From: Pseudomonadota bacterium
GTDB taxonomy: Bacteria > Myxococcota > JACRCW01 > JAFGSX01
Assembly (NCBI GenBank): GCA_043821645.1
Contig: JBDRCO010000087.1
Span: 96,001-160,000, forward strand
DNA: 64,000 nt
Direction of reading: 5' to 3'
Below are positions 1 through 64,000 of this stretch, piece after piece. Position numbers and translations under genes: made by a program. Each line of letters starts with the position of its first letter. The first letter of the stretch is position 1. The notes below the pieces were generated by a model that did not search any database, had not been told where the DNA came from, and saw only the letters and a program-made list of their open reading frames with translations.

Positions 1-76
1 GGCCCGCCGCGTCGAGCAGGGGCAGCGGTGTGTAGGCGCAGGTGAAGCCGACGCGCGGTCTGTCGTCGCTGCTCAC
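1..76 (-). CDS. 5' fragment of a probable 2-hydroxyacyl-CoA dehydratase / benzoyl-CoA reductase subunit family protein (runs off window)
   Basis: Manual translation from GTG at 76: MSSDDRPRVGFTCAYTPLPLLDAAG, resembling the family N-terminal (I/V)G(Y/F)xCxYxPxExIxAAG motif; GGGAGA upstream; only 25 codons visible. Confidence 0.55.
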   Translation of the reverse strand, partial: MSSDDRPRVGFTCAYTPLPLLDAAG

Positions 77-101
77 AAGGAACCCGATCTCCCGGCCGAG
101 C

Positions 102-2588
102 TCACGCCTCGGCCAGGGCCTTGAGTTCGACCTCGCTGCGGTCGCGCATGGCGATGGCGCCGGCGAAACACTTGCGGGTGCACAGGCTGCAACCGATGCA
201 CAGGGAGGGATCGAAGCCGGGCCGCTTCTCGTCGTCGAGGGACACCGCCAGGTAGCCGCACCGCGTGCAGTTGCCGCAGTGTGTGCACAGCTCGGCGGTC
301 AGCTGCGGAATGCGCTTGGTGGCGGGAAGCTCCATGAAGTCGGAGATGGGGTCCGGCAGGGCACGGCCGATGAGCTCGTCGACCGAGGCGATGCCGCGGC
401 TCTGCAACAGGTAGGACAGACCGCCGTGCAGCTCGTCGATGACGTGCACGCCGTACTTCATGGCCACGGTGCAGAACTGCACCGAGCGCGCGCCCAGGGC
501 CAAGAAGTGCGCCGCCGCCATGTAGTCCATGGGGCCGCCGTTGCCCGAGACGTACACCCCGAGCTTGGCCACCGAGGCCAGGGTCAGGTTGCTGATGGGC
601 GCCACGCCCTGACCGCTCATGCCGACCAGGATGCCCTCGTCCCAGTTTTGCTTGCGGCCGGGGCGGAAGGACAGCGACGGGAAGGTGTTGGCGAGCGTCA
701 CGCCGGCCTTGGCATCGGGGTGGCGGTCCAGCACCTCCTTGACCGCGCGCACGATGACCGCGATCGAGGTCACGGCGCCGGTGAGCTTGAACAGCTTGGG
801 CACGGCCGGGTCACCCGCGGTGAGGATCCAGTCGATGATCTTGGCGGTCAGGCCCGGCGACTGCGACACGATGTCGCCCTCGGTGCCGTCGCCACCCTGG
901 GGGCAGCTCAGGCTGTACTCGATGGCCATGGCCCCAGCCTGTTCGAGCTTCTTGGTATTGCTCAGCCAGCCGGCCTGGTCGTGGGCGTCATCCCCGGTGA
1001 CGGGTCCGCCGGTCGAGGCGGCGATGAGGCGCTGCGGGTACTCGCGCACCAGCTGGCCGATCTCCTCGCATACCCGGCTCAGAGGATGGTCGCTGACGTT
1101 GTCGCAGTTAGCATAGGTGCGCTCGTCGAAGACGTGCATGTACTCCGACGGGATGTGGATGGGCACGCCGTCGAAGGCGGTCTTCATGATTCCGCCGGCC
1201 CAGCCCGCGTCGAGGGCCTTCTTCATCTGCGCATAGCCATCGGTGGGGGGAGCCGCCGACAGCAAGAAGGGCGAGGGCAGCATGCGGCCGAAGAAGCTCA
1301 CATCGAGGGCCACCGGCAGCTCGCGGTGGCCGCGCACGCGGATGGTGCTCTTGCGCGGCTTCTCGATGGCGGGGATGGACCTCTTGTTGAGGAAGGCCGT
1401 GATCTGCAGGGCTGCGTTCTTGCCCGCGGCCGAGGCCTCGACCGCGGACCCGGCACCATGGGCCGCGTCGCCGGCAGCGAACACCGCCGGGTTACCGCTG
1501 GGCTTGAGTGCGGGGCGATTGCCGATGGCCACGATGATCTGGGAGAAGTCGTCGAGGACCTGGGCGCTGTGCGGACTGTCCTGGACCTTGGCCGGGTGAA
1601 ACTTCTCGTTCGCGGGCAGCTGCACACGCAGCACCTCGATGCCCGCCACCTTGCCGTCCCGCTCGACCACCTTGGCGACCCGGGTGCGGCCGTTGATCTG
1701 GATCTGCTGCTCGAGGAGCAGCGTGAGCTCCTTGGGGGTCAGCGGCATCTCGCCAACCTTCTCCAGGGCGAACATCTCGACCTCGGCGCCCTTGAGCCTC
1801 GCCGTCACCGCGCAGTCGCAGGCGATGGCACCACCCCCCACCACCGCGACCCGGCCATTGGCCGGATAGGCTCCGGGATTGGCCAGGTAGGCATTGCCGG
1901 CCACGCTCAGGTGTTCACCGTCGATGCCGAGCACGATGGGCTGGTGCAGGCCCACGCACAGCAGCACGGCCTCGAAGCCCTGGCGCAGCAGTTCCTCGGG
2001 CTTTTCCACGGCGCTGTTGAGATGCAGCTCGATGCGCGGGTGGCTACACAGCCAGCGCACGTCGCTGTCCAGCACCTCGGGGTCCATGCGCAGGGGTGGG
2101 ATCAGAGCGCAGGCGCCGCCGGCGCGAGCCCCGCGGTCGAAGATGTCGACCTGGTGGCCGGCCTGGGCCAGGGTCAGCGCTGCTGCCAGGCCCGCGGGCC
2201 CGGCGCCTATCACCGCCACCTTGTGACCGCTCGGGGCGGTCACCTCGAGCTCGGGCATGACCTTGAGCGCCTTGGCGCGCGCCACCAGGGCCGCCTGCAC
2301 CGTCGGGATCTCGATGGCGCGATCGAACAGGGTGTGCGAGCACGCGGCCTGGCAATGCGTGTCCGGGCAGATGGCGCCGCACACTCCGCCCAGGGGGTTC
2401 TTGGTCATGATGCCGGCGACCGCGCGCGCGATGTCCGAGGTCCGCATGCCGCGCGCTGCCATGATGAAGTCCGCGGGCGAGCAATCCGCCGGACAGGCCC
2501 TCATGCAGGGCTTCTCCTCGCAGTACTCGCAGCGCTCGAGCTCGGTCTTGAGCTGGGCATCGGACATGAAGAGCGGTGTGTGATGCAT
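102..2588 (-). CDS. Fused PreT-PreA dihydropyrimidine dehydrogenase-like flavo-iron-sulfur protein
   Basis: N-terminal CEYCEEKPCMRACP and CGAICPDTHCQAAC Fe-S motifs, GAGPAG FAD and GGGAIA NAD(P) motifs, DHOD-like barrel (SPFLLSAAPPT, LSCP, LANT), C-terminal 2x CxxCxxC ferredoxin; ATG 2588 preceded by GGAGAAGG. Confidence 0.85.
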   Translation of the reverse strand: MHHTPLFMSDAQLKTELERCEYCEEKPCMRACPADCSPADFIMAARGMRTSDIARAVAGIMTKNPLGGVCGAICPDTHCQAACSHTLFDRAIEIPTVQAALVARAKALKVMPELEVTAPSGHKVAVIGAGPAGLAAALTLAQAGHQVDIFDRGARAGGACALIPPLRMDPEVLDSDVRWLCSHPRIELHLNSAVEKPEELLRQGFEAVLLCVGLHQPIVLGIDGEHLSVAGNAYLANPGAYPANGRVAVVGGGAIACDCAVTARLKGAEVEMFALEKVGEMPLTPKELTLLLEQQIQINGRTRVAKVVERDGKVAGIEVLRVQLPANEKFHPAKVQDSPHSAQVLDDFSQIIVAIGNRPALKPSGNPAVFAAGDAAHGAGSAVEASAAGKNAALQITAFLNKRSIPAIEKPRKSTIRVRGHRELPVALDVSFFGRMLPSPFLLSAAPPTDGYAQMKKALDAGWAGGIMKTAFDGVPIHIPSEYMHVFDERTYANCDNVSDHPLSRVCEEIGQLVREYPQRLIAASTGGPVTGDDAHDQAGWLSNTKKLEQAGAMAIEYSLSCPQGGDGTEGDIVSQSPGLTAKIIDWILTAGDPAVPKLFKLTGAVTSIAVIVRAVKEVLDRHPDAKAGVTLANTFPSLSFRPGRKQNWDEGILVGMSGQGVAPISNLTLASVAKLGVYVSGNGGPMDYMAAAHFLALGARSVQFCTVAMKYGVHVIDELHGGLSYLLQSRGIASVDELIGRALPDPISDFMELPATKRIPQLTAELCTHCGNCTRCGYLAVSLDDEKRPGFDPSLCIGCSLCTRKCFAGAIAMRDRSEVELKALAEA

Positions 2589-2983
2589 CGAGCCTTCTCC
2601 TTGGACCCCCGGGCGTGGCATGTCGCGTGCTCTGGCGAGGTTGTATCAGGAATGGGTGCGCCGCTGTGTCACGTTCCCGCGCCGCACCCGACAAGGGCTG
2701 TCCGATCGCACCATCTGTGCGCCATTTCAACTGTTTTCGGTGATGCCTCGCGGTCTGCCTCGGGTGCTCGGCCTCCCTCTCCTGGGTGATCAAGAATCGA
2801 GCAACTGAACCCTGCCAGGCTATCACCTGCATTTATCGGCCAGCGTCGGAGTTAGGCGTTGACTTTGCCATGCCGCAGCGCGATACGGCTGGGCCAGAAG
2901 CGGTCCCGAACCCAGGCGATCGCGATCGCCAGACTGGGACAAACGACGGGCCACGCCCGCCGAGAACAACACAGGAGGAGCTG

Positions 2984-4294
2984 ATGGCAACGACCCTTCA
3001 GGAAAAACTAGGCGAGCTGGTCCCCGAGTGGCGCAAGGAGCGCGCGAGCGTGCTCAAGGAGCTTGGCGACAAGGTGCTCACGCCCGCCACCGTGCAGATG
3101 GCCTTTGGCGGCATGCGCGGCATCAAGGGCATGATCTGCGACACCTCGGTGGTCGAGCCCGACAAGGGTCTCATCATCCGCGGCCGTCCGCTCCTCGACA
3201 TCATGGACCTGTGGCCGGAGCAGACCTTCTGCCTGCTGTTGACCAACGAGATCTATGACCTCGACTCGCCGGTCATCAAGAACTTCCAGAAGGAGATGGA
3301 CCGTCGCTCCCAGCTTCCCGACTACGTGTACGCCGTGCTCGAGTCCATGGCCCCCGACAGCCACCCCATGTGCATGCTCAACACCGCCATCCTGGTCATG
3401 GAGAAGGAGAGCACCTTCCGCCAGATGTACGACAAGGGCATGACCAAGGACGACTACTGGGTGCCCACCGTCGACGACTCGCTGAACATCCTGGCCAAGC
3501 TGCCCGGTATCGCCGCCGCGGTGTATCGTCTGCGCTACGGCAAGGGCGGCTACATCAACTGGACCCCGGGCCTGGACTGGGGCGCCAACTACGCCAACAT
3601 GCTGGGCATCAATGACCCGACCGGCGAGTTTGCCAAGCTGATGCGGCTGTACCTGCACTTCCACTGCGACCACGAGGGTGGCAACGTCTCGGCCAACACC
3701 TGCCACACCGTGGGCAGCGCGCTGAGCGACGCTTACTACTCCGTCTCGGCCGGTCTCAACGGTCTGGCGGGCCCGCTGCACGGCCTGGCCAACCAGGAGT
3801 GCCTGGGCTGGGTGCTCGAGGTCATCGAGAAGTTCGGCGGCGCTCCCACCAAGGAGCAGATCCGCGATATGGCCTTCGAGACCCTGCGTTCTGGCAAGGT
3901 CATCCCGGGTTACGGTCACGCCGTGTTGCGCGTCACCGATCCCCGCTTCACCGGCTTCAACAAGTTCGGCAAGCAGTACCTGGCCAATGACCCCGTGTTC
4001 CAGACCGTCGACCGCGTCTTCGACGTGGTGCCCAAGGTGCTCGAGGAGTACAGCGCCGAGCGCGTCAAGGCTGGCAAGGGCCCCATCGCCAACTTCTGGC
4101 CCAACGTCGATGCCGGCTCCGGCGCCCTGCTGTACCACTACGGCCTCACCGAGTTCCCGTACTACACGGTGCTGTTCTCGGTCAGCCGCGCCATGGGCAT
4201 GCTGAGCCAGTTGATCTGGAACCGCGCTGTGGGCACCGCCATCACGCGGCCCAAGTCGGTCAGCATGGAGTGGATCCGCAAGAACGTGAAGTAA
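2984..4294 (+). CDS. gltA: Citrate (Si)-synthase, eukaryotic type
   Basis: DHEGGNVSA, GLAGPLHGLANQE, IPGYGHAVLR, WPNVDA and RPKS motifs; AGGAGGAG RBS before ATG 2984. Confidence 0.95.
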   Translation: MATTLQEKLGELVPEWRKERASVLKELGDKVLTPATVQMAFGGMRGIKGMICDTSVVEPDKGLIIRGRPLLDIMDLWPEQTFCLLLTNEIYDLDSPVIKNFQKEMDRRSQLPDYVYAVLESMAPDSHPMCMLNTAILVMEKESTFRQMYDKGMTKDDYWVPTVDDSLNILAKLPGIAAAVYRLRYGKGGYINWTPGLDWGANYANMLGINDPTGEFAKLMRLYLHFHCDHEGGNVSANTCHTVGSALSDAYYSVSAGLNGLAGPLHGLANQECLGWVLEVIEKFGGAPTKEQIRDMAFETLRSGKVIPGYGHAVLRVTDPRFTGFNKFGKQYLANDPVFQTVDRVFDVVPKVLEEYSAERVKAGKGPIANFWPNVDAGSGALLYHYGLTEFPYYTVLFSVSRAMGMLSQLIWNRAVGTAITRPKSVSMEWIRKNVK

Positions 4295-4326
4295 GCTTCC
4301 CGTTCCCTGCGATCGCGTGATTCTCG

Positions 4327-4357
4327 AACCGCCCCCCTCGTGGGGGCGGTTTTTTTT
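4327..4357 (+). terminator. Rho-independent terminator after gltA
   Basis: AACCGCCCCC-ctcgt-GGGGGCGGTT hairpin running into a T tract, between convergent gltA and alr. Confidence 0.9.
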
Positions 4358-4412
4358 GCATCGCGGCGTTCAGGATGTGGCGACGGTCTTTTTCAACAGC
4401 CAGACTCGTGGC

Positions 4413-5579
4413 TCAGGCCACCACGCTGCGCGGGATGGCTGCAGGCAGGCGCACCAGCACCTCGTAGTTGAGAAAACGCGTCAGCTCGCTGAACGAGGAC
4501 ACGGTGATCTGGTTGCGCTTCTGGCGGCCGATGAGCACCACCTCGTCGCCGGCCTGCACCCCATCCAGATCTGTGACGTCGATCATCATCATGTTCATGT
4601 TGACCGCGCCTACCACCGGGGCGCGACGGCCTCGCACCAGCACGTGCCCCAGGTTGCTCAGGTTGCGGGCAAAGCCGTGGTAGTAGCCCACGGGAATCTG
4701 CGCGATGCGCTCGCGACGGGTGGTCTGGTACGAGGTGCCGTAGCCCACGAACTCGCCGGGTGGCACGCTCTTGACGCCCATGACGCGGCTCTTCCAGGTC
4801 ATCACGCGCTTGAGCGGATTGGCGGCGCGGTCCGCGCTTTCCAGACCCTCGCGCAACAGGTGGTGCATCTCGGTCTCGCGGCTGGGCCAGAAGCCGTACT
4901 GCATGATGCCGACGCGCACCAGCTCGAGGCGGCTCTCGGGGTAAGTGAAGGCTGCGGCCGAACAGGCCGTGTGGCGGGTGCTCACGTCGACACCGAGGCC
5001 TCGCAGGGACTCGACACCGGTCGCAAAGCGCTGCAGTTGCTGCTGGATGCGCAGGTAATTGCTGACGCTCTCGGCGCCGGCGAAGTGGGTGCACACGCCC
5101 TGCACCAGCACGTCGGCCGAGGCCTGCTGGCACATCGCCGCCACCTGTGGCTGCTCCTCGAGGGCGATGCCCGTGCGGTTGAGCCCTGTCTCCAGCTCCA
5201 GGTGCACCAGTGCCGGGCGGCGCACGCGCTGTGCCGTGGCGATGGCCTCGGCCAGGCGCGGCAGGTCGTGTACGAAGAAAGAGACGCCGGTCTCGATGGC
5301 CCAGGCCAGGGCCTCGCCGTCCACCGGCCCCATGATCATCACCTGGCTGTCCTCGGTGTGGCAGCGCATGCAGCGCTCGGCCTCGTCGGCGCTGAACACA
5401 GCAAACTGGCGCACGCCGCAGCGCTCGGCCAGGGGCACGAAGTTCTCGATGCCATGGCCGTAGGCATTGCCCTTGACCACCGAGCACAGGGTGACGTCGG
5501 GCCCGAGCTGCTCGCGCAAAAAGCGCAGGTTCTGGCGCAGCGCGCTCTCGCTGAGCTCTATCCACGACGGGCAGAACAT
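4413..5579 (-). CDS. alr: Alanine racemase family PLP enzyme
   Basis: VVKGNAYGHG PLP-Lys, VHLELETGLNRTG, THFAGAE, VRVGIMQYG, VGYG second catalytic Tyr. Confidence 0.9.
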   Translation of the reverse strand: MFCPSWIELSESALRQNLRFLREQLGPDVTLCSVVKGNAYGHGIENFVPLAERCGVRQFAVFSADEAERCMRCHTEDSQVMIMGPVDGEALAWAIETGVSFFVHDLPRLAEAIATAQRVRRPALVHLELETGLNRTGIALEEQPQVAAMCQQASADVLVQGVCTHFAGAESVSNYLRIQQQLQRFATGVESLRGLGVDVSTRHTACSAAAFTYPESRLELVRVGIMQYGFWPSRETEMHHLLREGLESADRAANPLKRVMTWKSRVMGVKSVPPGEFVGYGTSYQTTRRERIAQIPVGYYHGFARNLSNLGHVLVRGRRAPVVGAVNMNMMMIDVTDLDGVQAGDEVVLIGRQKRNQITVSSFSELTRFLNYEVLVRLPAAIPRSVVA

Positions 5580-6760
5580 CAGCTTCGCTCCCGCGTCGGG
5601 TGGCTGTCGCCGTTCAGGATCTGCCGCACCACGCGCTCGAGCATGGCCGCGCCGGTGCTGATGAGGGCGTCCGGGAAGTCGTAGCCCGGGCTGTGCAGGG
5701 CCGGGTGATCGACACCCGCGCCGAGCCCGAACAGGCAGCCGCGGTGGGCCGCGGTGATGTGCCCGAAGTCCTCGCTCCAGGCAAAGGGCTGCGCTGGCTC
5801 GAACACGTCGAGCTGCAGCTCGCGCGCCGCGCCCAGCACCAGGGCCTGGGCCGCGTCGTGGTTGTGAGTGGCCGGGAACACCTCGGTCCAGGAGGTGCGC
5901 ACGCCCAGGCCGTAGGTGGCCGCGGTGCCCCGGGCCAGCTGCTCGCAGCGTGCCACCAGCCTGGTCATCAGCGTGTCATCATGGCTGCGCAGGGTGGCCA
6001 TGACCGTGGCCCGACCCGGCGTGGTGCCAAAGGCCACATCGCCCAGGCGGGCGTGGATGACCGTGGCCTTGGCTCCCTCGTGCAGCGCCGTCAGGTCCTG
6101 GGGCAGGGCGCTCAGCGACTGGATGAGCTGCGCCATGGCCAGCGCCGGGCTGCGACCGCGCTCGGGCTCTGCCGCGTGCGAGCTGCTGCCCTCGAGTTCG
6201 ACGATGAAGCCCCGCGAGGCCGAGGCGAAGGCGCCACGGCGCACGATGACCTGGCCCAGGGCAAAGCCGGGCAGGTTGTGCAGGGCAAAGGCCCAGTCCG
6301 GCGCGAGCGCGGCCCAGCGCGGATCCGCCAGCACCTGGGCAGCGCCAGCTCCCGTCTCCTCGGCGGGCTGAAACAGCAGGATGGCGCGACCCCGATCCGG
6401 CCGCCTGCGCGACAGCACCCGGGCCACCGCCGCCAGCACGGCCATGTGTCCGTCGTGGCCGCACTTGTGCGCCAGGCCCGGGCTGGTCGAGGCGTGTGGC
6501 AGATCGAGCTGCTCGGCGATGGGCAGGGCATCCAGCTCCGCGCGCAGCAGCACTGACGGACCCTTGGCCCGCCCCTTGTACACGGCGGCCAGGCCGTGCC
6601 CGCTCAAGCCCTCGACGACGCTGTCGGGGGGGTGTTGCTGCAAAAAGGTGCGCACGAGGCCTGCAGTGCGACGCTCGTCCCCTGAGGGCTCGGCGCAGGC
6701 ATGCAGCGTGTGCCGGAACTCTGCGATGTCGGCGTCGACACCTGGCAGCGGGGACACCAT
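5579..6760 (-). CDS. M20D family amidohydrolase
   Basis: LRAELDAL, HKCGHDGH, FQPAEE, SEDFG and LHSPGYDF motifs; TGATG overlaps with both neighbours. Confidence 0.92.
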   Translation of the reverse strand: MVSPLPGVDADIAEFRHTLHACAEPSGDERRTAGLVRTFLQQHPPDSVVEGLSGHGLAAVYKGRAKGPSVLLRAELDALPIAEQLDLPHASTSPGLAHKCGHDGHMAVLAAVARVLSRRRPDRGRAILLFQPAEETGAGAAQVLADPRWAALAPDWAFALHNLPGFALGQVIVRRGAFASASRGFIVELEGSSSHAAEPERGRSPALAMAQLIQSLSALPQDLTALHEGAKATVIHARLGDVAFGTTPGRATVMATLRSHDDTLMTRLVARCEQLARGTAATYGLGVRTSWTEVFPATHNHDAAQALVLGAARELQLDVFEPAQPFAWSEDFGHITAAHRGCLFGLGAGVDHPALHSPGYDFPDALISTGAAMLERVVRQILNGDSHPTRERS

Positions 6761-7923
6761 CAGGCCACCCCACCCGGACTCAGCACGGGCGGGATGTCGA
6801 CGCGGTCCGCGTCGTCCAGGCGATCGGCAAAGGTGCCTAGGTCGGGCTCCACCACGGTGGGCACGTAGCGCGAGCTGAGCAGGCGCGCGAAGGCCGAGTA
6901 GCTGGTGCGAAAGCGCAGGTGGTCGCCCACCTTGAGGCTGCCCGGCTCGGCGCCCACGTTGACCACGGTGATGTCGCTGCTGGCGCCGGCAATCTGGTAG
7001 TCCGGTGTCAGCGGGGTCAGCCCCGCCACTTCGGTGTCGATCTGGCCCAGGGCGAGCAGGGCGCGGTAGCCGCGGGCGCCCACCTCGGGCGGTGTCGCGC
7101 TGGCGGCATCGACGGAGGTGAAGGGTGTGGTGGCACCGAGCTCGGCGCTGCTTTGCAGGCTCTTCTCCTTGAGCTCGCAGATCTCGGCCTCCAGGGTGAG
7201 CACGTCGCTGCGCAGTTCAGGCAGCTGGCCTCCGGTGACCAGGTCGGTGCCCAGAAACAGGGCTTCTCCGATGCGGAAGTGGTTGATCCCCACCGGCAGC
7301 CCACCCTCGCACAGCAGGTGCAGGGTGGCCGAGGAGCCCGCGGACAGCACAGGCAGTGGCTTTTTGTACTTCATGCGCAGGTAGTCGGCGAACAGGCGCA
7401 GCTGGTCGACCTGATCCGGGCTGGGTGCGGCACCGGACAGGCAGCCCATCTGGGCACCGATGCCCACCACATCCAGATGCTCCAGGGCCTGGGCCGCGGC
7501 GTAGATCTCGTCGAGCTGCCCGGCCAGCACGCCCTCGCGCAGGTCCCCCTGCTCGATCATGATCAGGACCCCGTGCCGGAGGTTCTGGGCATGGGCGGCG
7601 GCATCCAGGGCCTGCAGGGTGGCGACCTCGGTGACCGTGCTGACCTGGGCCAGGCGCACCACCTCGTCGGCCACGGACAGGTGCGGGGGGCGGATCATCC
7701 ACTTTTCGGCATCGGGCATCATCTCGCCCAGGGCGCGCAGGTTGGCCACGCGGGTGTCGGCCACCGAGTTCACGCCGAGCAAACGCAGCGCGCGCAGGGC
7801 CTCGGCATGGCCGCCCAGGGCCTTGGTGACGACGGAGAAGCGGGCACCGTAGTCGCCCAGCCAGCGCGACAGGATGCGCAGGTTGTCGCGCAGGGCCCAC
7901 AGGTTGAGCACTACCCGGTTCAC
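6760..7923 (-). CDS. Alanine/ornithine racemase family PLP-dependent enzyme (Orr-like)
   Basis: VVTK PLP-Lys, ADTR, IMIEQGDLREG, SAGSS, INHFRIGE, GASSD; GTG 7923 overlaps GNAT stop (GTGA). Confidence 0.85.
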   Translation of the reverse strand: MNRVVLNLWALRDNLRILSRWLGDYGARFSVVTKALGGHAEALRALRLLGVNSVADTRVANLRALGEMMPDAEKWMIRPPHLSVADEVVRLAQVSTVTEVATLQALDAAAHAQNLRHGVLIMIEQGDLREGVLAGQLDEIYAAAQALEHLDVVGIGAQMGCLSGAAPSPDQVDQLRLFADYLRMKYKKPLPVLSAGSSATLHLLCEGGLPVGINHFRIGEALFLGTDLVTGGQLPELRSDVLTLEAEICELKEKSLQSSAELGATTPFTSVDAASATPPEVGARGYRALLALGQIDTEVAGLTPLTPDYQIAGASSDITVVNVGAEPGSLKVGDHLRFRTSYSAFARLLSSRYVPTVVEPDLGTFADRLDDADRVDIPPVLSPGGVA

Positions 7924-8390
7924 GGGTTGCTCAGCCGCATCTCGAGGTACTTGCTGGTGAAGCCCACTCGCTCGTAGAGCCGCCGCGCCGGGTTGTCGTG
8001 CTCGACGTGCAGCTTGATGTCGCCGTCGCAATGCTCCCGGGCGCGGTCGATGAGCTGGCGCCCGACACCCTGGCCGCGCAGCGAGGGATCCACGAACACC
8101 ATCAGCAGGATCCACGACGGGATGTAGCCACCCATGCCCGTGCGCAGCATGAGGATGCCACCCACCAGTTCCTGGCCACGGCAGGCCGTGATCACAAAGC
8201 CACCGTCCTTGCTCGGGTCGATGTTGAGCCCGTACTCCAGCGCGCGGCGCACGTCGGCCAGGGTGTCGTGAAAGGGCTTCATCTTGTGGTGAAAGGACTC
8301 GGTGAGCCCATCCAGGGTGAGCCAGGCTGGCAGACTCTCGACGCGGTCGATGTAGGTATAGGTCAAAGCCTCGGCCAAGCGTTCCGCCAT
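7920..8390 (-). CDS. GNAT family N-acetyltransferase
   Basis: VDPSLRGQGVGRQL acetyl-CoA motif A, NPARRLYERVGF; AAAGGAGG RBS before ATG 8390. Confidence 0.92.
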   Translation of the reverse strand: MAERLAEALTYTYIDRVESLPAWLTLDGLTESFHHKMKPFHDTLADVRRALEYGLNIDPSKDGGFVITACRGQELVGGILMLRTGMGGYIPSWILLMVFVDPSLRGQGVGRQLIDRAREHCDGDIKLHVEHDNPARRLYERVGFTSKYLEMRLSNP

Positions 8391-8595
8391 CGTGGCCTCC
8401 TTTCGAGAATGCCGCGCGAAGCTGCGCACGACGATGGGCGGGAAGGCTGCATTGTAGGCCGCGGCGCCCCGGGACACGACCCTAAAGCGGTTTCACGCCT
8501 GATCCTCCGCACCTGGGGCACCAGGGGAACCCGCCGGGACGCCCTCTCCGCGCGAGCTCGGGGCCGCGATCAGCACGCGGGCCACACGGGCTGCC

Positions 8596-9201
8596 TCACT
8601 CCTGCAAGCGCCTTGTTGTCTCACGCGCCAGGATGCGCACGTTCTCGTCGTCGTCGTGGCTCTCCACCCCCTGGAGCTGTTCCTTGTAGCGGTCCCAGCC
8701 CGCCTGCTGGATGGCAAACACCGCCACATAGCGCACCACCGCATCCGGATGGTCCAGCGCAGCGTGCAGTGCGGTGTCGGCCTCGGCGCAGGGATCGGTA
8801 CCCAGTCCAGCCAGCGCCATCAACAGCAGCAGGTTCGGCGTCGACTCGAAGCCCTGCGCCGCGCTGGCGGCGATCGACGCGTGGTCGTGGAACAGCGGGC
8901 TGGCCCGAGCCGCGATGGCCAGCGGATCGATCACCGACGGCGCCCCACTCAGAGCGGCGTAGCACACGTCCGTGTCCAGGGGCGGCTGCTGCTGGTCGCA
9001 CACGAGGTGAAACGTGCTGCCTGTGGCGGCGTCCAGGAACAGCCACTCCTCCGCGTGATCCGACGGTGTTTCGCGCCCGGAGAAGACGAACGACCGACCG
9101 AACCGAGACTGCCAGGCCACCAACAAATCCATGGCATCCGAGCGCAGGTGGTCGAAGTCGGCCGCGCCGTGGTTCTTCGGAATCAAGAAACACCTTGTCA
9201 T
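8596..9201 (-). CDS. Hypothetical protein with C-terminal HEAT-like repeats
   Basis: LDHPDAVVRYVAVFA and DDDENVRILA HEAT-like motifs; AGGAGG RBS. Confidence 0.65.
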   Translation of the reverse strand: MTRCFLIPKNHGAADFDHLRSDAMDLLVAWQSRFGRSFVFSGRETPSDHAEEWLFLDAATGSTFHLVCDQQQPPLDTDVCYAALSGAPSVIDPLAIAARASPLFHDHASIAASAAQGFESTPNLLLLMALAGLGTDPCAEADTALHAALDHPDAVVRYVAVFAIQQAGWDRYKEQLQGVESHDDDENVRILARETTRRLQE

Positions 9202-9546
9202 CCAAGGCCTCCTGTTCGGTGGAGAGTGACGCGTCCGAATCTGTCCTACAGTTCGAGGCGCTGGCGCCTCGCAGGATCGGGGAAGGGGCCTGAACCTGCA
9301 ACTGCCTGCTTGGGCTGTCGAGGGAACGTCGACCTTCCGTTTCAGTCGCGCGCCCTTTGCACCTCCCCGCGGTGTTCCCGGCGGCGGGGGGTGTCCTTGT
9401 GGTCAACGTGCATGTGCCACGGGCCAGGGTCCGCCTACGGTGTGGAGGGGTCCTGCGGGGGGCCATGGACGCACCTTGTACGCCTCGCTCTGCCACGCGC
9501 TTCGTGCTAGGAATCTGGCGGCTGTCGACGAGCCTCGGGGGCCTTC

Positions 9547-10614
9547 ATGCGAACCTGCACCTTCGTCTCGTGCTTTCTGATCTGCGCCTCGGTCCACGCT
9601 CAGAGCGCGCCCGCGACGAGCAGCGCCTCGGTGTTCGTGGTCGAGCCCAAGCTGGTCAACATCGCCCTTGAGTCCCTGACAGCGACCATCGCCGAGAGGG
9701 CTGCGAACAGCCTCGCCGAGCAGGGTCTGCAGGTGCTGACAAAGGACGACGTCCGCGAGGTCATCGCCCACGCCACCGACCTGCAAATTCTGGGCAGCGA
9801 CGCCGACCAGGGCTCCCTGGCGGCCCTGGGTCAGGCCGTGGGCACGCCCTACCTGCTGGCCACGGTGGTCAGCGCCGTCGATGACGACACGCTGGTGCAG
9901 ATGCGCCTGATCGAGACCGCCAAGGCCGCGGTGCTGTGCCGGCGCGAGGTCAAGGCGAGCGAGCACGGGGGTTCCCTGGTCGACGCCGTGACGGCCGCGG
10001 CACGCCTGGTGTCGGCGCCGGTGTTTGGCAGCATGCGTGGCACCCTGCACCTCACGGTGAGCGAGGAGGGTGCCAACATCCTCATCGACGGCGAGCAGAT
10101 CGGCGTCTCGCCCTTGCCGCCCACGCCCATCGCAGGCGGCTACCACGTGGTGGCCGCGACCGCCCAGGGCTTCATCAAGCAGCAGGAGACCATCCACGTG
10201 CAGGGCGACGAGGTCATCGCGCGCACCTTCACCCTGCGCCCCTCGCCCGAGTTTGCCAGGGAGTGGCGAGACACCTACGGGCTGTACCGTACCATCGCCT
10301 GGGTTGGCACCGGTCTCGCGGTGCCCCTGGCGCTCGCCGGGGCTGGGCTCGGCGCCTTCTGGGTCTACCGCTCGCAGGTCAGCGACCCGGCGCTGTACTC
10401 GGCGGTGCAGGACGAGGTGGAGCGGGATCTGCTGCAGCCCACCGACCCGCGCTACCGCGAGTTGGATGCCTCGCGCACCGACGCCGCCAATACCACCGCC
10501 ATCGTGGGCTCCTCGGGCCTGGTGGCGGGCTCGCTCCTGCTCGTGTCCGGTGGGATCGCCCTGTACTTCTGGCTCTTCGGCGAGGATCCCGAGCGCTTCG
10601 CTGCCTTCGAGTGA
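9547..10614 (+). CDS. Exported PEGA-domain protein with N-terminal CsgG/TolB-N-like alpha/beta domain and C-terminal hydrophobic helices
   Basis: Signal peptide, GTLHLTVSEEGANILIDGEQIGVSPL PEGA motif, Gly-rich C-terminal TM segments. Confidence 0.75.
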   Translation: MRTCTFVSCFLICASVHAQSAPATSSASVFVVEPKLVNIALESLTATIAERAANSLAEQGLQVLTKDDVREVIAHATDLQILGSDADQGSLAALGQAVGTPYLLATVVSAVDDDTLVQMRLIETAKAAVLCRREVKASEHGGSLVDAVTAAARLVSAPVFGSMRGTLHLTVSEEGANILIDGEQIGVSPLPPTPIAGGYHVVAATAQGFIKQQETIHVQGDEVIARTFTLRPSPEFAREWRDTYGLYRTIAWVGTGLAVPLALAGAGLGAFWVYRSQVSDPALYSAVQDEVERDLLQPTDPRYRELDASRTDAANTTAIVGSSGLVAGSLLLVSGGIALYFWLFGEDPERFAAFE

Positions 10615-10785
10615 GTGTCGCGCGACGCCTTCACGCACCACTGTCCGCAGTCCCAAAGACCTGCACCGCGCGAGTACAGGTAGGATATGTAGGCCTGCCA
10701 GAATTCGCATCGGGCTAGAATCGCAACAAAATCCAGGTCTGCGCGATACATTGGGATGAACGGCTGATCCAGATTCTGTGCTCGT

Positions 10786-12729
10786 GTGGAGGTTCCCGTG
10801 CCCCCTACCGTCCGCCGTAGCCCCGCTTCTCCCGCTGTCCCGCGTCCACCTTCCGGCGACGGTGGTGGCACCCACGTCGTCAAGAAGGGCGACAACCTGT
10901 CCAAGATCGCCTTGCAGAACAACGTGCCGCTCAAGGACCTGATCCAGGCCAACCCTCAGATCAAGGACCCCAATAAGATCTTTCCGGGACAGCAGATTCA
11001 GATCCCGGCGACCCAGCAAGCCCAGGGCCCGGCCCAGACCAGTGCCGTGCAGCAAGTGGCGCAGGGCCCGGCGGATGACTTTGGCAAGGCTGGCCAGCTT
11101 CCCGCCACAGCCATACAGGCGCGCACCGACGGCGGCCCGGACCTGAGCAAGGGCCCGGTGAACTCGCTGCTCGGCCAGCTCTCGGCCAATAAGAAGTCGC
11201 GTGAGAGTGGCAACGGCACGGCTGTTGGCGCGAGCAATGGCGACGGGCGCGGTCCCGTGCACGACGCCAGCCCGCAGGCGTCCACCGCGCGACCCGGCCC
11301 TGGCGCGGGCAACCACGGCAACGCGGTCAACGAGGAGGGTCACGGTGGCACTGCCGGTTCGACGGGTGGCCACGAGGGCGCCGTGGGCGAGCATGGCGGC
11401 GCGCACCACGGTCCCCACAGCCAGAGCAATCTCGACGAGAACGCAGGTGCCATGGGTGTGCTGGCGCGCGATTTCAACGGCAGCGAGGTGGGCAGCTGGG
11501 TGACCAACCCGAAGAGCGGGACCCAGCGCAACCTGCACCTGGAGCGTGGCGGCGGCGAGTCCATCCGCCGAACCGACAACAGGAGCGTGGGTGGGGACGG
11601 CACCTACCGCACCGTGACGACGGACAGACGCTCCACCACCAGCAGCGCCGAGTCCCACGACCAGACCTGGAGTCACCAGCGGGGTGATGGCAGCGGCGTC
11701 AGCGAATCCACCTCGCACAAGGTCGACGCCCAAGGGCGCACCCTGCGTAGCAACTCGACCAGCGAGACCGAGGTCAACGACGGCGTGGCGCACTCGACCG
11801 AGCGGCGCAGCGCCACCGCACGCAACCAGCAGGGGCAGCAGGTCGAGAGCGAGACCGAGACCACGCGCTACCGCAGCACAGCCAATGACGAGGAGTCGAG
11901 CCAGACCACGCGCCTGTCACAGCGCAGCGGTGGCGACGTCGAGGAGAGCACCAGCAGCTCGCACCAGACCGGCAAGTCGAAGGGGCAGAAGCTCGCTCAC
12001 GACGCCAAGGAGTGGGCCGAGCACAACGTCGAGGCCCAGGCCGTGCTGTACAGCAAGGAGGTGGCCTCGGGCTGGAAGGGCGCGGTCACCCACGACCGCA
12101 GCCTCAAGGAGGATCGCACAGGCGCGGGCTACGAGGTGCATGCCCTGGCAGCCCAGGGCAAGGCTGGCGTCGCCGCCACCGTGGATCTCAAAGAAGGCGT
12201 GGTGCGCGCCGGTGGCGTGGCCGAGGTGCAGGCCGACCTGGTCGGCGTGTCCGGTCGTGCCCAGGTTGGCAGCGTGAGTTCGGTCAAGGGCGCGGCCTAC
12301 GCTCAGGGTGAGGCCCACGTGGGCGCGCGCGCGGGTGTCGGCGGTGGCGTCGAGATAGACCCGCGGCATGGCACGGCCAAGGTCGCCGTTGGCGTCGAGG
12401 CCTTCGCTGGCGCCGAGGTGCGTGGCTCGGTGGGCTATCAGAATCGTTACGTCGGCGCATCGGTCGAAGCGCGCGGCCAGGCTGGCATAGGCGGCGTGGC
12501 CAGGGCAGAGATCGGTTTTGACAAGGGCACGTTCAAGGCTCAAGCCGACCTCGGTGCCTGCATCGGACTGGGTGGCCGCGTGCGTGTCGACGTGCAGGTC
12601 AACGTCGGCGCCATGTACGAGGACGGCAAGGCCGCGGTCAAAGAGGCGGCAAGCTACGTGGCCGACAAGGCAGCCGCGGCCAAATCCTCGCTGGCCTCGG
12701 GCTGGAACACCGTCAAGAGCTGGTTCTGA
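10786..12729 (+). CDS. LysM-domain protein with Ser/Thr-rich middle and Gly/Ala/Val-rich C-terminal beta-hairpin region
   Basis: HVVKKGDNLSKIA...NPQIKDPNKIFPGQQIQIP LysM; no signal peptide; start uncertain. Confidence 0.8.
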   Translation: MEVPVPPTVRRSPASPAVPRPPSGDGGGTHVVKKGDNLSKIALQNNVPLKDLIQANPQIKDPNKIFPGQQIQIPATQQAQGPAQTSAVQQVAQGPADDFGKAGQLPATAIQARTDGGPDLSKGPVNSLLGQLSANKKSRESGNGTAVGASNGDGRGPVHDASPQASTARPGPGAGNHGNAVNEEGHGGTAGSTGGHEGAVGEHGGAHHGPHSQSNLDENAGAMGVLARDFNGSEVGSWVTNPKSGTQRNLHLERGGGESIRRTDNRSVGGDGTYRTVTTDRRSTTSSAESHDQTWSHQRGDGSGVSESTSHKVDAQGRTLRSNSTSETEVNDGVAHSTERRSATARNQQGQQVESETETTRYRSTANDEESSQTTRLSQRSGGDVEESTSSSHQTGKSKGQKLAHDAKEWAEHNVEAQAVLYSKEVASGWKGAVTHDRSLKEDRTGAGYEVHALAAQGKAGVAATVDLKEGVVRAGGVAEVQADLVGVSGRAQVGSVSSVKGAAYAQGEAHVGARAGVGGGVEIDPRHGTAKVAVGVEAFAGAEVRGSVGYQNRYVGASVEARGQAGIGGVARAEIGFDKGTFKAQADLGACIGLGGRVRVDVQVNVGAMYEDGKAAVKEAASYVADKAAAAKSSLASGWNTVKSWF

Positions 12730-12746
12730 CCCGCTGAGGTTCCAAC

Positions 12747-13949
12747 ATGGCAGCAGCCGATACCCTGGCCAGCGCCCTGGCCCAGCTCGATGCCCAGTTC
12801 GTCGACGGCGATCTCAAGAAGCTTCGCAACACGATGAAGAAGATCGAGGCCGCTCACGGGGACGCGCCGGCGCTTCAGGTGGCCAAAGCTCGGGTGCAGG
12901 CTGCGGAGGGTGATCTCGACGGTGCCGTCAAAGCTCTCTCCGCACTGAGCCAGCAGGCGGAGGTGCGCGACCTGGCGAGCGGCTACCTGGGTGCGATCCA
13001 CGTCGCCCAGGGCCGCTACATCGAGGCCTTGCCGCTGCTACAGAAAAGCCTGAACTCCGGTGTCGACGACGCGGGCTTGCATCACGCCCTGGGGGTGGCT
13101 CTGGGGAGCCAGGCTCGGCATGACGAGGCCCTGCCGCACCTGGCCACGGCCGCCGAACACCTGCCGACGTCGTCACCAACTTTTTTCTATCTGGGCGTGA
13201 GCCTGGCCGAGCGTGGACGCTGGAACGAGGCAGCCGATGCCTTTGCCCGGAGCGCCAAGCTCGACGCACGCTACGTCGACGCCTTCGAGGCCCTGGCGCG
13301 GGTCGAGATCGAGCGCGGCCAGGTGGACCAGGCGCTGAAGGTCCTCGACGAGGGTCTGCGCCACAATCCCGAGGCCGTGGCGCTGGTTCGCCTGCGCATG
13401 CAGGTGCACGCGGACCACGGCCAGCCCGAGCAGGCGCTCAAGGCACTCAAGGCCATCCCGGCGGCCCAGCGTGACGTCGAAGATCTGTGCAACCTGACCT
13501 TGCTCAGCCTGCACCTGGACAAGTCCGCCGAGGCGCTCAAGCACGCCGAGGTCGCGGTCAAGCGCGGTGCGGACCAGGCGCGTGCTCACTACGCCCTTGG
13601 CCTGGCGCTGGAGGCCCAGCAGCCGCTCGATCGTGCACGCGTGATTGCCGCCTATCGCCAATCCATCACCCTGGGGGACCCGGGAGGCGAGGCAGGTACG
13701 CGGCTTGGATTCATGCTGCTCGAGGAGGCGCCGGGCGCCAGCGTGGCCGAGGCGGTGAAGGTGCTGGAGGCTGCGTCCACCCGCAACCAGGGGCACCCGG
13801 GCACCTTGCTCAACCTCGCCCTGGCCCAGGCCAAGGCCGGGCACGCGGACAGGGCGAAGCCACTGTGCCAGCAGATCCTCAAGGACCCACGCAGCAGCCC
13901 CAACCTCCGCGACCAGGCGCAGCGCCTGATGCAGAGCCTCGGGCGCTGA
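12747..13949 (+). CDS. Tetratricopeptide repeat protein
   Basis: Repeated TPR helices (YLGAIHVAQGRYIEA, HHALGVALGSQARHDEA, YLGVSLAERGRWNEA); GAGG RBS; 17 nt after the LysM gene. Confidence 0.85.
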   Translation: MAAADTLASALAQLDAQFVDGDLKKLRNTMKKIEAAHGDAPALQVAKARVQAAEGDLDGAVKALSALSQQAEVRDLASGYLGAIHVAQGRYIEALPLLQKSLNSGVDDAGLHHALGVALGSQARHDEALPHLATAAEHLPTSSPTFFYLGVSLAERGRWNEAADAFARSAKLDARYVDAFEALARVEIERGQVDQALKVLDEGLRHNPEAVALVRLRMQVHADHGQPEQALKALKAIPAAQRDVEDLCNLTLLSLHLDKSAEALKHAEVAVKRGADQARAHYALGLALEAQQPLDRARVIAAYRQSITLGDPGGEAGTRLGFMLLEEAPGASVAEAVKVLEAASTRNQGHPGTLLNLALAQAKAGHADRAKPLCQQILKDPRSSPNLRDQAQRLMQSLGR

Positions 13950-14032
13950 GCCGCGACCGAGCGCGAAGTCCACCACCCGATCCTGTAGCATGGGCTCGAG
14001 CGCGCGCCGTGGCGCGTCGACCCGGGGGTCCC

Positions 14033-14644
14033 ATGCAGTGGTTCAACGAGTTTCCATGTCTCGCCCTGGACTGCGTGCTCGACGACGATCAGGCGGGCAG
14101 GCTGGACCTGGTCGGCCCGCGCACTGCGGAGCGGGTGGGCGGTGGGGCCCTGGCAGCCTTCGGTGTCGGCTTCACCAGCATCGCCCTCGGCGCTGCGCGG
14201 TGGATCCCAGGTCCCTTCAAGCTGGTGCCCCTGGGCATGGCGGTCGTCGGCGGTGGCCTCGCAGGCTGGGGAGCGCTCGGCGCCACGGGCCGGGTCCTGT
14301 TGCGGGTCGAGCGAGGACGCGGGGTGACCCTGAGCTGGCAGGCTGGGCCCCTGGCTCCGCGCGAGGAATTCCTGGACAGCGACGGGATCGCGGCCTGGGA
14401 GGTGTGCCGGCGCCAGCGCAGCCACGGTCAGGTGGGCCAGACCCAGTGGTCCGAACTCTATTACGTGCTGGCCCTGGTGACCCGAGACGGTCGAGCGATC
14501 GACGTCGAGCATTTTGCGACCGAGGCCCAGGCCGGGCTGCGCAAGCAGGCTCTCGAGAGGGTCCTGCACCCCGCACCGCCGCGTCGTGAAAAGACAGCCT
14601 CGCGTCCCCGCAAAGCGCGCTCGCGTGCCCGTCGACAGAGCTGA
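14033..14644 (+). CDS. Hypothetical two-TM membrane protein with PH-like C-terminal region
   Basis: ATG 14033 (MQWFNEF), two hydrophobic segments followed by a beta-rich soluble region. Confidence 0.6.
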   Translation: MQWFNEFPCLALDCVLDDDQAGRLDLVGPRTAERVGGGALAAFGVGFTSIALGAARWIPGPFKLVPLGMAVVGGGLAGWGALGATGRVLLRVERGRGVTLSWQAGPLAPREEFLDSDGIAAWEVCRRQRSHGQVGQTQWSELYYVLALVTRDGRAIDVEHFATEAQAGLRKQALERVLHPAPPRREKTASRPRKARSRARRQS

Positions 14645-14737
14645 GGTGGCCCTCTTACTTGTGAGCACTGTGCTGCGCTCCTATACTGCCTGCGCACAAG
14701 AACGCGGGCGCCGGGGTCCGTGTCGAGGGCGAAGGCC

Positions 14738-16711
14738 ATGGACGTGAGTTGCCAGCAGTGCGGCGTCGAGTACGAGTTCGACGACGAGCGCATCACATCC
14801 CAGGGCGTGACGGTCAAGTGCTCGTCGTGTGGACACATCTTCAAGGTCAAGCGCGAGGTGCGGGTGGTGACCGAGGCGGTGGCCGAGGTCGAGACCATAG
14901 GCGGCGACTGGATGGTGCGGCAGCCCTCGGGAAACGTGTTCACCTTCAAGGAGCTGACCACCCTGCAGCGCTGGATCGTCGAGCGCAAGGTCACCCGCGG
15001 TGACGAGATCTCCCGTACCGGCAAGACCTGGAAGCGTCTGGGTGACATCGCCGAGCTGGCGAGCTTCTTCCAGGTCGTCGACGACGCCACCGGCCGCTCC
15101 TTCACCGAGGTTCAGGGGATGATGGCCGTGCAGTCCCCGATGAATCCCGCGCTCTACGGCGGCATGCAGGTGTTCGGGACCTCGCCGGGCATGGCCGCGC
15201 TTCCGGCCACTGGCACCGCTTCGCCGGGGTCCATGCCACCGCAAGCAGCCTATCCCTCGTTGTCTCCGGGAGTGACGGCGCCACTGCAGGCTGCGCCCGC
15301 CCCGATGCCAGTGCCCACAGTGGCTTCGACACCCCCTCAGGCTGTCTACGGGAACGACGACGACTTGCTGGACGACGAGGACCCGGTGCGTGCCTGGCGT
15401 CGGCGCCGGCGCTGGCCCATGGCGCTCGGGCTCCTGCTGCTGGTGGGCGCGGGCGCCATGGTGGGTCTGCGCCTGTTCGCCAGGCCCAGCTTCGATGCCC
15501 TGGCGGCCAGCGTACGCAACGTGTTCGAGGCTCCCACACCCGTGGAACTCACCACCGCCGTCGCCACTGCCCAGGAGGCGGTGCTGAGGGACACCGAGGC
15601 CGAGCTCGGTGCGGCCATCGAGACCTGCAAGAAAGCGATCGCGGTGGCGCCTGCACGCAGCGAACCTTACGCGGCCCTGGCCCTGGTGGAGACCGGCCTG
15701 GCCGAGGCGCTCGACGAGCAGTTCCGCCTGGCCAAGGAGCAGTACGAGGCGCTGCTCAAGCGCTTCCCCGAGGGGCTCACCGACGACCAGCCCGAAAAGA
15801 AGCAGGCCACCGAGCTCGCCGCCCAGGCCAGCCGCATCAACGAGGAGGCCCAGGCGCACTTCAAGCGCGCCGCCGACGCGGTCACCGAAGCCCTGACGCT
15901 TGACCGCCAGGCCGAGCTGACCACCCAGGCCGCCGCCGACTACAACCGGGCCGTGGGCAAGCCTGACGAGGCCCGACGCCTGCTGGGGTCCTTGCCCGCG
16001 CCGGTTCAGCAGCAGGTGCTCGCAAGCACGATCGGGGTTCTCGCGGACGTCGGGGAAGGGGCTCCAGGGGACAGGGCCCTGGACGCGCTGAAAGCCCTGG
16101 TGAAGCAGCATCCGTCCGCGATCCGCGTTCTCTTTCGCCTGGGTCTCGCGCAAGAGCGCGCGGGGGATATCGAGGCCGCTCACGGAGCTATCGGGAAGGT
16201 TGCACAGCTCGCGCCCGGCCACCTGCGCGCCAGGACCTGGCTCGCAGCGCGGGCCGCACCGCCTGCCGCGCCGGAGCCGGTGGTGAAACCGCCCGAGCCC
16301 AAACCCCCGATCCAGGCCCAGGGTGACGACGACGAGGACAAGGGCGGGGGCAGCTTCGATGGCCTGCTGCGTTCGGCGGATCGGCTGCGCGACAGGGGCA
16401 AGATCGCCCAGGCCTTTGCTCTGTACACCAAGGCCGCGGGTATGGCGCCAGACCGGGCCGAGCCGCGCAGCGGGATGGGCTGGTGCTACGTCGAGCAGGC
16501 CAAGACTTCGGCCGCGATCAGTTCGTTCCAGAGCGCTCTCGAGGTCAACCCCAGCTACGCCGACGCACACATGGGGCTCGCCGAAAGCTACCGGGCCCGG
16601 GGCAGCAACGACAAGGCCCTCAAGCATTACACGCGCTACCTGGAGATCTTGCCGTCGGGACCAGAAGCAGCGGTGGCGCAGCGCTGGGTCGAGGAACTAT
16701 CCGCCAAGTAG
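14738..16711 (+). CDS. Zinc-ribbon (MJ0042-type) + GYF-like + TM + TPR protein (N-terminus like GltJ/AgmX family)
   Basis: MDVSCQQC...VKCSSCGHIFKV; WMVR...TLQRWIVERKVTRGDEISRTGKTWKRLGDIAELASFF; Pro-rich linker; TM; C-terminal TPRs. Confidence 0.85.
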   Translation: MDVSCQQCGVEYEFDDERITSQGVTVKCSSCGHIFKVKREVRVVTEAVAEVETIGGDWMVRQPSGNVFTFKELTTLQRWIVERKVTRGDEISRTGKTWKRLGDIAELASFFQVVDDATGRSFTEVQGMMAVQSPMNPALYGGMQVFGTSPGMAALPATGTASPGSMPPQAAYPSLSPGVTAPLQAAPAPMPVPTVASTPPQAVYGNDDDLLDDEDPVRAWRRRRRWPMALGLLLLVGAGAMVGLRLFARPSFDALAASVRNVFEAPTPVELTTAVATAQEAVLRDTEAELGAAIETCKKAIAVAPARSEPYAALALVETGLAEALDEQFRLAKEQYEALLKRFPEGLTDDQPEKKQATELAAQASRINEEAQAHFKRAADAVTEALTLDRQAELTTQAAADYNRAVGKPDEARRLLGSLPAPVQQQVLASTIGVLADVGEGAPGDRALDALKALVKQHPSAIRVLFRLGLAQERAGDIEAAHGAIGKVAQLAPGHLRARTWLAARAAPPAAPEPVVKPPEPKPPIQAQGDDDEDKGGGSFDGLLRSADRLRDRGKIAQAFALYTKAAGMAPDRAEPRSGMGWCYVEQAKTSAAISSFQSALEVNPSYADAHMGLAESYRARGSNDKALKHYTRYLEILPSGPEAAVAQRWVEELSAK

Positions 16712-16719
16712 AGCTGGGG

Positions 16720-18885
16720 TCAGGCGTCGCTGCGATGGCGCAGGATGAAGCGCTCCATCTCCGCACTCAGCTCCTGGGCCTGCAGGGCCAGCACCTCGAC
16801 CGAGTGTTCCAGGTTCTGGGCTTCTTCGCGACTGTGGTCGGCGATCTGGCGAACCTCCTCGACAGTCTCCAGGATGCGATCGCCTCCGCGAACCTGCGCA
16901 CTCTGCGCGCGCGACAGCTTCTCGACATTATCCGAGATGTCGGACAGCACCTCGCCGATGCGCGTCGAGCCCTCGAGCTGCTGGGCTGTCGAGCGTCCCA
17001 CCGCGTCGGAGACACCCGCGATGGTGGCGGCGGCTTCACGCATGGTGCTCACCGCCTGGAGCTGGGTCTGCGTGACCTTGTGGATCTCGCCAGTCACTGC
17101 CACCACATGCTCCATGGCCTGGGTCACCCGCCCGAGGTCCCCCTCGCGTTCGGCCATGGCCCGGGCGATATCCTGGCTCATGGTCGCGGAGTGCGCCGCA
17201 GCGCTCATGATGCTGGAGAGAAGCTCGCCGGTGCGCTCGACCTGGCCCGTGCTGTCGCTGACGTTCTGGCTTGCGTCGTCGACGGCGCGGCGGGCACCTT
17301 CGCTGGTCTGCCCGATCTCGGTCAAGACCTCCTCGATATCGCGGGTCAGACCCGCGGTCTGTCCGGACAGGGCCTTGACCTCCTCGGCCACGACCTGGAA
17401 CTGGCGGCCATGTTCACCGGCCTGCGAGGCGATGATGGCGGCGTTGAGCGACAGCAGGTTGGTGCGGCGCGCCACGTCGGAGATGCCACGCAGCAGGGCT
17501 GCCACGGTCTCGATGCGGTCGGTGAGGCTGGCGGTGGAACGACGCACCTCTCCCATGGCGCCGTCCAGGCGCTGCATGGTGCCAAGCGACGAGGTCACGG
17601 CCTCGGTCCCGGTGGAAGCCTCGCCGGCCACCTGGTCTGCCAGCGCCGAGGAGCTGTCCGCGAGCTGGCGCACCGACTGCAGGGCACGCTCGGTGCGCGT
17701 GATGGCAGACTCGGTGTCTCCCGAAGCCTGGCTCAGCACGTCGACGTGGCGCGCCAGGACCGTGACATTGCCTCCGACCTGCTCGACGCTGGCACTGAGG
17801 GAATCGGCAGCCTGCGCCAGGCCCGTCAGGTTGTCCTTGACCTCGGTGTTGCGGTCCCCGATCTGGCGGGCGTTGTCCGATGACTCCCGCGTCCACTGGC
17901 TGATCGAGGACACATTGCGGGCGATCTCGCGCAGGGCCTGGGCCATCTCGTCGAGCTCGCCTCGTGCGCGCTCCAGCGCCGACCACTGGCGCTCGCTGCC
18001 CTTGGCCACGCCGGCGGCGCTGTGGGTGATGCGGTCGATCACCAGGCGCAGCTCGGCCGACACTGCGGCGACCCGCGCCAGCACGCTGGAGAGGTTCTCA
18101 CCCATCTGGTTCAAGGCCTGGGCCAGTTCTCCCATCTCGTCCTGCTGGGTCACGATGAGCCGCTGTGCCAGGTCCCCGGTCGCCACGGTGCGGGCGTAGC
18201 GCACCATCGCGGTGAGGCGGCGGAAGATTCTCTGCATCAGCACCAGGGCGACCACCAGCACCGCGAGAACGAGGATGCCGCCGCTGATCACCATTGGCAG
18301 CATCTGAGCCGTGAAGGCTCGCCCTGCGTTGATGCTCACGAGGACGCGCCCCAGCTTGCGCGGCGCGGCAGGTTCCTCGGTGTCCCCGAGGAGCTCCGCC
18401 CCGATGTCCACATCTTGCTGGGCTGCGACCTGCACGTCCACGGACTGGTGGACGACGGTCAGGCTCTGCACCTCGTCGCTGCCATGGCTCGCGATCAGGT
18501 TCGTGCTGTCGACGGTATCGCGGTCGCCGGGGAAGCTGCGGCCAGGCTGCAGGGCCAGCACCTGTCCCTGATCATCCTGGATCACGATGTACTCGATCTC
18601 CTCGTCCAGGCCCTCGTAGCGACGCGCCACGGAGCCTGCGAGCTCGCCGTCCCGGTTGAACAGGGCCATGCGCAGGTCTGTCGATTCGGCCATGGCGCTG
18701 GCAAGCAGGGCTGCCTTGGCCTGGCGTTCGCCATTCACGCGGGCGCCAGTCCCCAGGTAGGAACCGACCGCGATGACCACGATGATGAGGAGAGTGAGGG
18801 GGATGGCGATGAGCAGGAAGCTCTTTCTCAGGCTACTTCGACTCACGATGGCCCCACGCATCGGCTCCGCGATTGCATCCTGCAA
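16720..18885 (-). CDS. Methyl-accepting chemotaxis protein
   Basis: Two TMs, HAMP ([14 protein letters not shown]), hairpin [31 protein letters not shown]; start may be slightly downstream. Confidence 0.93.
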
Positions 18886-18918
18886 CCCTCCGGACCTGTT
18901 TTTTGGCGCTGGATCTGC

Positions 18919-19803
18919 CTAGCGGATCACCGCATGAGCCTCGGCCAGCACCGCGTCGGGTATTTTTATACCGATTCGCTCGGCGGTGCGAAGGTTGACC
19001 AGCGTGCGAGTTGCGACAGCAGGTGCGGCGACCTTGTCCGCGGCGGCTCCATCGAGCATCGCGCGTGCCATGCGAGCCGCGGCGCGGCCGTGCTCCACAG
19101 GGTCCGGAACCACAGCCAGCAGCGCTCCCTGGCGAGCCACGGCCTCGAAGGAGGTGATCACGGGCACGCGCTTCTCCATGGATTGCACGAGGAGGTACTG
19201 CAAGGTCTCGCGTTGAGACAGGGAGCGGTCGGGGAGCAGCCACACAGCATCGGCGTCCTGGAGCGCCTCACTGACCGTGCGGCTGGCCTGCTGACGGTTG
19301 GCCAGCGGGTGCAGGTGCAATTCCAGGCCGTGACGTTTGGCGGCAGCGCGCGCGACCTCGACCTGCGCTCCGGACTCGGTCGGGTCGTAGATGGCGGAGA
19401 GCCTTCTGGCCCTGGGCACAGCCGCCCGGACGTGCCTGAACACCTCATCGGCCGAAACCTCGAGGGGCACCCCTGTGCCCGGGCCTGTTCTGGCCGCGGC
19501 CACCGTCAGGCAGAAAATTGTGGGCTGCTGGGGGAGGTTCTTGGCCGCAAAACGCGTGGCGATGGGTCCTACCGTGATCAGGACCCTGGGGGCGGCGCCG
19601 AGGATCTCATCGGCGAGCTGTGCGCGGGCTGCGCTCGACAGATCGAAAACCTGCACGCGGTCGCGGCCAAGCTCCCGCTCGATCTCGGCCAGGGCCTGCC
19701 CAAACGCCCCGTTGCGGCTGGAAACCACCACGGACACATCCGCCGCTCGGGCACCGTGAGCGGCCGCACACATGGCGACCATCGCAAGTGCATTCCACTT
19801 CAC
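18919..19803 (-). CDS. ABC-transporter substrate-binding-like periplasmic protein
   Basis: Signal peptide; LITVG, AIYDP, DAVWLLPD, GALLAV, VNLRTAERIGIKIP motifs; GGAG before GTG 19803. Confidence 0.8.
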   Translation of the reverse strand: MKWNALAMVAMCAAAHGARAADVSVVVSSRNGAFGQALAEIERELGRDRVQVFDLSSAARAQLADEILGAAPRVLITVGPIATRFAAKNLPQQPTIFCLTVAAARTGPGTGVPLEVSADEVFRHVRAAVPRARRLSAIYDPTESGAQVEVARAAAKRHGLELHLHPLANRQQASRTVSEALQDADAVWLLPDRSLSQRETLQYLLVQSMEKRVPVITSFEAVARQGALLAVVPDPVEHGRAAARMARAMLDGAAADKVAAPAVATRTLVNLRTAERIGIKIPDAVLAEAHAVIR

Positions 19804-19922
19804 GTCATGCTCCAAGGCCGCCGAGTCAGGCAGCCCCCCGTGACGGCAATCACCGTCATCTAACGACGGTATGATATCGCGCCAGCATTCAGATCGCGAG
19901 CCACGACAAGGGACCCCTGAAT

Positions 19923-19951
19923 TTGACTTGGCCCCGGTCCAGCCCTACCAT
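19923..19951 (+). promoter_or_regulatory. Putative sigma70 promoter of the kinase gene
   Basis: TTGACT-17 nt-TACCAT about 50 nt upstream of ATG 20002. Confidence 0.5.
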
Positions 19952-20001
19952 GATTTGTTGATTCTTTCTGACGAGTTCTCGTCGGAGCGGAGCCCTTCTC
20001 G

Positions 20002-23000
20002 ATGCTCCCCGGCCGCATCGGTGACTACCAAATCCTGGCCGAGATCGGTCGCGGCGGCATGGGTGTGGTCTTTCGCGCCCGCGACGAACGCACTGGCCAG
20101 GACGTGGCGCTCAAGATGCTGGCGCCCGAGGCGCAATCCCACAAGGACTCGGCACTGCGCTTCAAGCGCGAATTCCGAGCCATCCGCCGCGTCGTCCATC
20201 CCAATGTCGTGCGCGTGTTCGAAGCCGGGGCCTACCACGGGTCCCCCTACTTCTCGATGGAGCTGGTCGACGGAAAGAATATCCGACGCTGGCTGGATGG
20301 GGATGAGCCCATCGTCCACGTTGGCAAGGACCCCCCTCCCGCGGGTCCACTCAGCGAGGCGCAGCAACTGCGACTCAATGAACCCGCGCGGATCCGGCGC
20401 CTGGCCGAGGCCACAGTGCAGGTGTGCTTCGCGCTGGGCACCATCCACGCGCACCGCATCGTCCACCGCGATCTCAAGCCCGACAACATCCTGGTGACGC
20501 CCCAGGGTGTGGTCAAGCTGATGGACTTCGGCATTGCCAAGCAGTTGACCGATCAAGGACCGTCGACGTCTGGTGGCATGGTCGTTGGTACCTTCAAGTA
20601 CCTGTCGCCGGAGCAGGCGCTGGGTCTCGAGGTCGACGGGCGCGCGGATCTTTACTGCCTGGGCATCGTGCTCTACGAGCTGCTCGCTGGCCGCCACCCC
20701 TTTTACTCCGAGACCAGTGTCGGCTACGCCTACCATCACGCGCGCACCACGCCACCCCCGGTCACCCGGTACAACCCCGACGTCGAGCGCGGGATCGCGG
20801 GCATCGCCGAACGCCTGCTGGCCAAGGAACCGGGGGAGCGCTTCGCCACGGCCGAGGATCTGATCGCGGGTCTGAAGGAGGCCGTGAGCGGCATCGAGGA
20901 GCGGGTCAACCAGCTGCGAGCCTCGACCAAGCGCTTCGCCCTGCCACCGTTTCAGCTGTCTCCGCACCCACTGTATGCCCCGGCCCTGGTAGGTCGCGAT
21001 CGCGAGAAGCAGACCCTGCTCACCGCCATCGATCGTCTGCGCAGCGGTGTCGGGCGCCTGGTGGTGATCGAGGGAGCGGCGGGCGGTGGCAAGAGCCGCT
21101 TGCTGCGAACCATTGCAGCCGAGACCAAGGACCAGGGTGTGCACTTTTTGTTTGGCCGCGCCAATCAAAACGAGCGCGCGCCGTATGCGCCCTTCGTCGA
21201 GATCTTCGATCACCTCATTCGCCAGCTGGCGCAGCAGCCCCGGCGCGAGGTCAACCGCATCCTCGGTACCGAGGGTCCAGCCCTGGCTCGCTACATCCCC
21301 GCGGTGGCCGCCCTGCCCATGGTGGAGAGCCGGCAGGCGCCAGCCCTGGCCCCCGAGGACGAGCAGATCCGGTTCCGCGCTGCCGTCGCGGATGTCCTGG
21401 CGCGGTACTGCCACGGCTCACCCCACGTGCTGGTGCTCGACGATCTGCACCTGGCAGACGAGTTGAGCCTGGACCTGGTGCGCCACCTGGCAGGTGCCCT
21501 GGCAGGCCTCCTCGTCGACGACGGAGCGGCGCCTCGTCCGGCGAGTCTGGCCCTGTTCATCGCTCACGATTCCGATGCGGTACCTCCTCCGGCGCTGACG
21601 CGCCTCCTCGCCGAGCTCGAGGGTCAGACGGGGTTCGTGCGCGTGGGCCTGAGTCCCCTGGACGCGGCGGCTGGAAACAGACTGGTGCGGTCCATGCTGG
21701 GTGGAGCCGAGGTCGCTGCGGCCTTCACCGACGCTCTGCATGCCGGCACCGGGGGCAATCCCTATCGCATCGAGGAGCGCGTGCGCGTCCTGGCCGAGGC
21801 CGGCGAGCTGGTCCGGCGCGGTCGTCGCTGGATGCTGCGAGCGCGTTCGAGCGCGCCCCAGCAGCCGACCTATCTGGAACTCGAGGAGGTCACGGCCTCC
21901 GAGGTCCCGCCCATCCCTGATCGCGAGCGCGGAGGGGGAGGCCATCGTCTGTCCAACCTGTCGGTCACCGCACGGGATGTCGCCGAGCGGGCTGCGGTGG
22001 TCGGGCTGGCCCTGAGCAGCGAGCTGCTGTCGCGCATCGCCCTGCGGCCCGAGGAGGAATTGCTGGATGCCCTCGATGAGCTGATCAAGCGCGAGGTGCT
22101 GGCCGAGGGGAAAAGCGAGGGCGTCTACCGTTTCGTGAACGAGGATGTCCGCGGTGGCATCCTCGAGGCTGTGGAGCCGGGCCGGCGCGCGCGTCATCAC
22201 CTGCTGGCCGCCCATTCGCTCGAGGAGATCGCGCGTGCAGATCCCCGGATTCCTGCGGACCCCGAGGTGCTGGCCACGCACTACCTCGAAGGAGGGGAGC
22301 CTCGCCGCGCCTTCGACTACCTGGCCCAGGCCGCGCACCGCGCCGTGCAGGCCAACGCCGTGCAGGCCGCCACCTCGCTGGTCGAACGCGCCCGCGAAAC
22401 CCTGCGCGAGGAGATCGAGCACAACCCGGCCGACCCGGGCGTGGCCCGCCGGCGCATCGAGCTGTTGCAGCTGCGTCTGGCGGTGATCCTCGCAGCTGGC
22501 CATCCCGCCGAGGCCATCGAGGTCGCGCATCACGAGCTGGACGCTCTTCGAGGTCACACGGAGGCGCGCCACGTGGCGGAGGTCATCTACCTGCTGGCGC
22601 GCGCCGAGCTCACCGTCGGGGAACTGGACAACGGCCTGCGCCACGTCGCCGAGGTGGTGGCGGTGACAGAGCGCGGCGGCGCGCACGTGCTGCGCTGCAA
22701 GGCCAAGCGGCTCGCTGGCGACATCTATGTGCGACGAGGCCAGAGCGATCGTGCCCAACGTTATTATCGCGACGCCATCGACCTGGCACGGGCCATCGGC
22801 AATGCGCTCGAGGAGGAACTGGTGCGCAGCGCCATGGCTGCGTTGCGCCTGGACACTGGAGAGCTCGCCCAGGCCAGGCGGGACTACGAGAATCTCCTGA
22901 CCGTGGCCGAGCAGACGGGAGAACGTTCGCGGGCGGCTCACTACGTCAAGTGCCTTGGTCTGGTGCACCACGCTGCCGGCGACTACGAGCGGGCGCTCTC

Positions 23001-23586
23001 CTCGTACCAGCGTGCCCTGGACATGGCTCGCGCCATCGGTGACAGCCGCACCGCGCTCGTGTGTCAGTGCTGCGTTGGCACGGCGCTGATCGATCAGGGC
23101 GCGGTGGATCCCGCCCTGGAAGCGTTCGCCGCGGCCCGGGAGGGGCTGATGGCCGCCGGCGCCACCGAGGAGGTGATCGAGAGTCTGCTCGGGAGCGCCG
23201 AGGCCTACCTGCTCCGCGACGCGAACGAGAAGGCGCGAACGCTGTGCGATGAAGCCGTGGCCGAGGCCGAAAGGTCCGGGATGTCGACGCTGCTCGCTGC
23301 GGCGCGTGTCCATCGCGGTCTGGCGCGCGTGCGCCTTGGCGACGACAGACCCGGGCTCTCCGACATCGAGGCGGGCCTGGCCACCGCCCAGAAGTCCGAG
23401 GCCATCCGGCTGCAACTCCAGGGTTTTGTGGCGCTGGGGGAAGCCCTGTTCCTCGCCGGCGAGCAGGCGCGCGGGCTGCAACTGCTGGATCAGGCACAGC
23501 GACGCGCCGAGAGCAGCGGTTACCTGCGTTACCGGGATCGTGTACAGAACGTTCGCACACGGCTGCAGGTGACCTCGCCAAGTTGA
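20002..23586 (+). CDS. Ser/Thr protein kinase fused to a STAND/AAA ATPase and TPRs
   Basis: IGRGGMG, VALK, HRDLKPDN, DFG, YLSPEQ; LVGRDRE, GAAGGGKS Walker A, LVLDDLHLAD Walker B, GGNP; C-terminal TPRs. Confidence 0.93.
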   Translation: MLPGRIGDYQILAEIGRGGMGVVFRARDERTGQDVALKMLAPEAQSHKDSALRFKREFRAIRRVVHPNVVRVFEAGAYHGSPYFSMELVDGKNIRRWLDGDEPIVHVGKDPPPAGPLSEAQQLRLNEPARIRRLAEATVQVCFALGTIHAHRIVHRDLKPDNILVTPQGVVKLMDFGIAKQLTDQGPSTSGGMVVGTFKYLSPEQALGLEVDGRADLYCLGIVLYELLAGRHPFYSETSVGYAYHHARTTPPPVTRYNPDVERGIAGIAERLLAKEPGERFATAEDLIAGLKEAVSGIEERVNQLRASTKRFALPPFQLSPHPLYAPALVGRDREKQTLLTAIDRLRSGVGRLVVIEGAAGGGKSRLLRTIAAETKDQGVHFLFGRANQNERAPYAPFVEIFDHLIRQLAQQPRREVNRILGTEGPALARYIPAVAALPMVESRQAPALAPEDEQIRFRAAVADVLARYCHGSPHVLVLDDLHLADELSLDLVRHLAGALAGLLVDDGAAPRPASLALFIAHDSDAVPPPALTRLLAELEGQTGFVRVGLSPLDAAAGNRLVRSMLGGAEVAAAFTDALHAGTGGNPYRIEERVRVLAEAGELVRRGRRWMLRARSSAPQQPTYLELEEVTASEVPPIPDRERGGGGHRLSNLSVTARDVAERAAVVGLALSSELLSRIALRPEEELLDALDELIKREVLAEGKSEGVYRFVNEDVRGGILEAVEPGRRARHHLLAAHSLEEIARADPRIPADPEVLATHYLEGGEPRRAFDYLAQAAHRAVQANAVQAATSLVERARETLREEIEHNPADPGVARRRIELLQLRLAVILAAGHPAEAIEVAHHELDALRGHTEARHVAEVIYLLARAELTVGELDNGLRHVAEVVAVTERGGAHVLRCKAKRLAGDIYVRRGQSDRAQRYYRDAIDLARAIGNALEEELVRSAMAALRLDTGELAQARRDYENLLTVAEQTGERSRAAHYVKCLGLVHHAAGDYERALSSYQRALDMARAIGDSRTALVCQCCVGTALIDQGAVDPALEAFAAAREGLMAAGATEEVIESLLGSAEAYLLRDANEKARTLCDEAVAEAERSGMSTLLAAARVHRGLARVRLGDDRPGLSDIEAGLATAQKSEAIRLQLQGFVALGEALFLAGEQARGLQLLDQAQRRAESSGYLRYRDRVQNVRTRLQVTSPS

Positions 23587-23623
23587 CTTTTTGCACCGGA
23601 GCAGACGGGTCAGCGACGTAAAA

Positions 23624-23652
23624 GTGGAGTCAGAACAGGACCGAAGTATAAT
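23624..23652 (+). promoter_or_regulatory. Possible sigma70 promoter of the FHA-xseAB-ispA unit
   Basis: Perfect TATAAT at 23647-23652 in a GC-rich genome; weak -35. Confidence 0.35.
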
Positions 23653-23765
23653 GAAGCGTCCCGCGGAGCCAGGCCGTGCTCCGCCGCGCGCTCGCTCCGA
23701 ACCATGGTGCCGGACGGCACGTGGCGAAGGAGTCCGCGTGCAACGACGGTGACCGGAGCTTTGTC

Positions 23766-25166
23766 ATGGCCAAGAAGAAGGCGGCCACCCGAAAAACCCA
23801 CGACGACAGCCTGCGGGGCACCCAGATCGAGGCGTCCGTCGGGGCTCCAGACGATGTCCCCGACCAGGGCCAGGAGCCCGTGGTGGACGATATGGATGTC
23901 GGTGATGACCTGGCGGCCGAGGAGGCCAAGCTGGAGACGTCTGACGCCGAAGCTGACGAGGAGGACGGGGACCAGGACGCTGGCGACGAGCCCGAGGACG
24001 GTGAGGACTCCGGGGACGACGACCCGGAAGGGGTCAAGGACGAGGACGACGAGGGCGGGGAGGGGGACGAGGACGAGGCTTCAGAAGAGAGCGAGGAGCC
24101 TGACGACCCCGATGCCGCGCTCAAGGTCGATGTCGTGCTCGTGCAGAGCATCGAGAGCATCGTCGAGCGTCGCGCTCATGTACTGGAACTCATCGAGAAC
24201 ACGCGCGACAGAGCGAGGGCCGTGAAGCCCGACATCTTCGAGCGCGTCATCGGCGACTACCAGCGGCAACTCGCCGAGGTCGAGGCCGAGTACGAACCCG
24301 CCAGCGAGGCCATCTGCCAGTCGCTCATGGCCATCAGCGCCCTCGAGGACAAGCTGCGCGACGAGACCGAGCAGATCAACGACCGCATGGTCGAGATGCG
24401 CTTTCGCTGCGAGGTGGGAGAGTTCCCGGAAGAGGACCTGTTCCCCATCGAGGATGAACACCAGCGCCAGCTCAAGCATCTGAACGCGCGCATGGCCCTG
24501 ATCGACGAGACGTATTCCCAGTGCAAACCTTTCTTGCGGGCCGAGGATTTCGAGGAGGCGACCGGCCGACCCTACGAGGACAAGCCCGAAGAGGACGTGG
24601 CGGAAGAGCCTGCCGCGGCGCTGGCGGAGGACCCCGACGGTGAATCCGGCGATCTGGGGGATCTGGAGATTGACGAGTTCGATGCGCCGGGTGTTCGCGT
24701 GACTGCCCCGCCCGAGGTGTTCACGGCCGCATCCCGCCTCGACGACGTGCGTCGGGTGGCCGAAGAGGCCGACGACGATGGCCTGCCCACGCGCTTCGAG
24801 CAGCGCCCCGAGGATTCTCTGTCCGAGGGAGCCAGCGAAGAGCGCACCATCGCAGGCGGCCAGCTCAAGTGCTACGTGGTCCACAAGCTGGCGGATGGCA
24901 GCGAACGCGACTATCCGCTTGGACTCGAGCCCTTTGCCATCGGGCGCCATCCCCAGAACGACCTCGTGCTCGCGGACCGGGGGATCTCGCGCCGCCACGC
25001 CCGCGTGGTGCTGGAGAACACGGGGCGCTACACGGTCTCCGACCTGTCGAGTGGCAACGGCGTCTTTGTCAACGGCACGCGCGTTCACGGCAAGTTCAAG
25101 TTGACCAGCGGCGATACCATCACGATGGGAAGCAGCACCATGGACTACCTGGAGCGGCTCGAGTAG
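23766..25166 (+). CDS. FHA-domain protein with acidic N-terminus and coiled coil
   Basis: C-terminal IGRHPQND...ISRRHA...DLSSGNGVFVNG FHA motif; D/E-rich N-terminus; GGAG RBS. Confidence 0.88.
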   Translation: MAKKKAATRKTHDDSLRGTQIEASVGAPDDVPDQGQEPVVDDMDVGDDLAAEEAKLETSDAEADEEDGDQDAGDEPEDGEDSGDDDPEGVKDEDDEGGEGDEDEASEESEEPDDPDAALKVDVVLVQSIESIVERRAHVLELIENTRDRARAVKPDIFERVIGDYQRQLAEVEAEYEPASEAICQSLMAISALEDKLRDETEQINDRMVEMRFRCEVGEFPEEDLFPIEDEHQRQLKHLNARMALIDETYSQCKPFLRAEDFEEATGRPYEDKPEEDVAEEPAAALAEDPDGESGDLGDLEIDEFDAPGVRVTAPPEVFTAASRLDDVRRVAEEADDDGLPTRFEQRPEDSLSEGASEERTIAGGQLKCYVVHKLADGSERDYPLGLEPFAIGRHPQNDLVLADRGISRRHARVVLENTGRYTVSDLSSGNGVFVNGTRVHGKFKLTSGDTITMGSSTMDYLERLE

Positions 25167-25169
25167 GCC

Positions 25170-26591
25170 GTGGCACGGCGTTACCTGTACGAGCTGCTGG
25201 AGCATGGCATCACCTCCGCGGCGCGTGACGAGACAGCTCCCGATCGTCCCGTCACGGCCCGCCGTGCTCTCACCGTGACCCAGGCGGCTCGCGCCATCCG
25301 GCGCGTTCTCGAGGGGCAGCTGGTCGATCTGTGGGTCGAGGGCGAGATCTCGAACTACCGCCCGTACCCTTCAGGACACTGGTACTTCACGCTCAAGGAT
25401 GCGCAGAGCCAGCTTCCGGCGGTGATGTTTGCGGGCGATAACCGACGCGTACGCTTCAAGGTCGAGGAGGGGGCGCAGGTCCTGGCCCGGGGACGTGTCT
25501 CCTTTTACGAGAGTGGCGGGCGGGCGCAGCTCATGGTCACGGCCCTGGAGCCCACGGGACTCGGCGCGCGCACGCTGGCTCTGCGGCAGCTCGCGGAACG
25601 CTTGCAGGCCGAGGGTCTGTTCGACGCCACGCGCAAGAAGGTGCTGCCCCTGCTGCCGCGCAAACTCGGCGTGGTGACCAGCCTCGAGGGCGCGGCCCTG
25701 CGCGACGTGTTGCAGGTGGCACGGCGGCGCATGCCACGGCTTCCGGTCGTGATCTCACCGACCCGGGTCCAGGGAGAGGGCGCGGAGCAGTCCATCGCCC
25801 GGGCCTTGCGCCAGCTCGACCAAAGTGGGTTGACCGACGTCATCATCCTGGGCCGTGGCGGCGGCAGCGTCGAGGATCTCGAGGTCTTCTCGAGCGAGGT
25901 TGTGGTGCGGGCTGTAGCAGCCTGCGCCACCCCAGTGATCAGTGCCGTGGGCCACGAGATCGATCAGGCATTGTGCGACCTGGCCGCGGACCTGCGCGCA
26001 CCCACGCCGAGCGCAGCAGCCGAACTGGCCGTGCCCATATTGAGCGAGCTGGAGAAACGACTAGAGGTCTCGCGCCAGCGCATCCGCGGCCTGATTCTCG
26101 GCCAGCTGACGACCAAGCGCGCTCGCCTCGCGGCGCTGGTCTCTGCCCTGACCGACCCCAGAGCGCTGGTCCGCACGAGACGCCAGGACCTCGATCTGCT
26201 GTGGCAACGCGCGGAGCGGGGCATGCAGCGTCGACTCGTGCTGGCCCGGACGCACCTGTCCAGGCTGCGAGAGCGCCAGGCACCGCAGCATCCGGGGCGA
26301 CGTCTTGCCACGGCCGGTGGCCGACTCGAGGTGCTGCGCTTGCGCCAGCGCGCGGCCCTCGACGCACGCCTCGATCTCGCGCGTGCCGGGCTGCAGCAGG
26401 CTGCGGCCTCTCTGCACGCCCTGTCACCCCTCGCGGTCCTGGGGCGCGGCTATGCCATCTGCCTGCACCGCGGCAAGCCCCTGCGCGAGGCCAGGGCTGT
26501 GGAACCTGGATCCCAGCTCGAGGTTCGACTTGCACGCGGTCGACTGCAGGCACAAGTGCAGCGGATCACCGACGACGAGGAGGGTTTCTGA
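25170..26591 (+). CDS. xseA: Exodeoxyribonuclease VII large subunit
   Basis: WVEGEISN, SGHWYFTLKD, RGGGSVEDL, SAVGHEID, APTPSAAAE, LSPLAVLGRGY. Confidence 0.97.
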   Translation: MARRYLYELLEHGITSAARDETAPDRPVTARRALTVTQAARAIRRVLEGQLVDLWVEGEISNYRPYPSGHWYFTLKDAQSQLPAVMFAGDNRRVRFKVEEGAQVLARGRVSFYESGGRAQLMVTALEPTGLGARTLALRQLAERLQAEGLFDATRKKVLPLLPRKLGVVTSLEGAALRDVLQVARRRMPRLPVVISPTRVQGEGAEQSIARALRQLDQSGLTDVIILGRGGGSVEDLEVFSSEVVVRAVAACATPVISAVGHEIDQALCDLAADLRAPTPSAAAELAVPILSELEKRLEVSRQRIRGLILGQLTTKRARLAALVSALTDPRALVRTRRQDLDLLWQRAERGMQRRLVLARTHLSRLRERQAPQHPGRRLATAGGRLEVLRLRQRAALDARLDLARAGLQQAAASLHALSPLAVLGRGYAICLHRGKPLREARAVEPGSQLEVRLARGRLQAQVQRITDDEEGF

Positions 26592-26666
26592 ACCGGCATC
26601 GCCCGTTTGCGATACGGCTTGACCCTCTGTTCTCAACGTCGTCAAGTCAGCCCACAGGAGTGCGCC

Positions 26667-26936
26667 GTGAGCGACAGGAAGAACCGCCGTTCCGAGCCCG
26701 AGCTGGCTGCCGATGCGCCCTTCGAGCAGGTGCTGGAGCGCCTCGAGCGCCTCGTGGACCAGCTCGAGGACGGGAGCCTGCCCCTCGAGGCGTCGCTGCA
26801 AGCCTTCGAGCAGGGCGTGGCCCTGGCGCGCCAGGCCCAGACCAGCCTCGACGCCATGGAAAGGCGTATCGAGGTCCTGAGTCAGGACGGGAGCCTGCAG
26901 GCCCTGCCCGAGAAGCGAGAAGAGGATGATGTCTGA
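26667..26936 (+). CDS. xseB: Exodeoxyribonuclease VII small subunit
   Basis: FEQVLERLERLVDQLEDGSLPLEASLQAFEQG; CAGGAG RBS before GTG 26667. Confidence 0.95.
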   Translation: MSDRKNRRSEPELAADAPFEQVLERLERLVDQLEDGSLPLEASLQAFEQGVALARQAQTSLDAMERRIEVLSQDGSLQALPEKREEDDV

Positions 26937-27855
26937 CACCGGGACCGTCGCGTCGGCGGCGGCGGCAGAGCGCAGCTTTTTCGAGGTGCTCCGGCGCGAG
27001 GTCAACGCGCGCCTGGAGGCCTCACTGCAAGGCCTGCGCGATCGCGCCCTGCACGGCGGGCAGCGTCCGCCACCGCGCCTGCTCGAGGCCATGGGGTACA
27101 GCCTGCTGGCCGGGGGCAAGCGCCTGCGTCCGCTGATGGCGCTGTGTGCCTGCGAGGCGGTCGGTGCCGAGCGCGCTATGGCCTGGCCCGCCGCCCTCGC
27201 CATCGAGTACGTGCACACCTACTCGCTGATTCACGATGACCTCCCGGCCATGGACAACGATGATCTCCGACGTGGCCGACCCACCCTGCACAAGGCCTTC
27301 GACGAAGGGACGGCGGTGCTGGCCGGCGACGCCCTGCTCACCGAGGCCTTCGGTGTGCTCGCCAGAGCCGAGCACAACGCCGATCGACAGGTGATGGAGC
27401 TGGCCACGGCGGCCGGAGCCTGCGGCATGGTGGGGGGTCAGGTGCTTGACGTCGAGGCCGAGAGCCTGCCGCACGCCCAGATCGATCTCGAGCGCATTCA
27501 TCGAGCCAAGACCGGCCGCCTGTTCGTGGCCGCGGCGGTGATGGGCGGGCTCGCCGGCCAGGCGCAGCAGCACGAGGTCGCGGTCCTCCGTCGCTACGCG
27601 GCCCTGGTCGGGCATGCCTTTCAGGTGGCAGACGATCTGCTCGACGTGGTGGGCGATGCCTCCAAGACCGGCAAGGGGCTGGGGCGCGATCAGGCTCGGG
27701 GCAAGTTCACCTACCTCAGCCGCGATGGCATTGACGCCACGCGCGCCGAGGCGCATCGCCTGGGTCTGCTCGCGCACGCGGAGCTGGAGCCTCTGGGTGG
27801 CACGGCACAAGCGCTGCACGCCATCGTGGATATGGCGGTGGAACGCGTGGCCTGA
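26926..27855 (+). CDS. ispA: Polyprenyl (farnesyl/geranylgeranyl) diphosphate synthase
   Basis: GGKRLRP, SLIHDDLPAMDNDDLRRG, GGQVLD, KTG, FQVADDLLD. Confidence 0.93.
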   Translation: MMSDTGTVASAAAAERSFFEVLRREVNARLEASLQGLRDRALHGGQRPPPRLLEAMGYSLLAGGKRLRPLMALCACEAVGAERAMAWPAALAIEYVHTYSLIHDDLPAMDNDDLRRGRPTLHKAFDEGTAVLAGDALLTEAFGVLARAEHNADRQVMELATAAGACGMVGGQVLDVEAESLPHAQIDLERIHRAKTGRLFVAAAVMGGLAGQAQQHEVAVLRRYAALVGHAFQVADDLLDVVGDASKTGKGLGRDQARGKFTYLSRDGIDATRAEAHRLGLLAHAELEPLGGTAQALHAIVDMAVERVA

Positions 27856-27915
27856 GTCGTGATCGCGCGAGGCTCGCGTTGAGCGACCGGGCGCCCCCAG
27901 TATAAACTTCTCCAC

Positions 27916-28689
27916 ATGGTTCTCGTTGTGGCAGGTCTGATGACCGCGATGTCGCTGCAGGCCGATCCCGGCGCTGCACCCATTTCTTCCGCTGTGGTGG
28001 CGGCGAGCCCCAGCGTCGTGCACGAACGCTATCACTACCGGACCGTGAGTCTGGATGGCTCCACTGCTGGCGGCACCGCAACGCTCGAGCTGACTCGCCG
28101 CGGGGATCTGGTCGACCTGGTCGAGGAGAGGCAGCTTCCAGACGGGAACCGGATGACCTTCAAGGTTCGCTTCTCATCGAGGGACATGCAGGTGATGCGC
28201 TGGGAGATGCAGGTCAAGGTCGACGGTCAGGTCACGCGCAGCACCCTCGCCATCGGCAGGGCGGAGGTCGAGGCGAAGCAGGTTGGCCCCGACGGCGTCA
28301 CCACCTCGGACCGCATGACTCGCCCCAAGGGGACAGTGGTCATGACGCCCTTGCTCAAGTTCGAGCTGGCGCGCCGCCTGGACCAGGGGCACGTGACCGG
28401 ACCTCTCGAGATGATCGTGCTCCGGGACGGCGAACTCGAGAGCTACCGCCTGCAGATCGAAGACCGCGGTGACCGGCAGGTGACCACCGCCGCGGGCACG
28501 TTTCGGTGCCGCGTGCTGTCCATCGCCCCGACCTCGGCGCTGCTGGCCCTGGCCGTGCCCCCCGGTGAGATGCTGCTCGCGGCCGACGGCAGCCACCCTC
28601 TGGTGCTGGGCGTGGGAAGTATCAGCCGCCTGTCCAAGGTCATGCGCACCGAGCTCATCGAGTACCGCAGCGAGAACGCGACGCCCTGA
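27916..28689 (+). CDS. Exported beta-rich hypothetical protein (DUF3108-like)
   Basis: Hydrophobic N-terminus; VTTAAGTFRC resembles the VxVPAGxFxC motif. Confidence 0.6.
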   Translation: MVLVVAGLMTAMSLQADPGAAPISSAVVAASPSVVHERYHYRTVSLDGSTAGGTATLELTRRGDLVDLVEERQLPDGNRMTFKVRFSSRDMQVMRWEMQVKVDGQVTRSTLAIGRAEVEAKQVGPDGVTTSDRMTRPKGTVVMTPLLKFELARRLDQGHVTGPLEMIVLRDGELESYRLQIEDRGDRQVTTAAGTFRCRVLSIAPTSALLALAVPPGEMLLAADGSHPLVLGVGSISRLSKVMRTELIEYRSENATP

Positions 28690-28770
28690 ACCGGCGCTGT
28701 GGAACTTTCGCGCTGGTGGGCTGTCTACTCCCAAGAACCACGCATCTGGTCCGCGTGAAAGGGAGCTGCC

Positions 28771-31278
28771 ATGGCGCTTTCCAGGTCGACCTGTGTCCTT
28801 CGTGCCCTGTTCTCGGTGATCGCGCTCACGTTCCTGCTCGGAGAACCCGCGATGGCCCGGCCCCCCCTGCGCGTGGCGCGCCACGATGAGGAGGCCTACC
28901 CCATGGGCGGGGTGGTGCAGCGCCTGCGAGGCAGCCTGCAGACACCGCGGGCGGTGAAGGCGGATCGTGGCAGTGCTCCCTTTCTCAAGGTCGTCAGCGG
29001 CGATGACAGCCTGGAGCAGTTGCCACTCAAGAGCACGCGTGCCGACGTCGACGTGGCGGGAGTCATCGCCCAGGTCAAGCTGACCCAGGTGTTTCGCAAC
29101 GAGGGCAGGCATACCATCGAGGCCGAATACGTGTTTCCGGCCTCGACCCGTGCCGCGGTCTACGCCATGAAGATGACCATCGGGTCGCGCGTCATCGAAG
29201 CGCAGATCCAGAAACGCGACGAGGCGCGAGAGACCTACGAGCAGGCCCTGCAGGAGGGTCGCACCGCCTCCTTGCTCGAGCAGCAACGGCCCAATGTATT
29301 CCAGATGAGCGTCGGCAATATCCTGGCCGGCGACGAGATCCAAGTCGAGCTGTTCTACACCGAGCTGCTGCAAGCCGAGGACCGCGTCTACGAGCTGGTC
29401 ATCCCGACGGTGGTGGGACCGCGCTACGTCAACGGCACGGAGCCGGACACGCGGGGCCCGAGGAGCTGGACCGCCAACCCACACCTTCAGGAGGGGGAGG
29501 CCGCGCCCTACACCTTCGGGGCCACCGTGGATCTGCGGGGTGCCATGCCCATTGCCCGCGTGCAGTGCAGTCATGATGTGGATGTCGTGTACTCGGGCAA
29601 GGAGTCCGCGAGCGTCGTCCTGCAACCCGACGCCGCCCATGGCAACCGAGACCTGATCCTGCGCTACACACTGGCTGGTGCGCAGGTGCAGAGCGGTCTC
29701 CTCCTGTACCCGGGGGACGACGAGAACTTCTTCACGCTGATGGTCGAGCCCCCCGCGCGAGTGTCGCCCGAGACCATCGTGCCCCGGGAGTACCTCTTCA
29801 TCCTCGACGTGTCGGGTTCCATGCAGGGCTTTCCGCTCGAGGTCAGCAAGGCTCTGATGCAGGAGCTGCTCGAGCAGCTGGGTCCGCAGGACTTCTTCAA
29901 CGTGCTGTTCTTTGCCGGTGACAGCGCACTGCTCAGTGAACGGAGTCTGCCGGTGAGCCGCAATAGCATCCGGCGTGCCCGCTCCCTGGTTGGCATGCAG
30001 CACGGTGGTGGTGGTACCGAGCTGGTGCCGGCCCTGGAACGGGCCCTGGCCCTGCCACGTGTGGCAGGCGCCGAACGCATCGTAGTGGTCGCCACGGACG
30101 GCTTTGTTGGCGTCGAGCGTCGCGCCTTCCAGCTCATCCGCGACAAGCTTGGCGAGGCCAACTTCTTTGCCTTTGGCATTGGCAGTTCGGTGAATCGCTT
30201 TCTCATCGAGGGCATGGCCCGCGCTGGCCAGGGAGAGCCCTTCGTCGCCACCACCGAGGCAGAGGCCAAGGCCCAGGCCAGGCGTCTAGGCGAGTACATT
30301 CGCGCGCCCTTGCTGCGCGACATCACCGTACGTTTCGAAGGTTTCGGTGCCTACGACGTGGCGCCGAGCCACTTCCCGACCTTGTTCGCGGATCGCCCGC
30401 TGGTGATCCATGGCAAGTACAAGGGGCCGGCATCGGGGCGCGTGCTGGTGCGTGGCTCAAACGCGAGCGGTGCGTTCGAGGCGAGCCTGGACGTGGCCGA
30501 CGCGGACCGCTCCGAGGAGAACGCAGCTTTGCGCCACCTGTGGGCGCGAAAAAAAGTTCAGCTGCTGGCAGACGACAGGCAACTCGAGCCCACGGACGAG
30601 GACGTGGCCGCGATCACGCAGCTCGGTCTGCGCTACAACCTGCTCACCGAATTCACCTCCTTCGTCGCCGTGGACACCGTGGTGCGTGGCGATGGCACGC
30701 GCGGGGTCACGGTGCGTCAGCCCCTTCCTCTGCCCGCAGGGGTGTCGAACAGCGCCGTGGGTGGTGCTGGCAAGAGCGGATCCAGCTATGGCTTCGGCGG
30801 GCTGGGCGTGCAAGGGACGGGACACGGTGGCGGTGGCTCTGCCATGGGCAGCATTGGCGTGGGCAGCGTCGGCACCCGCGGTCGCGGGGGTGGCTCGGTG
30901 GGCTATGGCTCGGGGGCCGGTGGACTGGGTGGCAGGGTGGCCAGGGTACCGCGTGTCATGGCTGGACAGGTGGTGGTTCAGGGCAGCCTGGACAAGGAAG
31001 TGATACGCCGCGTGATCCAGGACAAGCTGGCCCAGGTCAAGGCCTGCTACCAGCGCGAGCTGGCGAGAGAGCCAGAGCTTGCAGGCCGCGTGGTGCTGGA
31101 GTTCGTGGTCGGAGAGGACGGCAAGGTACAGAGCGCGCGCGTCGTCGAGACGACCCTGAACAGCGCTGCGGTCGAGATCTGCCTGACCAAAAAGGCCACG
31201 GCCTGGCGCTTCCCGGCTGTGAAGGGCGGTGGCACCGTGATCGTGCGTTACCCCTTCATGTTCAAGCCTCCAGCCTGA
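28771..31278 (+). CDS. VIT + vWA protein with Gly-rich linker and C-terminal TonB-C/AgmX-PglI-type domain
   Basis: Signal peptide; VIT (IEAEYVFP, LLEQQRPNVFQMSVGNI); MIDAS DVSGS, GGGT, TDG; GSLDKEVIRRVI...CYQREL...WRFP...VRYPF. Confidence 0.9.
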   Translation: MALSRSTCVLRALFSVIALTFLLGEPAMARPPLRVARHDEEAYPMGGVVQRLRGSLQTPRAVKADRGSAPFLKVVSGDDSLEQLPLKSTRADVDVAGVIAQVKLTQVFRNEGRHTIEAEYVFPASTRAAVYAMKMTIGSRVIEAQIQKRDEARETYEQALQEGRTASLLEQQRPNVFQMSVGNILAGDEIQVELFYTELLQAEDRVYELVIPTVVGPRYVNGTEPDTRGPRSWTANPHLQEGEAAPYTFGATVDLRGAMPIARVQCSHDVDVVYSGKESASVVLQPDAAHGNRDLILRYTLAGAQVQSGLLLYPGDDENFFTLMVEPPARVSPETIVPREYLFILDVSGSMQGFPLEVSKALMQELLEQLGPQDFFNVLFFAGDSALLSERSLPVSRNSIRRARSLVGMQHGGGGTELVPALERALALPRVAGAERIVVVATDGFVGVERRAFQLIRDKLGEANFFAFGIGSSVNRFLIEGMARAGQGEPFVATTEAEAKAQARRLGEYIRAPLLRDITVRFEGFGAYDVAPSHFPTLFADRPLVIHGKYKGPASGRVLVRGSNASGAFEASLDVADADRSEENAALRHLWARKKVQLLADDRQLEPTDEDVAAITQLGLRYNLLTEFTSFVAVDTVVRGDGTRGVTVRQPLPLPAGVSNSAVGGAGKSGSSYGFGGLGVQGTGHGGGGSAMGSIGVGSVGTRGRGGGSVGYGSGAGGLGGRVARVPRVMAGQVVVQGSLDKEVIRRVIQDKLAQVKACYQRELAREPELAGRVVLEFVVGEDGKVQSARVVETTLNSAAVEICLTKKATAWRFPAVKGGGTVIVRYPFMFKPPA

Positions 31279-31320
31279 GCTGTTGTCGCGATCGCGGCTC
31301 CCTGGCGCTATCCTGTGCCC

Positions 31321-31917
31321 ATGCGCGTGCTCCCATGCCTGCTGCTGCTGATCCTCCCCGGTGCCTGTGCCAGTGCACCCGAAGCCCAGCCTGACAAGCC
31401 CGTCGACACGGCGCGTCCTGCCGCCGCGGATCCCGCGCCTCTGTCCCCCGCCCTGGGAGGCCTGGTGGTGGCCATGGCCAGCCCTGGCATCCGCCTGTAC
31501 CTCGACGATCAGGAAATGCGCGACTTCGCGCCCACCGTTGACGGTGCGCTGCGCGTCGAGCTGCTTCAGGGCTCCTACGCCGTGCGAGCGCGGCGCGCGG
31601 ATCTGTGGTCACGGGCGCAGCGTGTGTGGATCTGTCCAGGCCTCGATACCCGCCTCGAAGTGGCACTCGACGCTGGCGGCAGCCGCATGCAGGTGACCCA
31701 ACCCACGGAGTGCGCGAACGATCCCGTTCCACCTGCTTCCTTGGGCGCTGCGGTCCGTCCCCGGTATGACGCACGCGATCCCTGCGTCGAGTTCTGTGGC
31801 TCCATGACCTTCCTGTGCATCCGTGATTGTGGAGGCGGTGCCCCAGATGCCGAACCCAGTGGTTGCATGGTGCGCTGCGCCCAGGAGATGGGGCGATGCG
31901 TCGACGCCTGTCGCTGA
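31321..31917 (+). CDS. Lipoprotein with PEGA-like domain and Cys-rich C-terminus
   Basis: Lipobox-like LPGAC; IRLYLDD/QGSY PEGA-like; CxxxC-repeated tail. Confidence 0.6.
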   Translation: MRVLPCLLLLILPGACASAPEAQPDKPVDTARPAAADPAPLSPALGGLVVAMASPGIRLYLDDQEMRDFAPTVDGALRVELLQGSYAVRARRADLWSRAQRVWICPGLDTRLEVALDAGGSRMQVTQPTECANDPVPPASLGAAVRPRYDARDPCVEFCGSMTFLCIRDCGGGAPDAEPSGCMVRCAQEMGRCVDACR

Positions 31918-32005
31918 GCTCGCCGACGGACGTGGACAGCACCCCGGTGCCCATCGCTACAATGTGAACGCCGCTCGCAAGGTGTCGCGGGCGAGAGGTC
32001 GAGTC

Positions 32006-33913
32006 GTGACCCACGCTCAAAAACCGCTCAGCCCGGCGCAGCTCCTCACCGTCGACACCCTGGCGCGGGCGCTGATTCCTGCGGGCGAGCGTATCCCTGC
32101 CGCGGACCAGATCTCCGTCGACGCCCTGTGGGAGTTCCTGGGCGCGATCTCCCCCCGCGCACCCGGGTTCTATGCCATTCTGGCCCGTTCGCTGGACCTG
32201 CTGGCCCTGGCGCAGACAGGGCACCGCTTGCACCGCCTGTCCGTGGAGCAGCGCGACAGCGTGCTGGACCGCTGGCAGCAGCTGCCGGCTCTGCGCTGGC
32301 TCCTGTTTGGCCTGGGCTTTCCGCTCAAGCTGGTGCACTTCGATCATCCGCGGGTCTACCAGCGCTACGACTGTCCCTATCATCGCGACGCCAAGGTGGA
32401 GCCCGCGCGCTGGCTGCAGCAGATCGTGCCTGCCGCGGACTGGCAGGACGGCGACATCGAGTGCGACGCCGTGGTCATCGGCAGTGGAGCGGGTGGCGCC
32501 GTCGTGGCACACGAACTCGCCGCCCGGGGGCACGCCGTGCTCATCGTCGAGCAGGGTGAGCACTACAGGCGCGATGCCTTTGACGGCAATGCCCGGCGCG
32601 CGGCGCAGCGCTTCTACCTCGGCCGGGGCGGGCTCGCCTCGGTCGGCAACACAGTCATCCCCATCACCGTGGGGCGCATGGTGGGTGGCTCCACCGCGCT
32701 CAACACCGCGACCTGTTTCCGGACGCCGGACTGGGTCCTCGACGAGTGGTGCGAGCGCCTGGGCTCGGACGCCCTGTCCCCGACGCGCATGGAGCCCTAC
32801 TTCGAGCGCATCGAGACCGCGCTGCGCATAGCCCCGAACGAGCCGAAGTACATCGGGCCCATCGGCGACATCGTGGCGCGGGGATGCGAGCGCCTGGGCT
32901 GGCATCACTTCGCGGTGCGTCGCAACGCCCCCGACTGCGATGGCCAGGGCGTGTGCGACTTCGGCTGTCCGACGGACGCGCGCCTGAGTACCAACGTCTC
33001 CTACGTGCCCTGGGCGCTGATGCGCAGTGCGCTGATGCTCACGGGCGCCCGCGCCGACCGGGTGTGGGTCGAGAACGGACGCGCTGTTGGGGTCGAGGTG
33101 ACGGCACCCGCCACCGGGCGCACGCTACGGGTGCGGGCGCGGGTCACGGTGCTTGCGGGCGGTGCGATTCCAACACCCATCTTGCTGCAGCGCCAGGGCC
33201 TGTGCACCAGGAGCGGCCAGGTCGGGCGCAACCTCTCCCTGCACCCGGCCTCGGCCCTGTCGGCGCTGTTTGACGAGGATGTGTACGGCTACAACCACAT
33301 ACCTCAGGGCTACGGCTGCGACGAGTTCCTGCGCCAGGGCATCCTGCTGCTGGGTGCCTCGGCCATGCTCGACCTGGGACCCGCGATGTTCAATCTCAGC
33401 GGGCGGCGCTTCTCGGCGCTGGTGGACCGCTACCACCAGATCGCGACCTTCGGCATCATGATCGAGGATCCCTCACGCAACGGCGTGGTGCGCCCCGGGC
33501 CCGGAGGTCGGCCCCTGATCACCTACAACCTGCAAGCCCAGGACGTGCAGCGGCTGCACCAGGGCATGACCCGGGTCATGCAGATCTTCGAGGCGGCGGG
33601 GGCGCGATCCTTCTATCCGACGCTGCCCCGACACCCCGCGTTCGAGGGTGACGATGCGATCGCGCGCTTTCGCGAGCTGCAGCTGCGCCCCAGCGACTTC
33701 ATCTGTGTCAGCTTTCACCCCATCGGCACCTGCCAGATGGGCCAGGACCCGAGGCGCAGCGTGGTAGATCTGCAGCACCAGGCCCACGACCTGCCCGGTC
33801 TGTACATCGTCGACGGGAGTGCCCTGCCCGGACCTCCCGGGGTGAACCCGCAGCTCACCATCCTGGCCGTGGCGGCTCGAGCCGCGGATGGCATCGCCAG
33901 GGAGCTGCAGTGA
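32006..33913 (+). CDS. GMC family oxidoreductase with N-terminal helical (gluconate-2-DH subunit 3-like) extension
   Basis: IGSGAGG, GRMVGGSTALN, VGRNLSLHP, FHPIGT, GVNPQLTI; GTG start inferred. Confidence 0.9.
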   Translation: MTHAQKPLSPAQLLTVDTLARALIPAGERIPAADQISVDALWEFLGAISPRAPGFYAILARSLDLLALAQTGHRLHRLSVEQRDSVLDRWQQLPALRWLLFGLGFPLKLVHFDHPRVYQRYDCPYHRDAKVEPARWLQQIVPAADWQDGDIECDAVVIGSGAGGAVVAHELAARGHAVLIVEQGEHYRRDAFDGNARRAAQRFYLGRGGLASVGNTVIPITVGRMVGGSTALNTATCFRTPDWVLDEWCERLGSDALSPTRMEPYFERIETALRIAPNEPKYIGPIGDIVARGCERLGWHHFAVRRNAPDCDGQGVCDFGCPTDARLSTNVSYVPWALMRSALMLTGARADRVWVENGRAVGVEVTAPATGRTLRVRARVTVLAGGAIPTPILLQRQGLCTRSGQVGRNLSLHPASALSALFDEDVYGYNHIPQGYGCDEFLRQGILLLGASAMLDLGPAMFNLSGRRFSALVDRYHQIATFGIMIEDPSRNGVVRPGPGGRPLITYNLQAQDVQRLHQGMTRVMQIFEAAGARSFYPTLPRHPAFEGDDAIARFRELQLRPSDFICVSFHPIGTCQMGQDPRRSVVDLQHQAHDLPGLYIVDGSALPGPPGVNPQLTILAVAARAADGIARELQ

Positions 33914-34001
33914 GGCGCCGGCCTTGTCTGGCACCACCATTTCGCTACGTTGTCAGCTGTCGGCGCCTGGGCCAGGCCAGCGACCACCACCGGAGGGCTT
34001 C

Positions 34002-36896
34002 GTGACGACGACCCATGGCTTCGAACTGCAGCGCGAGCAGCACATCCTGGAGCTCAACAGCACCGCGCGGATCTACCGCCACCTGAGGACCGGCGCACGC
34101 CTGCTCTCCGTCCTCAATGACGACGAGAACAAGGTCTTCGGGGTCAGCTTTCGTACACCCGCCCAGGACTCGACAGGTGTGGCACACATCCTCGAGCACT
34201 CGGTGCTGTGTGGCTCGGACCGCTACCCGACCAAGGAGCCCTTCGTCGAGCTGCTCAAGGGTTCGCTGCAGACCTTCCTCAATGCCATGACCTACCCCGA
34301 TAAAACCTGTTACCCGGTGGCCAGCGCCAACCTGCAAGACTTCTACAACCTGGTCGACGTGTACCTGGACGCCGTGTTTCACCCGAGACTGACGCCCATG
34401 ACGCTGATGCAGGAGGGCTGGCACCACGAGGTCGATGACGACGGCACGCTGTCCTACAAGGGCGTGGTCTTCAACGAGATGAAGGGTGTCTATTCCTCGC
34501 CCGACAGCTTGCTGGCGCAGCTGTCGCAGCAGGTCCTGTTTCCGGACACGACCTATGGCCTGGAGTCGGGTGGAGATCCCAGGCACATTCCCGAGCTGAG
34601 CTGGAAGGCGTTCTCCACCTTTCACCGCACGCTCTACCATCCTTCGAACAGCTACAGCTTCTACTACGGCGACGATCCCGAGGAGCGGCGCCTGCAGATC
34701 CTGGACGCGGTCTTTTCGGGCTTCGATGCGCTCTCCGTCGACACTGCGGTGCCCCTGCAGCGTCCCTTTGCCGAGCCTCGGCAGCTCACCGCGCCCTATG
34801 TGGCCAGCGACGACAGCGGCAAGGCCCTGTTCACGCTCGGGGCCGTGGTGGGCGAGACCGCAGATGCGCACCGCAACCTGGCCTGGCAGATCCTCGAGCA
34901 CGTGCTCATTGGCCTGCCCTCGTCACCGCTGCGCAAGGCCCTGACTGACAGCGGACTGGGTGAGGACCTGTGCGGCGCCGGCCTCGAAGGGGACCTGCGC
35001 CAGCTTTACTTCTCGGTGGGGCTCAGGGGTATCGCCGTCGAGGACGTGGACCGCGCAGAGGATCTGATCCACGACACCCTGCAGCAGCTGGTCACGCAGG
35101 GGATCCCGGCCGCGGACATCGAGGCCGCCCTCAACTCGATCGAGTTCCACTTGCGCGAGCAGAACACCGGGTCGTACCCGCGCGGTCTGTCCATGATGAT
35201 GGAGGCGCTGTGTAGCTGGCTCCACGACGGGGACCCACTGGCCCTGCTGCCCTTCGAAGACTCACTGGGCACCCTGAGGCAACGTCTGGCTTCGGGTGAG
35301 CGCGTGTTCGAGGACATGCTACAGCGCGATATTTTGGACAACCCGCATTGTGCCCGGGTCACCCTGGTGCCGGACCGCGAGCTGGGGGCGCGACAGGAAG
35401 CCGAGGAGCGTGCGCGTCTCGACGCCGCCCGAGCCCAGCTCGATGATGCGGCCCTGCAGCAGCTGCGCGCCGGTGCCGAGGCCTTGCAACAACGCCAGGA
35501 GGCGCCGGACCGGCCCGAGGACCTGGCCACGATCCCGCGCCTTGGCGTCGCGGACATGCCCCTTCGCAACGTGCCCATTCCGGTGGACACGCGATCCCAT
35601 GCTGGCGTTCCCGTGCTGTGCCATCCCCTGAATACCAGGGGTATCGTCTACCTCGATCTGGGATTCGACCTGCGCGCCCTGCCCGATGCCCTGCTGCCAC
35701 TGGGTGGTCTGCTGGGGCGTGCGCTCACCGAGATGGGGACGCACCGGACCGACTTCGTTGCCCTGATGCAGCGCATCGCCAGCCGCACCGGCGGCATCGA
35801 CCCTAGGCTGCTCATCTCGGCGAGGCACGACGACAGCTCTCCCCTGGCGCGCCTGCTGCTGCGCGGCAAGGCCACCATCGACCAGGTCGAGGAGCTGTGT
35901 GCTCTGATGGGCGAGATGATCCTCGAGCCCCGGCTCGATGACGCCGAGCGATTCTCGCAGATCGCCCTCGAGTCCAAGGCAAGGCGTGAGGAGTCCCTGA
36001 TTCCGTCGGGACACCAGGCCGCGGCCACGCGGTTGCGCGCGCGGCGCGGCGAGGCGGGGACCTATGCAGAGCGCATGCACGGCGTCGAGAGCGTGTTCTT
36101 CGTGCGGCAGTTGCTCGAGCGTTGCACCGAGAACGACGCGTCGGTGCAACGCGACCTCGAGATGGTGCACCAGCACGTGGTCAGGCGCGAGGGTGCCATC
36201 GCCAACCTCACCGCGGACGAGGCCAATCTGCCCCGTGCTCTGGCAGCGCTCGAGGGGCTCATCGATGCGCTGCCGTCGCGCGACCTGTCTGGGGTGACCC
36301 GCACCCTCCTCGACAGCCCCCTGCGCGAAGGCCTGGCTTTGCCCTCGCAGGTGCACTACGTCGGCTGCGGCGGTGATGCCTACGCCGCAGGCTACCGTTA
36401 CAGCGGTGCGGCCCACGTGGTCAGTCGCTACCTGAGCACGACCTACCTGTGGGACCGCGTGCGCGTGCAGGGAGGGGCTTACGGGGCCTTCTGCATGTTC
36501 GATCGCCTGAGTGGCCACCTGGGTTTCGTGTCCTACCGCGACCCCAACACCACGCGCACCGTCGAGGCCTTTCGAGGTGCTGCCGCCTACTTGCGCGACA
36601 ATCCGCCGGTCGAGGAGGAGATGCACAAGGCCATCGTGGGCGCCATCGGCGAAATCGATCGTTACATGCTGCCCGACCAGAAGGGATTCTCGTCGCTGGC
36701 GCGACACCTCACGGGTGAGGATGAGGACTTCCGGCAGCGGGTGCGCGAGCAGGTCCTGGGGACCACGGCCAAGGATTTTGTGGACTTCGCCGTCGCTGCC
36801 CAGGCCGTGGCGGATCAGGGCGACCTGTGCGTGGTGGGCGATGAGGCGTCCCTGAGCAACAGTGGCCTGGAGCTACAGATCACGAAGGTGCTGTGA
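34002..36896 (+). CDS. Insulinase family M16C peptidase (presequence protease-like)
   Basis: STGVAHILEHSVLCGS, FLNAMTYPDKT, GVVFNEMKG, VRVQGGAYG, SYRDP; GGAGG before GTG 34002. Confidence 0.95.
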   Translation: MTTTHGFELQREQHILELNSTARIYRHLRTGARLLSVLNDDENKVFGVSFRTPAQDSTGVAHILEHSVLCGSDRYPTKEPFVELLKGSLQTFLNAMTYPDKTCYPVASANLQDFYNLVDVYLDAVFHPRLTPMTLMQEGWHHEVDDDGTLSYKGVVFNEMKGVYSSPDSLLAQLSQQVLFPDTTYGLESGGDPRHIPELSWKAFSTFHRTLYHPSNSYSFYYGDDPEERRLQILDAVFSGFDALSVDTAVPLQRPFAEPRQLTAPYVASDDSGKALFTLGAVVGETADAHRNLAWQILEHVLIGLPSSPLRKALTDSGLGEDLCGAGLEGDLRQLYFSVGLRGIAVEDVDRAEDLIHDTLQQLVTQGIPAADIEAALNSIEFHLREQNTGSYPRGLSMMMEALCSWLHDGDPLALLPFEDSLGTLRQRLASGERVFEDMLQRDILDNPHCARVTLVPDRELGARQEAEERARLDAARAQLDDAALQQLRAGAEALQQRQEAPDRPEDLATIPRLGVADMPLRNVPIPVDTRSHAGVPVLCHPLNTRGIVYLDLGFDLRALPDALLPLGGLLGRALTEMGTHRTDFVALMQRIASRTGGIDPRLLISARHDDSSPLARLLLRGKATIDQVEELCALMGEMILEPRLDDAERFSQIALESKARREESLIPSGHQAAATRLRARRGEAGTYAERMHGVESVFFVRQLLERCTENDASVQRDLEMVHQHVVRREGAIANLTADEANLPRALAALEGLIDALPSRDLSGVTRTLLDSPLREGLALPSQVHYVGCGGDAYAAGYRYSGAAHVVSRYLSTTYLWDRVRVQGGAYGAFCMFDRLSGHLGFVSYRDPNTTRTVEAFRGAAAYLRDNPPVEEEMHKAIVGAIGEIDRYMLPDQKGFSSLARHLTGEDEDFRQRVREQVLGTTAKDFVDFAVAAQAVADQGDLCVVGDEASLSNSGLELQITKVL

Positions 36897-36931
36897 CCCT
36901 GGGCGACCGCTGACGACGGGCCCGCGCGCGA

Positions 36932-37969
36932 TCATACCGTGCGCAGACGGAGACATGCCTCCAGGTGTCCCGACAGCAGGCCGCGATCATTGCGCACCTC
37001 GGGTCGCGCGTGGCGTTGCAGGGACGGGGGCAGGTGTGCGGGGTCGAGCACGCCAAGCTGACAGAGAACCTCGACGCAGATGGCGCCGAGTGCGCGCATG
37101 TTGCCGTCGTGGACCTTGATCGCGATGGCCAGCTCGGGCTCGGCCAGGGCGATGAGTTCGATGGCCTCGGCGCCGATCTTGGCGACCAGCCGACCCGGGA
37201 GCGCGCAGGCCAGGTCGAGGTCCAACCGCCCCTGACCCGAGACCATCTCGGGGTGCGCCAGCATGGCGCCGCGGATCCTCGCCAGGTGGGTCTGCTCGAC
37301 GCTGCGATCAGCACGGGCCCGAGCCAGCTTGAGGTAGGCCCGGGCGAGCTGCACCAGGGGCAGTGCGTAGTTGGGGGCGGAGCAACCGTCGACCGCCGGT
37401 TCGAGGGAGCTGAGCTCGACCTCGCACAGATCCGACAGCGCCTGTCGCACCTGGCGCTGGGTGGGACTGTCCGGGTCCAGATAGCGCTCGCTGGCATCGC
37501 CGAGGTGGCGCGCCAGTGCCAAAAAGCCGGAGTGCTTGCCCGAACAGTTGTGGCGCAGGGGATCGCGTTCCTCGCCGCCGGTGGGGAACAGCTTCTGCTC
37601 CTGCATCCACAGTGGCCAGTGGCTGCCACATTGCAGATGGCCCGCACCGTGCTGGCTCGCGCGCAGATTGCGATCGACGACGGCGCGATGGGCATCGGTC
37701 CCGGTGTGCGAGCCCGCCATGATGGCAAGCTGCTCGGGGGCGAGGCAGAAGTGGTCGGCAGCACCCGATGCCAGCAGCGGGAACAGTTGCAAGGGCTTGA
37801 GAGACGAACGGCCCAGGGTGACCAGATCCGGATCGCCCGCCGCGCAGCGGATCGCGCCATCGCCCTCGACCACGACGATGCTGGCGCGGTGCCAGGCCTC
37901 GACCTGGTGGCCGCGATACACCCGGGCTGCCAGCACGCCGGAGTCGCCTGGCGTTCGAATTTCGGACAT
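36932..37969 (-). CDS. L-asparaginase, Rhizobium etli type (class 3, Asparaginase_II)
   Basis: RSSLKP, GSHTG, LQCG, HNCSGKH, VDGC, AKIGAE motifs. Confidence 0.9.
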   Translation of the reverse strand: MSEIRTPGDSGVLAARVYRGHQVEAWHRASIVVVEGDGAIRCAAGDPDLVTLGRSSLKPLQLFPLLASGAADHFCLAPEQLAIMAGSHTGTDAHRAVVDRNLRASQHGAGHLQCGSHWPLWMQEQKLFPTGGEERDPLRHNCSGKHSGFLALARHLGDASERYLDPDSPTQRQVRQALSDLCEVELSSLEPAVDGCSAPNYALPLVQLARAYLKLARARADRSVEQTHLARIRGAMLAHPEMVSGQGRLDLDLACALPGRLVAKIGAEAIELIALAEPELAIAIKVHDGNMRALGAICVEVLCQLGVLDPAHLPPSLQRHARPEVRNDRGLLSGHLEACLRLRTV

Positions 37970-38010
37970 TTCATCCACCCGCAAACTGGCGCGCTGCTAC
38001 CGCCCGCTCG

Positions 38011-39960
38011 CTACTTGGTGGGTTTCCTGGCCAGGATCGCCTCCATCTCGGCCAGGGTGCGATCCAGGAGCGCAGCCGCGGCGTTGACGGCGTCCGGTTT
38101 GGTGAGATCGACGCCGGCACCCTTGAGCAACTCGAGGGGAGGCTTCGAGTTGCCGCCGCGCAACATGTTCAGGTACGCCTCGCGTTCCTTGTCTCCGCCC
38201 TTCTGGATGCGCTCGGCGATGGCGATGCCCGACGACAGACCGGTGGCATACGAGAACATGTAGTACTTGTAGTAGAAGTGCGGGATGTACGCCCACTCGA
38301 CACCGTCGTTGGCTCCGAGGGTGAAGTCAGGACCGTAGTACTGGCGGATCAGCTTCTCGTAGGTGGCGTTGAACCAGTCGGCGGTGAGCGGGGTACCGGC
38401 TTCCGCGGCGGTGTGCGCGAGCCATTCGAACTCGGCGAAAAGCGTCTGGCGGTAGATCGTGGTGCGGATGGTCTCGACCAGCTCGTTGAGCAGGTACATC
38501 CGCTCGTCGTCCGTCTTGGCCTGCTGGTACAGGAAATCGTGCAGCAGCTTCTCGTTGCAGGTACTGGCAATCTCCGCGACGAAGGGGGCGTAGCTGGCCG
38601 TGACGTAGGGTTGCGTGGACATGGAAAGGTCGCTGTGCAAGGCGTGCCCGTACTCGTGGGCCAGGGTCGACAGGTCATCGTGCTCGTCGAAGTAGTTCAT
38701 CTTCACATAGGGATGCACCCCGAACACGCTCGAGGAGAAGGCCCCGGAGTCCTTGTCCTTGTGGGGATACACGTCGATCCAACCCTGCGCCGGATCCAGG
38801 CCCTTGCGCAGCACCTCGACGTAGGTGGTTCCCAGGGGCGCCAGGGCCTGCGGCAAGACCTGCTGCGCCACGTCGTAGGGGAAGCTCATCTTCACGCTCT
38901 TCACCATGGGCGTGTACAGATCGTAGATGTGCAGCTCGTCGACCTTCATGATGCGCTTGCGCAGCTTCACGTAGCGGTGCAGCGGCGCCAGGTTCTGATG
39001 AATGGCGTCGATCAAGTTGGTGTAGACCCTGGGATCGATGTTGTCCTTGTCGAGATACGCCGCGAGAGCGGTGTCATAGCCGCGGGACCGCGCGTAAAAG
39101 ATGTTCTGGCGAAACTGTCCGCTCAGGGTCGAGGCCAGGGCGTGCCGGTATTGCATGAGCGAGCCAAAGAAGGACTCGACCGTGTCCTTGCGCACGCGCC
39201 GGTCCGACGATGCCCTGTACTTGCCATAGCTGGAGAAGGTGAGCTGCACCGGCTTCCCCTTCTCGTCCTTGATGGTGGGCAGGGGGAGGTCCGTGAGCAG
39301 GGCACCGAAGGTCTTCTCGAGGTCCGAGGGCAGTTCGTTGAGGTCGATCTCGGCCCACAGGTTGTCGCCCGCCAGGGATAGCACGCGCTCGGCCTCGGCG
39401 TTGAGCACGCGGCTCCGTCGGCGGCGCAGTTCGTCGATGTAGGGCTTGCTGTCCTTGAGCTTGGGCTCCTTCTTGTAAGCGGCCTGCAGGGCCTTCTCGT
39501 CGAGCGCCAGCAGCTCTTGCCGGATGAACGAGGCCTGGCTCATCAGCCCATTCATGGCGTCCAGGGCACGGTCGTTGTTGGCCTGCAGCTCCGTCGAGGA
39601 CTGGGCGCTGTCGAGGCGCATGTTTGCGTACAGCGTCGCCTTGTTGGTCAGCAGCCGGGTTTCGAAGTACAGCGCCAGGCACTCGCGCAGCTTGCGCGGA
39701 CTCTTGAGAGTCCCCTTGAAGGCCGCCAGCGCCTTGCGCTTGTGTTCCAGCGACGCCAGGGCCTGGGTCAGATCGGCGTCGCTCTCGAACAGGGGCGCGA
39801 GTTGCCACTTGTAGAGGTCTGGGATGCTGCTGCGCGGCGCATTGGCGTCAGGCGTCACGCGCACCGGAGCCGCGGCATGGATTGCCGTTCGCACGGGAAG
39901 CAGGACGAGACCGCAGGTGGCGGCGGCCAGACTCAGCAGCACGAGAGGGCGTGGGGTCAT
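38011..39960 (-). CDS. pepF: Oligoendopeptidase F (M3B) with signal peptide
   Basis: WIDVYP, SGAFS, TLAHEYGHALHS, AEIAST, YRQTLFAEFE, WAYIPHFY; AAGGAG RBS. Confidence 0.93.
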   Translation of the reverse strand: MTPRPLVLLSLAAATCGLVLLPVRTAIHAAAPVRVTPDANAPRSSIPDLYKWQLAPLFESDADLTQALASLEHKRKALAAFKGTLKSPRKLRECLALYFETRLLTNKATLYANMRLDSAQSSTELQANNDRALDAMNGLMSQASFIRQELLALDEKALQAAYKKEPKLKDSKPYIDELRRRRSRVLNAEAERVLSLAGDNLWAEIDLNELPSDLEKTFGALLTDLPLPTIKDEKGKPVQLTFSSYGKYRASSDRRVRKDTVESFFGSLMQYRHALASTLSGQFRQNIFYARSRGYDTALAAYLDKDNIDPRVYTNLIDAIHQNLAPLHRYVKLRKRIMKVDELHIYDLYTPMVKSVKMSFPYDVAQQVLPQALAPLGTTYVEVLRKGLDPAQGWIDVYPHKDKDSGAFSSSVFGVHPYVKMNYFDEHDDLSTLAHEYGHALHSDLSMSTQPYVTASYAPFVAEIASTCNEKLLHDFLYQQAKTDDERMYLLNELVETIRTTIYRQTLFAEFEWLAHTAAEAGTPLTADWFNATYEKLIRQYYGPDFTLGANDGVEWAYIPHFYYKYYMFSYATGLSSGIAIAERIQKGGDKEREAYLNMLRGGNSKPPLELLKGAGVDLTKPDAVNAAAALLDRTLAEMEAILARKPTK

Positions 39961-40142
39961 GGTGGGCTCCTTGGGCCGAAGCGGGATCCTGGACGATGTC
40001 GTGGAGCTGTAGCGCTTTGACGCGCTTGGCTCAAGCCCCGCATCTGTCGTGCGCAGACCCGGGTGGGGTGCCGTCACCCTTGCGCGCTCCCCGGCCGAGG
40101 CTGTTAGCATCGGGCCCATCCAACACCTTTTGCGAGGTTCGC

Positions 40143-41147
40143 ATGATCAGACCCTACCGACCCTCGGGCAAGAGTGAGCCCGGCTCGATGTTCAAGTTGC
40201 TCGTCGTCTCCTCGGTGGCCGGCGTCATGGCCGGAGCCGTCGAGGGGGTGATCATGCACCTGGGCTTCAACCTGTTCATCGTGTTCCCGGCTGCCATCGG
40301 GCTCGCGGCCGGGGCCGTGGGGTCGCGCATCATCCGCACCGGCAAGATCCGGGCCCCCGGACAGGCCGCGCTGGTGGTGGGTCTGGCCGCGTTGCTGGGG
40401 CAGGGGGTCACCCACGTCGCGTCCTACATGATGTGGAGAGGCGAGGCGCGCGCAGAGGTCACAACCATGCGCGACCGGTCTCTCGCCGACCCCGGACTGA
40501 GTGCAGAGGACCGTGCGGAGATCGAGGGCACGACAGCGGATGCTCAGGTGGATCAGTTCCTGGCGAGTGAGGTGGGCTCCACGGGCTTTTTCGGCTACCT
40601 GCGCTTCGCGGCTCAGGTTGGCGTCACCATAGGCCGCGTGGGCGAGAGCGAGGACAAGAAACCGACCCTCACCGGCGCCGGCACCTACGCGGTGTGGGGC
40701 GTGGAATTTGCCATCGCCCTGCTGGTGGGTCTGGCGATGGCCTACGGGAAGGCGCGCGAGCCCTTCTGTGAGACCTGCAAGGCGTGGTTTGATCAGACCC
40801 TCGTGCTGGCGGTGGGAGACGGCAAGAAGGCACAGCTCAAGCAGCAACAGCAGGCGCTCGAGTCCGAGCAATTCGACACGCTGCTGACCGATGCGGTCCT
40901 GGGACAGCCCGGCGCCGGCCTGAGTTCGGTGCTGGTGCTCGACCGCTGCCGCACCTGCGAGGAGCACGAACCGGTGCTCACCCTCAAGATGGTGCGCGAG
41001 ACCAAGGGCAAGGTGCAATCGACGGACAAGATCAAGACCGTGCTCCGTGCCGATGACGCGCGCCGCCTGGTGGCCCTGGCCGAGAAGCGCATGCAGACCG
41101 CGGTTGCTGCAGAGGCGCCGGCCGAAAGCTCCGAACCGGTCGCGTGA
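40143..41147 (+). CDS. Hypothetical multi-TM protein with C-terminal CxxC...CxxC domain
   Basis: Four hydrophobic segments; PFCETC and RCRTC; GAGG RBS. Confidence 0.7.
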   Translation: MIRPYRPSGKSEPGSMFKLLVVSSVAGVMAGAVEGVIMHLGFNLFIVFPAAIGLAAGAVGSRIIRTGKIRAPGQAALVVGLAALLGQGVTHVASYMMWRGEARAEVTTMRDRSLADPGLSAEDRAEIEGTTADAQVDQFLASEVGSTGFFGYLRFAAQVGVTIGRVGESEDKKPTLTGAGTYAVWGVEFAIALLVGLAMAYGKAREPFCETCKAWFDQTLVLAVGDGKKAQLKQQQQALESEQFDTLLTDAVLGQPGAGLSSVLVLDRCRTCEEHEPVLTLKMVRETKGKVQSTDKIKTVLRADDARRLVALAEKRMQTAVAAEAPAESSEPVA

Positions 41148-41293
41148 ACAAGTCTTCGCGTGTCCACAGATTCACAACACTTCTTGCATAGCGTGTGATC
41201 TCTCGACTCCGCGACGTGGCCGGTGGGGCGGCCTGGCGCGTGTCTCCGCTCGCCACCCCGGGCATCGTCCGGTCTGGCTCCACGGGAGAAGGT

Positions 41294-42439
41294 GTGAATC
41301 GGTATCCCATCCTGCTGCCCTGGCACGCGAAACGCCGGCTCGGGAAAGTCGCCATGCTCTGGCTTCTCCTGGGATTCGCGATGGCGTGCGACCCACCGAC
41401 GGCGCCCGCCGTCGAGGAGCCCACGCGTCCGGTGCGGGTCGAGCTGGTCAAGTCCGAACTGCGTCCAGTGCGCCTGCGCTACATCGGTGCCACCGGCTCG
41501 CAATCCATCAAGAAGTACAGCTTCAAGGTGGCCGGACGCGTGCAAGCGGTCTTCGTCGACAAGGGACAGCCGATCCGGCGCGGCCAGCGTCTGGCCCAGC
41601 TGGACCCCCGAGACCTCCATTTTTCCCTCGAGGGTGCCCAGTTGACCCTGAACAAGGCCGAGGAGGGGCTCAAGGACGCGCGCAGCCTGCACGAAAAGAT
41701 GGAGAAGCTCTACGGGCAGCAGGCGCGGTCACAGCTTGAATACGATCGAGCCAAGCTCAACCTCGACATCAGCGAGGCCAGCTTTCGCCAGGCCCAGGTC
41801 GACGTCGAGTACAAGCAAGGTCTGCTCGGGGATACCTCCCTGCGTAGCGAGGTCGATGGCTTCGTCGTCGAGGTGCTCAACAAGCCTGGCGAGGTGGTCG
41901 GCGCGGGCTACCCGGTGGTGGTGGTTCGCAACGACGTGCAGGTGGTCCAGGTGGGCGTGGCCCAGCGCGACGTGCCCCGGCTGAAGATCGGCGGTCGGGC
42001 CCTGATCGACGTGGACGGCGTGACGATCGACGGGCGCATCAGCCAGATCGCGCAGATTCCGGACCCTCGAAGCCGGACCTACGAGGTCGAGGTGGAGATG
42101 CTGGGACCGCCGGGTGAGCGGGCGTTCTACCTCGGAGCCATCGCGCGGGTCGAGTTCGAGGTGGGCGAGGCAGAGGGCATGTGGGTCCCGATTCAATCCC
42201 TGCTCACCGACGGCGTGGATCACGTGTTCGTGGTTGAGGCCGGGCGCGCGGTTCGCCGCAACCTGGTCCTGGGCAGCATCTCCGGCACGCGGGTGCAGGT
42301 GCAGGGACTGCGCGACGGCGACCAGCTCATCGTCGAGGGTATGAAGAACCTCAAGGAGGGCTACCAGGTCGCGGTGCTGTCGGCGCCGGTTCCGGGCTCC
42401 GAGGATGCGGGCGAGAGACTGCGGTCGTCGATGCGCTGA
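41294..42439 (+). CDS. RND efflux periplasmic adaptor (MFP), probable lipoprotein
   Basis: SFKVAGRVQAVFVDKGQ...GQRLAQLD lipoyl motif, coiled coil, VQGLRDGDQLIVEG; start uncertain (41294 or 41354). Confidence 0.92.
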   Translation: MNRYPILLPWHAKRRLGKVAMLWLLLGFAMACDPPTAPAVEEPTRPVRVELVKSELRPVRLRYIGATGSQSIKKYSFKVAGRVQAVFVDKGQPIRRGQRLAQLDPRDLHFSLEGAQLTLNKAEEGLKDARSLHEKMEKLYGQQARSQLEYDRAKLNLDISEASFRQAQVDVEYKQGLLGDTSLRSEVDGFVVEVLNKPGEVVGAGYPVVVVRNDVQVVQVGVAQRDVPRLKIGGRALIDVDGVTIDGRISQIAQIPDPRSRTYEVEVEMLGPPGERAFYLGAIARVEFEVGEAEGMWVPIQSLLTDGVDHVFVVEAGRAVRRNLVLGSISGTRVQVQGLRDGDQLIVEGMKNLKEGYQVAVLSAPVPGSEDAGERLRSSMR

Positions 42440-42451
42440 GAGGTGGGAATC

Positions 42452-44455
42452 ATGCGATGCCATGTGCTGTCCGCCGTGCTGCTGCTGACCTGGGCTGGAG
42501 CAGGTTGCACGCGTTTCTACGAGGCCGAGATCGCGGGCTACATTCGCGACGGCGTGAGCAAGGAGGGGGTCAACCAGGCCATCGTGCAGGTCTTCTACGA
42601 GGACGATCAGCAGAGCTCGTACCAGCAGTCCTTCACACAGCGCTACGGGGACCAGGATGGCTACTTCGTGTTTCGTCGCGTGGTGTGGAGCACGGACACC
42701 CCCCTGTTCGGCGACGAAGGTGACCTGCACGACATCCGCATCACCGTCGAGCACGAGGACTACCAGCCCTTCGACCGGAACCTTCGCATCGTGTCCGGTG
42801 CCTCCAACTCGGTGGGTGACGTGTACCTGGATCGCGCCTTCTTCGTCGCCGGCCTGGTCGAGGGGCGGGTGCGCGACCGCGAGCCAGACGTGGATGGCGA
42901 GCAACCGGGGATCAACGGCCTGAACGTCGAGCTTTACGTCCCCGAGACGCCGCTTGCCGACGAGGCCGAGGCCCTGGCCTGGGTGGCGACGCACAATCCG
43001 GACGCCACGAACCTCACCCGGACCGTCGACGGGGACGATGGGGTGTACCAGTTTGCGGACGTGCAGTGGCTGGACCCGGGACGATTTCCCGCTGGTGACG
43101 ACGAGCGCGGCTCACCCTGGCGCGTGATCGTGCGGGTGCAGGATGCAGATTTCTTCGAGCTCGTGGGCTGGGATCGGGAGATCCGTTCCGGCGAGACCAC
43201 CAGTACTCTCGAGGACCTCTTCGTCGACAAGAAGGACTATCAGGGAAACCTCCGTGGCTGGGTCCGGGATCGCTCCAGCGGCGACGGCGTCAACAACGCC
43301 ACCATCGAGGTCTACGTGCCCGACACTACCCTGGTCACCCAGGCCGAGGTGGATGGCTACATCGACAGTCACGATCCCGATCTCACCGGGGGCTCGCGGA
43401 CCTTCGAAGAGCAGGACGGCTACTTCGAGATCGTCAACATAGGCTGGCACATCGAGCACGCGCCGACTGTCGACGACGCGCACCAGCGCAAGCCCGTGAT
43501 CCTGCGTGTCGTCGCCGGCGACTTCTCCACCCAGACGGTCTTCCGCGACACCACGCTGCCGCGATTCGTGCCGGAGCCGGAGCTGGTGTCGAACAGCACG
43601 GTACAGCAGCGCGATGTGCTGCTCACCCGCACCCATTTCGTGGCCAGTGCCGAGGGCTACGTCCGCAGCACCGCGGGGGCGTCGAACACCGGCATCAACG
43701 GGGTGCGCGTCTCGCTGTACTACGACCCGCAGGATCCTGCGCTCGCCGCCGTCACGGCCTTCGATCCCCTGGCGGTGGAGTTCAATGATCAGCAATCCAC
43801 GGGCAACAACGTGGTGGCCGACGAGGCATATCCTGGTTTCTTCAGGTTCACCAACATCGCCTGGGACAACGCGAACGGTGGTCGCCTGGCCGGCGGCAAG
43901 GATGCCCTCACCGTCATCCTGTACTCCAAGGATCTGGACTTCTCGGGGAACGCGAACAATACCGATCCACGCTGGCAGCGCTTCGAGCTGATCTCGGGGA
44001 GCGATGGCAATGTGTTGCCAGATCTCCTGCACCGGGACGACGCCACGGGCTTCACGGCGGCGTGCGAGGGCTACGTCCGGATGACCCCGGACGACGCGTC
44101 CAGCGGTCGCAACGGCGTGCAGATCTCGCTGTACTACGACCCGCAGGACCCGATGCTGCAGCAGCTGGCGAGCTTCGATCCGACGACGGCGCGCTTCAGT
44201 GATGTGGTGTCCACCGGCAACCAGGTGGTCGGTGATCTTGTCTACGCCGGCGCCTTTCGCTTTTCTGGCCTCGAGTGGAGCAATCCGGCGGGACCGAGCC
44301 TGGCCAGCGGAAAAGATCAACTCGCCGTGATCTTGTTCTCCGAGCACGTGGATTTCTCGAGCCACAGCGGGAACAGTGATCCGCGCTGGCAGCGCTTCGT
44401 CCTCGTCTCTGGTGACGACGGCAATGTGTTACCGGATCTGCAACACCAGCCCTGA
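42452..44455 (+). CDS. Lipoprotein with five CnaB/carboxypeptidase-regulatory-like beta-sandwich repeats
   Basis: Lipobox AGAGC; five repeats of GxVR...G(V/I)N...(V/L)Y...G(Y/F)F...W. Confidence 0.75.
   Translation: MRCHVLSAVLLLTWAGAGCTRFYEAEIAGYIRDGVSKEGVNQAIVQVFYEDDQQSSYQQSFTQRYGDQDGYFVFRRVVWSTDTPLFGDEGDLHDIRITVEHEDYQPFDRNLRIVSGASNSVGDVYLDRAFFVAGLVEGRVRDREPDVDGEQPGINGLNVELYVPETPLADEAEALAWVATHNPDATNLTRTVDGDDGVYQFADVQWLDPGRFPAGDDERGSPWRVIVRVQDADFFELVGWDREIRSGETTSTLEDLFVDKKDYQGNLRGWVRDRSSGDGVNNATIEVYVPDTTLVTQAEVDGYIDSHDPDLTGGSRTFEEQDGYFEIVNIGWHIEHAPTVDDAHQRKPVILRVVAGDFSTQTVFRDTTLPRFVPEPELVSNSTVQQRDVLLTRTHFVASAEGYVRSTAGASNTGINGVRVSLYYDPQDPALAAVTAFDPLAVEFNDQQSTGNNVVADEAYPGFFRFTNIAWDNANGGRLAGGKDALTVILYSKDLDFSGNANNTDPRWQRFELISGSDGNVLPDLLHRDDATGFTAACEGYVRMTPDDASSGRNGVQISLYYDPQDPMLQQLASFDPTTARFSDVVSTGNQVVGDLVYAGAFRFSGLEWSNPAGPSLASGKDQLAVILFSEHVDFSSHSGNSDPRWQRFVLVSGDDGNVLPDLQHQP
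43637..44452 (+). repeat. Tandem duplication of about 138 codons (repeats 4 and 5 of the lipoprotein)
   Basis: GAGGGCTACGTCCG, TCGCTGTACTACGACCCGCAGGA and CGCTGGCAGCGCTTCG each occur twice, about 414 nt apart. Confidence 0.85.
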
Positions 44456-44471
44456 GAGGCGAGGGGAGTTC

Positions 44472-45986
44472 GTGCGCCATCACCCCAGACGCTTCATGCA
44501 GCGCACTTTGCGGCCTCCGGGTGTGGCGAGCATGGTCCTGCTCGCACTGCTGACCACCGCGTCGGATGCAAAGGCCCAGTCCGCACCCGTTGCGCCAGGA
44601 GAGGTCTCTCTCACTCCCGCGACGGTGGACTCGAAGACCTGGGACCTGGCGCGCTGTCTGCATTCGGCCCTGCAGCACAGCCCGCAGGTACAGCAACAGC
44701 GGCTGGTCGTGCGGGCCGCCGACGAGAAGCAGGGGGAGGCCCGCTCGCACCTGTTTCCACGGGTCACCTGGGAGAGCCAGGTCTATGCGCTGAGCCAGCT
44801 CTACGATCCCATCGTGGTGCGCAGCGGCGCCTACGGAGAGATGTTCGTGCCCTCGCCAGGGGGAAGTGGCTACATCACGAGTCTGCCGCCCAGAGACGTC
44901 GAATTGCTCGAGGCCGGACCCACCGAGTTTGCCAGCACACGGGTCCGCTTGCAGCAGCCGCTGTTCACCTGGGGCCGCATCCTGCTCGGCATGCAGCTGG
45001 CAGAACTTCAGCACCGCTTCGAGCAGGCCAACCTGCGGGCCACGGGCTACGAGACGGCCTACCTGGTGCGTCAGCTCTATCTGGGGCTCCTCCTGGCAGA
45101 TGCCTCGCTGGAGCTGCTATCCCAGATGCACGGCGAGATGGGGCGAATCCTCGACGACACAAGGGCCCTGGAAGCCCAGGGGCTGGTCACGCCCGCAGCG
45201 GCTCTCGAAGCAGCAGCCAACCTTCGCCAGATCGAGCAGGAGCAGGCGCGCACTGAAGCCGAGAAGGTGCGTGCGCGCGAAGCCTTGCGACTGCTGGTGG
45301 GCGCCAGTGACGACGATGCCATGGCGATAACGGGGCGCCTGGATTCGCTTGAGGCGATCACGCTCACTGACGAGAACGCCCTCATCGACAGTGCCCTGGC
45401 GGCACGTCCGGAACTCGAGAGCCGCACCTTGCAGCTTCACCTCGCCGAACGCCAGGTGGCGCTGCGCCAGGCCGAGGACCTTGGCCGCCCGACCCTGGCC
45501 CTGGCTGCCGAGACCGGACTCCGCGGCGATCGCCTGCCCCTGGTGCGCACCAACTGGACCATGGCCTGGGATCACTATTGGATGGCTGGGCTGGTGTTGC
45601 AGGTGCCCCTCTTTGACGGGTTCGAGGCCCACAGCAAGGTGAATCAGGCCCAGACCCAGCGCAGTCAGGCCGAGCTCGGGGTCGAGCAGACCCGCGGTCT
45701 GGTGAGGGCCGAGGTCCGCCAGCGACGAGCTCAGGTGGAAGCCAGGTTGCGTGAACAGGTGTACGCCAGGGCGCGCGAGGCCGAACGGGCCGAAAAGTAC
45801 CGCGTGGCCGAGCACAGCTACGCCAGCAACACGACCAACCGCTCGGAGTTCCTGGGCGCTCACCTCGAGTGGAGCGAGGCCCGCACCTCGGCCTTGCTCT
45901 CGACCTACCTGCTACACCTGGCGCAGCTCGAGCTGGATCACGCCTCCGGACGCCTGCCGCGAAGCCCCGGCGAGGTGTCGCGATGA
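44472..45986 (+). CDS. TolC family outer membrane efflux protein
   Basis: LQQPLFTWG, RPEL, VPLFDGF, helical repeats; GAGGGGAG RBS. Confidence 0.9.
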   Translation: MRHHPRRFMQRTLRPPGVASMVLLALLTTASDAKAQSAPVAPGEVSLTPATVDSKTWDLARCLHSALQHSPQVQQQRLVVRAADEKQGEARSHLFPRVTWESQVYALSQLYDPIVVRSGAYGEMFVPSPGGSGYITSLPPRDVELLEAGPTEFASTRVRLQQPLFTWGRILLGMQLAELQHRFEQANLRATGYETAYLVRQLYLGLLLADASLELLSQMHGEMGRILDDTRALEAQGLVTPAAALEAAANLRQIEQEQARTEAEKVRAREALRLLVGASDDDAMAITGRLDSLEAITLTDENALIDSALAARPELESRTLQLHLAERQVALRQAEDLGRPTLALAAETGLRGDRLPLVRTNWTMAWDHYWMAGLVLQVPLFDGFEAHSKVNQAQTQRSQAELGVEQTRGLVRAEVRQRRAQVEARLREQVYARAREAERAEKYRVAEHSYASNTTNRSEFLGAHLEWSEARTSALLSTYLLHLAQLELDHASGRLPRSPGEVSR

Positions 45987-48900
45987 GTCGCGTCATCCTC
46001 GCCGCCTTGCAGTACAGGAAGATCACCCTCCTGTTCACCGTCGCCATCGCCCTGTACGGCCTGTTCAGCTACTACGTCATGCCCAAGCAGGAGAACCCGG
46101 AGACCTCTCCGCCCGTGGCGCTGATCACCACCGTGTATCCCGGAGGCGCACCCGAGGACGTCGAACAGCTCGTCTCCAAACCCATCGAGGATGCCGTCGC
46201 GGGCATCGACAGCTTCGACCACGTGATGTCCTGGTCACGCAACAGCGTGTCCATCGTGGTCGTGTGGCTGGACGTGCGCGCGGACTCGGAAAAACCCTGG
46301 CGGCAAATGCGCGAGGCCCTCGACGATCTCGAAGCGGACCTGCCCGAGCTGTGCCAGCGACCGGAGGTCAACACCAACCTCGCCGAGACCGCGGGGATGA
46401 TCATCGCGCTCTCGGGGGCGCGCTACGACTACGACCAGCTGTCGGGCTTTGCCGAGGTGTTCGAGCGAGAGCTGGCGCGGGTGGACGGCATCGCGCGCAT
46501 CGATGTGGTGGGCGCGCTCGAAAAGCAGGTCGACGTGCGTGTCGAGACCGCGCGCATCAATGGCTATGGCCTCTCGTTCGAGGATCTGGCGACGATCCTG
46601 CGGGCCCAGAACGTCGAGATCCCCTCGGGTTCGATCGAGCGAGACGGGGTGAAGCTCGCGGTCACCACACCCGGTGTCTTCGAGTCGCTCCACGACATCG
46701 AGCAGACCATCGTCGACGTTTCGCCCCAGACCGGAGCACCCGTCCGTGTGCGCGACCTCGCCACCGTGTCCATGGGCCTCGAGGACGGCAGATACAAGAT
46801 TCGCCAGAACGGAGCGCGAGCGGTGCTGCTCGCGGGATACTTCGAGTCGGGACGCAACATCGTTCTCGTCGGCAAGGACGTCCGCGCGATCCTGGATCGC
46901 GTCAAGCAGCGCTTTCCACCCGATCTCCAGGTCGACGAGGTCGTGTTCTATCCCGAGGATGTGCAGGTCGCGGTGGCCGGATTCATGCGCAACCTGTTGC
47001 AGGGTGTGCTGCTGGTGATCGTGGTGGTGTTCCTGGGCATGGGCTTCCGCAATGCCATGGTGGTGTCCCTGGCCATTCCGCTGTCCGTGCTGGTCAGCTT
47101 CGTGGTGATGAACCTGATGGGTCTGCAGATCCACCAGATCTCGACGAGTGCGCTGATCATTGCCCTGGGCATGCTGGTCGACAACGCCATCGTCATCGCC
47201 GACTCCATCCAGGTCCGCATCGATGCAGGTGTCCCCAACGAGACGGCCGCCTTCGAGGGTGCGCGGGAATCCGCCATCCCGGTGTTCACCGCCACCCTGA
47301 CCACGGTCGCGGCCTACTCGCCGCTCATGTTCCTGCCGGGCTCCGTCGGAGACTTCATCCTGACCATCCCGCAGGTCGTCATGGTCTCGCTATCCGCGTC
47401 CTACCTGGTGGCCATGCTGGTCACGCCGACGCTGGGCGCCATGTTCTTCAGACCCACGTCAGGTGGAACGGATGACAGCAGTCGCCTGAGGCGGGGCTTC
47501 GCCTTCTTGCTGGCCTGGGGCTTGCGACACAAGGCGGGGACCCTGCTGATTGCCCTCGCTGTTTTCGGCGCGGCCCTAACCCTGCAGTCCCGTCTCGGTC
47601 TCAGCTTCTTCCCCTATTCCGACAAGAACATGGCCTATGTCAACGTCGAGGGGGAGATCGCGGATTTCGATCGCACGGAGGCCCTGGCGGCCCAGGCCGA
47701 GGCCATCCTGGCCCAAACTCCCGAGATCACGAGCATCACCACCGCGATCGGCGAGGGACTGCCCAAGTTCTTTGTCTCCATGCCCCAGCACGCCCAGGCC
47801 GAGGACTATGCCCAGATCATGTTCCGCTACGATCTCGGGCGCAGTGATCGCTTCGCCAGCAACGAGGAGCTCGTCTTTTACTTGCACCAGCAACTGGGAG
47901 CCGCGATCAGCGGTGCCACGGTCTCGGTCAAGCTGCTCGAGCTGGCCGATCCCTCGGCGGCCCCCGTGGTGGTGCGGGTCAGCGGGGACGACTACGATCG
48001 GTTGCTCGAGGTGTCGCAGCAGCTGCAGGCGCGATTGAGTGAAGTCCCGGGCGCCATCGACGTGAAAGACGATGCCCTGAGCAAGGCGCTGGAGTTCCGC
48101 GTACTGGTCGACGACGACGTGGCCACCAACCTGGGCATCACCAAGTACGACATCCAGCGCCAGATCAACATCGCGCTCTACGGCGGCAAGGCCACGGTCT
48201 TTCGCAAGGCCGGCAAGGAGTACGACATCCGGGTCAAGAGTGACATCCAGAGCCTGAGCGAGCTGGAGAACCTGGCCATCAAGTCGCGGGTCGCGGGTCA
48301 CAAGGTGCTGCTCAAGCAGATCGCGCACGTCGAGCTCGCGCCGCGGGTCGAGCTGATCACGCGCTACCAGCGCGATCGATCGATCGCGGTCACGGCATTC
48401 GTGGCGCCGGGCTTCGCCTCGCCTGCCATCGAGGGCATCATCGAGCGTGACCTGTTGCCCGGGCTCAACCTCGACGGTGTGAGCATCTCCTTCGACGGTG
48501 AGCGCGAGAAGATCAAGAAGAACTTCGGCAACGTGGGCATGTCCTCGCTGGTGGCGCTGGCCGCCGTGTACCTGATCCTGCTGCTGCAGTTCAACAGCTT
48601 CCGCCAGCCCCTGATCATCCTGGTCACGGTGCCCCTGTCTGCCATCGGCTCCATCATCGGGCTGTTCCTGGTTGGCCAGTCCATGTCCTTCACAGCCCTG
48701 CTCGGCATGGCCAGCCTCATTGGCATCGTGGTCAACAATGCCATCCTGCTCATCGACTTCATCAATCGCGCGCGCGAGCGCGGCGACCTCATCGACGCGG
48801 CCTGCGTGGACGCGGTGCAGCGCAGGCTGCGGCCCATCGGTCTGAGTACGCTCACCACCGTGGTCGGGTTGACTCCCCTCATGCTCAGCAACAATCCGCT

Positions 48901-49030
48901 GTTCTATCCCATGTCGATCTCCCTGATGAGTGGCCTCGCCGTGTCGACCCTGTTGACCATGGTCGTGATCCCGGTGGTGATCAGCTTGACCCATCGCGAC
49001 GTGCCGCAGGCCCCTCGGGTGACGTCATGA
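45983..49030 (+). CDS. RND efflux permease (AcrB/AcrD/AcrF family)
   Basis: GMLVDNAIV, GIVVNNAILL, RLRPI, 12-TM pattern; ATGA overlap with tolC. Confidence 0.95.
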   Translation: MSRVILAALQYRKITLLFTVAIALYGLFSYYVMPKQENPETSPPVALITTVYPGGAPEDVEQLVSKPIEDAVAGIDSFDHVMSWSRNSVSIVVVWLDVRADSEKPWRQMREALDDLEADLPELCQRPEVNTNLAETAGMIIALSGARYDYDQLSGFAEVFERELARVDGIARIDVVGALEKQVDVRVETARINGYGLSFEDLATILRAQNVEIPSGSIERDGVKLAVTTPGVFESLHDIEQTIVDVSPQTGAPVRVRDLATVSMGLEDGRYKIRQNGARAVLLAGYFESGRNIVLVGKDVRAILDRVKQRFPPDLQVDEVVFYPEDVQVAVAGFMRNLLQGVLLVIVVVFLGMGFRNAMVVSLAIPLSVLVSFVVMNLMGLQIHQISTSALIIALGMLVDNAIVIADSIQVRIDAGVPNETAAFEGARESAIPVFTATLTTVAAYSPLMFLPGSVGDFILTIPQVVMVSLSASYLVAMLVTPTLGAMFFRPTSGGTDDSSRLRRGFAFLLAWGLRHKAGTLLIALAVFGAALTLQSRLGLSFFPYSDKNMAYVNVEGEIADFDRTEALAAQAEAILAQTPEITSITTAIGEGLPKFFVSMPQHAQAEDYAQIMFRYDLGRSDRFASNEELVFYLHQQLGAAISGATVSVKLLELADPSAAPVVVRVSGDDYDRLLEVSQQLQARLSEVPGAIDVKDDALSKALEFRVLVDDDVATNLGITKYDIQRQINIALYGGKATVFRKAGKEYDIRVKSDIQSLSELENLAIKSRVAGHKVLLKQIAHVELAPRVELITRYQRDRSIAVTAFVAPGFASPAIEGIIERDLLPGLNLDGVSISFDGEREKIKKNFGNVGMSSLVALAAVYLILLLQFNSFRQPLIILVTVPLSAIGSIIGLFLVGQSMSFTALLGMASLIGIVVNNAILLIDFINRARERGDLIDAACVDAVQRRLRPIGLSTLTTVVGLTPLMLSNNPLFYPMSISLMSGLAVSTLLTMVVIPVVISLTHRDVPQAPRVTS

Positions 49031-49725
49031 CAGCAGCGCTGCGCATCATCGTGGTCGAGGACGACGCGGCCCTGGCGGCAGGCATCGTCAAGGGTCTTCG
49101 CGGCGCGGGCTTTGACGTCGAACTATTCACGACGGGGGACCAGGCGCTGGAGCCCGTGCTCCGCGACCCTCCGGACCTGGTGGTGCTCGATCTCATGCTT
49201 CCTGGTCGCAGCGGCCTCGAACTCCTCGAGGCCTGGCAGGGCCGCAGCCAGGTGCCTGTGCTGGTGCTGACCGCCCGCACAGAGCTCGACGACAGGTTGC
49301 GCTGCTTCTCGCTGGGCGCGGCCGACTACCTGCCCAAGCCCTTCTGGATGGAGGAACTGCTGGCGCGTATTCGCACCCGCCTTCGCGTGCGCGAGGAGGC
49401 CCCGCCACGGCGGGTTGCCTGGGCCGATGTCGTTGCGGACCTCGACGGGCGGCGCGTGCTGCGCGGCGTGCAGGACCTGGGCCTGACTGCGGCAGAGTTC
49501 AATGTGCTCGCCTATCTGCTCGAGCGTCCGGGCCGAGCACTGTCACGCGGGCAGATCGCGCGCGCGGCGCTCTCGGTCGATGACGACGTGGATGAGCGCA
49601 CGGTGGACAGCCACCTGGCGCGGGTGCGCAAGAAGCTGGGGGGGGGGGCGAGCCAGGCCATCGGCACCGTGTGGGGAATCGGCTATCGTTTCCAGCCGGA
49701 ACCAGCGGTCGGGGAAAACGCGTGA
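49027..49725 (+). CDS. OmpR family response regulator
   Basis: VVEDD, LDLMLP, LTAR, DYLPKPF, wHTH TVWGIGY. Confidence 0.95.
   Translation: MTAALRIIVVEDDAALAAGIVKGLRGAGFDVELFTTGDQALEPVLRDPPDLVVLDLMLPGRSGLELLEAWQGRSQVPVLVLTARTELDDRLRCFSLGAADYLPKPFWMEELLARIRTRLRVREEAPPRRVAWADVVADLDGRRVLRGVQDLGLTAAEFNVLAYLLERPGRALSRGQIARAALSVDDDVDERTVDSHLARVRKKLGGGASQAIGTVWGIGYRFQPEPAVGENA
49638..49648 (+). repeat. G11 homopolymer inside the response regulator
   Basis: CTG GGG GGG GGG GCG, currently in frame. Confidence 0.9.
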
Positions 49726-49777
49726 GCACGGCCCCGTCCGTCGTCACATGTCGGACAGGTGACAGGCCCGGGAGCGC

Positions 49778-51178
49778 ATGGATCCACAACGCACATCGCG
49801 CCGCGGCATCGCGGGCCTGACTCCGCGCATCGTCGTCATTGCTGCGCTCAGTGCCAGCCTGGGGCTGGGCGTCATGTATCTCGCCCTCACGCGCATCATC
49901 TCTGGCCGTGTGTTCGGGCTGGCCAGCGACACCATCGTCGAGGTGATGCGCCTACAGGGTGGACTCGGCTGTGCACAGGACCCGGAACACTGGGGCTTCG
50001 TGCTCGGCGACAAGACGCGCATCGACGCTTTTGACATCGACACCTTGCGCTCCCGCAACCCCGGGGCGCCTGCCCTCGAGCCAGAGCTCGCCGGGCTTGT
50101 TCGCGCGGGCGCCACCCGGGTGTACCCGAGCCCTGTGTTTGCGGGGCAGGGGGCGGTGCTGCTGGTGAAAGTCGCGGAGCATGGGCCCTGCAGCCTGGTG
50201 CGCCTGCATCGCCAGGCGGATCCGGGCCTCACCCGCGAAGGTGTGCTGTTGCTCTCGAGCTTCTTGCTGTTCGCCCTGGTGTTGACCGGGGTGCTTGGCA
50301 TGCTGTGGGTGGTCAGACCCCTGCTCCGGCGCATCGGTGTGCTGGCGCGCGTTGCGGGCAGTGTCGGCACGCCTGACGTGTTCCCGGCCATGCAACCCAG
50401 CCGCGACGAACTCGGCGAGATCGAGCGCGGTTTGCTGCACGCGCACGACCGCATCACCTCCAGCCAGGCCGAGCTCACAGCCAAGAATCTGGCGCTGACG
50501 GGGCATCTCGCCGACGTGGCACACGATCTTCTCACACCCATCTCCTCGCTGCAGCTCGCCCTCGAGCGCCTGGCAAGCGGAGACGCTGACGTCCGCGCCG
50601 AGGCTCTGGCCGCCGCCATCGGAGATGCGGTCTATCTCGAGCACCTGACCGACAATCTGCGACTGGCCACCAAGCTTGCCGAGGGGCTGGTGGGCGACGC
50701 GGCGATGCAGCGCACGGATCTGGTCCAGGTGATCCTGCGGGTGTGCGGGCGCTTCGCCCTGCTGGCACGACAGAAGCGCATCGCTCTTGAGCGCGCACAT
50801 CCCGACGAGGCCGTGTGGCTGGTGGGCGACCCCGTGCTCCACGAGCGTGCCCTGAGCAATCTCGTGCACAACGCCCTGCGCTATGGCGAGGTCGGCGGTC
50901 ACGTCGCTGTGCTGCTCGAGGTGCAAGGAACGCGCTTCACCCTCGCCGTGCTCGACGACGGACCCGGTGTGCCGCCCGAGGACATCGGACGCCTGGCCGA
51001 GCGCACCTTCCGCAGCGATCAGGCGCGGCAGCGCGATGTCCATGGCCAGGGTCTGGGGCTGGCCATCACGTCGGAGATCTGTCGTCGTGCGGACCTGCAG
51101 CTCGCCTTCAGTGCGGTCGAACCCCGGGGGCTGCGGGTGTGCATTTCTGGCTCCACCGCGCTTGAGCCCGCGCCCTGA
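49778..51178 (+). CDS. HAMP sensor histidine kinase
   Basis: Two TMs, DELG HAMP, AHDLLTP H-box, NLVHNALRY, DDGPG, GLGLAI. Confidence 0.95.
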   Translation: MDPQRTSRRGIAGLTPRIVVIAALSASLGLGVMYLALTRIISGRVFGLASDTIVEVMRLQGGLGCAQDPEHWGFVLGDKTRIDAFDIDTLRSRNPGAPALEPELAGLVRAGATRVYPSPVFAGQGAVLLVKVAEHGPCSLVRLHRQADPGLTREGVLLLSSFLLFALVLTGVLGMLWVVRPLLRRIGVLARVAGSVGTPDVFPAMQPSRDELGEIERGLLHAHDRITSSQAELTAKNLALTGHLADVAHDLLTPISSLQLALERLASGDADVRAEALAAAIGDAVYLEHLTDNLRLATKLAEGLVGDAAMQRTDLVQVILRVCGRFALLARQKRIALERAHPDEAVWLVGDPVLHERALSNLVHNALRYGEVGGHVAVLLEVQGTRFTLAVLDDGPGVPPEDIGRLAERTFRSDQARQRDVHGQGLGLAITSEICRRADLQLAFSAVEPRGLRVCISGSTALEPAP

Positions 51179-51204
51179 TTCTTTTCATTCGCCCCCGAGC
51201 ACCC

Positions 51205-51432
51205 TCAGTGGTCCTCTCCTGCGGCGTCTGCAGCACCGGCATCCTCGCGCGCGAGCTCGATGCAGACACCGCCGTCGTTCTCGACAAAACCAGAGACGCA
51301 CAGGCATGTCGGTCCTCGGGCCAGGTCCGCGCACACGGCGTGGAGGGGACATTCGACCCCGTCACAGGGGTCTGGTCGCCCGCAGGCCATACCCGCGAGA
51401 GTGAGGGCGAGGAAGATCAGCCGGCGTGCCAT
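51205..51432 (-). CDS. Small lipoprotein with one EGF-like domain
   Basis: Lipobox GMAC; CDGVECPLHAVC...CLCVSGF...C six-Cys EGF pattern; GGGAG RBS. Confidence 0.7.
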   Translation of the reverse strand: MARRLIFLALTLAGMACGRPDPCDGVECPLHAVCADLARGPTCLCVSGFVENDGGVCIELAREDAGAADAAGEDH

Positions 51433-51463
51433 GGGTATGCGCTCCCTCTCTCGGTGAGACGCT

Positions 51464-54403
51464 CTACAGCGCGTAGCTCAGACTCAGGTAGAAGCTGCGG
51501 CCGGGTTGCCGCAGCGTGGTATCCGCGATGTCCTCGCCCACGGGCAGTCGATACTCCCAGTCCAGGGCATTGCGAAGGCCCGCGGCGTACTCCAGGCCCA
51601 GTGGCTGATAGCGCCCGGACAGGGTCAGATCGAGCAGGGCAATGGGTGGGAGCTGGTGATCCAGGGTGTCGCGCCGTCCGAACTCCCAGTACAGGCGGCC
51701 TGCGCCGATGAGTGCGCGCCCGGCCAGCGGGACCACTGCCTTGAGCCCGACGAGGTGCTCGGGGGAGTTGGGCAGGGTCTGCGCGCCAAGCAGATCGGTG
51801 GCCCGGGTGCGCTGGAAGGAATACTGGGCCGAGGCCAGGATGCCCTGGCTCAGCTCACGCCTCAGCTCGACCTCGGCGCCAGCCGTCCACACCGGATCCG
51901 GACTGTTGTCGTAGTAAAAAGGGTTGTTCGACACGCCCTCGCCGACCTGGGTGACCAGCTCGGTGATGTAATTGACGAACACCGCGCCGCTCAACCACAG
52001 GCGTTCCATCAGGCGCCTGTTGTACTCGAGTTCGGCGGTGATGACGGCCTCGGGCGACAGGCCAGGACTCTGGATCTGGGTCTCGCCACCATCCCAGTAG
52101 GTCAGCTCGTAGATGGACGGCGCGCGAAAGGCGCGGCCTACCATCAGCTTGATGCTGTCGTCGTCCGATGGCCTGAGCACCGCGGCCAGGCGCGGATTGA
52201 CCGAGTACAGCAAGCGTTGCTGGGACGCACTGCCCTCCGTCGTCAGGTTGGTGATCCACCAGCCATCGAAGCGCGCTCCGGCCGACAGTCGCAGCCAGCT
52301 CAGCGGGTGCAGATCGAGCACGCCATAGCCAGAACCGACGTGAAAGGGATGCTGCTCGTCGATGGCATCGCCGATCGCCGTGTTGAGAAAATGCCCCTGA
52401 TACTCTGTGCCGAGGGTCAAGCGAAGCCAGTCGAGGGGCTCGAGCTCGCCACGGATCTCCGCGCCACCCCAGGCTCCGGTGAATCGCTCCGTCAGCAGCC
52501 CGTCCTCGACCTGGTAGGGGAAGGCACCCTGGTAGGCCGCGTAATCGAGGTAGGTCCGCGCATGCAGGCGCAGCCATGACGCGAGCTCCGGCTCGTAGCG
52601 CAGGTCCAGGAAGCCTCGCTGGTCGTCCTCGTGCTCGCGCCTGTCGCCGAAGATGGTACCGAAGGCTGCGGTGGGAATCTGCTTGGCGCGGTGATTGAAG
52701 TAGCCTTGCAGGCTGAGATCCTTCCACCACCCACGCAGCAGCACGGTGCCAGCCTGGAAGTCGCCGACGCCGTGGGCGACCCCGTCCGGGGCCCAGGGTG
52801 TGCCCACGTAGGCATCGTAGGCCAGGTCGCGCGCTTGGCCGAGGGATCCGCTCGCCGCGGCCCAGAAGCCCCCTTCGTCGCCGAGGCTGTGGCCCCCATC
52901 TGCTCCGAAACCGGCACTGCCGTCACCCAGGGCGAACAGGCTGGTGCGCACCGTGTGGCGAGGTGCCGTGCGCGGCGTCACCAGGTTGAACACGCCGAGG
53001 AAGGCGTTGCTGCCGTAAAGTGCAGAACCCGGTCCGCGCACGATCTCGATGTGCTCGATGGTGCGCAGGGAGGTCATCAGGTCCTGGTCGACGAAGGAGG
53101 ATCCCACCCAGTCGCCATTCAGGGTGTGCCCGTCGAGCTGCACCAGCACGCGATTGCCGTAGCTGCCAAAGGGCTGCAGCCCGCGCACTCCGAGAGTCCG
53201 GTAGGCGCCGTCGTCGTTGGCGAACACGCTGCGTGAGCCCAGGGCCGCGTCGTACAGCGAGCTGTAGCCCATGGCATCGATCTCGGGTCGGCTGATCACG
53301 GTCACCGAGGCGGGTGCGTCCTGGATGGACTCGACGCTGCGCGAGGCTGCGGCCACCTCATCACTGGCCGCCAGGGCGATCTCGACCAGGGAGCGCGATC
53401 GCGGCGCGATGGTGACGTCCTGCTCCGCGGGGCGGTAGCCCTCGAGTTCAACACGCAGACGGTGCGTCCCTGCACGCAGGTTCTCGACCACCTCGGGGGT
53501 GAAGCCCACGGGCTGTCCGTCGAGCAGGATCAGGGCGTCGCGCTCGTCACACTGCACCACCAAGGCTCCGCGCAATTCCTCGAGCTGGATGCGCAGCGAG
53601 GTCTTCTGGTCGGCCCGCACCACCGGCGTGGCCTGCAGCGTCTCGTGCCCGTCGAGCCCGATGGCAAGCACGGCGGAACCAGGAGGCAGCGAGAGGGTCG
53701 CCGGAACCCGTCCCAGCTCCTTCCCATCTTCGGACCCGGCGCGAATCCAGGCACCCTCGGGCGCGCCCGCGATCTCGAGCGTGCCAAAGATCTGCTTCAG
53801 CTCGACGCGCACCGGTGTCTCGGTTCCCACGGCGAGCTTGACGTCCTTGACGACGACGGGCTCGAAGCCGTCGAGCTCGAGCAGGACCTGTATGGTGGCG
53901 GGTGCCAGGGCGAGATCGCGCGGTGTCGTGCCGTAGCTGCCCAGGTCGCGGCGGCCGACGTACACCGTGGCCCCGGGGGGGGTGGTCTCCACGCGCAGCA
54001 GAGCCACATGCTGGCGGACGCGTCGCATGCCCTCCGCGGCCCTGGCGCGGTCCTCGGTGGACACCCCGGACTCCGCGTACATGGAGAAGAAACGATAGGC
54101 CTCGACATACTGCTGCAGACGCTCGTAGCAGCGCGCCACGTTGAAGATCACGTTCTTGTTGGGCGCGAGTCGGTTGGAGGCCAGGTAGTGGGCGACAGCC
54201 CGTCGATACTCGCCCTGGAGGTAGGCCTCGTTGCCGAGGGTGAACAGCACCTCGGCCTCGTCGACCACTCCGGTCTCCATCTGCGCCAGGACCTCGGGGG
54301 CGCTGACCAGGAGGGTGACCCCCACCACCATGGCCCTGCACCATCCGACGGTGGTCCGGCAGCGGCGACGGCACGAGACGACGGGTTCTCTGTCCTCAGG
54401 CAC
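51464..54403 (-). CDS. TonB-dependent receptor with N-terminal TPR and three PEGA domains
   Basis: APASVTVI, GVRG, IEHIEIVRGPGSALYG plug motifs; RAFRAPS, NSP, GRSFYLSLSY barrel end; start uncertain. Confidence 0.92.
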   Translation of the reverse strand: MPEDREPVVSCRRRCRTTVGWCRAMVVGVTLLVSAPEVLAQMETGVVDEAEVLFTLGNEAYLQGEYRRAVAHYLASNRLAPNKNVIFNVARCYERLQQYVEAYRFFSMYAESGVSTEDRARAAEGMRRVRQHVALLRVETTPPGATVYVGRRDLGSYGTTPRDLALAPATIQVLLELDGFEPVVVKDVKLAVGTETPVRVELKQIFGTLEIAGAPEGAWIRAGSEDGKELGRVPATLSLPPGSAVLAIGLDGHETLQATPVVRADQKTSLRIQLEELRGALVVQCDERDALILLDGQPVGFTPEVVENLRAGTHRLRVELEGYRPAEQDVTIAPRSRSLVEIALAASDEVAAASRSVESIQDAPASVTVISRPEIDAMGYSSLYDAALGSRSVFANDDGAYRTLGVRGLQPFGSYGNRVLVQLDGHTLNGDWVGSSFVDQDLMTSLRTIEHIEIVRGPGSALYGSNAFLGVFNLVTPRTAPRHTVRTSLFALGDGSAGFGADGGHSLGDEGGFWAAASGSLGQARDLAYDAYVGTPWAPDGVAHGVGDFQAGTVLLRGWWKDLSLQGYFNHRAKQIPTAAFGTIFGDRREHEDDQRGFLDLRYEPELASWLRLHARTYLDYAAYQGAFPYQVEDGLLTERFTGAWGGAEIRGELEPLDWLRLTLGTEYQGHFLNTAIGDAIDEQHPFHVGSGYGVLDLHPLSWLRLSAGARFDGWWITNLTTEGSASQQRLLYSVNPRLAAVLRPSDDDSIKLMVGRAFRAPSIYELTYWDGGETQIQSPGLSPEAVITAELEYNRRLMERLWLSGAVFVNYITELVTQVGEGVSNNPFYYDNSPDPVWTAGAEVELRRELSQGILASAQYSFQRTRATDLLGAQTLPNSPEHLVGLKAVVPLAGRALIGAGRLYWEFGRRDTLDHQLPPIALLDLTLSGRYQPLGLEYAAGLRNALDWEYRLPVGEDIADTTLRQPGRSFYLSLSYAL

Positions 54404-54463
54404 ATGACCTCCCGTGCAGCACGCCGCTCGGACTCGGGCCGATCGAGTCAAGGGCGCGGCCTG

Positions 54464-57400
54464 TTAGGGCTGCGGGATCATCGCGGGCTGCTTGGTGCGG
54501 TAGGTGGCGTCCACGTGGCGCATCAGCTCGATGAACGCATCCTCGTACTGGCGGCCCTCGGGCAGGCCCTGGAAGTTCATGTAAAAGTTTCCGGTGTAGC
54601 AGTCGGTGGGTCCGCACTCGCCGTCGGCGAAGATCAGGATCATCTTCTGCCAGTCGCTGCGGTTCTCGGCGACCCGGTGCGGCAAGAAGGACTCCTTCAT
54701 GTTGGTGAAGAACACGATGCCCGAGATGACCAGGCCCTCGGCGTCCATGCCCTGGCCGTGCATGAAATACGCGACCGGGAAGCGCGCGTCGGGCTCGAGG
54801 TAGTAGTTGGGTGGCAGCACCAGGCCAAAGTCGAGATCGCGGCTGATGGCGGTGCTGTAGAAGCGCTCGAGGCGTGCGAAGTCCTTGATCTCGCCGCTGG
54901 GGCCGCCGAGCTGGTCGATGTCCGCATTGATGTAGCTGAAGTCGCCTCCGGGCATGCGCGCGGAGGCGAAGGTGAGCATGGTGTACAGGCGGTCCAGCAC
55001 CTGGTCGCCCGGGCCCACGTGATTACCAGAACCAAAAACCTCGTCGACACCGGGACAGACAGACGGGTCACCGTAGCGCAGGTAGGCATTCTTGCCGATG
55101 ACCGAGGGTGCGTAGTCGAGCTCGAGGAACCAGAAGCTGCTGTTCTGGCGCCAGCCCGGGACCGAGGGCTCGCCGTCGAAGGTCCGGCTCGACGGCTCAC
55201 GGGCCTTGAGGGTGCCGTACAGGTTGTTGGTGACCTGGGCCGAGTTGATGAAATCGCGCAGGCCAGCGTCCATCCACCAGTCGAGGCGGTTGAACTCGAC
55301 GTCGCTCATGGTCTGCAACTTGCGCCGCGGGCTCTGCTCGAGGGCGTGTGCCAGGTAGGGATTCTGCGAGTACAGGCCATCCCCCTCGCCGTAGTCGCCG
55401 GTGGCCGGAACCCCGTCGAGTCCGTCGTCACGGTAGGGCTCGCCGTCGTCGTAGCGGAAACTGTGCTCGGTGCCCAGCGTGTTGGCCATGTAGTCGTAGT
55501 CGTCACCGTTGGGATCGGGGTTGGTCGTGGGGTTGTAAGCGCCGCCGCCGCAGCCGCCCTGGCCGTCCTCCTGAGGTGAGGCACAGCCGTCCACCCCGAC
55601 GTCGTCGTAGCGCTCCTCGCTGTTGTCGATGACAGGCTCGCCATAGTCGCGCCGCCCGTTGCCGTTGTAGTCCACCGCCACCGAGAACTCGATGGGGATG
55701 TTGTGGGTGCTCTGGATGACGAAGCGCAGCGGTTGCTGGGGCCGTACCGAGACCGAGCCGCCAAAACCCCGCAGATGGCCGAGCTGCACGCTGCAGGTGC
55801 CCGTGCCACCATTGCACAGGGTCGAGGCGTCCACGCCGTCGACGCTGCCATTGCCGCAGCTGGGGATGCACACCGACGGGTTGCCGCTGCAGGCCCAGCC
55901 AGGATCGACGCCACACCACGGCGAGCAGCCGTCGCCCGGATTCAGGTTGCCGTCGTCACAGCGCTCGCCAGGGTTCAAGGCCCCGTTGCCGCACCGCGAG
56001 GTGGCGCAGGCCGAGGGCTGTCCGGCGCAGGTGTAACCCGGCTCCAGCGCGCACAGGTGGGTGCAGCCATCGCCGTCGGCCGTGTTGCCGTCGTCACAGA
56101 CCTCGCCGGGATCCTGGGTGCCATCACCGCAGTGCAGGACACAGGTCGAGGGCTGGCCCGTGCAGGAATACCCGGGCTCGTAGCTGCAGCCCGGAGAGCA
56201 GCCATCGCCCGCCGCGGTGTTGCCATCGTCGCAGCCCTCGCCTTCATCGACCGCACCGTCGCCACACAAGGGCGCGCACGATCCGGTGGCCGGGCAGCGA
56301 TACCCCTTCTCGACCCGGCAACCAGGGGAGCAACCATCCCCGGCCGCGGTATTTCCGTCGTCACAACGCTCGCCCGCATCGGCCGCGGCATTGCCGCAGG
56401 TGGCGGCGCAGGTCGAGGGTGCGCCCAGGCACGCGTATCCCGGCTCTATGGTGCAGTGATCCGAGCAGCCATCACCGGTGGCGGTGTTGCCGTCGTCGCA
56501 TTGCTCCGAGGGCTCCACCGCGCTGTTGCCGCAGGTATTCTGGCAGGTGGTTCCCTGGCAGGTGTACCCCGGCTCGAGCAGGCAACGCGCCGAGCAGCCG
56601 TCGCCATCGCTCTGGTTGCCGTCGTCACAGGCCTCGCCCTCGACGACGACGCGGGTTCCGCTCTCGCTGTGCGGGTGCGCTGCGCAGTGAAACTGGTAGC
56701 GTCCCGGCTCGGCAAACACCGTGGTGAAGACGCCCCCCGGCCCGAGCAGCGGACTCTCGAAGCGTCCGTCGGCGTTGTCCGCGGGTCCCGACGCCACGCG
56801 GTGCTGATCCGGCCAGAAGTCACCGGTATCGCCCTCCTCGCCGTCGCAGTAGGTGATGACCGGGTAAGACCCATCGGGATTGAACTCGAGGTTGTACAGG
56901 CCGTTGACGACGACGGGGTTGGCGCAGCGCTCGGCCCGGGCCGCGGAGCGCTCCGCCCCGGTCAGGCCCAGGGGCACCCGCCAGCTCTCGGGCACGCCCG
57001 GCGGCAGCAGCGCGTTGTCCGGGTTGTAGGTGAACACGTTGCCGTGGGCGAAGTTGAGATCATGGAAGATCTCGACCAGGCCGTTGCGGGTGAAGCCGCC
57101 GCCGCGTCCCACGTCGGGGCCGCGAAACCAGCTGTTGAAGCCCGAGGGAAAGATCTGGCACTCGGTGCCAGGGGCGGCCGGGTAATCGAGCTGCACCGGA
57201 CCACAGAAGGTGTCGGGATTCTCGGGATCGTCGACCGAATCGAGGTTGTTCAGGATCTGGCTGCGGTCGCAGAAACCGGCCATGTGGCTGTGGCGTATCA
57301 TGTGGGTGAAGAAATCGAAGTCCGAGAACGGAGTGCCCATGACCCCCACCACGTCGAACAGCTCGGGGTGGTTGGCCGCGATGCGCGAGGCCGAACCGCC

Positions 57401-57736
57401 GCCCATGCTCACCCCGGAGATGGCGCGGTAGGTCTGGCAGCGATAGCCCGTGGGGTCGGTCTGTCCGTCATAGGTGCCGGCCGGGCAGGCGCCCAGGCCC
57501 AGGCTCTCGACGTTGTGCACGCAGCTCGAGGGTTCGCCCTTGCACCACCACAGGGCCTCGGTCTGGCAGGTGGCCGAGCAGCCATCGCCCGCCGTGGTGT
57601 TGCCATCGTCGCAGGTCTCCTGGGCGCCGCGCGTGCCATTGCCACAGCGCTCGGACTCGGCGGGTGGGCAGCCGAGGCCGAAAGGGAGCACTCCCAAGCA
57701 CACCAGCATCATGGAAAAGCGCATGTTGAACCTCAT
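54464..57736 (-). CDS. Lipoprotein: permuted alpha/beta-hydrolase (putative esterase) with inserted cupredoxin and myxobacterial Cys-rich (DUF4215-type) repeats
   Basis: Lipobox GLGC; GVSMGG elbow; FPVAYFMHG; seven CDDGNxxxGDGC repeats; YQFHCAAHP. Confidence 0.8.
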   Translation of the reverse strand: MRFNMRFSMMLVCLGVLPFGLGCPPAESERCGNGTRGAQETCDDGNTTAGDGCSATCQTEALWWCKGEPSSCVHNVESLGLGACPAGTYDGQTDPTGYRCQTYRAISGVSMGGGSASRIAANHPELFDVVGVMGTPFSDFDFFTHMIRHSHMAGFCDRSQILNNLDSVDDPENPDTFCGPVQLDYPAAPGTECQIFPSGFNSWFRGPDVGRGGGFTRNGLVEIFHDLNFAHGNVFTYNPDNALLPPGVPESWRVPLGLTGAERSAARAERCANPVVVNGLYNLEFNPDGSYPVITYCDGEEGDTGDFWPDQHRVASGPADNADGRFESPLLGPGGVFTTVFAEPGRYQFHCAAHPHSESGTRVVVEGEACDDGNQSDGDGCSARCLLEPGYTCQGTTCQNTCGNSAVEPSEQCDDGNTATGDGCSDHCTIEPGYACLGAPSTCAATCGNAAADAGERCDDGNTAAGDGCSPGCRVEKGYRCPATGSCAPLCGDGAVDEGEGCDDGNTAAGDGCSPGCSYEPGYSCTGQPSTCVLHCGDGTQDPGEVCDDGNTADGDGCTHLCALEPGYTCAGQPSACATSRCGNGALNPGERCDDGNLNPGDGCSPWCGVDPGWACSGNPSVCIPSCGNGSVDGVDASTLCNGGTGTCSVQLGHLRGFGGSVSVRPQQPLRFVIQSTHNIPIEFSVAVDYNGNGRRDYGEPVIDNSEERYDDVGVDGCASPQEDGQGGCGGGAYNPTTNPDPNGDDYDYMANTLGTEHSFRYDDGEPYRDDGLDGVPATGDYGEGDGLYSQNPYLAHALEQSPRRKLQTMSDVEFNRLDWWMDAGLRDFINSAQVTNNLYGTLKAREPSSRTFDGEPSVPGWRQNSSFWFLELDYAPSVIGKNAYLRYGDPSVCPGVDEVFGSGNHVGPGDQVLDRLYTMLTFASARMPGGDFSYINADIDQLGGPSGEIKDFARLERFYSTAISRDLDFGLVLPPNYYLEPDARFPVAYFMHGQGMDAEGLVISGIVFFTNMKESFLPHRVAENRSDWQKMILIFADGECGPTDCYTGNFYMNFQGLPEGRQYEDAFIELMRHVDATYRTKQPAMIPQP
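55830..56635 (-). repeat. Array of six CDDGNxxxGDGC myxobacterial cysteine-rich repeats
   Basis: Units of about 40 aa with recognisable DNA similarity (TGCGACGACGG(C/A)AA); a seventh copy at about 57560-57650. Confidence 0.9.
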
Positions 57737-57978
57737 GGCCCACAAGCTACCGCGTCGGCGTCGAGCTGGGCAACCGCGGCGCCGCGCCACAGGAGGGGAG
57801 ACCACGACGTGCGGGAATCTGGGGCCAGACCGGGGTGGGGGAGGGGGGGTCTGGCCAAAAAGGGAGGCCAGGGCATATAAGACAGGGCGCGAGCGATCCA
57901 TGCCGCGATGGCCAGGGCAACAACCCGGGCGATCAGGGCAGCCACCAAAGTTCATTCTCGGACACAAGGGGACGCAAC

Positions 57979-59706
57979 ATGGCAAAGATTCACGGCGGCC
58001 AGAAGAGCACCACGGCCCAGCAGAACCAGCAGCTGCGCAAGGCTGACGAACTCGGCAAGACCAAGCCCGCGGTGCAGAAGACCGAGACCAAGGGCACGCC
58101 CAAGAAGCTCGAGGCCCAGGCCAACGACGCCGCCATCGACGCCACCCGGGCCAAGGACTTCGCGTCCAGCACCCAGGGCCTCAAGACCGGCGACAACGCC
58201 CTCAACGTGCGCCTCGGCAACGCGGTTGAACAGACCCTCGACAGCGTGCTCGACAGCGTCGAGTGGTCCACGGTGTCCGTGGCCAAGAGCCTGATGAGCG
58301 ATGCCGAACTCACGGCCTTCCAGGAAGGCTCGATGTCGCCCGGGCAGCTGCTGGGGCTGCTCGCCCAGGCGCAGCAGCCCATGGCCAGCGCCGAGCTGCA
58401 GAAGCTGTATCCCGACTTCGGTGAGGTCTACGCCAGCATGACGGCCCAGGAGAAGGCCCAGTGCGACGCCGGCCAGATGACGCCGGTGAGCTTCGAGCAG
58501 GCCCAGGGCGTGATGTGGGAGAGCCATGCCGCCGACGCCGAGGCTTCGATCGAGGACCCGGGGCACGCCTCGGGCCCCCTCAAGCAGCCCGAAGACACGA
58601 AGCTTTACAAGCCCAGCGACATCCGCAACCGGGTCAAGACCGGCAAGGGCCACAATGTGATGTTCGGCGGCCAGCTCATGGACCGCGCGGTGCTGGGCAC
58701 CATGCTCGACGCCATGCAGGGCCAGGGCGACGGCCGGGTCTCGCGTGCCGACATGCACAAGGTGCTGCCCAAGATCCTCGACAGCGGCAAGATCAGCAAC
58801 GCCGAGGAAAACGCCATGCTGTTCGGGCTCAAGTACTGCCGCTTCACCAAGCCGGCGGACCGCGAGCTGGCCAAGGCCATCGGTGAGAAATTCTCGGACT
58901 CGGCCCTGGCGCGCTTCGGCAGCCTCGGCCAGCCACCGCGCTTCAAGGACTACGAGCAGTACGACATGCCCATGTTCGCCGGCCGCGAGGCCGACCTGTA
59001 CGGCGCCAAGGGCGTGATGACCCCCGAGGAGATGGGGACCTGGCAGGCCGGTGACATGACCCTGGCGCAGTTCAACAACGTGCTCAGGCGCGCCAACCAG
59101 CCCATGTCCGCCGACGCCCTGCGCGAGACCTTCGGCGCCTGGACCGCCAACGAGTCCGAGGGCGCCATGACCGACGCCGAGTTCAAGCGCTACGACGCGG
59201 GCAAGATGACGGGTGCCGAGTTCCAGAACATCCAGTACCGCGCCTGGGAGGACGAGAGCCCCTCGATGAAGGGCAAGACCCCCTACCAGGAGGACTTCAA
59301 GCCCGGCTTCAAGCCCTTCGTCGCCGACGACGTGCAGGATCCCAAGCTGCGCGGGCTCAACCAGACCCTGGTCCGCCTCAACGAGCGCCTCGACGCGGGC
59401 GACGTCGACGGCATGCTGGCCCTGTTCGATCAGAAGATCGTCAAGGAGCAGCTCAGCTTCCTGACCAGCGAAGGGCAGAGCCTGCCCGAGGCCAAGCAGC
59501 AGTTCCTGCTCGAGGCCCTGAACCTGCGCGGCGCGGTGAGCAACCTCGGCCAGGTCGAGGACATCTCGCTGGACACCTCGCGCGTCGAGCGCTTCGGCCC
59601 TGACAGCTTCAACGCCTTCGGCGTGGCCATCCTCAAGAACGGCGACACCACCTCGGCCAACGTGCTGCTCAACAACGACTACAGCCTGACCTCGGCCGTC
59701 GGCTAG
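57979..59706 (+). CDS. Hypothetical signal-less protein with a duplicated ~83-aa domain flanking a DGRVS helical domain
   Basis: AAGGGG RBS; strongly biased codon usage; internal repeats at about 58279-58524 and 59002-59253. Confidence 0.8.
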   Translation: MAKIHGGQKSTTAQQNQQLRKADELGKTKPAVQKTETKGTPKKLEAQANDAAIDATRAKDFASSTQGLKTGDNALNVRLGNAVEQTLDSVLDSVEWSTVSVAKSLMSDAELTAFQEGSMSPGQLLGLLAQAQQPMASAELQKLYPDFGEVYASMTAQEKAQCDAGQMTPVSFEQAQGVMWESHAADAEASIEDPGHASGPLKQPEDTKLYKPSDIRNRVKTGKGHNVMFGGQLMDRAVLGTMLDAMQGQGDGRVSRADMHKVLPKILDSGKISNAEENAMLFGLKYCRFTKPADRELAKAIGEKFSDSALARFGSLGQPPRFKDYEQYDMPMFAGREADLYGAKGVMTPEEMGTWQAGDMTLAQFNNVLRRANQPMSADALRETFGAWTANESEGAMTDAEFKRYDAGKMTGAEFQNIQYRAWEDESPSMKGKTPYQEDFKPGFKPFVADDVQDPKLRGLNQTLVRLNERLDAGDVDGMLALFDQKIVKEQLSFLTSEGQSLPEAKQQFLLEALNLRGAVSNLGQVEDISLDTSRVERFGPDSFNAFGVAILKNGDTTSANVLLNNDYSLTSAVG

Positions 59707-59723
59707 GCGCCGTCGCCACCTCC

Positions 59724-60665
59724 TTGTCCCTCACCACCGGCATCGAGCTCGAGCTGCTCTTGCCCCCGGGCATGACGCGGATGGATCTGCTCGAGCGGCT
59801 GCGCGCCTTCACCGGCGGTCAGGTGCAGCCCTTCGAGTTTCCGTCCAAGGTCCCGGTACCCCACCCCGCCCGCGCCGGGCTCGAGGGCGAGGCGGCCATC
59901 CAGGCGTGCCTCGCTGCCATGCAGGACATCGCCGCGCACCACCAGGCGCGCCTGCACTCTATCCGCCCCGACGGGCAGTTCTTCTACCTGTCGCATCGTT
60001 GTGGCCGCCTGGTGGATGAGCACGGCATGACCCTGCTCGAGGTGGTGCACGACAACACCCTGGCCGGTGGCGAGCGCGTGGCCGAGGTGATCACGCCGCC
60101 CCTGGCACCGGAGCAGGCGGACTGGCTTGCCGCCCTCATCGCGCAGCTGGCTGCGGTACCCGGCATCGAGGTTCCCCCGCGCGCAGCCTTGCACGTTCAC
60201 GTCGACGGAAAAGCTCTATGCGACGCCGAGACCCTGGCGCGCCTGGTCGCGCTGTATCTCGATCACGAAGCGCTGCTGCGGCGCTGGCTGCACACGCCCA
60301 CAGGTCTGCACGCCGACCGGCGCATGCCTCACGCCTTGCTGAGATCCCTGCACGCTGGCGTTGGCCAACCCTGGGAGCAGGTGCGGCCGACCCTGGCGCG
60401 GGCGCTGCCCGACAACTGCTGCGGTCTCAACCTGTACAACCTGGCTCACGACCGTCGGGACAAGCTCACCGTCGAACTCAAGCTGGCGGCGGCCAGCCTC
60501 GATCCGGCCTGGGTGCTGGCGGTGCGTGCGCTGTTCGTGGCTCTGGTCGAGCTGGCGCTGGCGTGCGATGTGGACCTGCCCCGGGATGCCGCGGCGCTGG
60601 TGCACGCCATCGACCCTGCTGACCGTATCGTGCCCGTCCTCGCTGGCGCTGCCCGCGCGCCATGA
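59724..60665 (+). CDS. Putative amidoligase (COOH-NH2 ligase, Amidoligase_2-like)
   Basis: GIELEL, EVITPPL, ALHVHVD, GLNL, TVELK motifs in order; TTG start. Confidence 0.72.
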   Translation: MSLTTGIELELLLPPGMTRMDLLERLRAFTGGQVQPFEFPSKVPVPHPARAGLEGEAAIQACLAAMQDIAAHHQARLHSIRPDGQFFYLSHRCGRLVDEHGMTLLEVVHDNTLAGGERVAEVITPPLAPEQADWLAALIAQLAAVPGIEVPPRAALHVHVDGKALCDAETLARLVALYLDHEALLRRWLHTPTGLHADRRMPHALLRSLHAGVGQPWEQVRPTLARALPDNCCGLNLYNLAHDRRDKLTVELKLAAASLDPAWVLAVRALFVALVELALACDVDLPRDAAALVHAIDPADRIVPVLAGAARAP

Positions 60666-60784
60666 CTCCAGGCGCGTTTCGCGGTCGAAGAGCTCCAGCC
60701 AGGGATCTTCACGATCGCCGACGGGACATCTCGCGACTCATGCCTCGCGCGGTTGCAGCGGGTCGTGCACGGCAGAGCGCGCGT

Positions 60785-61438
60785 TCAGCGTGCCTTCAAC
60801 AGTTTGAAGGCGTGCCCCCAGCTGTTCGAGCGCAGGCCCGGGATGCACCACAGCATGCACAGCGGCTCGATGGCGCGGGCCGCCTGCACACCGCCCATGT
60901 CCTCATACTCCCAGCCGAAGGTGTCGAGGATGTCCTCGACCTCCTTCTTGGCTGCCTCGTCGTCTCCACAGATGAACATGGTGGGCTTGCCGGCTTCGAA
61001 AACCGGGTCGACCATGAAGGCGGAACCCACGCAACTGAAGGCCTTGACGAAGCGGGCCTTGGGTGCGGCCTGCTGCAGCCTCTCCATCAGCGAGGTCTTG
61101 AGGTCGGTGAAGAAGTGCAACACACCGTTCTCGGCGGGCTCCTCCGAGATGGGATTGGTGGCGTCGATGATCAGGCGTCCGTCGAGGAGAGACCCGAGGG
61201 AGCGCACCAGGGCCTCGGCGGCGCGGCCAGACACGGCCAGCACCACGATGTCCGCGAAGCCCGCGGCCTGCTCGAAGCTACCGACCAGGCCCTTGCCCTC
61301 GGTGCGCGTCATCCACGCGCCGAGTTTTTTCGGATCGCGGGTGCCCAGGGTGACGATGTCGCCGTGCTTGATGAAGCCCGCGCCCAGGGTCTGCGCCACC
61401 ATGCCCGAGCCCAGGATGCCGATCTTGCGCTGTGTCAC
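60785..61438 (-). CDS. NADPH-dependent F420 reductase-like oxidoreductase (F420_oxidored family)
   Basis: IGILGSGMV, GTRDP, IDATNP, VKAF, MFICGDD; GAGGAGG RBS. Confidence 0.9.
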   Translation of the reverse strand: MTQRKIGILGSGMVAQTLGAGFIKHGDIVTLGTRDPKKLGAWMTRTEGKGLVGSFEQAAGFADIVVLAVSGRAAEALVRSLGSLLDGRLIIDATNPISEEPAENGVLHFFTDLKTSLMERLQQAAPKARFVKAFSCVGSAFMVDPVFEAGKPTMFICGDDEAAKKEVEDILDTFGWEYEDMGGVQAARAIEPLCMLWCIPGLRSNSWGHAFKLLKAR

Positions 61439-61579
61439 GGGAACCTCCTCGCGGCGCTGCGGCCCCTGAGGGGGGCGCATGCCACACTCGATGCGCTACG
61501 TAGTGACCGCCACAAGCACGCGCAGGGAGTGAGACGGGGAGCTGGGTTGAGGAGAAGATTCGTCTGGTGGGCCCGGCGC

Positions 61580-62239
61580 TCAGCTGATCTCGCGCAGCAA
61601 ATCTGCCACTCCCTGGGACAGCGTGCCGTCGAGGCCGGCGAGCAAGGCCGCGAGACCGAACTCGAACTCCTCGTCGACACTGCGCGGCGTGGCCAGGGTC
61701 AGGGCTGCCGTGGTGTGGGGAAAATCCTCGCCCGCCGCTTCGAGCATGGCTGCCGCCTGGCCCAGGCTGGCCTGGGTGTCTGCATGCAACGCACAGTGGC
61801 CCACCACCAGGTGGTGGAACAGGTGCAGCGCGCTGAGAGCCTGCGCCCCGGCAAAGCCCGCCTCGCGGAACAGCGCCAGCAGCATCTCGACGAAGGGCAG
61901 GCTGCCCGGGGTGAGCACGGGCCGGGTCGAGAACAGTGGCAGGCAGCGCGGGTGCCTGAGCAGGATGAAGCGAAAGGCCCGCGCCACCGTGCGCAGGTCC
62001 TCCCGCCAGCGCCCACCCAGGGTCATGGCGGGCATCTCGCGCAGGACGACCTCGTGCACACCGTCCAGCAGGTCGTTCTTGCTGGCGACATAGCGGTACA
62101 GCGACATGGCCTCCACGCCCAGATCATCGCCGAGCTTGCGCATGCTCAGGGCATCCAGACCCTCCCGGTCCACGAAGCGCACCGCGGCTTGCAGGATCAG
62201 CGGCCGTGACAGCCCGGTCTTGACTGTTTTGCTTTCCAT
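61580..62239 (-). CDS. TetR family transcriptional regulator (TetR_C type)
   Basis: GLDALSMRKLGDDLGVEAMSLYRYVASKNDLL HTH; FEFGLAALLAG tail. Confidence 0.95.
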   Translation of the reverse strand: MESKTVKTGLSRPLILQAAVRFVDREGLDALSMRKLGDDLGVEAMSLYRYVASKNDLLDGVHEVVLREMPAMTLGGRWREDLRTVARAFRFILLRHPRCLPLFSTRPVLTPGSLPFVEMLLALFREAGFAGAQALSALHLFHHLVVGHCALHADTQASLGQAAAMLEAAGEDFPHTTAALTLATPRSVDEEFEFGLAALLAGLDGTLSQGVADLLREIS

Positions 62240-62259
62240 CTTGACCTCGGCTCCGTAAG

Positions 62260-62456
62260 CGTACGCTGTATGTGACATAACCGGCCTGATTACGTATGCC
62301 TTACACTGTCTTGCTGACACTGTAAATGAGATAGATTTACGCTGTCAGGTCACTTACAGCGTCAGCCGAGATGGACTGACACACGCTGTCTGTGCACTGG
62401 CACTGCTGTGTTTACAGCGTCACGGAGGCCAAACATCGTAAGGCGATAGGTGTAAG
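62260..62456. promoter_or_regulatory. Array of about 10 TetR-type palindromic operators
   Basis: 13-mers related to CTTAC-NNN-GTAAG at 62260, 62286, 62300, 62314, 62336, 62353, 62380, 62411, 62430, 62444. Confidence 0.7.
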
Positions 62457-62562
62457 CCGGGCATCCCGTGGCAGCCCGCAGGCCATCGCTCGCAGGACCC
62501 ACCGTTTTGTCCCAGGCGCCAAGGGCGGTGTCGATACCAGCGGGCCGGAAGGTGGCGACTCG

Positions 62563-62916
62563 CTATGGATTCTTGAGGTCCAGGCTGTAGATGAAGCCGC
62601 TCTCGCCGGGCTGCGTCCACGCGAGCTCGACGGCCTTGTACAGCACGAAGCGCACGCAGACCTCTCCCCGGGGGTCTGTCTTGGGCGGGTCGTAACACAC
62701 GCGGGGGGTACCCTCACCCTTGCGCGGCGGGCCCAGCACCAGGGTGACCTGGCGCTCGCTCATGCCTGCCTTCACGCCCAGCACGCTGCGATCCAGGTAG
62801 CTGCGCTGCTCGCCGTTCATCTTCGCCATGGCCTGCTCGTTGGCCGTGGCGCAGCCCGTGCCCGCCAGCGTCCATGCCAGCAAGAAACCCGCGATACGCA
62901 CCATGCATGTCTTCAT
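62563..62916 (-). CDS. Small lipoprotein (BamE/SmpA-like fold possible)
   Basis: Lipobox GTGC; GVKAGMSERQVTLVLGPP motif; GGAG RBS. Confidence 0.65.
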   Translation of the reverse strand: MKTCMVRIAGFLLAWTLAGTGCATANEQAMAKMNGEQRSYLDRSVLGVKAGMSERQVTLVLGPPRKGEGTPRVCYDPPKTDPRGEVCVRFVLYKAVELAWTQPGESGFIYSLDLKNP

Positions 62917-63119
62917 GTCAGGGTCTCCATCCATCCCATGCGGGGGACATTGTGCCTGATCTCGCCACGCCGTCCAGTCCTGATGACGAGCCCCGGGCCG
63001 TCTTTGCGCCTGCGGTGTGGCAGCTTTCTTCGATCTCCTCCCTGTCAGAGCTAGAATGAATGCTCGATCGTCCTGCCGCGTCCGACAGCAGCAGTGACAT
63101 TGTGATGGGGTGGTCTGCC

Positions 63120-63965
63120 ATGAAGAAGACAATGTGGATGGGGACGGTGCTCGGACTCCTGCTCTGTGGCCCGGTGTGGGCTGGCGAGGTGGCCTACGTC
63201 GACTGGACGCGGGCCGAGTCCGACGATCTCAAGCATTCGGGCTATGCCGCCTTCGATGGCGATGAGTCCACTGCCTGGTGTTCGGGCCCGGATGGCGTGG
63301 GTGATGTGCTCACCCTGGGTTTCATCGGTACTCAGAAGGTGGACGAGATCGGTGTGATCGTGGGGTTGCTGGCCAAGGGTGAGCTCGACAAGAATTCCTC
63401 GCGGCTGCGCGAGCTCGAGGTCTCCGACGGCAAGACCAAGCAGATCCTCGTGTTCAAGGACAAGCCCACGGTGCAGAGCATCAAGATCCAGCCGGCACAG
63501 GACTCGCAGCGCATGACCTTCAGTGTGGCCAATGTCTTCGCTGGTGAGCGGCGCTCGTCTCCTGTGTGCATCACCGAGATCGTGCTGCGGCACAAGGGCC
63601 GGGCGCTGACCGGCGATGTGCTCAAGGCGAACATTCGCGGCCTCAACAGCACGCGCCAGCCCCTGGTTCACCTGTGGGTGGACCAGCCCGGCGCCCCCGA
63701 GCGCTACCTGACCCTCGGCATGGATGGAACCTTCCTGTGGGTCCATGCCCCCATTCTCGAGGGCAAGCGCGTGCGCCTGCAGGGAACCTGGAGCGCGTCA
63801 GCCAACAAGATCACGTTCAAGGCGAGCAGCGGCAAGAGCGGCACCGTCACCTACCGCATGGATCGCGTGGCCGATGGCGACAACGTGTTCTCCCAGCTGG
63901 TGCTGGAAGGAGAGGGCCTGCACGAGGCCTTCGCCGCGACCTACCAGACCACGAGCAAGCGCTGA
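63120..63965 (+). CDS. Exported protein with discoidin / NADase-type glycan-binding-like domain
   Basis: Signal peptide; AAFDGDESTAWC...GVGDVLTLGF...CITEI. Confidence 0.7.
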   Translation: MKKTMWMGTVLGLLLCGPVWAGEVAYVDWTRAESDDLKHSGYAAFDGDESTAWCSGPDGVGDVLTLGFIGTQKVDEIGVIVGLLAKGELDKNSSRLRELEVSDGKTKQILVFKDKPTVQSIKIQPAQDSQRMTFSVANVFAGERRSSPVCITEIVLRHKGRALTGDVLKANIRGLNSTRQPLVHLWVDQPGAPERYLTLGMDGTFLWVHAPILEGKRVRLQGTWSASANKITFKASSGKSGTVTYRMDRVADGDNVFSQLVLEGEGLHEAFAATYQTTSKR

Positions 63966-64000
63966 GGCTGGTATCGCTTCGTCCTCACGCGACCCGCCAG

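Follow-up and report, generated by a model that had tools for sequence, protein, structure and literature searches.

We propose, with a probability of about 0.6, that P0001, a protein encoded in the analyzed window (the whole 64,000-nt stretch of DNA), is a permuted esterase lipoprotein that acquired a permuted cupredoxin bridged by DUF4215 repeats, metal site included, in a single old capture without the involvement of circular DNA. The gene lies on the minus strand, and all coordinates are positions in the window. Its features are as follows:

54464..57736, minus strand: whole P0001 gene, a 1090-aa lipoprotein-type precursor comprising a permuted esterase-like hydrolase and the insert (open reading frame and translation)
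57521..57646, minus strand: single N-terminal DUF4215/TIGR02232 unit, residues 31–72, containing six Cys and restricted to the five long forms (alignment and Cys counts)
56804..57508, minus strand: host part 1, residues 77–311, with the nucleophile elbow G108-V-S110-M-G-G-G and, at its end, the loop GDFWPDQ
56639..56803, minus strand: cupredoxin C-terminal half, strands 4–8, residues 312–366 (PDB, library, hhalign and HMM matches)
56801–56803, 56684–56686 and 56675–56677, minus strand: candidate ligands His312, Cys351 and His354, respectively, invariant in all five long forms
56663–56665, minus strand: Ser357/Glu358 in place of Met (HMM alignment)
55859..56638, minus strand: six DUF4215 units, residues 367–626, the first without Cys1 (five Cys) and the other five with six Cys each
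55796..55858, minus strand: degenerate partial unit, residues 627–647, CGNGSVDG...LCNGGTGT, with Cys627 and Cys641 invariant in 5/5
55706..55795, minus strand: three-strand segment, residues 648–677, candidate cupredoxin strands 1–3, with the invariant His654 (55775–55777)
54467..55705, minus strand: host part 2, residues 678–1090, which opens with His678 (55703–55705) and contains GNH906VGP and the C-terminal HGQG at 993–996

The host matches Pfam PF00756 with 39.2 bits (cutoff 22). Gly108, Ser110, Gly112 and the pair His993-Gly994, i.e., the GxSxG elbow and the HG motif, are invariant in all 62 aligned sequences, as are the neighbors of Ser110. The order of these elements departs from the canonical one, in which the oxyanion segment precedes the nucleophile elbow: positions 139–167 of the esterase D model are matched by residues 103–131, the elbow lies at 108–113, and PF00756 profile positions 1–115 fall on residues 961–1084; the C-terminal end of host part 2 corresponds to what ordinary esterases carry at their N-terminus. 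Host profile positions 544–673 were matched to residues 30–142 of 7xrt_A (E 2.3e-14). A Foldseek search with the full-length AF2 model, in which host part 1 has pLDDT values mostly of 85–98, returned only matches of the host to esterases, with about half of each esterase aligned and 326 columns aligned to 2d80. The host hydrolase family, with a length of ~690 aa, is itself circularly permuted. Like the CE1 feruloyl esterases and esterase D (PF00756) and like the PHB depolymerase of P. funiculosum (2d80), it has a GxSxG elbow and an HG oxyanion motif, and it matches them in sequence and fold; it differs from CE1/esterase D in that its two halves are swapped, and it is much larger. To our knowledge, no member of the family has been characterized, and 2d80 is regarded as an alpha/beta hydrolase with a circular permutation. 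In PMC9601781, the topology of 2d80 is said to differ from that of another PHBase.

Of the 62 homologs, at least 90% keep the lipobox residue Cys23. The encoded lipoprotein would come from an uncultured Myxococcota-like lineage and reside at the cell surface or in the periplasm, and it probably has a CE1/esterase-D-type serine hydrolase as its catalytic core, in the permuted order typical of the ~690-aa family. A downstream TonB-dependent receptor gene is not conserved beside the short homologs, with one weak match in the best 80 of 229 loci. A single permutation of the whole gene, which upon re-cutting would give a canonical cupredoxin enclosing a canonical-order esterase, was considered for both swaps and rejected, since the insert-free short forms already carry the permuted host order.

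The insert covers residues 312–677 (366 residues; 55706–56803, minus strand). In the alignment the same columns hold only 2–3 residues in all 57 insert-free short homologs. The initial annotation had placed the insert, nested inside the hydrolase, at exactly this position, which is a loop of the host. Cupredoxin strands 4–8 come first, followed by six Cys-rich repeats and then by candidate strands 1–3, instead of the canonical Greek-key order of strands 1–8; the earlier proposal had the back half ahead of the repeats and a candidate front half behind them, and this order is borne out. The arrangement is probably that of a cupredoxin with a circular permutation, in which the Cys-repeat array connects the native ends. 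Mean identity is 50% and 55% in the two cupredoxin halves versus 66–70% in the host, indicating that the halves evolve faster; no other part of P0001 is as poorly conserved as they are.

Four other proteins share this architecture at 62–67% identity, giving five long forms in total. They constitute one clade (SH-aLRT 100), and a single change is needed in the host-only, unrooted tree of 62 rows. A genome search gave 229 relatives at 33–50% identity, with record titles that name Kofleriaceae, Haliangiales and Polyangia, and none of the best 80 of these 229 loci spans more than 2,052 nt. Given four further proteins with the same architecture, the insert is neither a misassembly nor recent; it is old and conserved, reflecting domain shuffling and not a fresh DNA-integration scar.

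The assignment of residues 312–366 as a cupredoxin C-terminal half, already made in the initial annotation, is firmly supported. In a phmmer search of the PDB with this stretch, cupredoxins made up 36 of the 38 matches at E ≤ 10, led by Cu nitrite reductase (1.6e-6) and followed by plastocyanin (7.7e-4) and then amicyanins. The search of a library of 1.84 billion representatives returned 677 matches at E ≤ 1e-3, hhalign against a 140-domain cupredoxin profile gave P 1.4e-17, and the HMM of the 140 nearest cupredoxin domains matched all five long forms with E-values from 1e-13 to 7e-9. The score against Pfam Copper-bind (20.1 bits) falls just below the family cutoff of 21.2 because only half a domain is contiguous. 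The half has pLDDT values of 64–87 in the full-length model and, like amicyanin and plastocyanin (PF00127/PF13473), carries strands 4–8 with an HTVT-type ligand His, a YxFxC-x2-H-P loop and a final strand; it differs from these in that strands 4–8 precede strands 1–3, with 281 residues of Cys repeats between the native ends. The cupredoxins closest to it consist of several domains in tandem, with 2–11 matched stretches each, and the 15 that were scanned belong to Copper-bind/Cupredoxin_1. A donor with a cupredoxin beside DUF4215 was sought through the CDDGN motif, which occurs in none of the 150 nearest cupredoxin proteins (the best 150 of 677 matches). The HC..HP motif is present in 0 of the 115 other matches of the whole-protein search (P0006–P0120), a word-indexed search with the 58-aa C-terminal half found only itself, and a five-row profile of this half picked out of 5265 candidates no proteins other than the five long forms.

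In the HMM alignment, His312 falls on the first ligand His of the canonical motif (pHTVT versus QHRVAS) and thus belongs to the cupredoxin, without meaning as a junction footprint. The type 1 ligand set His...Cys-x2-His-x2/3-Met is incomplete: His312, Cys351 and His354 are present in 5/5 long forms, the latter two within a C-x2-H-P-x-[ST]-E loop that is invariant in all five proteins, and, unlike in amicyanin and plastocyanin, there is no Met, its column holding Ser/Thr followed by an invariant Glu. The initial annotation had read the axial Met as replaced by Glu; the Met is indeed gone and Glu358 is invariant, but in the HMM alignment the Met column is occupied by Ser/Thr357, with Glu358 following it, so the replacement was off by one. 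In the nearest cupredoxins (best 150 of 677 matches), Met stands at H+3 in 317 of 338 loops and at the later position, that of Glu358, in 11/338; Ser/Thr in the Met column together with Glu was found in 0/338 loops of these 150 proteins. Each of the five long forms contains exactly 57 Cys after the lipobox Cys, an odd number that leaves one unpaired and fits a free Cys351 thiolate.

The conserved ligand set suggests, at the level of sequence, a metal site. His312, Cys351 and His354 together with the carboxylate of Glu358 would bind a metal, most likely copper, in a non-blue (green or red-like) center, and the invariant His654 and His678 may add ligation to it. PMC10804444 presents nitrosocyanin as the only natural red cupredoxin, with Cys, two His and Glu as ligands, where Glu replaces an equatorial His and a His serves as the fourth ligand; it also reports that in AcoP M171A an acetate in the axial place yields a red, five-coordinate copper center. 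The candidate ligands of P0001, namely Cys, two His and a carboxylate, are comparable with nitrosocyanin and the axial-carboxylate variants as portrayed there. P0001 differs from nitrosocyanin in keeping both canonical His residues, with Glu in or beside the axial position, as read from the sequence. A literature search on azurin M121E turned up double-mutant work only, which was of little use.

The repeats were identified by TIGR02232 (302 bits, cutoff 20.8, seven stretches on P0001) and by Pfam DUF4215 (144.6 bits, cutoff 27), and one unit matches residues 878–937 of pappalysin-2 (8sl1_A) with E 6.9e-12. Six copies with periods of 129–138 nt and 65–78% DNA identity were detected in the insert, in line with the initial count of six; Tandem Repeats Finder reported nothing for them. 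The array is itself cut, as had been noted: the first unit lacks the Cys of CGNG, and the end consists of CGNGSVDG plus two more Cys, with Cys648 directly after the partial unit, likewise invariant in 5/5, being the first residue of the three-strand segment. P0001 shares with other DUF4215/TIGR02232 proteins the repeat itself, in seven units, a homologous module being found in pappalysin-2 (8sl1); unlike in them, its array would form a closed bridge between the ends of one domain, with a first unit lacking Cys1 and a last unit cut to three Cys. The array has pLDDT below 50 in the full-length model and may form a closed, protruding, disulfide-rich arm.

The earlier claim that the trailing strands represent the cupredoxin N-terminal half stands in its register and predicted strands but only nominally in sequence similarity. 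AF2 places strands at residues 648–653, 661–664 and 670–674 (pLDDT 74–86) with cupredoxin-like spacing; pLDDT is 64–87 on the C-terminal half but below 50 on the repeats, at equal five-sequence alignment depth. The segment aligns without gaps over 31 columns to the region preceding the His in the family, with Phe658 on a conserved Phe and RPxQxL[RQ][FL] on xxGtTVtW, and thereby shows the F.P..ltV..GttVtW pattern of Copper-bind/Cupredoxin_1; this register implies that the loop between strands 3 and 4 would be only 2–3 residues shorter upon closure. The hhalign score of the segment was reached by 16/200 column shuffles against the whole-domain template and by 3/200 (local) and 5/200 (global, gap-free) against an N-half-only template, and its score against the cupredoxin N-half was reached by 1 of 70 host windows. 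Residues 648–677 gave no PDB match with phmmer, no Pfam family at E ≤ 10 and no usable match in the ESM Atlas; a search of the 150 nearest cupredoxin proteins with the five-sequence segment HMM yielded no domain E better than 0.68, and the cupredoxin HMM, with E allowed up to 1000, matched only the C-terminal half of the five long forms and not the front half. When only the insert was modeled (390 aa, with five sequences), the AF2 result was poor, with a mean pLDDT of 47.6, and a complex prediction of the halves 309–368 and 641–680 from five-row alignments, run without controls, gave 0.23, 0.33 and 0.25 (median 0.25, mark 0.32), values that weigh neither way. The segment runs directly into host strand 680–688. 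The three strands probably supply the missing front half, their homology being nominal in sequence, and the two halves would reassemble into one sandwich beside the host junction.

The alternative is that only the back half and the array were captured, with the trailing 30 residues being unrelated strands of the host sheet and neither sandwich nor copper site being formed. This reading accords with the lack of a significant sequence match for 648–677 and the 16/200 shuffles, with the continuation of the segment into host strand 680–688, and with the cupredoxin pieces being the least conserved in the protein. Strands 4–8 alone would expose the sandwich core, yet four ligand positions and the odd Cys are kept in 5/5 long forms; the gap-free alignment in the predicted register against the family front half (3–5/200 shuffles) and the confidence of AF2 in both pieces but not in the repeats also speak against it, and we regard such a relic as unlikely. 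As for how a reassembling cupredoxin entered the gene, the initial annotation had proposed that a circular DNA module, with cupredoxin and array closed on themselves, recombined at a His codon and left the CAC pair as a crossover footprint. CAC codons do stand at both junctions (56801–56803 and 55703–55705), the 6-nt AGCACC, which is all that the junctions share, overlaps both, and the insert is exactly one "period" of cupredoxin plus array, formally a possible circle. The footprint interpretation is not supported: His312 is the functional first ligand, and 11 of the 57 insert-free homologs likewise have His at the host-loop position of His678; an identity of 3–6 nt in DNA of 68% GC is at chance level, and the repeats have diverged. 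No direct repeat family was found flanking the insert, its GC content (0.68–0.71) shows no compositional break from that of the flanking host (0.63–0.69), and the insert is fixed in a clade diverged by 33–38%, so the hallmarks of a mobile or circular element are absent (recombinase genes were considered among three neighboring ORFs). The event predates this protein divergence, and no DNA scar should therefore survive. The same product would arise as an out-of-register excerpt of a tandem array, and since the nearest cupredoxins are tandem arrays, such a capture or a duplication-deletion is simpler than a circle, which we consider improbable.

An insert already present in the ancestor of the family and then removed by one precise loss on the branch leading to all short forms would also need one change, as the unrooted tree can be read in either direction. 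Short forms greatly outnumber the long ones and are far more diverse (57 aligned; 229 genome relatives), and the loss would have to leave a clean 2–3-residue hairpin and to remove the N-terminal repeat and the Cys718/Cys729 segment as well, both restricted to long forms; this history is very hard to credit. Mis-joining of the contig through the repeats, which the initial annotation had named as grounds for discarding its reading, is suggested by little besides the presence of repeats; their copies are only 65–78% identical in DNA and escape Tandem Repeats Finder, and the four independent orthologs from other data sets show the same order and number of units, which makes an artefact a negligible prospect.

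Under the capture that we favor, a 366-residue module would have entered a hairpin loop of 2–3 residues in the ancestor of the five-member clade. The module would be one Copper-bind/Cupredoxin_1 cupredoxin whose chain is opened in the loop immediately preceding the first ligand His, with its native C- and N-termini bridged by six DUF4215 disulfide modules and a degenerate partial one. Most likely it arose from cupredoxins arranged in tandem, where the Cys array would have lain in an inter-domain linker, either by an out-of-register excerpt or by duplication and subsequent terminal loss; neither route would need a circular DNA intermediate. Among the papers found on cupredoxins and circular permutation, no natural permuted cupredoxin was evident; the permutation in PMC3143127 concerns imelysin, not cupredoxin.

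We tentatively suggest, as a possibility less probable than not, that P0001 carries a circularly permuted cupredoxin whose halves are clamped by the six-module disulfide arm and the host loop, with a predicted Cys-His-His-carboxylate (red or green) copper center, possibly extended by His654 and His678, at the junction of a serine hydrolase. If the halves close, half-domains ~280 residues apart would have been kept over long evolutionary time in a rare triple nesting, i.e., a permuted hydrolase containing a permuted cupredoxin containing the repeat array that bridges its ends, and the closed bridge would be the first structural role for the uncharacterized DUF4215 repeat. A natural cupredoxin scaffold in which the axial Met is replaced by Ser/Thr plus Glu is of interest for copper-site chemistry. 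If the reading as a permuted copper center holds true, nature would have, next to nitrosocyanin, a second way of ligating a cupredoxin copper site with a carboxylate, and copper or the redox state could gate or assist an extracellular esterase.

The esterase-like hydrolase P0001 (1090 residues, read from the Met at 57736 within one long minus-strand ORF) carries an insert that is real and old. Its N-terminal signal peptide closes with a Cys that is kept by no fewer than 90% of 62 homologs, mostly within a lipobox context. Pfam reported the esterase family PF00756 (39.2 bits against a cutoff of 22), seven stretches of DUF4215 (144.6 bits) and, below threshold, Copper-bind at residues 327-361; NCBIfam reported TIGR02232, the myxobacterial Cys-rich acidic repeat (302 bits), and weak amicyanin and plastocyanin matches at residues 315-366. 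The main features, in window coordinates or P0001 residues, are:

55706-56803 (-): insert, residues 312-677
55859-56638 (-): array of DUF4215 Cys repeats within the insert
56616-56662 (-): DNA for SGTRVVVEGEACDDGN, which spans the last cupredoxin strand and its passage into the first repeat
55559-55594 (-): extra GQGGCGGG-like segment, residues 715-726 region, with Cys718 and Cys729; long forms only
residues 108-114 (-): nucleophile elbow GVSMGGG of the host family, whose gene parts lie at 54467-57508
residues 961-1084 (-): segment found at the N-terminus of ordinary esterases (HGQG; positions 1-115 of the Pfam profile)

Among 5.8 billion proteins searched, four relatives match over the full length (1084-1096 aa, at 62-67% identity and 98-99% coverage), and dozens more, of about 690 aa, have PF00756 only. 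In alignments of 17 and 62 sequences, the insert block is common to the five long proteins and absent from all 57 short ones, where its columns hold two residues (36 of 57) or three (21 of 57) in a tight loop flanked by GDY[DE]P and xP[VI]E; the insert coordinates proposed in the initial annotation proved exact. A one-genome-per-species collection, which excludes the window's own genome, yielded 229 relatives in records titled as Myxococcota MAGs (Kofleriaceae, Haliangiales, Polyangia), the closest 50% identical; none of the best 80 spans more than 2,052 nt, and these are therefore all short forms. On an unrooted tree of 62 proteins built from host columns only, the long forms make up one clade (SH-aLRT 100) and the insert requires one change. 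Gain rather than loss is favoured because diversity is far greater among the short forms, because loss would need to leave a clean hairpin, and because an N-terminal DUF4215 unit and the Cys718/Cys729 segment are exclusive to the long clade. With the insert and the N-terminal repeat, that segment brings the additions specific to this clade to three. Misassembly through the repeats, a concern raised initially, is excluded, since the six copies are mutually only 65-78% identical at the DNA level, Tandem Repeats Finder returned nothing, and four orthologs exist.

The hydrolase motifs are preserved, with S110, H906 and HGQG invariant in the 62-sequence alignment. Judged from profile alignments, the host family (57 short and five long forms) shows a circular permutation when set against CE1 feruloyl esterases and esterase D: host profile positions 544-673 match feruloyl esterase 7xrt over its residues 30-142 (E 2.3e-14), positions 58-88 align with the nucleophile-elbow regions of other esterases, and Foldseek aligned only about half of each esterase, versus 326 columns of PHB depolymerase 2d80. 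The gene at 51464-54451 (-) starts 12 nt past the P0001 stop codon, so co-transcription is possible; its product combines TPR and three PEGA domains with the plug and barrel of a TonB-dependent receptor. The two genes were not found paired at short homologs (one weak match in 80 loci). Upstream and divergent lies a 574-aa ORF without any Pfam family (57982-59703, +), followed by an ORF with an Amidoligase_2 match (59724-60662, +; E 2.8e-9).

By homology, the first 55 residues of the insert (312-366, the C-half) are the back half of a cupredoxin. With phmmer, 36 of 38 PDB matches at E<=10 were cupredoxins, led by Cu nitrite reductase (1.6e-6), with plastocyanin 1pcs (7.7e-4) and many amicyanins; the other two were molinate hydrolase chains at E about 0.4. 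Among 1.84 billion representatives, phmmer found 677 matches at E<=1e-3, of which the best 150 each had at least two matched stretches; 15 domain-scanned relatives were Copper-bind/Cupredoxin_1 proteins, mostly with several domains. A 140-domain cupredoxin profile matched each long form once, at residues 311-365 only (E 1e-13 to 7e-9; hhalign P 1.4e-17 for the C-half). His312 aligns with the family's ligand His (pHTVT on QHRVAS), and Cys351 and His354 with its C-x2-H-P loop. A Glu at the axial Met position, as first annotated, is a possible reading, but the HMM alignment places Ser or Thr in the Met column and the invariant Glu358 one position later. Among 338 ligand loops of the best 150 relatives, Met stands at H+3 in 317 and at H+4 in 11, and none shows the arrangement of no Met plus Glu.

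Six array units follow the C-half, the first starting at GEACDDGN with five Cys and the others holding six each; then comes CGNGSVDGVDASTLCNGGTGTC, bearing three. The DNA for SGTRVVVEGEACDDGN is 68% identical over 47 nt to the CGNGxxxxGExCDDGN lead of the other units (repeat family D2), and Ser359, which the other four proteins do not keep, falls exactly at the would-be Cys1 position. The lead of the first unit may have given way to the last cupredoxin strand, or may be where that strand came from. A DUF4215 unit matches human pappalysin-2 (8sl1_A residues 878-937, E 6.9e-12) from its CGxG Cys through its sixth Cys, which makes the initially proposed repeat phase reasonable; a solved structure of one unit thus exists, and the disulfide pattern could follow. 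Beyond the lipobox Cys, each of the five long forms holds exactly 57 Cys (N-terminal unit 6, host 12, array 38, cupredoxin one), an odd total compatible with Cys351 being free. Should the Cys pair inside their own units, one disulfide would have to link the first unit (five Cys) to the last piece (three Cys), presumably tying the array ends together.

The weak link of the permuted-cupredoxin reading is the N-half (residues 648-677), which gave no signal in Pfam, PDB, HMM or Atlas searches. With hhalign and the whole-domain profile, residues 660-673 fall on the strand 2-3 hairpin (..tV..GtTVtW.; P 0.033), a score equalled by 16 of 200 column shuffles and one of 70 host windows. Against only the 36 columns preceding the ligand His, the local score was reached by three of 200 shuffles, and the global score, with all 31 residues aligned without gaps, by five of 200. 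The register is that predicted for a closed domain, and joining ...RFVIQST to HRVASG... shortens the strand 3-4 loop by only 2-3 residues relative to the family. An AlphaFold2 model of full-length P0001, built from a 62-row alignment (mean pLDDT 72.1, pTM 0.71), placed strands at 648-653, 661-664 and 670-674, with pLDDT of 74-86 in the N-half, 64-87 in the C-half and below 50 in the repeats despite equal five-sequence depth. We put at about three in four the probability that the N-half completes the cupredoxin sandwich.

The initial annotation explained this arrangement by integration of circular DNA, with a His at each junction as its footprint. Both codons are indeed CAC, but His312 is the canonical first ligand, and His678 belongs to the host loop, where 11 of 57 short and five of five long forms have His. 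Trp308 and His654 are likewise invariant in long forms only. These residues look like adaptations around a candidate metal site at the domain junction rather than recombination scars. The junctions share AGCACC only, no compositional break was found at the insert, and nothing found requires a DNA circle. A one-period excerpt from tandem cupredoxins, taken out of register, would give the same permuted product, as would a duplication whose outer halves were then lost; the nearest cupredoxin relatives of the C-half are tandem arrays. Protein searches, including the best 150 of the 677 C-half relatives, found no donor combining cupredoxin and DUF4215. The observation first made was largely right, and its proposed mechanism is unsupported.

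Red centres are described for the Cys/His/His/Glu site of nitrosocyanin and for AcoP M171A, five-coordinate with acetate in the axial place (PMC10804444). A Cys-His-His-carboxylate site such as the candidate here would differ from a classic blue centre.
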